Shown here: one piece after another, positions 1 to 34,420 of the stretch
Layout of the letters: every line of letters starts with the position of its first letter
How positions within the stretch are numbered: the stretch's first letter is position 1
Source of the DNA: a virus
Taxonomy: Duplodnaviria; Caudoviricetes
Direction: 5' to 3' (one strand)
IMG/VR virus record: IMGVR_UViG_3300020045_001026
Location: 1-34,420 of that record
DNA length: 34,420 bases
The notes under the pieces: generated by a model
Seen by the model: only the letters and a program-made list of their open reading frames with translations
Told to the model about the DNA's origin: nothing
Databases searched by the model: none
Position numbers and translations under genes: made by a program

Positions 1-121
1 GTAACAATTGTAAAGCCTAATGAAGATTGATTTAAAGTCAACAGTCATATTTGAAAAGAATTACAGCGCACTTCAGTCAGAGGTGCGTTTCATTGTTAAT
101 GAAGGTGGTTCACGTTCCAGT
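1..121. repeat. 121-bp direct terminal repeat (copy 1), circular assembly overlap
   Basis: Identical to 34300-34420; TerS end and TerL start join seamlessly across it. Confidence 0.97.
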
Positions 122-1189
122 AAGACTTATTCACTTTGTCAACTGATTATACTCTATTCACTTCAGAATCCTAAGAACGTCACCTCAATAGTTCGTAAGA
201 CATTCCCTGCATTGAGGGCAACTGTTATGCGTGACTTCTTTGAGGTGATGAAAGACATGGGTATCTACAACGTTCAGAACCATAACAAGTCAGAACATAT
301 CTACCTATTCGATAACGGTGCAATGGTTGAGTTCTTTTCAGTAGATGATGAGCAGAAGATTAGAGGTCGTAAGCGTGACATTGCTTGGGTGAATGAAGCT
401 AATGAGTTATGGCACGAAGATTTTGTACAGCTTAATATGCGTACATCTAAGAAGCTAATCTTTGACTACAATCCATCTGATTCTGATTCATGGCTATATC
501 AACTACCTGCTGAAGATAAAGTTGTAATTAGATCCACCTATAAAGATAATCCATTCCTAGAGGTTGCCATCCGTAAACAGATTGAAGATTTAAAGAACAC
601 AGATGAGATAGCGTATCAAATCTATGCGCTCGGTCAACACGCAGTAAGTCGAGAGAATGTGTACCAACGTTGGGAGGTGTTAGCATCTAAGCCTGAACGC
701 TTCACTAGATACGTTTACGGTCTTGATTTTGGTTATCAGCATCCAACTGCACTAATCAGAGTGTGGTACTTCGAGAATGAATTGTACTTAGAAGAGGTCA
801 TTTATAAATCCTACCTAACATCACAAGACCTATGCAACCGAATGAACGCACTAGGCATTGATAAGACTACGGAAATCATAGCAGACTACGCAAGACCTGA
901 AATGATACAAGAACTTAGGTTAGAAGGCTTCTATGTACTCAATGCTAACAAGTCAGTCGATAAGGGAATAAACGCTATTAGAACAAGTAAGGTTTACATA
1001 GCGCAAGGAAGCAAGAACATTGAGCGTGAGAATAAGAACTATAAACACAAGAAGATAAACGGTGACATTCGAGATAAGGAGGTGAGTAAACGACATGATG
1101 ATGCTATGGATGCGATACGTTATGCGGGGTTGTGGGTGCAGTCATTTTCAGTTGATGGAGTAGAAGAAACTTTCTCGTTCGAATTGTAG
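20..1189 (+). CDS. terL: Terminase large subunit, PBSX-like
   Basis: Walker A GGSRSSKT, Walker B WVNEANE, coupling motif DYNP, nuclease GLDFGY and HDDAMDAIRY. Confidence 0.95.
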   Translation: MKIDLKSTVIFEKNYSALQSEVRFIVNEGGSRSSKTYSLCQLIILYSLQNPKNVTSIVRKTFPALRATVMRDFFEVMKDMGIYNVQNHNKSEHIYLFDNGAMVEFFSVDDEQKIRGRKRDIAWVNEANELWHEDFVQLNMRTSKKLIFDYNPSDSDSWLYQLPAEDKVVIRSTYKDNPFLEVAIRKQIEDLKNTDEIAYQIYALGQHAVSRENVYQRWEVLASKPERFTRYVYGLDFGYQHPTALIRVWYFENELYLEEVIYKSYLTSQDLCNRMNALGIDKTTEIIADYARPEMIQELRLEGFYVLNANKSVDKGINAIRTSKVYIAQGSKNIERENKNYKHKKINGDIRDKEVSKRHDDAMDAIRYAGLWVQSFSVDGVEETFSFEL

Positions 1190-1204
1190 TACTTCTCCCT
1201 ATAC
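1178..1204 (+). promoter_or_regulatory. Putative phage late promoter, TTCGAAT-N12-CCCTATAC
   Basis: Same bipartite motif at 13471 and 16152, each 4-6 nt before a structural gene ATG. Confidence 0.7.
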
Positions 1205-1208
1205 TTGT

Positions 1209-2615
1209 ATGGCAATTACATTAATAGCAAAACCTTATACTTTCTCACCTGCTTACAATGAGTTAAAGTATATCTATGATTCTACTAATAAGAATCAATT
1301 AGGGTTTAAATATATCTTTCAAGTGTTTCCTGCGGGTGGTTCAACTGCTATTGGGACTTATAGAGTATTACCATTGGTGTCAAGTGGTTACGGTGAACAG
1401 GACTTATCTAAGTTACTAAGCAACTATGTTAGCTATGACCTACCAAGTGGAGCAAGTTACAACGCAGTTAACTCATTCTACAAGTACGATGTCAAAGTAG
1501 GTGAGGAATATGTAACAGGGGTTAACTACACCGCTTCATTAACTGACAACGGTGGCAATGTTAAGATAACTATTACCCATGCTTTCGTTGTAGGTGACCA
1601 AGTAAGAATTGTACAAGATGATAATGGTGTTGCTAATCCACAGTTGGAAGGTCTATTCGTTGTGACTGCTATTACAGGTACTACTGACTTTACTGTTTCG
1701 GCTCTATGGTCAGAGGTTACTGATGCAACTATAAACGGATCGGTGTACTATGCTGACAACCGTAAGACACAAACGCTTAATGTAATCAACGCTACTAACT
1801 GTTATGTGTTCAATGGTGCATTCAGTTGGATTGATATGATTAGCTATAACGAAGCGAATTACAACTGTGACAACGATAGGGACTTACTCTTAACCGATAT
1901 GCCACAGACAGGCTTCTATGCAACACCTGACCAAGACTTAATTGTAAACGTTCCTAATGATTCCGTTGCAACAGGTTTCATGTACTTCGAGAGTTCAACA
2001 GGTACAATCTTTAGTAAGGCTATCACCAACGCTGATAAGATAACAGCTTGTACGGTTGGGCTTAATAACGTTGGAACACTAACTAATGTGAGTGGTTCGG
2101 GTTCACTAAGCGATGCTGAATGGTATGACTTCTACTACACTAACTCAGCAGGTGTACGCAAGTCAGTTAAGTATAGAGTGAATGTAGATAGACGTTGTAA
2201 GATTGAAGATTATGAGATTCTATTCCTAGACCGTAAAGGTTCGTTAATGTCGTTTGCGTTTCAGTTACGAAGCTATGAGCGTGGCAACATTCAGAAGCAA
2301 TCGTATAACAAGGACGTTCCAGGTTATGTATCATCCAACCGTTGGCAGTATTACCCAACTGAGTTTGGAATGGCAGTTAGTAACGTTCAGTTAGATAAGA
2401 CAATCGAACTTAATACTAACTATATGAGTGGTGAAATGGCTACTTACTTCGAGCAGTTGTTGACTTCTCCGTTATGTTACTTGAAGGTTGGCTCATCATA
2501 TCAAGCGGTGGAGGTTACTGATACATCATTCGAGAATGAAAAGACTGTAAACAAGCATTTGATTAGAAAGACAATAACTGTTAAAGCAGCAAATCAAAAT
2601 ATTATCAATGGTTAG
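1209..2615 (+). CDS. Tail/baseplate structural protein with inserted E1-FCCH-like beta domain
   Basis: Thr/Val/Asn-rich; segment ITITHAFVVGDQVRI...GLFVVTAITGTTDFTV resembles the FCCH-like insert seen in phage tail proteins; first gene of tail operon. Confidence 0.65.
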   Translation: MAITLIAKPYTFSPAYNELKYIYDSTNKNQLGFKYIFQVFPAGGSTAIGTYRVLPLVSSGYGEQDLSKLLSNYVSYDLPSGASYNAVNSFYKYDVKVGEEYVTGVNYTASLTDNGGNVKITITHAFVVGDQVRIVQDDNGVANPQLEGLFVVTAITGTTDFTVSALWSEVTDATINGSVYYADNRKTQTLNVINATNCYVFNGAFSWIDMISYNEANYNCDNDRDLLLTDMPQTGFYATPDQDLIVNVPNDSVATGFMYFESSTGTIFSKAITNADKITACTVGLNNVGTLTNVSGSGSLSDAEWYDFYYTNSAGVRKSVKYRVNVDRRCKIEDYEILFLDRKGSLMSFAFQLRSYERGNIQKQSYNKDVPGYVSSNRWQYYPTEFGMAVSNVQLDKTIELNTNYMSGEMATYFEQLLTSPLCYLKVGSSYQAVEVTDTSFENEKTVNKHLIRKTITVKAANQNIING

Positions 2616-5310
2616 GATTCAATTAGAGAATGGGTACTTAGATATTAAGGAGGGTAGTAATTTCCCTCTTAACTTTGGTGTTGCTGATATTCGTGATGTC
2701 ACTCAGAAATCAGGTGCTACAAGTAAGACTTTAATAGCAGTTGGTAGTAAGAACAATCACACGCTACTTAATCATTACTACGATGTTAATATTGTAGCAG
2801 GTACGTTTGATATTAATGCGCTTACTAAATGCTCAGTTATCCAAGATGGAATACCTATCATGGAAGATTGCTACCTTCAGTTACTATCGGTTAACAAGGT
2901 ACAACCTAACCGACAATACGAAGATTCTGTTGAGTATGAGTTGATGGTGAAAGATGCACAGTCTGATTTCTTTACTAAGTTGGACAATCAATACTTGACT
3001 GATTTAGACTTCAGTGATCTAAACCATGTAATAAGCGCAACTAACATAGTAGCTACATTCAGCAATACTATTGCAGATGGCTACAAGTACTTACTGCCCT
3101 GGTCACTAGATAATCAGTACCCACTTAAAGAGATGCGTCCTGCTATCTATGCAAAGCGTTACTTCGATGCTATCTTTGCTTCTAATGGATTCAGCTATAC
3201 ATGGTCTACAAGTGCCGCTGCTAAGTTTGAGAAACTGATTGTACCTTACAATGGTGACTTGCCTATTCTTGACTATGAGAGTTATGAAGTACAAGCAACT
3301 AAGGTAGACACTTATACATTCACTCAATCAGCAGGAACGAACGTATCAAGCTACTCGTTACTAGATAACATGACTGAGGTGTTGGATGCTGAAGCGGTGT
3401 TTGACCCCACAACAGGTGAGTACACATCTGACTTCATTGTGACAGGTGGTGAAGCAATAGTGTATAACTTTACTGTTGACTTTGATTTACAGTTAGACAA
3501 TACAACAGGTGCAACGGCTTATCTATATTCAGCTAATACGGCTGCACAGAACGTTTACTCACCTACGTTACAACTGTATAAGAATGGTGTGTTGTACGTT
3601 ACAGGATTACCACTAGCATCATTCAATAAGAACGTTGTATCTAACACACTAGCTTCAGGAGTTACAACAGTGCTAAGTGGTACGTATAGTACTAGCGTTC
3701 CTATTAGTGGACTTGTAGCAGGTGATATAATAACGGCTTACGTTGGTGTTCAAGTGGTGTCAAGTGGTTCACCGTTATGGAAGGATGCCAATTCAGGAAG
3801 TGGTACGAATGTACAGGTAGATATGATTCTTGACGTGAATAGTCTTAGCATGACCGTTCAACCATCGACTAACATCATCGGTTCGGGTTCAACTGTTGAG
3901 ATGTCACGATTTGTTCCTAAGAAGATTAAGCAAAGAGATTTCGTTAAGGGTATTCTATCAATGTTCAACCTATTTATTGAGGTTGATAAGAACGCTCCGA
4001 ATACTTTAATACTTCAGCATAGAGATGATTATTACGATAGTGGTGCGGTTGTCGATTGGACTAGTAAACTATGCAAGAACATTGAGCAACAGTTAATCTT
4101 TCTTCCTGACATCACAGCTAAGAAGATGATTCTAACTTACAAGGCTGATGATGATCTACCTAACAAGGACTATACAGGTGTAACCAATGAGATATACGGT
4201 CAGTTAGAGTACACGTTCGATACTGAATATCAAAAGGGAATAGATGTAAAGGAGATGATATTCTCACCTACTCCTGTTGGTAAGACTATCTTTGATGCTT
4301 ACGTTCCATTCATTGCAGGTAGCGCACCTAATACTAACATAAGAATCTTAATAGATGGTGGAACTGATACTTGTGAGCCTTATAATATTTACGATTATGG
4401 CACGACTGGAGAAGTAGATATTACTTACTACCCATTGATTGGTCACTTTGATGATCCGTTAAACCCAACGTTCGATTTGAACTTCGCAACGTGTGACTTC
4501 TATTATTACAATGGAGTGTTGCCGACTAACAATAACTTGTATAATAAGTATTGGAGAAGAACAGTTAACCAAATCAATACAGGTAAGATGTTGGTGGCGT
4601 TCTTTGATTTAAATGAAGCCGATATACAGTCGTTACGTTTGAATGATAAGATACGCATTGATAACTCATGGTGGAATATTAACCGAGTGATTGACTATAA
4701 TGCAAACGTTAAAGGATTTACTAAGGTTGAATTAATAAGTATTGATACCGAGATAGACCTACCACCGTTCAATTATCGTATTCCTAAGCTACCAACGGAT
4801 GCACAGATTAGTCGTGCTACTAAACAGATGATTGACACCTCTAATACTAACAACAACGTTGTTATGCTTGGTGCTGATGTTATCATAAAGGGGCGTGACA
4901 ATGTTGTACTTGGTGCTACTAAAGGAATGATTGTAGGTGATGGTAATGTGGTGAGTGATGAGTATGTGAATATAAACCAAGTCAAGTCAACACCATTAAC
5001 AATAAAGGCTATAATAACCCAAGTAACTACTGATGACCCTACTATATCTATATTAGAAGATTCGGTAGGTATTGAATCAGTATTGAGAGTTGGAACAGGT
5101 GCATTTGAGATTACTGCAACAGGTAAGTTTCCTGACGTAACGAAAGTATTTATAACTACAAGTCCACTTAGAACCATAACAAAAGAAGTTCGTGCTTACA
5201 GATTAAACACGAACGTCTTTAGATTTGATACATATTCAAGTGGTGCTTTGACTGATGGAATTTTAATCAGTACAGAACCGTTATCACTTATGATTGAAGT
5301 ATATCCTTAA
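2608..5310 (+). CDS. Large tail hub/tip protein (900 aa), probably host recognition
   Basis: Beta-rich central insert and a C-terminal fibre-tip-like domain; lies upstream of the tape measure gene. Confidence 0.7.
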   Translation: MVRIQLENGYLDIKEGSNFPLNFGVADIRDVTQKSGATSKTLIAVGSKNNHTLLNHYYDVNIVAGTFDINALTKCSVIQDGIPIMEDCYLQLLSVNKVQPNRQYEDSVEYELMVKDAQSDFFTKLDNQYLTDLDFSDLNHVISATNIVATFSNTIADGYKYLLPWSLDNQYPLKEMRPAIYAKRYFDAIFASNGFSYTWSTSAAAKFEKLIVPYNGDLPILDYESYEVQATKVDTYTFTQSAGTNVSSYSLLDNMTEVLDAEAVFDPTTGEYTSDFIVTGGEAIVYNFTVDFDLQLDNTTGATAYLYSANTAAQNVYSPTLQLYKNGVLYVTGLPLASFNKNVVSNTLASGVTTVLSGTYSTSVPISGLVAGDIITAYVGVQVVSSGSPLWKDANSGSGTNVQVDMILDVNSLSMTVQPSTNIIGSGSTVEMSRFVPKKIKQRDFVKGILSMFNLFIEVDKNAPNTLILQHRDDYYDSGAVVDWTSKLCKNIEQQLIFLPDITAKKMILTYKADDDLPNKDYTGVTNEIYGQLEYTFDTEYQKGIDVKEMIFSPTPVGKTIFDAYVPFIAGSAPNTNIRILIDGGTDTCEPYNIYDYGTTGEVDITYYPLIGHFDDPLNPTFDLNFATCDFYYYNGVLPTNNNLYNKYWRRTVNQINTGKMLVAFFDLNEADIQSLRLNDKIRIDNSWWNINRVIDYNANVKGFTKVELISIDTEIDLPPFNYRIPKLPTDAQISRATKQMIDTSNTNNNVVMLGADVIIKGRDNVVLGATKGMIVGDGNVVSDEYVNINQVKSTPLTIKAIITQVTTDDPTISILEDSVGIESVLRVGTGAFEITATGKFPDVTKVFITTSPLRTITKEVRAYRLNTNVFRFDTYSSGALTDGILISTEPLSLMIEVYP

Positions 5311-5600
5311 GGGATAATGTAGAATAAATTACAAGTGTCTTGAAAACCATTGTGTGATAAAACAGTATCGTTATTAACAACTAGATAAGCGTAATGATTA
5401 ATAGGAAGAGCCATAGCAGAATACAACCTAACAGAATCACCACTTTGTGCAATAAACACATTTGTATCAATAGACGCACCGTTATGGTAGTAATGATACT
5501 TGTAACCGTTCTTGTACATTTCAACGGTGTTATTGACTTTAATTACGGGCTTCTTACAAGCAAACAAACCCAACACTGACAACAATAATAACTTCTTCAT
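5307..5600 (-). CDS. Small lipoprotein (97 aa), superinfection-exclusion candidate
   Basis: From ATG 5600: MKKLLLLSVLGLFA-C lipobox; own reverse promoter TATCTTTG at 5617-5624. Confidence 0.75.
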   Translation of the reverse strand: MKKLLLLSVLGLFACKKPVIKVNNTVEMYKNGYKYHYYHNGASIDTNVFIAQSGDSVRLYSAMALPINHYAYLVVNNDTVLSHNGFQDTCNLFYIIP

Positions 5601-5616
5601 ATAATTTAGTTTTAAG

Positions 5617-5624
5617 CAAAGATA
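5617..5624 (-). promoter_or_regulatory. Bacteroidota -7 promoter element (TATCTTTG)
   Basis: Exact TAnnTTTG match 16 nt upstream of the lipoprotein ATG. Confidence 0.65.
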
Positions 5625-5631
5625 TAAAAAA

Positions 5632-7524
5632 ATGGCAGATAAAATAATAAATGTTGATATTAGGACGAACACAACAGGTGTTAAGTCGCTTAAGACTGAA
5701 TTAAGAGAAACAATTCAACTACTTCAACAGACAACTGACCCTAAGGCATTCGAGCAACTTTCACTCAAGGCAGCCGACCTTAAGGATAGAATGGCTGAAG
5801 TTAACGAGCAGGTCAACGCATTAGCTTCAGGTTCAAAGTACGAGAAAGTTTCTAAGGCATTCGGTGAGATGGGTGCAGGTCTTAGAGATATGGACTTCGA
5901 TAGACTTGTGCAAGGTTCTAAGTTGTTTGCTAAGTCAGCAGGTGCAATCACATTTAAAGATGCTATTGGTTCTGTTAAACAGATGGGGAGTGCACTACTT
6001 ACAGTTGGTAAAGCAATCTTAACTAATCCTCTATTCCTTATTGCAGGGGTGGTTACTCTTATCGTTGTTGGTATTGTTAAGCTAATGGATAAGCTAGGAA
6101 TACTTAAGAAGATATTTGACTTTGTTGGTGGTGCTATTGATGCAGTTGTACAAGCGTTAAAAGATTTCTTAGATTGGATTGGATTGACTACATTTGCAGC
6201 TGAAGATGCTGCACAGAAGCAAGTCGATGCACTTCAAAAAGTTGCTGACCAACAAGATAAGAACACCGAGAATCTAACAGATGACTATGACCACCGTATT
6301 AAGTTGGCTCAGATTGATGGTAAAAATACTGTTGACATGGAACGTGAGAAACAGAAAGCTATCATTGCAACTCAGAAAGCTAAGTACGATTCATTGGTTG
6401 CTGCAATCGAGATTGGTAAGGCGCAAGGCATCTTAGATGGTGAACAACTAAAGGCACTTAAAGACCAGGCCTTAGCTGCTAAGAAAATGATTCATGAATC
6501 TAAACAAGAAATACAAGTACTCAATGCACAAGAAGTTGCCGATAACAAAAAGAAAGGTCAAGACATTACCAAGCAAGAGGCTCAGAACAATAAGGAGCGA
6601 TTGGCGGCTGCTAAACAATTCGCTGCCGATAGATTGGCAGCAGAGCGATCCATTTTGGATTTACAGCTTGAACTAATGGAAGATGGTATCGCTAAAGAAC
6701 AAGCCTTGAACGATGAGAAGTACAAGCGACTTATAGAAGATACCAACAAGAATGAGAAGTTAAAAGCTGATGAGAAGATTAGAATAACCGCCTTACTTAA
6801 GGAATCGGAGTTTGAAGCTGAGAAAGCTATCAATGAGAAATACAACAACGAGTTAATTGAAGCTAATAGAGTACTTGCTGAGAATCGTTTGAACGCTGAG
6901 ATTGAGAATGAAGCTAAGAGAAAAGAAACTCTTGAAGCTGCCAACGCTGCACTAGGTGAGGCGATGCAGAAACAGGCACAGGATAACTTAGCGCAAGACA
7001 AAGCTAATGCCGATGCAAAGGTGTCTATTGAAAAGTCAGTCTTTGAAGGCGTAGCTGCATTAGGCTCAATCTTCATTAACGATGCAAAGAAGTTAGAAGC
7101 GTTCAACAAGGCTCAAGCATTGGTACAGATTGGAATTGATACGGCTCGTGCTATCTCAGCATTAGTAGCAGCATCACAAGCTAACCCAACGAATGCAGTC
7201 ACAGGTGGTCTTGCAGGTATAGCGCAGTTCGCTAGTGGTATTGCTATGATTATAACTAACATTGCTAAGGCTAAACAGATACTTTCTTCGGGTGGTAAAG
7301 GTTCGGTTAGTACAGGTAGGGGTGGTGCAGGTGCTTCATCTATGCAACCACAAGCTAATATTAACCCTCTTAACTTATATGGTAACGCTAATCAAGGTAA
7401 CAACGTTAACTCCGAGCAAAGTGGCATCATGAACAACATAACTGTTACAGCTATGGTTAGTGAATCGGAGGTTACAGGAACGCAGAAGAAGGTTAGTAAG
7501 ATGGCATTAGCAGGAGTATTATGA
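5632..7524 (+). CDS. Tail tape measure protein
   Basis: Ala/Lys/Glu-rich coiled coils, hydrophobic segment LTNPLFLIAGVVTLIVVGIV, Gly/Ala-rich C-terminus. Confidence 0.8.
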   Translation: MADKIINVDIRTNTTGVKSLKTELRETIQLLQQTTDPKAFEQLSLKAADLKDRMAEVNEQVNALASGSKYEKVSKAFGEMGAGLRDMDFDRLVQGSKLFAKSAGAITFKDAIGSVKQMGSALLTVGKAILTNPLFLIAGVVTLIVVGIVKLMDKLGILKKIFDFVGGAIDAVVQALKDFLDWIGLTTFAAEDAAQKQVDALQKVADQQDKNTENLTDDYDHRIKLAQIDGKNTVDMEREKQKAIIATQKAKYDSLVAAIEIGKAQGILDGEQLKALKDQALAAKKMIHESKQEIQVLNAQEVADNKKKGQDITKQEAQNNKERLAAAKQFAADRLAAERSILDLQLELMEDGIAKEQALNDEKYKRLIEDTNKNEKLKADEKIRITALLKESEFEAEKAINEKYNNELIEANRVLAENRLNAEIENEAKRKETLEAANAALGEAMQKQAQDNLAQDKANADAKVSIEKSVFEGVAALGSIFINDAKKLEAFNKAQALVQIGIDTARAISALVAASQANPTNAVTGGLAGIAQFASGIAMIITNIAKAKQILSSGGKGSVSTGRGGAGASSMQPQANINPLNLYGNANQGNNVNSEQSGIMNNITVTAMVSESEVTGTQKKVSKMALAGVL

Positions 7525-7874
7525 CAAAGCAACAATTCATATCACAGTTAGGGGCTTGTACTCGAACACTCAATGCACAGATTAAACAACAGATAATTGA
7601 TGTTGGTGCAGTTGATACAGGTCGTATGAAGAATAACACTAAGGTGAAGGTATTATACGACTTCTCTAGTGATGTTTTTAGAATTGTTGATGAGGATTCG
7701 GTAAAGTCAACTAATTATTATAAATTTGTAGATAAAGGAACTATTTACATTTCAGCTAGAAACATCACAGATAAGATGTTGAAACGAGATAAAACACAAA
7801 AGGCTTTAGATAAACTATTTGATGTTTGGGCTGAATGGTTAGTAGATAGAGAATTTGAAATAGTAGGATTATGA
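7521..7874 (+). CDS. HK97 gp10-like neck/tail completion protein
   Basis: AVDTGRMKN motif and YYKFVDKGT. Confidence 0.6.
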   Translation: MTKQQFISQLGACTRTLNAQIKQQIIDVGAVDTGRMKNNTKVKVLYDFSSDVFRIVDEDSVKSTNYYKFVDKGTIYISARNITDKMLKRDKTQKALDKLFDVWAEWLVDREFEIVGL

Positions 7875-8281
7875 GTTTTAAAGTACCAGCATCAGTTGAC
7901 TATCAATTTAAACGTAAGTTTAGAGAGTTAGTATTAAACGCCCCATTGATTGATACAGGTATGTTATACCGTTCAATCGAAGTTAGAGCCGAGATAGATT
8001 TGAATTACTCAAACTTTATGAGTAGCAACTATACATACAATATTCAGATATACGCTGAAGAGTATTTAGTTTACCATATTGTACCGATGAATCTAATTGA
8101 TGATTATATTTATTCAGTAGCATTTAATAATACAGTTGAGCGTTTAAGATTGGCGTTTGCCGAATACCTATCCAAAGAGTACCCTTTGATTCGCTTCGAT
8201 AATATCTACTTAGAGTTATCCGAGTTACTTATAATGAACACGCCACAAGGAATACCTATTGACGCTTTAACTTATTATTGA
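7871..8281 (+). CDS. Second gp10-like neck protein (paralog-like)
   Basis: PLIDTGMLYRSI motif; ATGA-coupled to the previous gene. Confidence 0.5.
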   Translation: MSFKVPASVDYQFKRKFRELVLNAPLIDTGMLYRSIEVRAEIDLNYSNFMSSNYTYNIQIYAEEYLVYHIVPMNLIDDYIYSVAFNNTVERLRLAFAEYLSKEYPLIRFDNIYLELSELLIMNTPQGIPIDALTYY

Positions 8282-8282
8282 T

Positions 8283-8344
8283 TATAAACGGTCTAATAGA
8301 ATGATGAATGGTAATTGGTATTAAATTAATTTAGTTTAGATTTG
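8283..8344 (+). promoter_or_regulatory. Inverted LytTR-like direct repeat plus -7 promoter TAGATTTG
   Basis: Reverse strand reads ACCATTCATC-N10-ACCGTTTATA (20-bp period); TAGATTTG at 8337-8344. Confidence 0.6.
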
Positions 8345-8369
8345 TAGAAACATTTAAAAACTAATTATT

Positions 8370-8609
8370 ATGACACCAGTAAACAACAAAAGCCTTATTG
8401 CATTTCTATTTGACCAAATGAATAAGCTAGATGAAAATCAAATCACAGTTGAAGATGCTAAAGCACAAGCAAATTTAGCAAAGCAAGTAAACAATGCTAT
8501 GAAGTATGAGTTAGATTTAGTTAAAACGAAAATGGAGTTGACCGAATTTAACAAGACTAATACTGAAAAGATTGAATTAAGAAATGTTGAATCTAAAAAC
8601 TTTGACTGA
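8370..8609 (+). CDS. Hypothetical helical protein
   Basis: 79-aa ORF with A-rich start; resembles small phage proteins often found upstream of HNH genes. Confidence 0.7.
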   Translation: MTPVNNKSLIAFLFDQMNKLDENQITVEDAKAQANLAKQVNNAMKYELDLVKTKMELTEFNKTNTEKIELRNVESKNFD

Positions 8610-9019
8610 TGACTTATAAAGTAACTCAAAAGGACTATGTTTTTTATTTAGTAGATAAGAAAAAGAGTTCGGGTTTAACAAAGTATGAACTTGAATCTTT
8701 AGGATTACTTATTCAAGGAACGGTTAAACAATATATTGAAAACGAAGTTATGGTTTCGGATTCTAAAACTTATGAATGTTTAGTAATTGGATGCTATTAT
8801 TGTTTAGTTAAAGAATCAAGTATTCATTTAGACTTTAAGAAATATAATAAGCAGTATAAAAAGTTTATAAAAGATAATCCTAAATACGAAAGCCAAGCTA
8901 CTGAATTATACAATGCTAATATGAATATTTACGCTAGGTTTTATAATTGCTCGGTACAATGTTTATTTAGTGATTTTTCAAGGACTAGAGGATTTATAAA
9001 AAAATTACATAAACATTGA
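8609..9019 (+). CDS. Hypothetical protein
   Basis: 136-aa AT-rich ORF, TGATG-coupled to the previous gene. Confidence 0.65.
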   Translation: MTYKVTQKDYVFYLVDKKKSSGLTKYELESLGLLIQGTVKQYIENEVMVSDSKTYECLVIGCYYCLVKESSIHLDFKKYNKQYKKFIKDNPKYESQATELYNANMNIYARFYNCSVQCLFSDFSRTRGFIKKLHKH

Positions 9020-9020
9020 T

Positions 9021-9239
9021 ATGAAAAAACTACATGAACAATTATCTAAATTAGGAACTGTTGAAGTGTTAAAAAAAGGTAATGTTTTTACTTTATTAAT
9101 GACTGGGGAAGGTTTCTATAATTGGACAAAAGTAGATGCTGTAAATATGTTAGTTGTAAGTAGTGTCGGTATGGAATATCCTGTTATTGAAGTGTTGAAA
9201 AATGAAGATAATTGGTTATTGTTAATTCTTAATAAATAA
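9021..9239 (+). CDS. Hypothetical protein
   Basis: 72-aa ORF continuing the operon. Confidence 0.6.
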   Translation: MKKLHEQLSKLGTVEVLKKGNVFTLLMTGEGFYNWTKVDAVNMLVVSSVGMEYPVIEVLKNEDNWLLLILNK

Positions 9240-9290
9240 TGAAACTTAAACATTTATTGCTTATATTAGCGTTTAACTTATTATGTTGGT

Positions 9291-10160
9291 ATGCGATACT
9301 TAAACTTATCCTCTGACGATTACGCGAATATGAGCCATGAGAACGCTAGTGCACTTCGGTCTATTGGTATTCATTGTGATGACTTTGCCATGTATAACCA
9401 TCCGTTTGGATATGCTACTCAATCGAAGCTAATTAGACTAGAAGATATTAGGGAGTTAAGCAAGAACTATGATGTTGTTCAGATATTCCATTCAGACGAA
9501 CGTATATACAAGCAAGTACAGAAGCATCCTAAAGTTGTAGTGTATCATACAGGAACGAGATATAGACAGAATCCAAGCTATTACAATAACGTATTTAAAG
9601 ATTGTATTAACCTTACGGATCAATGTGAGTTTATTCCATTGGGCAACATGAGATACATTGCGCCACATACAGCATTAAGCGGTGTACCTAAACGTCAAGA
9701 TGGTAAACTTATCATAGGTCACTATCCAAGCAATGCTGATGTAAAAGGAACGGATGCAATACTTACTATGCTTGAACCATTCTTTGATGACTTCGAGATT
9801 AGGATTGATACTACTAAGGTAGCACATGAAGAACAACTTAAACGGATGTCAGAGTGCCACGTGTACATAGAACTGTTTGCAACCGAGCAACAAGGTAAGC
9901 CGTATGGTTGTCATGGAGTAACTGCGTTTGAGAGTGCTGCATTAGGATGCTTTACAGTAACTCAGAACATACACCCCGAAGTATATCATAAGGAGTACGG
10001 TGCGTGTTATTTTCACTTAGCGAATGACCGTGATAGTTTTATTCGTACATTTGAAGAGTTAAGGAATGCTGATAGGAATCTATTAACTACTCCTAGTGGT
10101 TTTTACTTTAACCATAATATAGAATCAACAGGATATAAAATTTTAGAATTAACGAGATGA
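9291..10160 (+). CDS. GT-B fold (GT4-like) glycosyltransferase
   Basis: IGHYPSNADVKGT and HGVTAFESAALG resemble GT-B donor-binding motifs; -7-like TATATTAG at 9262-9269. Confidence 0.75.
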   Translation: MRYLNLSSDDYANMSHENASALRSIGIHCDDFAMYNHPFGYATQSKLIRLEDIRELSKNYDVVQIFHSDERIYKQVQKHPKVVVYHTGTRYRQNPSYYNNVFKDCINLTDQCEFIPLGNMRYIAPHTALSGVPKRQDGKLIIGHYPSNADVKGTDAILTMLEPFFDDFEIRIDTTKVAHEEQLKRMSECHVYIELFATEQQGKPYGCHGVTAFESAALGCFTVTQNIHPEVYHKEYGACYFHLANDRDSFIRTFEELRNADRNLLTTPSGFYFNHNIESTGYKILELTR

Positions 10161-10693
10161 AAGCCGACAAACAACAATGGATAGATGCTACTAAGAACCT
10201 AAAGGAACGTAGAGCATTAGCAGGGCATAACGATGATAACAGAAACTTAGATAATCCAATTAGAGATTACAAACTACATTTACAAAAGTGTGGCTTCGGA
10301 AAGTCAGTATTAGATGTTGGATGTGGCTCACAGTTTCTTAGGACTTGTTTACCTGACAATGTTAAGTACATGGGTTTAGATGCTTTCCCTGTTGCTAATA
10401 CTAACACCTTCGATATGGCTATTGAAGAAGTTAACTGGAAAGATAAATCAGTTGATACAATCTGTGCATTCGCAGTACTCGATAATTGTTTAGACTTCGA
10501 TAAGGCTTGTCAGAATATGAAGCGATTAGCCAAGAAGAACGTTATCATCCTAACAGGAATTGGAATCGAAGTAGATAAGTACCATACATTCAAGTTAGAA
10601 CACGAAGATTTCAAGCGTAACTTTTCCGATATGAGCCAAACGCATTACGAAGAGTTAGCACCTAAAGTATGGTTGATATGTTACAGCCACTAG
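10157..10693 (+). CDS. Class I SAM-dependent methyltransferase
   Basis: Motif I VLDVGCGS, YMGLD, DTICAFAVLDN. Confidence 0.85.
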   Translation: MKADKQQWIDATKNLKERRALAGHNDDNRNLDNPIRDYKLHLQKCGFGKSVLDVGCGSQFLRTCLPDNVKYMGLDAFPVANTNTFDMAIEEVNWKDKSVDTICAFAVLDNCLDFDKACQNMKRLAKKNVIILTGIGIEVDKYHTFKLEHEDFKRNFSDMSQTHYEELAPKVWLICYSH

Positions 10694-11901
10694 TCACTAT
10701 AATTATTCCGTACAAAACTGATCGTGGTTACTTAGATGTTGCCATTGAATCGGTGCGTAAACAAACTTACCCTAACATTGAACTAATCATTCAACAAGGC
10801 GATAAGTCAGTTAGTGCGAATATCAATGATGGAATAAGAAAAGCTAAAGGTGAATACATTAAATACTTATGTGAAGATGATTACCTAACACCTAACTCAA
10901 TAGCTGATAGTGTAAAAGCTATGCAAGGCTTTGACTTCATTCATGGTGTATCTTATAACATCAAAGGTAAGGCTATTGAAACACAAGTGCCACGCTTGAA
11001 GTACCCTAGCCTGTCTGATATGCTAATCGGTAACGTTATTCATGGTGGTACTTTAATGTATCGTAAAGATGTATTCGATAAGGTAGGTCTATTCAATGAA
11101 GATTTAACTTGCGCTGAAGAGTATGAGTTTAACCTACGTTGCTTACGTTATGGACTTAAGTTAGGTTATACCGATAGAATATTATACAACTATCGTAGAC
11201 ATGACGAACAGAAAAGTCTAGGTAAAGGAATCGACCAACAAGCAAGGGCAAAGAAGATACAAGCTATTAAAGATAGTGTTGCACCATTAAAGATTGTGGT
11301 ATGTATGGCAACTTATGGAGGTAGAGATATTAAACCAACTCTTAATTCATTGAAAGGTCAAGCCGATGTTATACGAATCTATGACAATGCTAATCGAAGT
11401 GAGGATTTAACTGACTTAGGTAAGTTCTACTTTCTTCAGGAGTACACCGAGCCAATCTACTACTTAACAGTTGATGATGATATAATCTATCCACCAACTT
11501 ACGTTAGAGATATGGTTAGAGCGATTGACTTACATAAGACTATCGTAACGCATCATGGTCGTAAGCTAACTCGTAAGGGTATAAGTTATTATAAAGGTCA
11601 TAATCAGTATGCTTATAATAAAAGAGTTGGGGGTATAATAAAGATAGATGTTGCAGGAACTGGGGTTTGTGGATTCAGAACGGATTACTTTAATCCTTTA
11701 GAGGTGTGTAAGTCGGAACACCACAAGATGAGTGATTTAGTATTTAGCTTAGAAGCAAGAAAGCAAGGTAAACTAATCACCTTGCTTCCACATAACTCTA
11801 ACTACTTTAAAACGATTCAATACTCTAATACTATCTTTAATGAGTTCTTAGAGAATGATAGTGTACAGACTACTTTAGCGGATGAGATACTTGGTTTATA
11901 G
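10678..11901 (+). CDS. Two-domain GT-A glycosyltransferase (GT2 plus second GT-A domain)
   Basis: N-terminal VTIIIPY...YIKYLCEDD...EEYEFNLR; C-terminal YLTVDDDIIYP...VAGTG; start at 10678 preferred over 10669. Confidence 0.85.
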   Translation: MLQPLVTIIIPYKTDRGYLDVAIESVRKQTYPNIELIIQQGDKSVSANINDGIRKAKGEYIKYLCEDDYLTPNSIADSVKAMQGFDFIHGVSYNIKGKAIETQVPRLKYPSLSDMLIGNVIHGGTLMYRKDVFDKVGLFNEDLTCAEEYEFNLRCLRYGLKLGYTDRILYNYRRHDEQKSLGKGIDQQARAKKIQAIKDSVAPLKIVVCMATYGGRDIKPTLNSLKGQADVIRIYDNANRSEDLTDLGKFYFLQEYTEPIYYLTVDDDIIYPPTYVRDMVRAIDLHKTIVTHHGRKLTRKGISYYKGHNQYAYNKRVGGIIKIDVAGTGVCGFRTDYFNPLEVCKSEHHKMSDLVFSLEARKQGKLITLLPHNSNYFKTIQYSNTIFNEFLENDSVQTTLADEILGL

Positions 11902-12082
11902 ATTTAAGCCTTTCAATTACATCTTCATACTTTTCTTTTAAATGAAAATCAATATTATTTTTTAACGCAACTTTTGTTGAAAGTTCGTCACGTTTTACAA
12001 AATAAATAACTTCCATTAAATCCAAACAAACCATGTTTTGTAAGTTACCGCATAGTTTAAATTCTATAAATTGCTTTGTCAT
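11870..12082 (-). CDS. Small protein, FlbD/half-LytTR-like pattern
   Basis: LDLMEVIYF...TKVALKNN.DFHLKEKYEDVIERL resembles the FlbD-like pattern. Confidence 0.5.
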   Translation of the reverse strand: MTKQFIEFKLCGNLQNMVCLDLMEVIYFVKRDELSTKVALKNNIDFHLKEKYEDVIERLKSINQVSHPLK

Positions 12083-12086
12083 ATTT

Positions 12087-12725
12087 TTAATTTTTATTTA
12101 ATTTTAAATCTTTAATCATCGTAAGCCAATTAAGCACCATCAAGTGTGGTAGCTTCATTATATCTTGCACCTTAGTTATGTCACCATCGGCAAGGTCATA
12201 AGTTAAACGTTCCCATGCCCAACGAGATTGTACTATCTCTTGCTTTGTTGGTTCTTCGGGTGGCTCATCATCTTCAACACTACTACTACCATCATCGAAT
12301 AAATCATCGTAATTCTCTATCAGTTTATCTCGGTACTTCAATACATCTTCTAATATACCGTAGTACTTAGTGCATGGTTCTTGCTTTATTAGATTACACT
12401 TAGCGTTGAAGTCTTCATACCCTACTGTAACTGCTACAATCTTATCGTAGTTCTGTAACGGTGTCTTGTTAGCTACGAACTTATTAATGTCAATCAATGC
12501 ACCCCACGTCAAGCGGTTGAATCTTATATTATGTTCGTCACCTTTAATCGGTTCATCTAACCAAGCGTATTCCTTTAGTAACTCATCCAACTCATCTTCG
12601 TCTAAGTCATCGTAATAGTCACCCGTAACAATAGAGATACGATCTAACTTATACTCAGTTGGTGTGAGGTCATCGAGTTCAGCTATCTCAATAAGTTCTT
12701 GAACGGTTACGTCACTCCATGTCAT
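12087..12725 (-). CDS. Putative tail assembly chaperone, long form
   Basis: WSDVTVQELIEI, LTWGALIDI, acidic linker and C-terminal WERLTYDLADGDITK domain. Confidence 0.55.
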   Translation of the reverse strand: MTWSDVTVQELIEIAELDDLTPTEYKLDRISIVTGDYYDDLDEDELDELLKEYAWLDEPIKGDEHNIRFNRLTWGALIDINKFVANKTPLQNYDKIVAVTVGYEDFNAKCNLIKQEPCTKYYGILEDVLKYRDKLIENYDDLFDDGSSSVEDDEPPEEPTKQEIVQSRWAWERLTYDLADGDITKVQDIMKLPHLMVLNWLTMIKDLKLNKN

Positions 12726-12922
12726 AGTGTCATCATTGGATTAGGCATATAATAGATAGTATCTTTTGGAGTTGATTCCATCTTGATAACTTTGATTCCG
12801 TTAAATGTTTTGTAAGGGTAATTAAATCCACTACCCATTACAAACACATATCGTTTCAATATTTGCGGTGAAGCTTCTAACATATCAGATAGAATCTTTC
12901 TTGTTTCTTTATACTTTTTCAA
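12722..12922 (-). CDS. Hypothetical protein inserted between chaperone-like genes
   Basis: 66-aa ORF overlapping both neighbours. Confidence 0.55.
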   Translation of the reverse strand: MKKYKETRKILSDMLEASPQILKRYVFVMGSGFNYPYKTFNGIKVIKMESTPKDTIYYMPNPMMTL

Positions 12923-13454
12923 GGTTCTTTAACGTTCGTTTAGCAATCAATGAAAGATAAGGAATAGCAAAGTCAGCACTAAGATTGTCAGCGAAGATAC
13001 TAGCCTTGTGATTGATATGTGCCGATGTTCTATGTTCCGTTGGTGTTAGTTGGTCATCTTTAAAGATTACAGCTAAACAGTACGAAGGGAAGTTGGTCAC
13101 ACCACGTTTAGCAGCTTTCTCAATCTCTACCAAATCTTTAGCACTAAACTTAAACTCTTCACCTTCATAGGCTACATAGTTACGACCTCCGATTTCAATT
13201 GACTTAGCTGGTATTGGATTGCTTACCTCAATATCATTGAACGCCTTAATAAGTTCCATTAGTTCCTCATCGTCAATAGCTTCTAAATAGTCAGAAGGCA
13301 CACCCATTACTTCAAACACTTTAAAGTATTTCTCAAAGCCACTTAGGTTATCGTTGTTTAACGCATTGTAAACACCTTCAAACTCCTTCAGCTTGATTTC
13401 ATTCGGCTCATTTCTCAGTTGAAACGTACCACCATTGTAGTTAATGTTAATCAT
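12909..13454 (-). CDS. Putative tail assembly chaperone, short form
   Basis: Pattern parallels 12087-12725; start at 13454 inferred from reverse -7 TATATTTG at 13473-13480. Confidence 0.5.
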   Translation of the reverse strand: MININYNGGTFQLRNEPNEIKLKEFEGVYNALNNDNLSGFEKYFKVFEVMGVPSDYLEAIDDEELMELIKAFNDIEVSNPIPAKSIEIGGRNYVAYEGEEFKFSAKDLVEIEKAAKRGVTNFPSYCLAVIFKDDQLTPTEHRTSAHINHKASIFADNLSADFAIPYLSLIAKRTLKNLEKV

Positions 13455-13470
13455 AGTTAATAATTTTTGA

Positions 13471-13496
13471 TTCAAATATAATGTTTTTCCCTATAC
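13471..13496 (+). promoter_or_regulatory. Putative late promoter TTCAAAT-N11-CCCTATAC overlapping a divergent host-type -7 element
   Basis: Motif shared with 1178 and 16152; CAAATATA reads TATATTTG on the minus strand. Confidence 0.7.
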
Positions 13497-13502
13497 AAAT
13501 GT

Positions 13503-14564
13503 ATGATAACAGAATATACTCTTTCATTTTCTGATGAAGACGCTATAAATGGCGAATATTTAGGTGTCTTAGAAATTGCTAATACGGCTAACCCTGCTAT
13601 TCAAATCAAAGGAATCGCATTTAGTAAGCAAGAAATTTTCTTTAAAGACGATTTAAAATATAGAATCGCTGCACCTGTATTAATGCCATCCAAAGTATTT
13701 AGACGTGATGAGCAAACAGGTGAAGAGTACTACCTTGTAGTTACCCCCGAAACAGTTGAATTTGCTTTCAATAAGTTCCAACGAGACAGAGCAGGTAAAG
13801 ACGTATTCAATGAAGAGCATGATGTAAATAAGCGTGTGCCATCATATCCCCTTGAGATGTGGTTAGTTGAGAATCCTAAGTTAGATAAGTCATTCACCAC
13901 TTATGGTATTGAATGTCCTGAGAAAACTTGGTTCTGTGTACAACAGTTTACAGACAAAGATGCTTACAACGAAGCAATTAAGAACGGTCAGACTGGGTTT
14001 AGTATTCATGGTGATGGGGCTGTTAGATTAAGTGAAACAATAAAAACAGAAATACAAATGAGTAAACCACAATTAAAGAAGAACAAGTACATCGCTCGTT
14101 TCTCTGATGCAGTGGCTACTGATTCGGGTGAAGTTATCGTTACTGCTGATGCATTAGAAGTTGGTGCTGAAGTAGTTGTTATAGATGAAAACTTAGAAGA
14201 GGTTGCTGACTTTACAGGAGAAGTTGAGATTGATGGTGCTATGGTGACTATCGAGAAAGATGCCATCACTTCATTGGGTGCTGAAGCTGAAGTCGAAATG
14301 ACTGAAGAAGTAGCAGTAGTTGAAGAAGAGGTTGAGATGTCAACTGAAGAAGAAGTAGTAGTTGAGATGGCTGAAGTAGAAGTACCTGCTATCGAAACTT
14401 ACACTAAAGAAGAAGTAGACGCTAAGATGGAAGAAGTTTACGCTATGATAGCTGAACTTAAGACACCTACTGAAGAGCCTGTTGAAATGGAATCGGTTCA
14501 GATGTCAGCAGTAGAAATGAGAGTAAATAGAGTGAACCAGTTGGTTGCACATTATAACAAGTAA
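13503..14564 (+). CDS. Prohead protease (XkdF-like) fused to acidic scaffold
   Basis: ANPAIQ, FNEEHD, GQTGFSIHG; Glu/Val-rich C-terminal half; directly upstream of the capsid gene. Confidence 0.8.
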   Translation: MITEYTLSFSDEDAINGEYLGVLEIANTANPAIQIKGIAFSKQEIFFKDDLKYRIAAPVLMPSKVFRRDEQTGEEYYLVVTPETVEFAFNKFQRDRAGKDVFNEEHDVNKRVPSYPLEMWLVENPKLDKSFTTYGIECPEKTWFCVQQFTDKDAYNEAIKNGQTGFSIHGDGAVRLSETIKTEIQMSKPQLKKNKYIARFSDAVATDSGEVIVTADALEVGAEVVVIDENLEEVADFTGEVEIDGAMVTIEKDAITSLGAEAEVEMTEEVAVVEEEVEMSTEEEVVVEMAEVEVPAIETYTKEEVDAKMEEVYAMIAELKTPTEEPVEMESVQMSAVEMRVNRVNQLVAHYNK

Positions 14565-14584
14565 AACAAAAACAAAAAGTAAAA

Positions 14585-15532
14585 ATGGCTAGAGAAATCA
14601 AGTTCGCAACAACTGTTAACACAAACGCATTGTTGCAAGTAAACCCTAAGGAGTTCTATTCAGCAGCGTTGCTAGATAATCGTTCTTCTTCTAACTTCCG
14701 TCAAGTATTAAACTTAAAGGAAAAAACTAAAATCGGTAACTTAGCTTTCGGAACATTGTTCTATGAGGCAGGTTGTGACTTTCAAGGTGGTGACACTACA
14801 TTGGATGCTAAAGAGATGGACGTATGTAAAATCCAAATCGGTACAGAATTATGTGTGTACGATCTTGAAACGTCTTTCGTTGCTGATTGGATGAGCGCAG
14901 GTTCAAACCAAGCAGACTTCTTACCTGCTGCATTTGCAACTCACTTCTATGCTGAGTTAGGTAAAGCAGTTAACAACAACTTAGAGTACTTAACATGGCA
15001 AGGTAATGCTTCTGTTGTTACAGGAACATACTTAGACTTGTGTGATGGTATCTTAGCTAAGTTGGCTTCAGGTTCTATTCCAGTTGCACAGAACATCGCA
15101 GGTACAGCTATTACATCTTCTAACGTTGTAGCACAGTTGACACTTATGTATGCTCAAATCCCTGTTACATTACGTAACAAGAAAAGCGAAGTTCTTTGGT
15201 TCGTATCTCCTGATGTTGCTGACAACTACCGTTTAGCGGTTGCTTCACAGTCTGCTGAAGTATACACAACAGGTGAGCCTGTATTGAAGTTCTTAGGTTA
15301 TACACTTACAGTTGGTGAAGGTATGCCTACATCTACTTCTGTATTGTCTTTGAAGTCTAACTACATTTTCTTAGCTGACTTAGTTTCTGACCCTTCAGAC
15401 CTTACAGTAATTGACATGAGAAATACAACAGGTGATGCAAACATCCGTGTTCGTTCTGACTTCAAAGTTGGATTTGACTACTTGAATGATGACGAATGGG
15501 TTGTTTATGGAATCCAAGCTTACATCTCGTAA
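14585..15532 (+). CDS. Major capsid protein
   Basis: 315 aa after protease/scaffold, followed by a terminator; WQGN...CDGIL and C-terminal beta pattern fit an HK97 fold. Confidence 0.85.
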   Translation: MAREIKFATTVNTNALLQVNPKEFYSAALLDNRSSSNFRQVLNLKEKTKIGNLAFGTLFYEAGCDFQGGDTTLDAKEMDVCKIQIGTELCVYDLETSFVADWMSAGSNQADFLPAAFATHFYAELGKAVNNNLEYLTWQGNASVVTGTYLDLCDGILAKLASGSIPVAQNIAGTAITSSNVVAQLTLMYAQIPVTLRNKKSEVLWFVSPDVADNYRLAVASQSAEVYTTGEPVLKFLGYTLTVGEGMPTSTSVLSLKSNYIFLADLVSDPSDLTVIDMRNTTGDANIRVRSDFKVGFDYLNDDEWVVYGIQAYIS

Positions 15533-15538
15533 ATTTAA

Positions 15539-15565
15539 AAGGGGTGTAAAAGCCCCTTATTTTTT
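15539..15565 (+). terminator. Intrinsic terminator after capsid gene
   Basis: AAGGGG/CCCCTT stem followed by a T tract. Confidence 0.8.
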
Positions 15566-15584
15566 AACTTAAAATATTTAAATC

Positions 15585-16100
15585 ATGGCGTGTGCAAATT
15601 TAGAAGACATTGCTGCTGATTGCGAAAGAAACTCAGGAGGTTTACACGAATTGTATGTTGGAAGGTTTAGCGATATTACTGCTATCACCGAGAATACAAC
15701 TACTTGGAATGTAACTGCTGCAACTGTAAGTGTTGCCCCTTCAGTAATCGCAATCAAACGTAAGACTTCGCAATATACAGAAGATGAACAACAAGACTTC
15801 GTTAATGGTTCTGTAACGGTTACAAGAACAACTAACGTTAAGTTACACCGTAGAACAGGATTAAAGTCAAGAGCATTAGACATCTTAGGTGCAGGACAAG
15901 ATTACTTGTACACACTTGAGAAAGATGCTAACGGTATTTGGTGGTACACTCCTTACTCACAACTACAATCAGTTGGTGGTGGTTCAGGAATGGAAAGAGC
16001 AGATGGATCTAACTACGATGCGGTATTAATCGCTGAGAATGATCATAAGAGTTACACTATTGATGCTGCGGTTGTAGCTGCAATGATAGCAGTATCTTAA
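15585..16100 (+). CDS. Major tail tube protein
   Basis: 171 aa; C..NSGG N-terminus, KDANGIWW, G.G.ERADGSNY pattern; flanked by terminators. Confidence 0.75.
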   Translation: MACANLEDIAADCERNSGGLHELYVGRFSDITAITENTTTWNVTAATVSVAPSVIAIKRKTSQYTEDEQQDFVNGSVTVTRTTNVKLHRRTGLKSRALDILGAGQDYLYTLEKDANGIWWYTPYSQLQSVGGGSGMERADGSNYDAVLIAENDHKSYTIDAAVVAAMIAVS

Positions 16101-16120
16101 TAACAATATCTATAATTAGG

Positions 16121-16149
16121 AAGGGTAGCTTAACGGTTACCCTTTTTTT
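16121..16149 (+). terminator. Intrinsic terminator after tail tube gene
   Basis: AAGGGTAGCT-TAAC-GGTTACCCTT hairpin plus T run. Confidence 0.85.
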
Positions 16150-16151
16150 GT

Positions 16152-16177
16152 TTCAAATCGTCACCTTCTCCCTATAC
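16152..16177 (+). promoter_or_regulatory. Putative late promoter TTCAAAT-N11-CCCTATAC
   Basis: Directly after a terminator and 4 nt before ATG 16182. Confidence 0.7.
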
Positions 16178-16181
16178 TTAT

Positions 16182-16520
16182 ATGATTTACATAACACAGT
16201 CAGTAGATTCTAAAGTATGCCTTACACTTGCTGAGAGTTCACTACTTGCAGCACCTCACTATTTGTTTGCTCTTTATAGAGATATAGACTTAGATGAGCC
16301 TGTGATATGTGTACACTATACCGACATAAGTACATACCCTAATACCTATAACCTATTCACGTTTAATGAATCAATTGCTTCAGGTGAATATACTTATAGA
16401 GTGTATGAGAGTGCTACTGCTAACCCGACTGAGATAGCAGACACAACAGGTCGAATACTTGAAGAAGGTTTAATGATTGTTTACTCATCTACCAACGTAG
16501 ATACAAGCGTATATTTATGA
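16182..16520 (+). CDS. Virion structural protein (unknown role)
   Basis: 112 aa, first gene of the portal operon. Confidence 0.6.
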   Translation: MIYITQSVDSKVCLTLAESSLLAAPHYLFALYRDIDLDEPVICVHYTDISTYPNTYNLFTFNESIASGEYTYRVYESATANPTEIADTTGRILEEGLMIVYSSTNVDTSVYL

Positions 16521-17827
16521 AACTATTTGGAATACAATTCGGTGGTAAAACTCCTGCGGTTAGAACAGAGCCACAAGCGTTTAGCACACCTTTCTTAAAG
16601 ATTGGTAAGGGTAACTTAGCACTACCTTACATTCAATCGAATATTAGTAACGGTTCAATCGTTTACTTTGGTGAGGAAAATCTATTCCCACAGATACTTA
16701 ATCAGATGTATTACACCTCACCGATTCATGGAGCAATCATCGACTTCATTGTTAAGGCTACGATTGGTGGTGGGTATTCGATTAAAGGACTTAACACAGG
16801 TGCGGAGAAGGTAGATTTTGAAGTGTTTAAACGCAAGGTTAAGCTACCTAAGTTAATCAAACAGTTTGAGCGTGACCATCAAATACATGGTAGAACTCAT
16901 GCTATCATTGTGTTTAGTGATAGCGGTAAATGGTTATCAATGAAGCGTGTTGACCCTTCTTGTATTCGTTATAGATTCGATGGTGGATTCGAGTATAGTT
17001 CTGATTGGTCAACACAAGCTAATAGAAGAATAATCCCTGCATACGACCCAATGAATCCATGCGGTGAAATGCTTTACACATTTGGAGAACCAGGTGCAGG
17101 TCAAGACTACTACCCTATTCCTACGTATTCATCATGCCTTAACTGGGTATTCTTAGATGGTGAACAGTCGCTACTTCATAAGAGTAATATACAGAATAGT
17201 ATATTCCCTTCATTAATCATTCGTAGACCAAAGAGATTCGGTTCAAAGAAAGAAGCTGAAGACTTTAAAGACGGTATTGCAGGGGCTTCGGGTGCAAGTA
17301 ACTCAGGCAAGGTGATGGTGTTAACAGGTGATGGTATTGAGAATACACCTGAAGCACAGACCGTATCATCTAACAACAATGATAAGTTATTTGAATCGAC
17401 TGCTAAAGAGATTAAAGATAATATCTGTTTTGCTCACAAGATTAACCCATCAATCATGGGTGTTAAGGTTGCGGGTTCTTTAGGTAACGCACAAGAATTA
17501 GAAATGTCCTATGCAATCTTTGAGAAAAACGTAATACTTCCCGAGCGTGACTTAATGGAATCTATGTGGTCTGAGATAATGCAAATCTGTGACGTTAAAG
17601 GTAAGATACAATTCAACGGTTACAAGTTATTAGGTGAAGAGATTGTAGAAGATACAACGGGAGCAAGTAAAACTCGTGACTTAGTAAATGCAATGTCACC
17701 ATTGTTAGCAAATGCGCTACTAAAATCAATGACTATAAACGAACAAAGAGCATTAGGTATGTTGCCACCGTTGGAAGGTGGTGATGAGTTGCCTACAATG
17801 TCATCTGAAACACCCCCTATGATATGA
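16517..17827 (+). CDS. Portal protein
   Basis: 436 aa; SPIHGAII, YYPIPTY, NSIFPS, ICFAHKINPSIMG, NEQRALG patterns. Confidence 0.85.
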   Translation: MKLFGIQFGGKTPAVRTEPQAFSTPFLKIGKGNLALPYIQSNISNGSIVYFGEENLFPQILNQMYYTSPIHGAIIDFIVKATIGGGYSIKGLNTGAEKVDFEVFKRKVKLPKLIKQFERDHQIHGRTHAIIVFSDSGKWLSMKRVDPSCIRYRFDGGFEYSSDWSTQANRRIIPAYDPMNPCGEMLYTFGEPGAGQDYYPIPTYSSCLNWVFLDGEQSLLHKSNIQNSIFPSLIIRRPKRFGSKKEAEDFKDGIAGASGASNSGKVMVLTGDGIENTPEAQTVSSNNNDKLFESTAKEIKDNICFAHKINPSIMGVKVAGSLGNAQELEMSYAIFEKNVILPERDLMESMWSEIMQICDVKGKIQFNGYKLLGEEIVEDTTGASKTRDLVNAMSPLLANALLKSMTINEQRALGMLPPLEGGDELPTMSSETPPMI

Positions 17828-18336
17828 TTTACTTTGTAACTGAAGCGTATTTAAAACAAAAGACACCGATAACACAGAACGTGTCAGCTATTGAGGTAGT
17901 TAAATACATTGAACCTGCTGCTTGTTCTTGGATGCAGAATATACTAGGTACATATTTCTTTGATGACTTGCTTACTAAGTATAACGCACAGACACTTTCA
18001 TCTGATGAACAGGCATTGGTAGCTAAGATACAACCTGCTATTGCTTGGAGGGCTGCGGTTGATTGTGTGTTAGGCTTAACATACCAACTAAAGAATAAAG
18101 GACTTCAACAACAGAATGGAGATAATTCTGAGAGTGTTGAACAAGGTACAACTGCTTTCGTGATGCGTCACTATGAGCAGAAAGCGGAGTTCTTTGAATC
18201 TATTGCTAGACGTTACTTAGATATTAACAAGGACTTGTTCCCTAACTATACAAGTACTCTTAACACAGATTGTGAGAATGCATTACTTACACCACAATCA
18301 GACGATAACTTCAATACCGATATTCTATTTATATGA
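17824..18336 (+). CDS. Head-tail adaptor
   Basis: Helical 170-aa protein after portal; ILGTYFFDDL. Confidence 0.65.
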   Translation: MIYFVTEAYLKQKTPITQNVSAIEVVKYIEPAACSWMQNILGTYFFDDLLTKYNAQTLSSDEQALVAKIQPAIAWRAAVDCVLGLTYQLKNKGLQQQNGDNSESVEQGTTAFVMRHYEQKAEFFESIARRYLDINKDLFPNYTSTLNTDCENALLTPQSDDNFNTDILFI

Positions 18337-19343
18337 TAACGTACTTACAGGCTGTTAGTGTTATAGAAAACTTTGCTACTCAGAATGAGATGGTACAGAA
18401 GTTCGGCTTTGAGTTTAAAGAACAGATGCCTAACATCGCTACTGAAGATGAGCGTTATCCGTTGTTATTCGTTGTTCCTATCGGTGCACTACCAAGTACG
18501 AACGCTAACGAGTTTGAGATTGACATTTACTGTTTAGATCGTTATACGCAAGACCGAGTTAATGTAACCTCAGTAGTTAGTGATACTCAGTTGATTCTTG
18601 CAATGCTTACCAAGTGGTTAGAGGAAGGTCAGACTGATATGGATGTTATCCACGCTTATCCAATGCTACCTATTAACAATGACTTATTAGACTATTGTGG
18701 TGGTTGGGTAATGCGTGTTAGAGTTGAGGTGGATATGGTGTCAATCTGTGAGATACCTCTAAGCGGTGTTGAGCCTACACCACCAACTCCATGTGATGAT
18801 GCTTCGTACTTAGTAGAATATGTAAACGGTACACTAATCCAACAGGGTACAATACCTTCGGGTGGTAGTGAAACGATACAAGTTCCAAACCCTTCAACGT
18901 GTGACGATGCTACTCTTAACATTAACGGTTCGTTATTCACTACTATTGGAAGTGGTGACACTTACTCATTATTAGTACATAATACTTTAGGTGACCAATA
19001 TACAGTAGGTGCTGCTAGTGGTTTGCATTGGCAAGTAGGTGACAGTACAATACTAATAAACGGTAATCAGTTAACATCATTAATAGCTGAAGGTATTCTA
19101 CAAGTAGACCTAACGGCTTCGGATGGTGCTACATTTGTTGGTACAATTCAAAACTCAACTTTTATAACGGTTGCCGATTCAGTAGTAAGCAATTCAGATG
19201 ATACATATTCGGTTAACGTATTAGCTGAACAACCTTTTGAGTTACCTGATACTACCTACAACGTATATGTAGCAGGAGTATTACAAGCAACTACAACAGT
19301 ACCAACATTAGGAAACGATAATATAAATATAGTATGGACATAA
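18333..19343 (+). CDS. Tail terminator-like domain fused to repeated beta extension
   Basis: N-terminal YPLLFVVP...GGWVMRV, EPTPPTP linker, CDDA repeats. Confidence 0.55.
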   Translation: MITYLQAVSVIENFATQNEMVQKFGFEFKEQMPNIATEDERYPLLFVVPIGALPSTNANEFEIDIYCLDRYTQDRVNVTSVVSDTQLILAMLTKWLEEGQTDMDVIHAYPMLPINNDLLDYCGGWVMRVRVEVDMVSICEIPLSGVEPTPPTPCDDASYLVEYVNGTLIQQGTIPSGGSETIQVPNPSTCDDATLNINGSLFTTIGSGDTYSLLVHNTLGDQYTVGAASGLHWQVGDSTILINGNQLTSLIAEGILQVDLTASDGATFVGTIQNSTFITVADSVVSNSDDTYSVNVLAEQPFELPDTTYNVYVAGVLQATTTVPTLGNDNINIVWT

Positions 19344-19909
19344 ACATCCCAACATTAGTAAGTCAGTCATTAACCAATGGAGTAACTGCGTTTGCACCAT
19401 CTGAAAACGTGGTATTCGATGCGTTAGCACTTAAGCAGAACTTAATATACCAAACAAAGAACATAGCTTTTGCACCTAACTTAACAGGTACGCTTACTGA
19501 AACACAACTTATTCAGATACTTATTCCTGCTAATACTTTTGCTGCAAGTGATGTAATTAATATCAATGATAGATATAGTAGGGTAGGTACAACTAACTCT
19601 ATTACGTTGCGTTATAAGATGTCAACAAGTGCTTCGATGCCAGCAGGTACAACAGGACAATTTGCCACTATTGTAATGGGTACGACAAACCAACACTTAG
19701 GAGTTGTTAGACAGATGAGAATTAATGGTGGTAACCTTAGTGGTATTTCTAATATATCCAATCAACCAACAGATATAGGTGCTATTAATATCGGTCAAAC
19801 TTCTCAAGCGTTTGACAGAACAGTTGATAACTATTTTTATATTTCAGCTACGTTGGCGAATACAGGCGACACGTTAGTTAGTAATTCATTCACTCTAAAT
19901 AATCTATAA
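19334..19909 (+). CDS. Fibre/receptor-binding-like structural protein
   Basis: Thr/Asn-rich beta protein of 191 aa. Confidence 0.5.
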   Translation: MDINIPTLVSQSLTNGVTAFAPSENVVFDALALKQNLIYQTKNIAFAPNLTGTLTETQLIQILIPANTFAASDVININDRYSRVGTTNSITLRYKMSTSASMPAGTTGQFATIVMGTTNQHLGVVRQMRINGGNLSGISNISNQPTDIGAINIGQTSQAFDRTVDNYFYISATLANTGDTLVSNSFTLNNL

Positions 19910-20082
19910 TGTTTACGATAATAGAAGAAAGCACAGGTAAGGTGTTATTTTGTAAGTTCGATAACGAAGTGCAAGAAGGTCAAGTAGCAGTAACGGAACT
20001 ATGTACTGAATCATTCGTTGAAGCATTCTTTGACTTCAATACTAGAACGTTTTATGGTGAACCTTTAATTGTTAAGGAATGA
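19909..20082 (+). CDS. 57-aa protein, possible fibre assembly chaperone
   Basis: Hand-translated MFTIIEESTGKVLF...PLIVKE; overlaps both neighbours (TAATG, ATGA). Confidence 0.6.
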   Translation: MFTIIEESTGKVLFCKFDNEVQEGQVAVTELCTESFVEAFFDFNTRTFYGEPLIVKE

Positions 20083-20309
20083 CACCTGAGAAGATATTAG
20101 ACCTAACAGTTAAGTTCGGAGTAGTTCCGTTAATGTTCTATTGGATAATTGTACTTGATAAGAAACTAACAACAGTTGAGAGTAGATTATACGATTGTTA
20201 CGAAGATCAAATACACACAAGACCGTTAAGTGATGAACAACCTAAGAAGATTGTAGAGTGGATTGCGGTGCTTCCTAATGAGATTAAGATAAAGCATGAA
20301 GGTAATTGA
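20079..20309 (+). CDS. Single-TM holin/antiholin-like protein
   Basis: TM segment FGVVPLMFYWIIVL at the start of the lysis region. Confidence 0.5.
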   Translation: MTPEKILDLTVKFGVVPLMFYWIIVLDKKLTTVESRLYDCYEDQIHTRPLSDEQPKKIVEWIAVLPNEIKIKHEGN

Positions 20310-20535
20310 TATAATCAAGTCAATAGCGCACGACACGTTAAAGAAAGATGTTAACGGTGTACGTGAGTGGGACAGAATGAAGCTAACAATGTTCGTGTCG
20401 TTTGTGTGGTGTATTATCATAGCTACGATAGATTATATTCAGCATGGTTGGAGAAGTGAAGCATGGTTAATTCTTATTGGTTTTGCTTTCGGAAGTAAAT
20501 TAATTGATGCACAAGCTAGGAAAATAGAAAAGTAA
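20296..20535 (+). CDS. Holin-like protein with two TM segments
   Basis: Two hydrophobic helices and a basic C-terminus. Confidence 0.6.
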   Translation: MKVIDIIKSIAHDTLKKDVNGVREWDRMKLTMFVSFVWCIIIATIDYIQHGWRSEAWLILIGFAFGSKLIDAQARKIEK

Positions 20536-20559
20536 TTGTATATTAGCCAAAAAAACCGC

Positions 20560-21333
20560 ATGAGAAAAAGACTATTTTTCGACATTGAAACGAGTTTTAA
20601 CATTGGTATCTTTTGGAGAAGTGGCTACAACCTAACAATCCAACCCGATGACATCATCAAAGAACGTGCTATCATTTGCGTTAGTTGGAAGTGGGAAGGT
20701 AATGATACGATTCATAACCTTACTTGGGATGAAAAGCAATGTGATAAGAAACTACTTAAAGCATTCATCAAAGAACTTAATAAAGCGGATGAAATCATAG
20801 CGCACAACGGTGATAGGTTCGACATCAAATGGCTTCGTACAAGGTGCTTATTTCATAACGTTGAGATGTTTCCACAGTATCAATCTATTGACACGCTTAA
20901 ACACGCTAAATCGCAGTTTAATTTCAATTCAAATAAGCTAGATTACATTGCTAAGTTCTTAGGAGTTGGAGCAAAGATTAAACACGAAGGTATGGATATG
21001 TGGAAAGCTATTATCTTTGATAAGGATAAGGATGCATTAAGACGAATGGTAGAGTATTGCGACATGGATGTTGTGGTACTTGAGAAAGTTTATGAAAAGT
21101 TAGCACCGTACTCTAAGAAGAAAGTAAACTATTCAGTTCTTCGAGGTGGTGAAAAGTTTGGATGTCCCGAATGTCAGTCTTACGATGTTAGGTTACGAAA
21201 CACTTACACAACAACCGCAGGAACTATACAACATTACCTTAGTTGTAACGAATGTAAACGTTCATCGTACAAGGTGAATAATAAGACGTTAATTGATTGG
21301 ATGCAGTATAAAATGAAAAATAATATAAAATGA
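20560..21333 (+). CDS. DEDD/RNase H-like exonuclease with C-terminal Zn ribbon
   Basis: FFDIET, AHNGDRFD, YCDMDV; CPEC and CNEC; -7-like TATATTAG at 20539. Confidence 0.85.
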   Translation: MRKRLFFDIETSFNIGIFWRSGYNLTIQPDDIIKERAIICVSWKWEGNDTIHNLTWDEKQCDKKLLKAFIKELNKADEIIAHNGDRFDIKWLRTRCLFHNVEMFPQYQSIDTLKHAKSQFNFNSNKLDYIAKFLGVGAKIKHEGMDMWKAIIFDKDKDALRRMVEYCDMDVVVLEKVYEKLAPYSKKKVNYSVLRGGEKFGCPECQSYDVRLRNTYTTTAGTIQHYLSCNECKRSSYKVNNKTLIDWMQYKMKNNIK

Positions 21334-21521
21334 AATATAGCAAACTATTACCTGAATCTAAACGTAAGGAAGCGTGGGGAGAGTATGTATGTTTTCATAA
21401 AGAGTTAACATTTGAATTGTATTGTATGTTAGTTTTTGAATATTTAATAAAATCACAATTACCTCAAACATTCGACCCAACAGTTGATAATTATTTTCAC
21501 GTTAAAATATACACCAAATGA
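21330..21521 (+). CDS. Hypothetical protein
   Basis: 63-aa ORF, ATGA-coupled on both sides. Confidence 0.55.
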   Translation: MKYSKLLPESKRKEAWGEYVCFHKELTFELYCMLVFEYLIKSQLPQTFDPTVDNYFHVKIYTK

Positions 21522-21958
21522 AACTAAACACCACACACCTACTCGCCTTTATTTGGGCTTGTGTAATATCGTTCTTGCTATACTTAGGACTTACATCGTG
21601 TTCGGCACAATACCACTACAAGAAAGCAATTAAGAAGGGGGTACAATTTGTACCTACGTCTGATACTATCACGTTAACTAAAGTCGATTCAATCCTAATC
21701 AATAACGAATGGGTAAAGGTAGTAACTGAATACGATACTATTATTCAGTACAATACAGTTTATGTTCCTAAGACACGTTATCAGATTAAGACTGAATACA
21801 AGCTGAAGCGAGATAGTATTGAAGTAGTTAAGTACAAGACTAAGATTGAATACAAGACAATCAAAGCAAAGTATAAGTTTCCTTGGGTAGCTTTGGTTAT
21901 TTGCATGGTGTTGGGATTTGTAGCGGTATTAATTAAAACTAAGATATGGATAAAATAA
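21518..21958 (+). CDS. Unimolecular spanin-like lipoprotein
   Basis: Signal peptide ending LTS-C and C-terminal TM WVALVICMVLGFVAVLI; adjacent to the endolysin. Confidence 0.65.
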   Translation: MKLNTTHLLAFIWACVISFLLYLGLTSCSAQYHYKKAIKKGVQFVPTSDTITLTKVDSILINNEWVKVVTEYDTIIQYNTVYVPKTRYQIKTEYKLKRDSIEVVKYKTKIEYKTIKAKYKFPWVALVICMVLGFVAVLIKTKIWIK

Positions 21959-22446
21959 CATTAGACAGAATTGAGTTTGCACACCCAAAGATTCGAGAAG
22001 AACTTAAAGCGCAATATTTAGAAATCAATTCGATGCTTCCAAAGAATTGCAGATTAAGATTTGCGTATGTTTTTAGATCGCCTGAAGAACAATCAGCACT
22101 ATTCAAGAAACGACCAAAGGTAACGAATGCAAACGCCTGGCAATCTATTCACAACTACGGTTTAGCTTTTGACATTGTATTATTATACGATAACGATGGT
22201 AACGGTACATTTGAAGAAGCATCATGGAGTTTAGTTAAGGATATTGATAAAGACAAAACGCCTGAATGGACTGAAGCAGTAAATTACTTTAAGTCTGAAG
22301 GATGGGTATGGGGTGGCGATTGGAAGTCGTTTAAAGATGCACCACACTTTGAGAAAACGTTTGGTTATACTTGGCGTACATTGAAGCCATTAATAGATAG
22401 TGGTAATATTATTGAAGTAAATGGTATTAAGTATCCAAATATTTAG
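21946..22446 (+). CDS. Endolysin, M15 L-Ala-D-Glu peptidase
   Basis: RSPEEQ, SIHNYGLAFD, WGGDW, DAPHFE. Confidence 0.92.
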   Translation: MDKITLDRIEFAHPKIREELKAQYLEINSMLPKNCRLRFAYVFRSPEEQSALFKKRPKVTNANAWQSIHNYGLAFDIVLLYDNDGNGTFEEASWSLVKDIDKDKTPEWTEAVNYFKSEGWVWGGDWKSFKDAPHFEKTFGYTWRTLKPLIDSGNIIEVNGIKYPNI

Positions 22447-22454
22447 TACATTCG

Positions 22455-22618
22455 CTACTCATAGAAGTTAGTTTTTCAAGTTAGGTTTAAGGTGGCTATT
22501 CTCGTTTAAGTATGCGTACACTCGGGCTAAGACAAATAGTCACCTTTTTTACAATCAAATAGTTTAAACGCGGGAACGTCAACTATTTTAAACCCTCATC
22601 ATTCGGTGGGGGTTTTTT
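22455..22618 (+). ncRNA. Putative structured small RNA
   Basis: -7-like TACATTCG at 22447-22454, three hairpins with two T-tailed ends, no long ORF. Confidence 0.5.
22590..22618 (+). terminator. Intrinsic terminator
   Basis: AAACCCTCATC-ATTC-GGTGGGGGTTT hairpin plus T run. Confidence 0.85.
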
Positions 22619-22623
22619 AATTT

Positions 22624-22693
22624 ACCACTCACCCTAATAATTCACCGTTCATCACATTTCTTAATTTTATTCGGAATAGATGATGTAGTTTAG
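22624..22693 (+). promoter_or_regulatory. LytTR-like direct repeat plus -7 element
   Basis: ACCACTCAC at 22624, ACCGTTCATCACA at 22644, TAGTTTAG at 22686. Confidence 0.7.
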
Positions 22694-22709
22694 TAGAAAA
22701 TTAAACGAC

Positions 22710-22934
22710 ATGAAACAACTAATTAACACAGCGCATCAACTTTACAAGGAGTTAGAGTTATGGCAAGGAATGATGAGTAACGCTTACGAACTGTTATTAA
22801 TTGTAAGAGAGGGTAAGCAATTCTGTTCAGATGATGTACAAAGCGCATCTAAGCAATACCACGAATGTAGACTTAATACACTTCGTGTACAAGAATCAAT
22901 CGACAAAGTAATTAATGAAATTAAAGCTAAGTAA
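22710..22934 (+). CDS. Hypothetical coiled-coil protein
   Basis: 74-aa first ORF after the promoter. Confidence 0.65.
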   Translation: MKQLINTAHQLYKELELWQGMMSNAYELLLIVREGKQFCSDDVQSASKQYHECRLNTLRVQESIDKVINEIKAK

Positions 22935-22935
22935 G

Positions 22936-23856
22936 ATGAAAAAGAAAGATTTTTTTGAAGAACAATTAGGTAAAACTTTTGGAGAGTTTTATAAGGAATG
23001 TGATAACAAAAAAGAAGGTTACTATTCAAAGAGTGCTTCGAGTGGTAACTCTTCAAAGAGTGCTTCGAGTGGTTACTCTTCAACGAGTGCTTCGAGTGGT
23101 GACTATTCAACGAGTGCTTCGAGTGGTAACTCTTCAACGAGTGCTTCGAGTGGTTACTCTTCAACGAGTGCTTCGAGTGGTAACTCTTCAACGAGTGCTT
23201 CGAGTGGTTACTATTCAAAGAGTGCTTCGAGTGGTTACTATTCAAAGAGTGCTTCGAGTGGTGACTATTCAAAGAGTGCTTCGAGTGGTGACTATTCTTC
23301 TGCTACTGCAAACGGATTCTTTGCAACGGTTAAAGGTGCAGGTGTTGGATGCTTAATATCTGCGGTTGAGTTCAATAAAGACTGTCAACCAATAGGAGTA
23401 GCTTGGGGTATTATTGGTGTTGATGTTGAAGCTAATAAAGAATACATTGCACATAATGGTAAGTTAAAAGAATATATCATAGTTGATGGCATTCGTTCTA
23501 TCTTATTAAGTCGCAAGGCTAATGTAATGAAGGTACTTACTAATTCATTTGAAACGTTATATATAGTTACTAAAGATGGTTATTCAGCGCATGGTAAAAC
23601 GATTAAACAAGCGAATGAAGATGTTAACTTTAAACTAATATCAGAGAAACTAAAGAACGAACCAATCTTAGAAGATACGATTGTAACGGTTAAGCATTAC
23701 AGATTAATTACAGGTGCTTGTGAGGTTGGTGTAAAGTCATGGATGCAAGAGAATAAGATTGAAGAGGGTTTAACGGCTAAGGAGTTGTTACCTGTCTTAG
23801 AACGAACTAATGCGTATGGAGTTTCTAAATTTAAATCATTGATATCATGGGGTTAA
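22936..23856 (+). CDS. Protein with 9-aa Ser/Gly repeats and a YRLITGAC C-terminal domain
   Basis: Ten SASSG units; start at 22936 follows the previous stop. Confidence 0.8.
   Translation: MKKKDFFEEQLGKTFGEFYKECDNKKEGYYSKSASSGNSSKSASSGYSSTSASSGDYSTSASSGNSSTSASSGYSSTSASSGNSSTSASSGYYSKSASSGYYSKSASSGDYSKSASSGDYSSATANGFFATVKGAGVGCLISAVEFNKDCQPIGVAWGIIGVDVEANKEYIAHNGKLKEYIIVDGIRSILLSRKANVMKVLTNSFETLYIVTKDGYSAHGKTIKQANEDVNFKLISEKLKNEPILEDTIVTVKHYRLITGACEVGVKSWMQENKIEEGLTAKELLPVLERTNAYGVSKFKSLISWG
23017..23297 (+). repeat. 27-bp coding tandem repeat, about 10.4 copies
   Basis: GGT (A/T/G)AC T(C/A)T TCA A(A/C)G AGT GCT TCG AGT. Confidence 0.97.
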
Positions 23857-24011
23857 AACAATGGCTAAACAAGTCGACCAAGCCAACGACAAAAGAGAAT
23901 AGTTATACGCCACCTAAATACGTGTGTGTAAGTAGTTCAGTAGATGAAGGTCAAGGAATGACTTTTAATGAGAAAGCAAATCATATATTTAAACAAATAA
24001 AGAAATGCTAA
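23847..24011 (+). CDS. Hypothetical 54-aa protein
   Basis: Hand-translated MGLKQWLNK...FKQIKKC; fills the gap and overlaps both neighbours. Confidence 0.5.
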   Translation: MGLKQWLNKSTKPTTKENSYTPPKYVCVSSSVDEGQGMTFNEKANHIFKQIKKC

Positions 24012-24199
24012 TAGGCGACAGAAAGTACTCACAGTTCTACAAGCAATGGGGAACGGTACAACGGATTAAGGACTTATCAGAAGATTACCCCGTAGTGATT
24101 AGCTTCGATAATGGTTCAGTAGATTACTATACACTAGATGGTAAGATGTTTATAGAGTTTGATGTAAAAGATTTGGAAGATGAAGCGGAAGATATTTAG
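24005..24199 (+). CDS. Hypothetical small beta protein
   Basis: 64 aa; WGTV...DYPV...YTLDGK. Confidence 0.65.
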   Translation: MLIGDRKYSQFYKQWGTVQRIKDLSEDYPVVISFDNGSVDYYTLDGKMFIEFDVKDLEDEAEDI

Positions 24200-24551
24200 A
24201 GAGTTAACCCACAAGCAGAAGGAACAAATTACAGTTGAGTTTCATCTTAGAACGCTTAGTTCAATGGCTCGTAAGTTTAACGTATCTAAAACAACTATTC
24301 ACTTAGTGGTTACAGATTACTTTAAGAAGAAACGAATAGATGTGACAGGCTTAACAGTAACCGAGATAATGGCTAAATACAATTGTACTATGTCGAATGC
24401 ACTTAGGTTACGAATGAAGTTTGAACAACCTATGTACGGATCGGTTTACTTCGGTCAAGTTAAAGAAGCTATCTACTCGAATGAAAACGAGATGATGATA
24501 CCTAGTTACTCGGTTAAAGATTTGAAAGGGTGGGAGGCTCAACAGGTATGA
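24180..24551 (+). CDS. HTH DNA-binding protein
   Basis: TLSSMARKFNVSKTTIH and a second HTH-like segment TVTEIMAKYNCTMS. Confidence 0.7.
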   Translation: MKRKIFRELTHKQKEQITVEFHLRTLSSMARKFNVSKTTIHLVVTDYFKKKRIDVTGLTVTEIMAKYNCTMSNALRLRMKFEQPMYGSVYFGQVKEAIYSNENEMMIPSYSVKDLKGWEAQQV

Positions 24552-24706
24552 AACAAGTATTTATTAAGCGTTACGGATGGTTAAAAGTATTAGAGCAAAG
24601 CGGTAATTATTCTCTTTGCTTATTTGATAACGGTTCAAAGATTTGTTTTAACACAAGTGGATTTGAATTTAGAAATGTAGAATCACAATTAAAAATAGAA
24701 TTATGA
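24548..24706 (+). CDS. Hypothetical 52-aa protein
   Basis: Hand-translated MKQVFIKRYGW...LKIEL; ATGA overlaps on both sides. Confidence 0.55.
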   Translation: MKQVFIKRYGWLKVLEQSGNYSLCLFDNGSKICFNTSGFEFRNVESQLKIEL

Positions 24707-24960
24707 GTAGAAAAAAGAAAATAATAGAACATCAGATAGTTGATATTTCTGATATTTTTGTAGTTGTAAATAAAGAAAACTTTGAAAGATTTATGATGGA
24801 TTTCATGTTGTTTGTACATCAAATAGGTGACGTAAAAGAAAAATATCCAGAGTTAAAAGTTCAGGGCATGACTTGGAAAGATGATGGTGTTCATGAAATA
24901 ACAGGCTACTCAATGAATGGTAATAAGATTGTATTTAAGAAAAAGACTACTCTATTATGA
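24703..24960 (+). CDS. Hypothetical protein
   Basis: 85-aa coupled ORF. Confidence 0.6.
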   Translation: MSRKKKIIEHQIVDISDIFVVVNKENFERFMMDFMLFVHQIGDVKEKYPELKVQGMTWKDDGVHEITGYSMNGNKIVFKKKTTLL

Positions 24961-25181
24961 CCCACGAACAGAAACTCCTAGCATCACAACTCCTTCCAGT
25001 ACTTGCAGACTTCTTAGAAGATGTACCGATGACACAACTAGCGAAGATGAAACGAAATAGACTAGTTCAAGAGATACGTTCATTCGATGCGTTCCTGATG
25101 GTAGGTGCTGATATCGAAGCAATGGAACAACAGATAGAACTACAACAAGCGTTTAGACAATGGTTAAAAGAGATGATATGA
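24957..25181 (+). CDS. Hypothetical protein
   Basis: 74-aa coupled ORF. Confidence 0.65.
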   Translation: MTHEQKLLASQLLPVLADFLEDVPMTQLAKMKRNRLVQEIRSFDAFLMVGADIEAMEQQIELQQAFRQWLKEMI

Positions 25182-25843
25182 AGATACTAAATTTATACGC
25201 TTGTTTAGGCGGTAACAGATACAAGTGGGATGAAGTAGCTAATGAAGCTGGAATTGAAATAGAAGTAACTGCGGTGGAGTTAGACGAAGAAGCTGCAAGA
25301 TTATATCAAGAACGATTCCCAAACGATATAGTAATAGTTGCAGATGCACACCAATACTTATTAGACCATTTTAAAGAGTTTGATTTTATTTGGAGTTCAC
25401 CACCTTGTCCTACACATTCTAGCATAAGGATGAGTCAAAAAAATAGAGTTACATTTGAAAATAAATATCCCGACATGAAATTATATGAAGAGATATTACT
25501 TTTAAAATATCAATTTAACGGTAAGTATTTAGTTGAAAATGTAATCCCGTATTATGAGCCATTAATTTCAGCTCAAAAAAGAGGTAGGCATTTATATTGG
25601 AGTAACTTTATTTTACCGAATAACATTGATAGGGAAGAAAGTAAAGGTATAGTTGGGAGTGCTAAAAATGAATTAGATTTATTATGTAAGCTACACGATT
25701 ACGACTTTAGAAAATATAAAGGTGAACAATCAACTATTAAAATGGCTCGTAACCTGGTAGACTATGAAGCAGGTAGAACTATCTTTGAAACTGCTTTAGG
25801 TATCATTCGCAAATCAGATGTTAGGCAGACTGAGTTATTTTAA
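25178..25843 (+). CDS. C5-cytosine DNA methyltransferase-like protein
   Basis: LNLYACLGG (motif I variant), SSPPC (motif IV), VENV (motif VI). Confidence 0.85.
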   Translation: MKILNLYACLGGNRYKWDEVANEAGIEIEVTAVELDEEAARLYQERFPNDIVIVADAHQYLLDHFKEFDFIWSSPPCPTHSSIRMSQKNRVTFENKYPDMKLYEEILLLKYQFNGKYLVENVIPYYEPLISAQKRGRHLYWSNFILPNNIDREESKGIVGSAKNELDLLCKLHDYDFRKYKGEQSTIKMARNLVDYEAGRTIFETALGIIRKSDVRQTELF

Positions 25844-25911
25844 CCACTCATCTACTCCAATAACCGTTCATCACAATTACTAGAATAAAGTAAACTAATT
25901 GATTAACTTTG
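25843..25911 (+). promoter_or_regulatory. LytTR-like direct repeat plus -7 element
   Basis: ACCACTCATC at 25843, ACCGTTCATCACA at 25863, TAACTTTG at 25904. Confidence 0.75.
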
Positions 25912-25927
25912 AATAAAATTAATGACT

Positions 25928-26449
25928 ATGAAAACACATTGGAAGAAAAACAACGATTCACGCTATATTAGCGGTGAAGATTTAAAGTTTGGCGAATCAC
26001 TTGGAAAAGGATTACGACCTGAAATGGTAGTGACTATTGCAGCTTTTAAAGATGCTGAATCATTTGACCAAAAAGAACAAGAAAAGATTATTAAAACAGG
26101 TTTAGACTTGTTAGAATATCCTAGTGGCAAACCATTACATAAACCTGTATTGTTAAATAACAAGAATGGTGAGTTCTTTCAAAAAGAATTTGGTAGTGAG
26201 TTCCTAGAAGATTGGGTTGGTAAGCCAGTTATTATGTTTGCTATGGTAGATAAACGTCACGGTTATGTAGTTAGGTTTAAGAAGTTCTTTCAACAGCAAC
26301 AAGTTTCAGACGTACAGGCAATGATTGAATTAGCTAAATGCACGACATTAGACGAACTTAAAACAACTTGGGACTTACTTACACAAGCTGAGAAGAATCT
26401 ACCTACTGTGATGGCTAAGAAAGAAACTCTTAAATCTACGTTGAAATGA
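25928..26449 (+). CDS. Putative recombination/ssDNA-annealing protein
   Basis: Upstream of exonuclease and SSB genes; KTHWKK N-terminus. Confidence 0.55.
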   Translation: MKTHWKKNNDSRYISGEDLKFGESLGKGLRPEMVVTIAAFKDAESFDQKEQEKIIKTGLDLLEYPSGKPLHKPVLLNNKNGEFFQKEFGSEFLEDWVGKPVIMFAMVDKRHGYVVRFKKFFQQQQVSDVQAMIELAKCTTLDELKTTWDLLTQAEKNLPTVMAKKETLKSTLK

Positions 26450-26619
26450 GAAATATCCAAATCATTCAGTACATGATTAGTGTAGTTGAAAACTACATCT
26501 ATGAAAAGAAGCGTGTAAGCGTTACTATTAATCCTATTAGCATATTATCTTCACAAGACCAATTAGATAAGCTAATAGACGCTTATAACCATATTAAAAC
26601 TCAATACCCAAACGTATGA
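26446..26619 (+). CDS. Hypothetical 57-aa protein
   Basis: Hand-translated MRNIQIIQY...TQYPNV; ATGA overlaps on both sides. Confidence 0.55.
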   Translation: MRNIQIIQYMISVVENYIYEKKRVSVTINPISILSSQDQLDKLIDAYNHIKTQYPNV

Positions 26620-27263
26620 TTATCCACAACGATCCACAAGGCTCAATCGAATGGCACGAATCGAGATGGGCTAAGATAACATCTACTAGAGCATCACAAC
26701 TCTTTGTTAAGTCTGATAATCTATTCTTAGAACTGCTTGGTGAGTATACTGAGCAGTTCCAGGTAGAAGATAACTACGAATCTTACGACATGATTAGGGG
26801 TAAAGAGTTAGAACCAGAAGCACGTTACAAAGTTAGTCAATACACAGGATTAGAATTTAATGAAGTTGGATTAGCTATATCTACTTCATGTCCTATTATC
26901 GGAATCTCAATGGATGGTTTAACAGATGACCATACTAAAGCGTGTGAGATTAAATGCCCTAAAGCTAAGAAGCATTTACAAACGTGCTTAGAAGGTGAAA
27001 TACCATTAGACAATTTAGATCAATGCGTTCATTATTTTACGGTCAATCCTAAACTCGAATCGTTATTTTTCGTATCTTACAGACCTGAAAGTATTAAACC
27101 ATTATTCGTTAAAGAACTTAAGCGTACCGATTCAGTTAACTTAGGAACTAAAGCGAAACCAATATTAAAGACAGTACAAGAATGGGTTGAGTTAGCACTT
27201 GCCGAAGCTGAAGCAATCAATGATAAACTAAACAAGGCAGTAATTAAATTAACGGAGATATAA
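26616..27263 (+). CDS. YqaJ/lambda-exonuclease family nuclease
   Basis: QGSIEWHESR, ITST, RGKELEPEAR, SMDGL, EIKCP. Confidence 0.9.
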   Translation: MIIHNDPQGSIEWHESRWAKITSTRASQLFVKSDNLFLELLGEYTEQFQVEDNYESYDMIRGKELEPEARYKVSQYTGLEFNEVGLAISTSCPIIGISMDGLTDDHTKACEIKCPKAKKHLQTCLEGEIPLDNLDQCVHYFTVNPKLESLFFVSYRPESIKPLFVKELKRTDSVNLGTKAKPILKTVQEWVELALAEAEAINDKLNKAVIKLTEI

Positions 27264-27265
27264 CA

Positions 27266-27625
27266 ATGGAAGTAAAAGGAAAAGTAAAGGTAGTTAACGC
27301 TACTGAAGAAGTAGGAACTAAAGGATTTAAGAAGCGTTTATTAGTTGTTGAAACTGAAGAAACTTACCCACAATCAATACCAGTTGAATTTGTACAGGAT
27401 AAATGTAATTTATTAGATTACATTCAAGTAGGTCAAGATGTAACGGTACAGATTAATTTAAGAGGTTCAGAGTATAACGGGCGTTATTATGTACAGTTAC
27501 AGGGTTGGAAAATTGAAGCAAGTAGCGAATATGCTACAACTCCGAACCCAGTAAGTAATATGCAACCACCTTTACCAACGTCAACACAAGGCGAACCGTT
27601 ACCTGAAGATGATCTACCCTTCTGA
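27266..27625 (+). CDS. Single-stranded DNA-binding protein, DUF3127-like
   Basis: FKKRLLVVET..YPQ, INLRG, GWKIE and acidic tail EDDLPF. Confidence 0.88.
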   Translation: MEVKGKVKVVNATEEVGTKGFKKRLLVVETEETYPQSIPVEFVQDKCNLLDYIQVGQDVTVQINLRGSEYNGRYYVQLQGWKIEASSEYATTPNPVSNMQPPLPTSTQGEPLPEDDLPF

Positions 27626-27668
27626 GATAATCAAAACGTCAAGCTATTAATTAGCACATTTAATTTAG

Positions 27669-27695
27669 AAGCCCCTCCATTGTGAGGGGTTTTTT
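27669..27695 (+). terminator. Intrinsic terminator
   Basis: AGCCCCTC-CATTGT-GAGGGGTT hairpin plus T run. Confidence 0.85.
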
Positions 27696-27930
27696 ACTTT
27701 CCGCCTGTTTCTGACTGACTTCTGCCTATGTTTTTCTTAGTCGTAGCAAGGGATAGACATAAAGTCATAAAATATTCCTATACTATATTTTCTATATATA
27801 CTATATAAACACATATTATCAACTTTTTTAAAAAAGCCTAAAAACTTTCCGACTTTCCGCCTAATCTACGTCAAACCCTTATAAACACTAAGAAAAAAGT
27901 CAGGCATAAAACAGTCGTAAAAGTCATAAA
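27696..27930. other. Putative replication origin
   Basis: Repeated ACTTTCCG and AAAGTC elements in inverted arms around an AT-rich core, between SSB and helicase. Confidence 0.7.
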
Positions 27931-27990
27931 TTAAATTTATTTTTACTATTTTGTTGTTTGTATTGAATTAATAACTATATTTACTTCGTT

Positions 27991-28080
27991 GTTCGATACC
28001 ACATTATAGAACTAAAGGACTTATTTAGCCCTTATTTGAAAATCGAGGTGGTATCCGATGAGTAGAATAGGGGCTTTTTT
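27991..28080 (+). promoter_or_regulatory. Structured leader/attenuator with complementary loops
   Basis: GATACCAC (27995-28002) complements GTGGTATC (28048-28055); stem AGCCCTTATT/AATAGGGGCT plus T run. Confidence 0.65.
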
Positions 28081-28095
28081 ATTAAATTATTTATT

Positions 28096-28308
28096 ATGTT
28101 TTTAGAGATTATCAAAGAAGAATTTAAGTTGTATAATATTTCATACGACATTCAAGGTAAACACAAGATTGTAATTACATTTAAAAGATGTATTCAATAT
28201 CGAAAGATTATGAAGTCTTTAAGATTGCATGGGGTAGCAACTCACTATGAATTATTTCCAACTCATGATAAAGCAGTTATAACTTTCTTAACATTTGAAG
28301 AAATATGA
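28096..28308 (+). CDS. Hypothetical protein
   Basis: 70-aa ORF coupled to the helicase gene. Confidence 0.55.
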   Translation: MFLEIIKEEFKLYNISYDIQGKHKIVITFKRCIQYRKIMKSLRLHGVATHYELFPTHDKAVITFLTFEEI

Positions 28309-29687
28309 ATGAGGATAATTCAAGACCGTTCTGGAGTGAATCACATGATGGTAAAATTTCATTAGATAACTACGATTTTAAAACATTCTTAGGTTGTAAT
28401 AACTTCTTCAAGAACAAACCAAACGAAGAAAGTTCATTTAATATCATTCACAAGGATGGTATATTCTTAAAGATTCGTGATGAAATAGATGTAAAGGATT
28501 TCGTATTGAACTACATTGAAAAGAATCAACTAGGAAAACAAGTCTATAATCTAATGACTGGCAAGGCTTCGATATTTACTAGACAATATTTGTCAATGCT
28601 GAATAGTGAAGAAATTAAAGTACTTAGAGATACTAATGATACTGCATATCTATTATATCAGAATGGAGTAGTTGAAGTAAATAAAGAAACTGCAATACTA
28701 AAACCTTACTCACATTATGGGTTGCATATTTGGGAAGACCAAGTGATTAAACGTAACTACATAGATTCAGACCATCACGAATCAGAGTACCGTACTTTCA
28801 TTTGGAAGATAGCAGGTGAAGACGTTGATAGGTATAATACGTTTCAAACGGTTATCGGGTACTTACTTCATTCTTATAATGTAGGAGGTGACAATAAAGC
28901 TATAATTCTAAACGATGAATTGATTAGTGACGATCCAAATGGAAGAAGTGGTAAAGGTTTATTTTGTCACGCATTGAAACATCTAAAGAAGGTACAATCA
29001 CTTAACGGAAAATCATTTAGATTCGATGCACCATTTCCATATCAAGGAGTGAAAACAGATTGCCAGGTTTTAGTTTGGGATGATGTTAAAAAGAACTTTG
29101 ACTTTGAGCAGTTGTTTAGTGTTATTACTGAAGGTATTGAGATTACTTATAAAGGCAAGGACACTATTAAGCTATCAATAGAAGATTCACCTAAGATAAT
29201 TATCACAACCAACTACACTATCAAAGGTAAAGGCGGTTCACACGAAGCAAGAAGATTCGAGGTAGAGTTATCGCCTTTCTTTAATGCTGAACATACACCT
29301 ATTGACTACTTTGGTCACAAGTTGTTTGAGAATTGGGATGATAAAGAATGGGCAAGATTCGACTGCTACATGATTGAGTGCTTAAAGAAATACTTAGATA
29401 AAGGATTGTTACCATATAAAGCCGTTAGCTTACCTTATAAACGTTTGGAAGCAGATATTACCAAAGAACTATTTGAGTGCATTGCATCGGTTAAAAAGGA
29501 TGAATGGGTTAATTCTGATGAGTTTTATGATATGTATGTAATGAATATACCTAAACGTTGGAACGCTAAAACAAAGAACGCAGTAACTAAGGATTTGAAA
29601 AGATACTGTGAGTTTTACGGATTGGATTATGAAGAGTTAAGAACGAACGGAGTAAAGAAGTTTATAATTAAAAATAGAGTGATATGA
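28305..29687 (+). CDS. SF3 (D5/P4-like) replicative helicase
   Basis: Walker A GRSGKG, Walker B VWDDV, motif C IIITTN, ARRF. Confidence 0.88.
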   Translation: MNEDNSRPFWSESHDGKISLDNYDFKTFLGCNNFFKNKPNEESSFNIIHKDGIFLKIRDEIDVKDFVLNYIEKNQLGKQVYNLMTGKASIFTRQYLSMLNSEEIKVLRDTNDTAYLLYQNGVVEVNKETAILKPYSHYGLHIWEDQVIKRNYIDSDHHESEYRTFIWKIAGEDVDRYNTFQTVIGYLLHSYNVGGDNKAIILNDELISDDPNGRSGKGLFCHALKHLKKVQSLNGKSFRFDAPFPYQGVKTDCQVLVWDDVKKNFDFEQLFSVITEGIEITYKGKDTIKLSIEDSPKIIITTNYTIKGKGGSHEARRFEVELSPFFNAEHTPIDYFGHKLFENWDDKEWARFDCYMIECLKKYLDKGLLPYKAVSLPYKRLEADITKELFECIASVKKDEWVNSDEFYDMYVMNIPKRWNAKTKNAVTKDLKRYCEFYGLDYEELRTNGVKKFIIKNRVI

Positions 29688-29920
29688 AATCAGCGGTTGA
29701 ATATTTAGTAAAAGAATTTAGTGATATATTAGGTGTATTAAATACTACGCCTATGCAAGATTTATTACTTGTAGATGCATTTAATAAAGCTAAGGACATG
29801 GAGAAAGAAAATAATATTTTTCCAGTAAACAATGCAAAATGTAGTCATAAAAGAATAAGTAATTGCAGAGGTATTGTTTGGTGTAAAGACTGTAAAGAAA
29901 ATTTTTCAAAACCGATATAA
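29684..29920 (+). CDS. Hypothetical protein with Cys/His cluster
   Basis: 78 aa; CSH...CKDC. Confidence 0.6.
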   Translation: MKSAVEYLVKEFSDILGVLNTTPMQDLLLVDAFNKAKDMEKENNIFPVNNAKCSHKRISNCRGIVWCKDCKENFSKPI

Positions 29921-29921
29921 C

Positions 29922-30272
29922 ATGGAAGCACTAGGAAATGCAGACCGAGTATCGACAGGTTTAGGAATGCAAACGATTAAGAGTTTAGTAGATAAGGATG
30001 CTACTTATAAGTTACTCAATCGAACGGAGCAAGATGATGATTTACTACTACGAATCGAAACACAAAAAGCCGAATACGAACTAAGGCAAATCATTAACCG
30101 AACTGAGAAAAGTCTGATTAAGGAACAAGGATTAGACTTGCCTAACCAAGTTAGGATTGATTCAGTACACAAGACTTATAATTCACTGCTATTCATTTGG
30201 CGTAGGATGATGAAACAAAGTGCAAGGATTACCGAATTAGAATTAGAAATTAAACGATTGAAGGGGTTATGA
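29922..30272 (+). CDS. Hypothetical coiled-coil protein
   Basis: Start MEALG at 29922 follows the previous stop. Confidence 0.65.
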   Translation: MEALGNADRVSTGLGMQTIKSLVDKDATYKLLNRTEQDDDLLLRIETQKAEYELRQIINRTEKSLIKEQGLDLPNQVRIDSVHKTYNSLLFIWRRMMKQSARITELELEIKRLKGL

Positions 30273-30601
30273 AATGCACTAAGGTAAAGTTTGGAACTGA
30301 AGCAGATGCAGACTTCTATATTAAGAAACTAGATAAGACTTCTAATAGAAGATTAAAACCTGTTAGAAGTTACCTTTGCCCTATTTGTTGCTCATGGCAC
30401 ATGACTAGCATAAAACAAAATACTAACAACGAAGCAAGACTTCAATTAGAAGTTAATAAATTGAAAGGTAAAATTGAACACTTTGAAAATATGAATCGTA
30501 AACACGCAAGAGATTCTAAGAAACTTCAAGAAAAGTTAACTAAGGTAACTACTGACTTCGAGTTGATGAAAGTTTGTCTAACTATAATTGTAATGAAATG
30601 A
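30269..30601 (+). CDS. Zn-finger plus coiled-coil protein
   Basis: KCTK...YLCPICCSWHMTS. Confidence 0.65.
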   Translation: MKCTKVKFGTEADADFYIKKLDKTSNRRLKPVRSYLCPICCSWHMTSIKQNTNNEARLQLEVNKLKGKIEHFENMNRKHARDSKKLQEKLTKVTTDFELMKVCLTIIVMK

Positions 30602-30813
30602 AAGGAATAATTAACAAAGCTGAAAAGATTGATTGGTGTAAGGTTATGCTAGTTCAATGTGGAAGTACAATAGTATTAACAACAGGTCAACATACTAAAG
30701 AGAAATTTGAAGGCATTAAGATAAACTCATTAACAGAATTGAAATGTGTTAATAGTTGGTCAAAGGCTTATTTCTCTAAAGTTACCGTACCTACTAATGT
30801 TACATTTATATGA
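30598..30813 (+). CDS. Hypothetical protein
   Basis: ATGA-coupled ORF starting MKGII. Confidence 0.5.
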   Translation: MKGIINKAEKIDWCKVMLVQCGSTIVLTTGQHTKEKFEGIKINSLTELKCVNSWSKAYFSKVTVPTNVTFI

Positions 30814-31280
30814 CCAAACAAAACAAACAACGCTTACTAGACCACCACTACAAGCTAATGAGCATAAAGTATCCTAACTTCCCACAACACGCTATACCGA
30901 GTAAGACATGGAGTGATAATAGTGCAAACGGATTGACCAAATGTGTTATTGATCTAATAAACTACGAAGGTTACCAAGCTGAACGGATTAGCACACAAGG
31001 AACGTATGTTGAAGGTGCAAAGATTAAAGTTGGTGAGAATGAACGACAACTCAAAGGCAAGTACATTCCAACACAAGGAACGAAAGGTAGTGCTGATATA
31101 AGCGCAACGATTAGAGGTAGGTCGGTTAAGATTGAGATTAAGTATTTAAAGGATAGGCAGTCAGACGTGCAAAAGGAATACCAAGCGAGCATAGAACGAG
31201 CAGGAGGTATTTACATTATAGTCCGTGACTTCGATGAGTTCGTGGAGTGGTTTGATAATTTTACCACCCATCACGAATAA
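30810..31280 (+). CDS. VRR-NUC-like PD-(D/E)xK nuclease
   Basis: GSADI...KIEIK...DRQSDVQK...AGGIYIIVR. Confidence 0.85.
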   Translation: MTKQNKQRLLDHHYKLMSIKYPNFPQHAIPSKTWSDNSANGLTKCVIDLINYEGYQAERISTQGTYVEGAKIKVGENERQLKGKYIPTQGTKGSADISATIRGRSVKIEIKYLKDRQSDVQKEYQASIERAGGIYIIVRDFDEFVEWFDNFTTHHE

Positions 31281-31331
31281 CAACCGCTTATCACAATTTT
31301 AAATAAGGTATAGAGTAAACGAGTATATTTG
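31263..31331 (+). promoter_or_regulatory. LytTR-like direct repeat plus -7 element
   Basis: ACCACCCATC at 31263, ACCGCTTATCACA at 31283, TATATTTG at 31324. Confidence 0.75.
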
Positions 31332-31347
31332 AATAAAACTAAAGGAT

Positions 31348-31599
31348 ATGACAACACTTAACGGATTCACAGGACTAGAACACTCATTCACTATCTGCTT
31401 AGACGATAGAGATATTGAGGTGTATGATATTGACTATGACTTGTCAGAAGATGAGATTATAATTAACTCAATCGAATGCGATGAGGAGATAGAAGGATTA
31501 GCAGATTTAATGTTATCCTACGTTGACTGGTCAGCAGTTGAGCAAGAAGCACTCGATAACTACAATCAGATGCGAGAGGACGAAATGATGGAGAATTAA
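31348..31599 (+). CDS. Highly acidic small protein
   Basis: 83 aa, rich in Asp/Glu with very few basic residues. Confidence 0.7.
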   Translation: MTTLNGFTGLEHSFTICLDDRDIEVYDIDYDLSEDEIIINSIECDEEIEGLADLMLSYVDWSAVEQEALDNYNQMREDEMMEN

Positions 31600-31609
31600 A
31601 AATAGAGAT

Positions 31610-31951
31610 ATGAATAAAGAAAAAGCAATATTTATAAAGTCATTTAAGACAAAGCGTTTAGATGGTCACTCTATAAGAACAATTTATGCTCTTACAGAAA
31701 CAGGAATTGTCAATATAGAACGTAGAATTTTATCAACAGAATTAAATGATGGGTTTAAACTTATTAGAAACTTTGGTAAATACGTTTATCAGTGTGAAAC
31801 AATGGTATTTAAGTTAGCATCATTTATTGAAATATCTAAAACCGTAGGTCAAAATTTACATAAGCTAGATATTGATAAAATTATTCAATTATCAGATGTT
31901 AGCTTTAGTCCAAATGATAAGTCTAAAGTTCTAATTATAACCGAGCTATGA
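31610..31951 (+). CDS. Hypothetical protein
   Basis: 113-aa AT-rich ORF. Confidence 0.6.
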   Translation: MNKEKAIFIKSFKTKRLDGHSIRTIYALTETGIVNIERRILSTELNDGFKLIRNFGKYVYQCETMVFKLASFIEISKTVGQNLHKLDIDKIIQLSDVSFSPNDKSKVLIITEL

Positions 31952-31993
31952 CCCACGAAAAACACGATATAGCAGTATTCATTGAGAATGAAG

Positions 31994-32224
31994 ATGAAAT
32001 TAACTAAAGGATATAAAACAGGCAAAGCGCAACCGTTATGGATGTGTATTAGGGAAATTAGGATTTGTACTCCTAATGAACTTGGTAAAATATATGATGG
32101 TTACAATGATAAAACATTTGAAGTTGAATATTGGATGTGTATTAAGATTAAGAAAAATTACAATTTCAATATAATGCAAAGAGTTTTTATCAGTAACCCT
32201 ACCCCAACTAGAAGAAATACTTAA
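31994..32224 (+). CDS. Hypothetical protein
   Basis: AT-rich ORF; start uncertain. Confidence 0.45.
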   Translation: MKLTKGYKTGKAQPLWMCIREIRICTPNELGKIYDGYNDKTFEVEYWMCIKIKKNYNFNIMQRVFISNPTPTRRNT

Positions 32225-32236
32225 AAATCAGTAGAG

Positions 32237-32476
32237 ATGGAAAGAGAACTTAAAAAATTAGAAAGAACATATATTTCGTATGAAAAAGCACTTGACGAAT
32301 TAGAGGTTAAAGTTAGGGAATTATGTGATTTTAACGCAAGAGTTACATTTTGTGAAGGAGATAGACATTTATTATTAAATGAAGACACTTCTACGGTTTC
32401 AAGATTTCATTGCTTAAACGGGAAAAGTAATGCTAATAAACTTACAGTAGAAGAACATGAGAATAATTCTTTATAA
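32237..32476 (+). CDS. Hypothetical protein
   Basis: 79-aa ORF. Confidence 0.6.
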   Translation: MERELKKLERTYISYEKALDELEVKVRELCDFNARVTFCEGDRHLLLNEDTSTVSRFHCLNGKSNANKLTVEEHENNSL

Positions 32477-32500
32477 ACAAATCCTTAAAACCGAGAAAGG

Positions 32501-32638
32501 ATGAAAACAGCAAGAAATAACAAGACAAGGAATCGTGACTTAAATCAAACTATGATAATCAGAAGTAGGTTGATGCGTGATTCATTATTTAGATGGTTGT
32601 ATAGACCTTATTGTTCAACTGATACTATTGAACCATGA
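32501..32638 (+). CDS. Hypothetical 45-aa basic protein
   Basis: Hand-translated MKTARNNKTR...TDTIEP. Confidence 0.4.
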   Translation: MKTARNNKTRNRDLNQTMIIRSRLMRDSLFRWLYRPYCSTDTIEP

Positions 32639-32715
32639 CACCACGCACAGCTAAACTACTCGTACTCGCTTACCTTGTTACGTTTTGGATCCTATTTGTA
32701 ATTATTATTACCTAA
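32635..32715 (+). CDS. 26-aa single-TM peptide
   Basis: MTPRTAKLLVLAYLVTFWILFVIIIT, ATGA-coupled. Confidence 0.45.
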   Translation: MTPRTAKLLVLAYLVTFWILFVIIIT

Positions 32716-32752
32716 TCCTTGCACGTATCAAAATCTTTCGTATATTAGCCAC

Positions 32753-32971
32753 ATGGAAACAACTATTAAGTTATTACTAGCGTCTTGGTTATGGACCTAC
32801 CACGATTACATACAGTACTTCGTGTTAAGACTACCATCGTTTATTAGTGATTATCTTAGTTGTTTCAAGTGTGTTTCTTTCTGGGTAGTACTTATTGGTA
32901 CATTCGATATATGGAACGCTATTACTTGTGCAATCATAGCTACAATATATGACCGATTTATTAACGCCTGA
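32753..32971 (+). CDS. Small membrane protein with CxxC (DUF1360-like)
   Basis: LSCFKCVSFW in hydrophobic context; preceded by TTG-N19-TATATTAG promoter-like sequence. Confidence 0.65.
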   Translation: METTIKLLLASWLWTYHDYIQYFVLRLPSFISDYLSCFKCVSFWVVLIGTFDIWNAITCAIIATIYDRFINA

Positions 32972-33152
32972 AGAAGATAGTTTGTTCCAACGATTGATAA
33001 CCTCAACCGAGAAGCAAGACCTTCATAAGATGCAGGTAGTGTTCCGTAAGTATAACCCTACAATTCCTTATGATTGTATGTGTAAACTTCTGAACCGTAA
33101 GATTAAGTCTAAACAGTTCACAGAATGGTATGACAAAGTTAGAAATAGATAA
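32949..33152 (+). CDS. Hypothetical protein
   Basis: 67 aa with CxC. Confidence 0.6.
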   Translation: MTDLLTPEEDSLFQRLITSTEKQDLHKMQVVFRKYNPTIPYDCMCKLLNRKIKSKQFTEWYDKVRNR

Positions 33153-33621
33153 GTACTTCACTGAGAACTACGATCTAATTAATCGTATAGCAACTGCCTT
33201 AACTATTAAGAACGGTAGGAACTATGACCCCACAATATTAGTAGCTGAATCTTATCTACATATCCTTAACATCAAGGATAAGATACTAGACGAAAACCAA
33301 CTACATAGGTTTATCATAGCTAAGATTAGTATTGAATCGTATAAGTCTAAGTCAACTACTAACCTTCTATACTCTGAACGTCACCTCAATATTGATGATA
33401 TACAGATTAATTACGAAGCTATACCGTACACTTTTAATGCGGTTGACCTATACTTAATAGCGGAAAAGGATTCAGTAATGAAATACGCAGCTGAAGCATA
33501 CATAGTAATGGGGCATGATACAGTAAGGAAGTTCAAGGATTACTTTAACATATCCTATAACTCATCCCGACAATTCATTGATAAGATAAAAGAAAACATA
33601 AAGAAGTATGAAAAGATTTAA
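33130..33621 (+). CDS. ECF sigma-like transcription factor
   Basis: Region-2-like N-terminus (ENYDLINRIA...LVAESYLHIL) and C-terminal HTH (TVRKFKDYFNISYNS); upstream of terS. Confidence 0.65.
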   Translation: MTKLEIDKYFTENYDLINRIATALTIKNGRNYDPTILVAESYLHILNIKDKILDENQLHRFIIAKISIESYKSKSTTNLLYSERHLNIDDIQINYEAIPYTFNAVDLYLIAEKDSVMKYAAEAYIVMGHDTVRKFKDYFNISYNSSRQFIDKIKENIKKYEKI

Positions 33622-33892
33622 AGCAGAATACCACCATTGTAAAGTTACAGTTAATGCATTAGGTATCGGTAAGATTCAGATTGATGTTGACGATTCAGAT
33701 GCTAACCAATGGGCTAACGTAAAAGAGTTTGCATTCATGATTGAAGATGATGTTGATGAGCCTACTCCGATTGTAACGAATAACAAGTTGGTTGCTGATA
33801 GTTATGAGGATTTTACTCTTCAAGAGTTAAGAGATAGATTTCCTGATATTAAGGCAACAAGTAAGAAAGCATTTATAGAACAAATACAGTAA
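33608..33892 (+). CDS. Hypothetical protein with short helical C-terminal domain
   Basis: YEDFTLQELR...KKAFIEQI resembles HeH/Rho-N motifs. Confidence 0.6.
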   Translation: MKRFKAEYHHCKVTVNALGIGKIQIDVDDSDANQWANVKEFAFMIEDDVDEPTPIVTNNKLVADSYEDFTLQELRDRFPDIKATSKKAFIEQIQ

Positions 33893-34329
33893 TGGCACAC
33901 CCGACTAGAATATTCAAGACACCCGATGACCTTCTTAAAGTTTGGATAGACTATAAGGATGATTTGAAGTATCGTAATAAAGAATGGGAGAAAGTTCAGT
34001 ATGTTGGTAAGGAAGGTGAACAAAGAATTGACTACCCTAAATTACCTTATACTTTTGAGGGATTTAAAGTCTATTGTTGGGATAATGAGATAGGTTGTAT
34101 TGAACAATATTTTGTTAATAAAGATAACCTTTACACCGACTTCGTAAGTATCTGTTCGCGTATAAAGACTGAAATTCGTCAAGACCAAATCACAGGGGGT
34201 ATGTTAGGATTCTACAATCCTTCCATAACTCAGAGGTTGAACAACCTAAAAGAACAAACAGATGTCACTTCTAATTCAGAGAAGATTGAATCTATATCGG
34301 TAACAATTGTAAAGCCTAATGAAGATTGA
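33892..34329 (+). CDS. terS: Terminase small subunit (P22 gp3-like)
   Basis: FKTPDDL, PYTFEGF, YNPSITQRL; overlaps the terL start across the circular junction. Confidence 0.88.
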   Translation: MAHPTRIFKTPDDLLKVWIDYKDDLKYRNKEWEKVQYVGKEGEQRIDYPKLPYTFEGFKVYCWDNEIGCIEQYFVNKDNLYTDFVSICSRIKTEIRQDQITGGMLGFYNPSITQRLNNLKEQTDVTSNSEKIESISVTIVKPNED

Positions 34330-34420
34330 TTTAAAGTCAACAGTCATATTTGAAAAGAATTACAGCGCACTTCAGTCAGAGGTGCGTTTCATTGTTAATG
34401 AAGGTGGTTCACGTTCCAGT
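34300..34420. repeat. 121-bp direct terminal repeat (copy 2)
   Basis: Identical to 1-121. Confidence 0.97.

Follow-up and report, generated by a model that had tools for sequence, protein, structure and literature searches.

Phages are known to read the host regulators LexA, Spo0A and CtrA, the last of which is an OmpR-type regulator. A search of the full-text literature, in whose coverage subscription journals are largely missing, found neither a LytTR nor a Bacteroidota case of a phage reading a host regulator.

LytTR operators are described as two 9-bp direct repeats, 11-13 bp apart (PMC6193735). The closest described counterparts are those of BrsR and HdrR in Streptococcus mutans, 9-bp direct repeats lying 4-11 bp upstream of the core promoter, as in the phage studied here, and serving activation and autoregulation (PMC6193735). 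The BrsR operator reads ACCACTTAT-12 bp-ACCGCTTAT (PMC6193735, Table 2), a half-site nearly identical to the phage word, although its period is 21 whereas the phages keep a rigid 20; 11-bp spacers, which give the phage period of 20, are a described minority among LytTR Regulatory Systems (LRS). The LRS regulators presented in that source lack a receiver and come with a membrane inhibitor, in contrast to the receiver-LytTR protein and PF06580 kinase that we consider below, and the phage sites, unlike LRS sites, sit in a genome without a regulator gene. A preliminary description of the DNA had likened the repeats to AlgR sites of Pseudomonas aeruginosa. The AlgR core CCGTTCGTC is indeed one base from CCGTTCATC (PMC4064291), but the analogy is weaker than that with the BrsR operator: AlgR sites are single and lie at variable distances, whereas the phage sites are rigid tandem pairs at a fixed offset. 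AlgR does provide a precedent for an inverted site, since algD-RB3 is functional at -45 in reverse orientation (PMC4064291).

Among phages, the 'lytic deferment' controlled by CtrA is the nearest parallel, with host response-regulator sites clustering in promoters of unrelated Alphaproteobacteria phage lineages (PMC9437464). Binding and regulation were demonstrated there, whereas they are predictions in the LytTR case, and the regulator family, the host phylum and the cue (cell cycle versus a proposed envelope stress) all differ. Lytic phages of the phi29 family likewise carry sites for a host response regulator, Spo0A, which suppresses the lytic cycle whereas the layout seen here points to activation (PMC2731898; PMC9437464). 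Escherichia coli BtsS/BtsR and YpdA/YpdB are LytS/LytTR-type pairs like our candidate, whose predicted targets, in contrast to theirs, are not pyruvate transporters (PMC5552118).

Results

Tandem repeats upstream of predicted phage promoters

The window, that is, the whole stretch of DNA analysed (34,420 nt, IMG/VR record IMGVR_UViG_3300020045_001026), belongs to an uncultured Caudoviricetes phage, likely of Bacteroidota. It contains three forward pairs of ACCRYTYATC with a 20-bp period, and an inverted pair as the fourth (Table 1). The preliminary description had placed tandem pairs of exactly this period at 22624/22644, 25843/25863 and 31263/31283 and their second half-sites 41-42 bp before a -7 box; all were located there, at measured distances of 42, 41 and 41 bp. 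This conserved distance to the core promoter is confined to the forward pairs, while all four pairs consist of 9-bp repeats with 11 bp between them, which fits the range of LytTR direct-repeat operators. The first pair recurs at the same location in two further genomes (G012 and G022). The half-site at 25843 begins on the final stop-codon base of ORF 25160-25843, and the half-site at 31263 overlaps the final codons of ORF 30810-31280. The pattern ACCRY-N15-ACCRYTYAT matched four times in the window, against an average of 0.02 matches over 100 shuffles; because the pattern was derived from the window's own sites, the independent evidence lies in the 20-genome survey and the phasing in pooled contexts given below.

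Table 1. Coordinates of boxes, promoters and associated genes in the window.
Feature	Position	Strand	Description
Inverted box pair	8283..8312	-	ACCATTCATC / ACCGTTTATA, period 20; left edge of variable cassette
Promoter	8315..8344	+	own TTG, 19-bp spacer, TAGATTTG at 8337; abutted by inverted pair
Variable cassette	8370..11901	+	small genes, SAM methyltransferase, glycosyltransferase
Intrinsic-terminator-like hairpin and T run	22590..22622	+	directly upstream of box pair 1
Box pair 1	22624..22655	+	ACCACTCACC / ACCGTTCATCAC, period 20
-7-like box 1	22686..22693	+	TAGTTTAG, one mismatch from TAnnTTTG; without -33 TTG
Operon 1	22710..25843	+	small unknown genes, Ser-repeat protein (22915), HTH-like (24180), C5 DNA methyltransferase-like (25160)
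HTH-like protein	24180..24551	+	rejected as general box binder
Box pair 2	25843..25874	+	ACCACTCATC / ACCGTTCATCAC, period 20
-7 box 2	25904..25911	+	TAACTTTG; without -33 TTG
Operon 2	25922..27625	+	unknown 175-aa protein, YqaJ-type exonuclease (26616), DUF3127 single-strand binding protein (27266)
Box pair 3	31263..31294	+	ACCACCCATC / ACCGCTTATCAC, period 20
-7 box 3	31324..31331	+	TATATTTG; without -33 TTG
Operon 3	31348..32638	+	small unknown genes
All-helical protein	33130..33621	+	ECF sigma factor resemblance; Atlas feature matches 0.95 to sigma clusters

The inverted pair had been described as a fourth pair preceding a promoter. Its position and 20-bp period hold, but read leftwards it has no in-phase -7 box. 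The adjoining cassette is missing from genome G004 between the same flanking genes, and the pair is likely either a remnant of a divergent cassette or a site that modulates the promoter with its own -33. A tie to the gene at 8370 was rejected, the pair standing directly upstream in none of 38 homolog loci. Its contact with the TTG of the 8337 promoter would suit a host regulator that represses or silences promoters, a brake like that of Spo0A on phi29, and AlgR represses some of its targets too (PMC4064291). We judge such a brake very improbable, since the forward sites are placed ahead of the core promoter and do not overlap it, in helical phase and with the -33 element missing, which is the layout of activation.

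The same design in other phages

About 330 viral stretches, drawn from three or more phage lineages, show this box design. A spacing-free scan found period 20 in 95 of 100 distinct viral contexts, and all 58 pairs in a survey of 20 genomes had this period with 18-24 allowed, against none in a Markov control. Among 165 pooled contexts, which are non-independent and include many close kin, 125 of 131 strict -7 boxes fell at 41-43, 51 or 61-64 bp; 36 contexts had no strict -7 box. TTTG occupied -33 in 5 of 62 near promoters versus 32 of 42 distal promoters; the three in the window all lack it. Equal abundance inside coding regions had been named beforehand as an outcome that would speak against the idea, and 54 of the 58 pairs proved to lie outside ORFs, i.e. 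concentrated in promoter regions.

The proteins widely common to boxed genomes are structural only, and one genome (G015) has no cluster in common with the other 19. Shared proteins define three groups of boxed phages, so the box occurs in unrelated lineages, for which exchange of early modules and independent origin are both possible. Period-20 boxes are missing in two of seven near-complete capsid relatives, and among cultured phages none was found with this promoter. Many copies sit after terminators at cassette junctions and the inverted copy at a cassette edge, as might be expected of hitch-hiking promoter modules that recombination has spread, or of a recombination or replication signal without transcriptional role. 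We give this reading hardly any credence: in the pooled contexts, spacers and flanks diverge around half-sites whose sequence, period and phasing with the -7 box stay constant, and the design is found in lineages with few or no common proteins and in bacterial chromosomes.

Search for a phage-encoded regulator

A six-frame search of the window gave no PF04397 match, and none of its 62 ORFs matched LytTR in Pfam or PHROGs. PF04397 was found in none of 50 boxed records, including 17 that are at least 90% complete, and a 78-domain LytTR HMM run against 25 genomes reached best E-values of only 0.32-0.88. The window thus has no evident LytTR gene, as first noted, and the LRS arrangement of a receiver-less regulator and membrane inhibitor behind the repeats was not found; nor was a cognate regulator gene common to the boxed phages, as a regulon under a phage-encoded activator would have. 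ORF 31610 was rejected as a hidden LytTR protein, with no usable Atlas match, a low-confidence model and a cluster private to the window.

The boxes might be bound by another phage protein: the HTH-like protein at 24180, which had been singled out in advance as a possible binder, the sigma-like protein at 33130, a divergent LytTR protein or the LytTR of a co-infecting phage. Most window ORFs have no known family, and sigma-like proteins, as judged by eye, lie upstream of the terminase in several relatives. We nevertheless consider a phage binder improbable. The HTH family occurs in only 3 of the 20 boxed genomes, no non-structural cluster in more than nine of them, the LytTR searches were empty and the paired boxes stand before boxes of the host primary sigma factor; nor would binding by such a protein account for the same sites beside LytS/LytTR genes in bacterial chromosomes.

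The box at bacterial LytS/LytTR loci

In a Bacteroidota sample, the box was present in 12 of 401 genomes versus 2 control matches, and a LytTR gene lies within about 3 kb in 7 of the 11 non-seed bacterial matches, so that the word is shared with LytTR loci in the probable host group. Bacterial matches vary in period (24 at 21, 21 at 20 and 7 at 19). As a candidate partner, new to this analysis, we propose a single conserved LytS/LytTR pair of Bacteroidota, present in Sediminibacterium and other Chitinophagaceae. Its regulator, of which TDO28730.1 is an example from a cultured Sediminibacterium, is a receiver-LytTR protein with the motifs DDERLAR and VKDG[DE][KR]CWF, in an operon with a LytS-type kinase in which PF06580 was the sole Pfam domain found. 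Among NCBIfam models, that of BtsR fits the regulator best, but scores of 182-189 bits are below the 246-bit cut-off, so that the regulator is not BtsR.

At promoters of this kinase-regulator operon, the best pair had period 20 in 39 of 52 cases, and a -7 box followed at 41-44 bp 29 times; inside the kinase gene that period was the best in 2 of 52 cases, and among shuffles in 22 of 260. Other LytTR loci had period 20 in 7 of 61 cases, and a score of at least 19 at period 20 was reached by 17 of the 52 operon promoters but by none of these 61 loci. The weight matrix behind all these counts was set by hand, and some control regions may miss the true promoter of their own operon. The full phage-type promoter pattern gave 12 matches in 11 of 46 genomes of the Chitinophagaceae-like G056 family (control, 0), of which 8 precede the kinase-regulator operon and 4 an OMP_b-brl_3 gene. 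The ortholog is present in 33 of these 46 genomes, and a sample of 71 Bacteroidota genomes yielded it in only 11; one genome (G054) has it without a pair upstream.

The forward pairs are best read as likely binding sites of a LytTR-family response regulator supplied by the host, which would switch on three operons that are probably early. The host activator proposed in the preliminary description is supported by the missing phage LytTR gene, the location of the sites outside ORFs and the same geometry at bacterial LytS/LytTR loci, while its count of four activated operons is reduced to the three sites with activator geometry. The binder, too, would with reasonable probability be the regulator of this conserved pair. 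Alternatively, one or more other host LytTR paralogs may read the boxes, or a basal activator may give a constitutive boost without signal gating. Boxes adjoin more distant LytTR proteins as well (L293, L294, L295, L298 and L299), so several regulators may read the word, and period-20 boxes stand beside such distant regulators and a membrane-bound LytTR protein. The ortholog is missing from G053, a possibly incomplete bin that holds two boxed phage contigs (best identity 36%), and from G051, possibly incomplete as well, which has a perfectly phased box; phage boxes score 26.6-29.1 versus a mean of 17.8 for those of the host operon, which would suit a low activator level. We rate this alternative as rather unlikely, given that the other LytTR loci lack an upstream period-20 signal and that the full promoter pattern gave no match in five genomes without the ortholog, a small sample.

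Predicted host regulon and mode of action

Near-consensus pairs gave 44 matches in 30 of 81 genomes, versus 10 control matches. Among 30 such loci that were read, 8 precede PadR-PspC genes and 9 a CarboxypepD_reg/barrel gene, and a -7 box at 41-42 bp was present in only 5; in the G056 family the boxes also precede Band-7 and efflux genes. PadR-PspC was rejected as a phylum-wide target, a period-20 pair lying upstream in none of 11 PadR loci of a phylum-wide sample, and the association is limited to this family and a few other genomes. Taken together with the outer-membrane barrel genes, the PadR-PspC, Band-7 and efflux genes behind near-consensus boxes in this family look like an envelope-stress regulon, and we tentatively suggest that the LytS/LytTR pair may sense envelope stress.

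For the favoured host activator, we propose that the LytTR regulator would bring host RNA polymerase to promoters with a -7 box and no -33 element. A phosphorylated dimer would lie head-to-tail on the two half-sites, reach to within a few bases of the empty -33 position and replace the missing contact there; the distal copies of other phages, two turns further upstream, would boost a complete promoter. In a more doubtful extension, the host envelope alarm would be the ignition of these phages. Adsorption or DNA entry would stress the envelope and cause phosphorylation in the LytS/LytTR pair, the regulator of PspC, Band-7 and efflux genes would also fire the early promoters that lack -33, so that a phage-shock response starts the infection, and host range would be mirrored in a box period of 20 or 21 bp.

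If host control holds, a single signalling pair would govern the early programme of a widespread uncultured phage group and explain a limit on host range beyond receptors, and a conserved, uncharacterised Bacteroidota two-component system would gain a predicted operator and regulon. Dependence on the pair could even, speculatively, be why these phages have no cultured representative.

Genes downstream of the boxes

The hairpin ahead of box pair 1 is a likely insulator between this pair and the lysis genes. Some metagenome contigs skip the HTH-like gene of operon 1 (weak evidence, at 85% likeness). A search of viral_contigs found no relatives of ORF 25922, and the window had no Rfam matches. 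Operon 3 may be read through to the gene at 33130 and the small terminase. The 33130 product is a lead to a candidate late-gene regulator; its structure model is of low confidence (pLDDT 50.6) and a fold search gave no match at E<=0.001. The terminase is 33% identical to those of Bacteroides and Flavobacterium phages, and the capsid protein 24.5% to that of Nonlabens phages.

Tandem half-sites at phage promoters

The LytTR/AlgR-like half-site pairs are a real feature of the window. All four pairs with a 20-bp period (start-to-start distance of half-sites) that the preliminary description had claimed were recovered in place, and the distance to the −7 box, put at 41–42 bp, measures 41, 41 and 42 bp for the three forward pairs. 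The three forward-pair promoters all lack TTG at −33, a terminator-like hairpin ends immediately upstream of the first pair, and the same three gene junctions are occupied in two phage relatives (G012 and G022). Of the four activated operons proposed, the three behind forward pairs retain the −7 geometry, whereas the fourth pair is inverted and adjoins a promoter that has a TTG-19-TAGATTTG of its own. This pair sits at the edge of a cassette that the relative G004 is without and that close-relative contigs barely cover (run X2), and none of the 38 loci with homologs of the first cassette gene carries a pair directly upstream of that gene.

The record is a complete circular phage genome (34.4 kb, terminal overlap of 121 nt) with recognisable terminase, portal, endolysin, YqaJ exonuclease, DUF3127 SSB and methyltransferases; domain searches of window ORFs and frames found neither an integrase nor a repressor family nor a LytTR domain. 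Its TAnnTTTG boxes, together with weak matches to Bacteroides, Flavobacterium and Nonlabens phages, point to a Bacteroidota host, the −7/−33 promoter consensus of that group being TAnnTTTG/TTTG according to a passage in PMC2483708. Some metagenome contigs skip the whole of ORF 22915. The origin-like gap contains a promoter-like TATATTTA without a box pair and is followed, ahead of ORF 28096, by a hairpin leader (z −1.64; no match in Rfam).

Features of the window and their positions
Feature	Position	Description
Forward pair 1		Heads small genes and a methyltransferase; non-structural arm
Forward pair 2		Heads exonuclease and SSB; non-structural arm
Forward pair 3		Heads small genes towards sigma-like ORF and small terminase; non-structural arm
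−7 box	22686	One mismatch
Variable cassette	8370–12082	Methyl- and glycosyltransferase genes, flanked by two convergent structural operons
Repeats in ORF 22915	22963–23382	11 overlapping copies, 27-nt spacing, encoding Ser-rich 9-residue units
Origin-like gap	27625–28098	AT-rich, with inverted repeats
ORF 33130	33130–33621	Language-model features liken it to ECF sigma factors

The same design in other phages

The exact pattern matched 130 viral loci. With free spacing (periods 18–23), 121 viral loci matched, the total being estimated at about 330 stretches, and the period was 20 in 95 of 100 distinct contexts. Among 165 pooled contexts, many of which are close kin so that counts overstate independence, 125 of 131 strict −7 boxes lay in phase (66 at 41–43, 6 at 51 and 53 at 61–64 bp, steps of one helical turn) and a strict box was missing in 36. 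TTTG at −33 occurred in 5 of 62 near promoters versus 32 of 42 distal ones, and TTG in 15 versus 38 (shuffles expect 5.9 and 7.3). Such a split would be expected if an activator stood in for the upstream contact at near promoters and, at distal ones, strengthened a promoter that is already complete.

In the window and 19 fetched relatives, pre-selected by the first search for at least one pair per genome, all 58 pairs (at most two mismatches) have period 20. Equal frequency in coding regions, which would have spoken against a regulatory site, was not found: 54 of the 58 lie outside ORFs. Shared proteins split the 20 genomes into groups of 14, 5 and G015 alone, which has no proteins in common with the other 19. 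When relatives were chosen by capsid, not motif, 9 of 25 records carried pairs, as did five of seven near-complete ones; in the other two the −7 promoters are plain, and a lone period-21 pair occurs in one of them.

Five relatives (G005, G017, G019, G021, G023) carry boxed small-gene cassettes within the structural region, some oppositely oriented and mostly of distal geometry (51 or 61–63 bp). Period-21 pairs in a few phages stand 52 bp from the −7 box. The promoter behind the same period-20 pair in a provirus (L343 in G456) is of TATAAT type, so Bacteroidota may not be the only group with this design.

Search for a phage-encoded partner

The pairs might instead be read by a phage protein. 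As the preliminary description had stated, no LytTR gene is evident in the window; PF04397 was found in none of 50 long boxed records (17 of them at least 90% complete), and the LytTR HMM search that it had called for, run with 78 host domains and unfiltered, reached a best E of 0.32 across 25 genomes. Widely shared protein clusters of the boxed genomes are structural, and no non-structural cluster occurs in more than 9 of the 20. The HTH at 24180, named earlier as a possible binder, was present in 3 of 20. With no phage partner detected in these genomes, and with the same pairs at bacterial LytTR loci, the best reading is the one first suggested: the reader is very probably a host LytTR protein.

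ORF 33130 gave a poor structure model and no significant fold match. Several relatives have sigma-like genes at its place. It lies upstream of the small terminase and is, as a lead only, a candidate late-gene regulator.

Pairs at bacterial LytTR loci

Scanned strictly, the genome collection returned 60 loci of mixed period, 21 as often as 20, simple repeats included. Among 28 ORF-scanned loci, a LytS-type kinase (PF06580) lay no more than 2.5 kb from six, and four were phage-contig-like within bins. In the phylum of the bacterial genome G051, a period-20 pair occurred in 12 of 401 genomes (control matches, 2), and 7 of 11 non-seed matches adjoin a LytTR gene.

The reverse test started from one regulator subfamily encoded in an operon with such a kinase (80 metagenome and 11 genome loci); the 52 distinct loci with a sufficiently long region before the kinase were kept. 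In 39 of these 52 the best half-site pair had period 20; the same measure gave 2 of 52 within the kinase gene itself and 22 among 260 shuffles. A −7 box followed at 41–44 bp in 29 cases. Other LytTR loci (15 genomes, 78 loci, 61 with a usable upstream region, some of which may miss the true promoter) had period 20 in 7 of 61. Scores of at least 19 at period 20 were reached in 0 of 61 versus 17 of 52 kinase–regulator loci. The weight matrix used in these comparisons was set by hand on the phage consensus, and it was loosened once a phylum-wide sample had yielded no period-20 pair at any of 11 PadR loci.

Source names of this regulator are Sediminibacterium, Chitinophagaceae, Parafilimonas and Panacibacter, and the family of the bacterial genome G056 is therefore termed Chitinophagaceae-like; the regulator occurs in 33 of its 46 genomes and in 11 of 71 of the phylum. 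On the opposing side, bin G053, home of two boxed phage contigs, lacks an ortholog, and more distant LytTR proteins are also flanked by boxes. It is reasonably likely that the conserved subfamily is the activator of the phage promoters.

In the kinase–regulator promoters L605–L613 the −7 box ends 3–21 nt before the kinase start codon, which suggests a leaderless or very short-leader mRNA. High-GC Flavobacteriales bins hold period-21 and period-19 variants before PadR-PspC and a kinase–regulator operon, and two gammaproteobacterial genomes (L143, L180) hold period-20 pairs between tandem CAAX-protease and LytS-kinase units.

Relation to known systems

The window half-sites are almost the same word as the BrsR operator ACCACTTAT-12 bp-ACCGCTTAT, and 11-bp spacers occur among LytTR direct-repeat operators (passages of PMC6193735); the putative operator is of a known kind. 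The AlgR core does lie one base from the half-site, as first described, although the AlgR sites described in passages of PMC4064291 are single and those of the window tandem. Phage capture of host regulators is known for CtrA, Spo0A and LexA (in part of PMC9437464). Phage-encoded LytTR proteins are mentioned in a review (PMC11945551) whose passages on the subject are silent on phage promoters that carry sites for host LytTR regulators, and full-text searches, covering few subscription journals, found no published report of this combination. New here are the specific kinase–regulator pair and the 20-bp geometry of its promoter, along with the split at −33 and the envelope-type targets. In the most likely mechanism, a host LytTR response regulator would bind the tandem sites and activate the three −33-less promoters, which would start the non-structural arm; activation, timing and signal at the phage promoters are what we infer.

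Likely host regulon

The full phage-type promoter pattern had 12 matches in 11 of the 46 family genomes (control, 0), eight upstream of the kinase–regulator operon, where Pfam confirmed four of the kinases and sequence likeness the other four, and the remaining four upstream of an OMP_b-brl_3 gene. Near-consensus pairs gave 44 matches in 30 of 81 genomes versus 10 control matches. One locus per genome was read, 30 in all: PadR-PspC follows the pair in eight, a CarboxypepD_reg/barrel gene in nine, and Band-7, MacB/FtsX or an RND pump in a single case each; five loci lie inside ORFs, five have no Pfam assignment, and only five have a −7 box at 41–42 bp. PspC, PadR-HAAS and Band-7 are partners of the phage-shock envelope response, according to part of PMC11237479. 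The targets likely form an envelope-type regulon, and envelope stress is tentatively suggested as the cue. Against this stand the scarcity of −7 boxes at 41–42 bp, the 11 PadR loci of the phylum-wide sample with no period-20 pair among them, the missing ortholog in bin G053 and the boxes at more distant LytTR proteins.

At barrel genes (L610, L614, L615, L616, L682, L688, L695) the stretch from the LytTR pair to the −7 box contains a palindrome, GTACT..N..AGTAC, which was also seen before padR genes in the phylum-wide sample; a LytTR activator and a PadR repressor may possibly both control the barrel genes.
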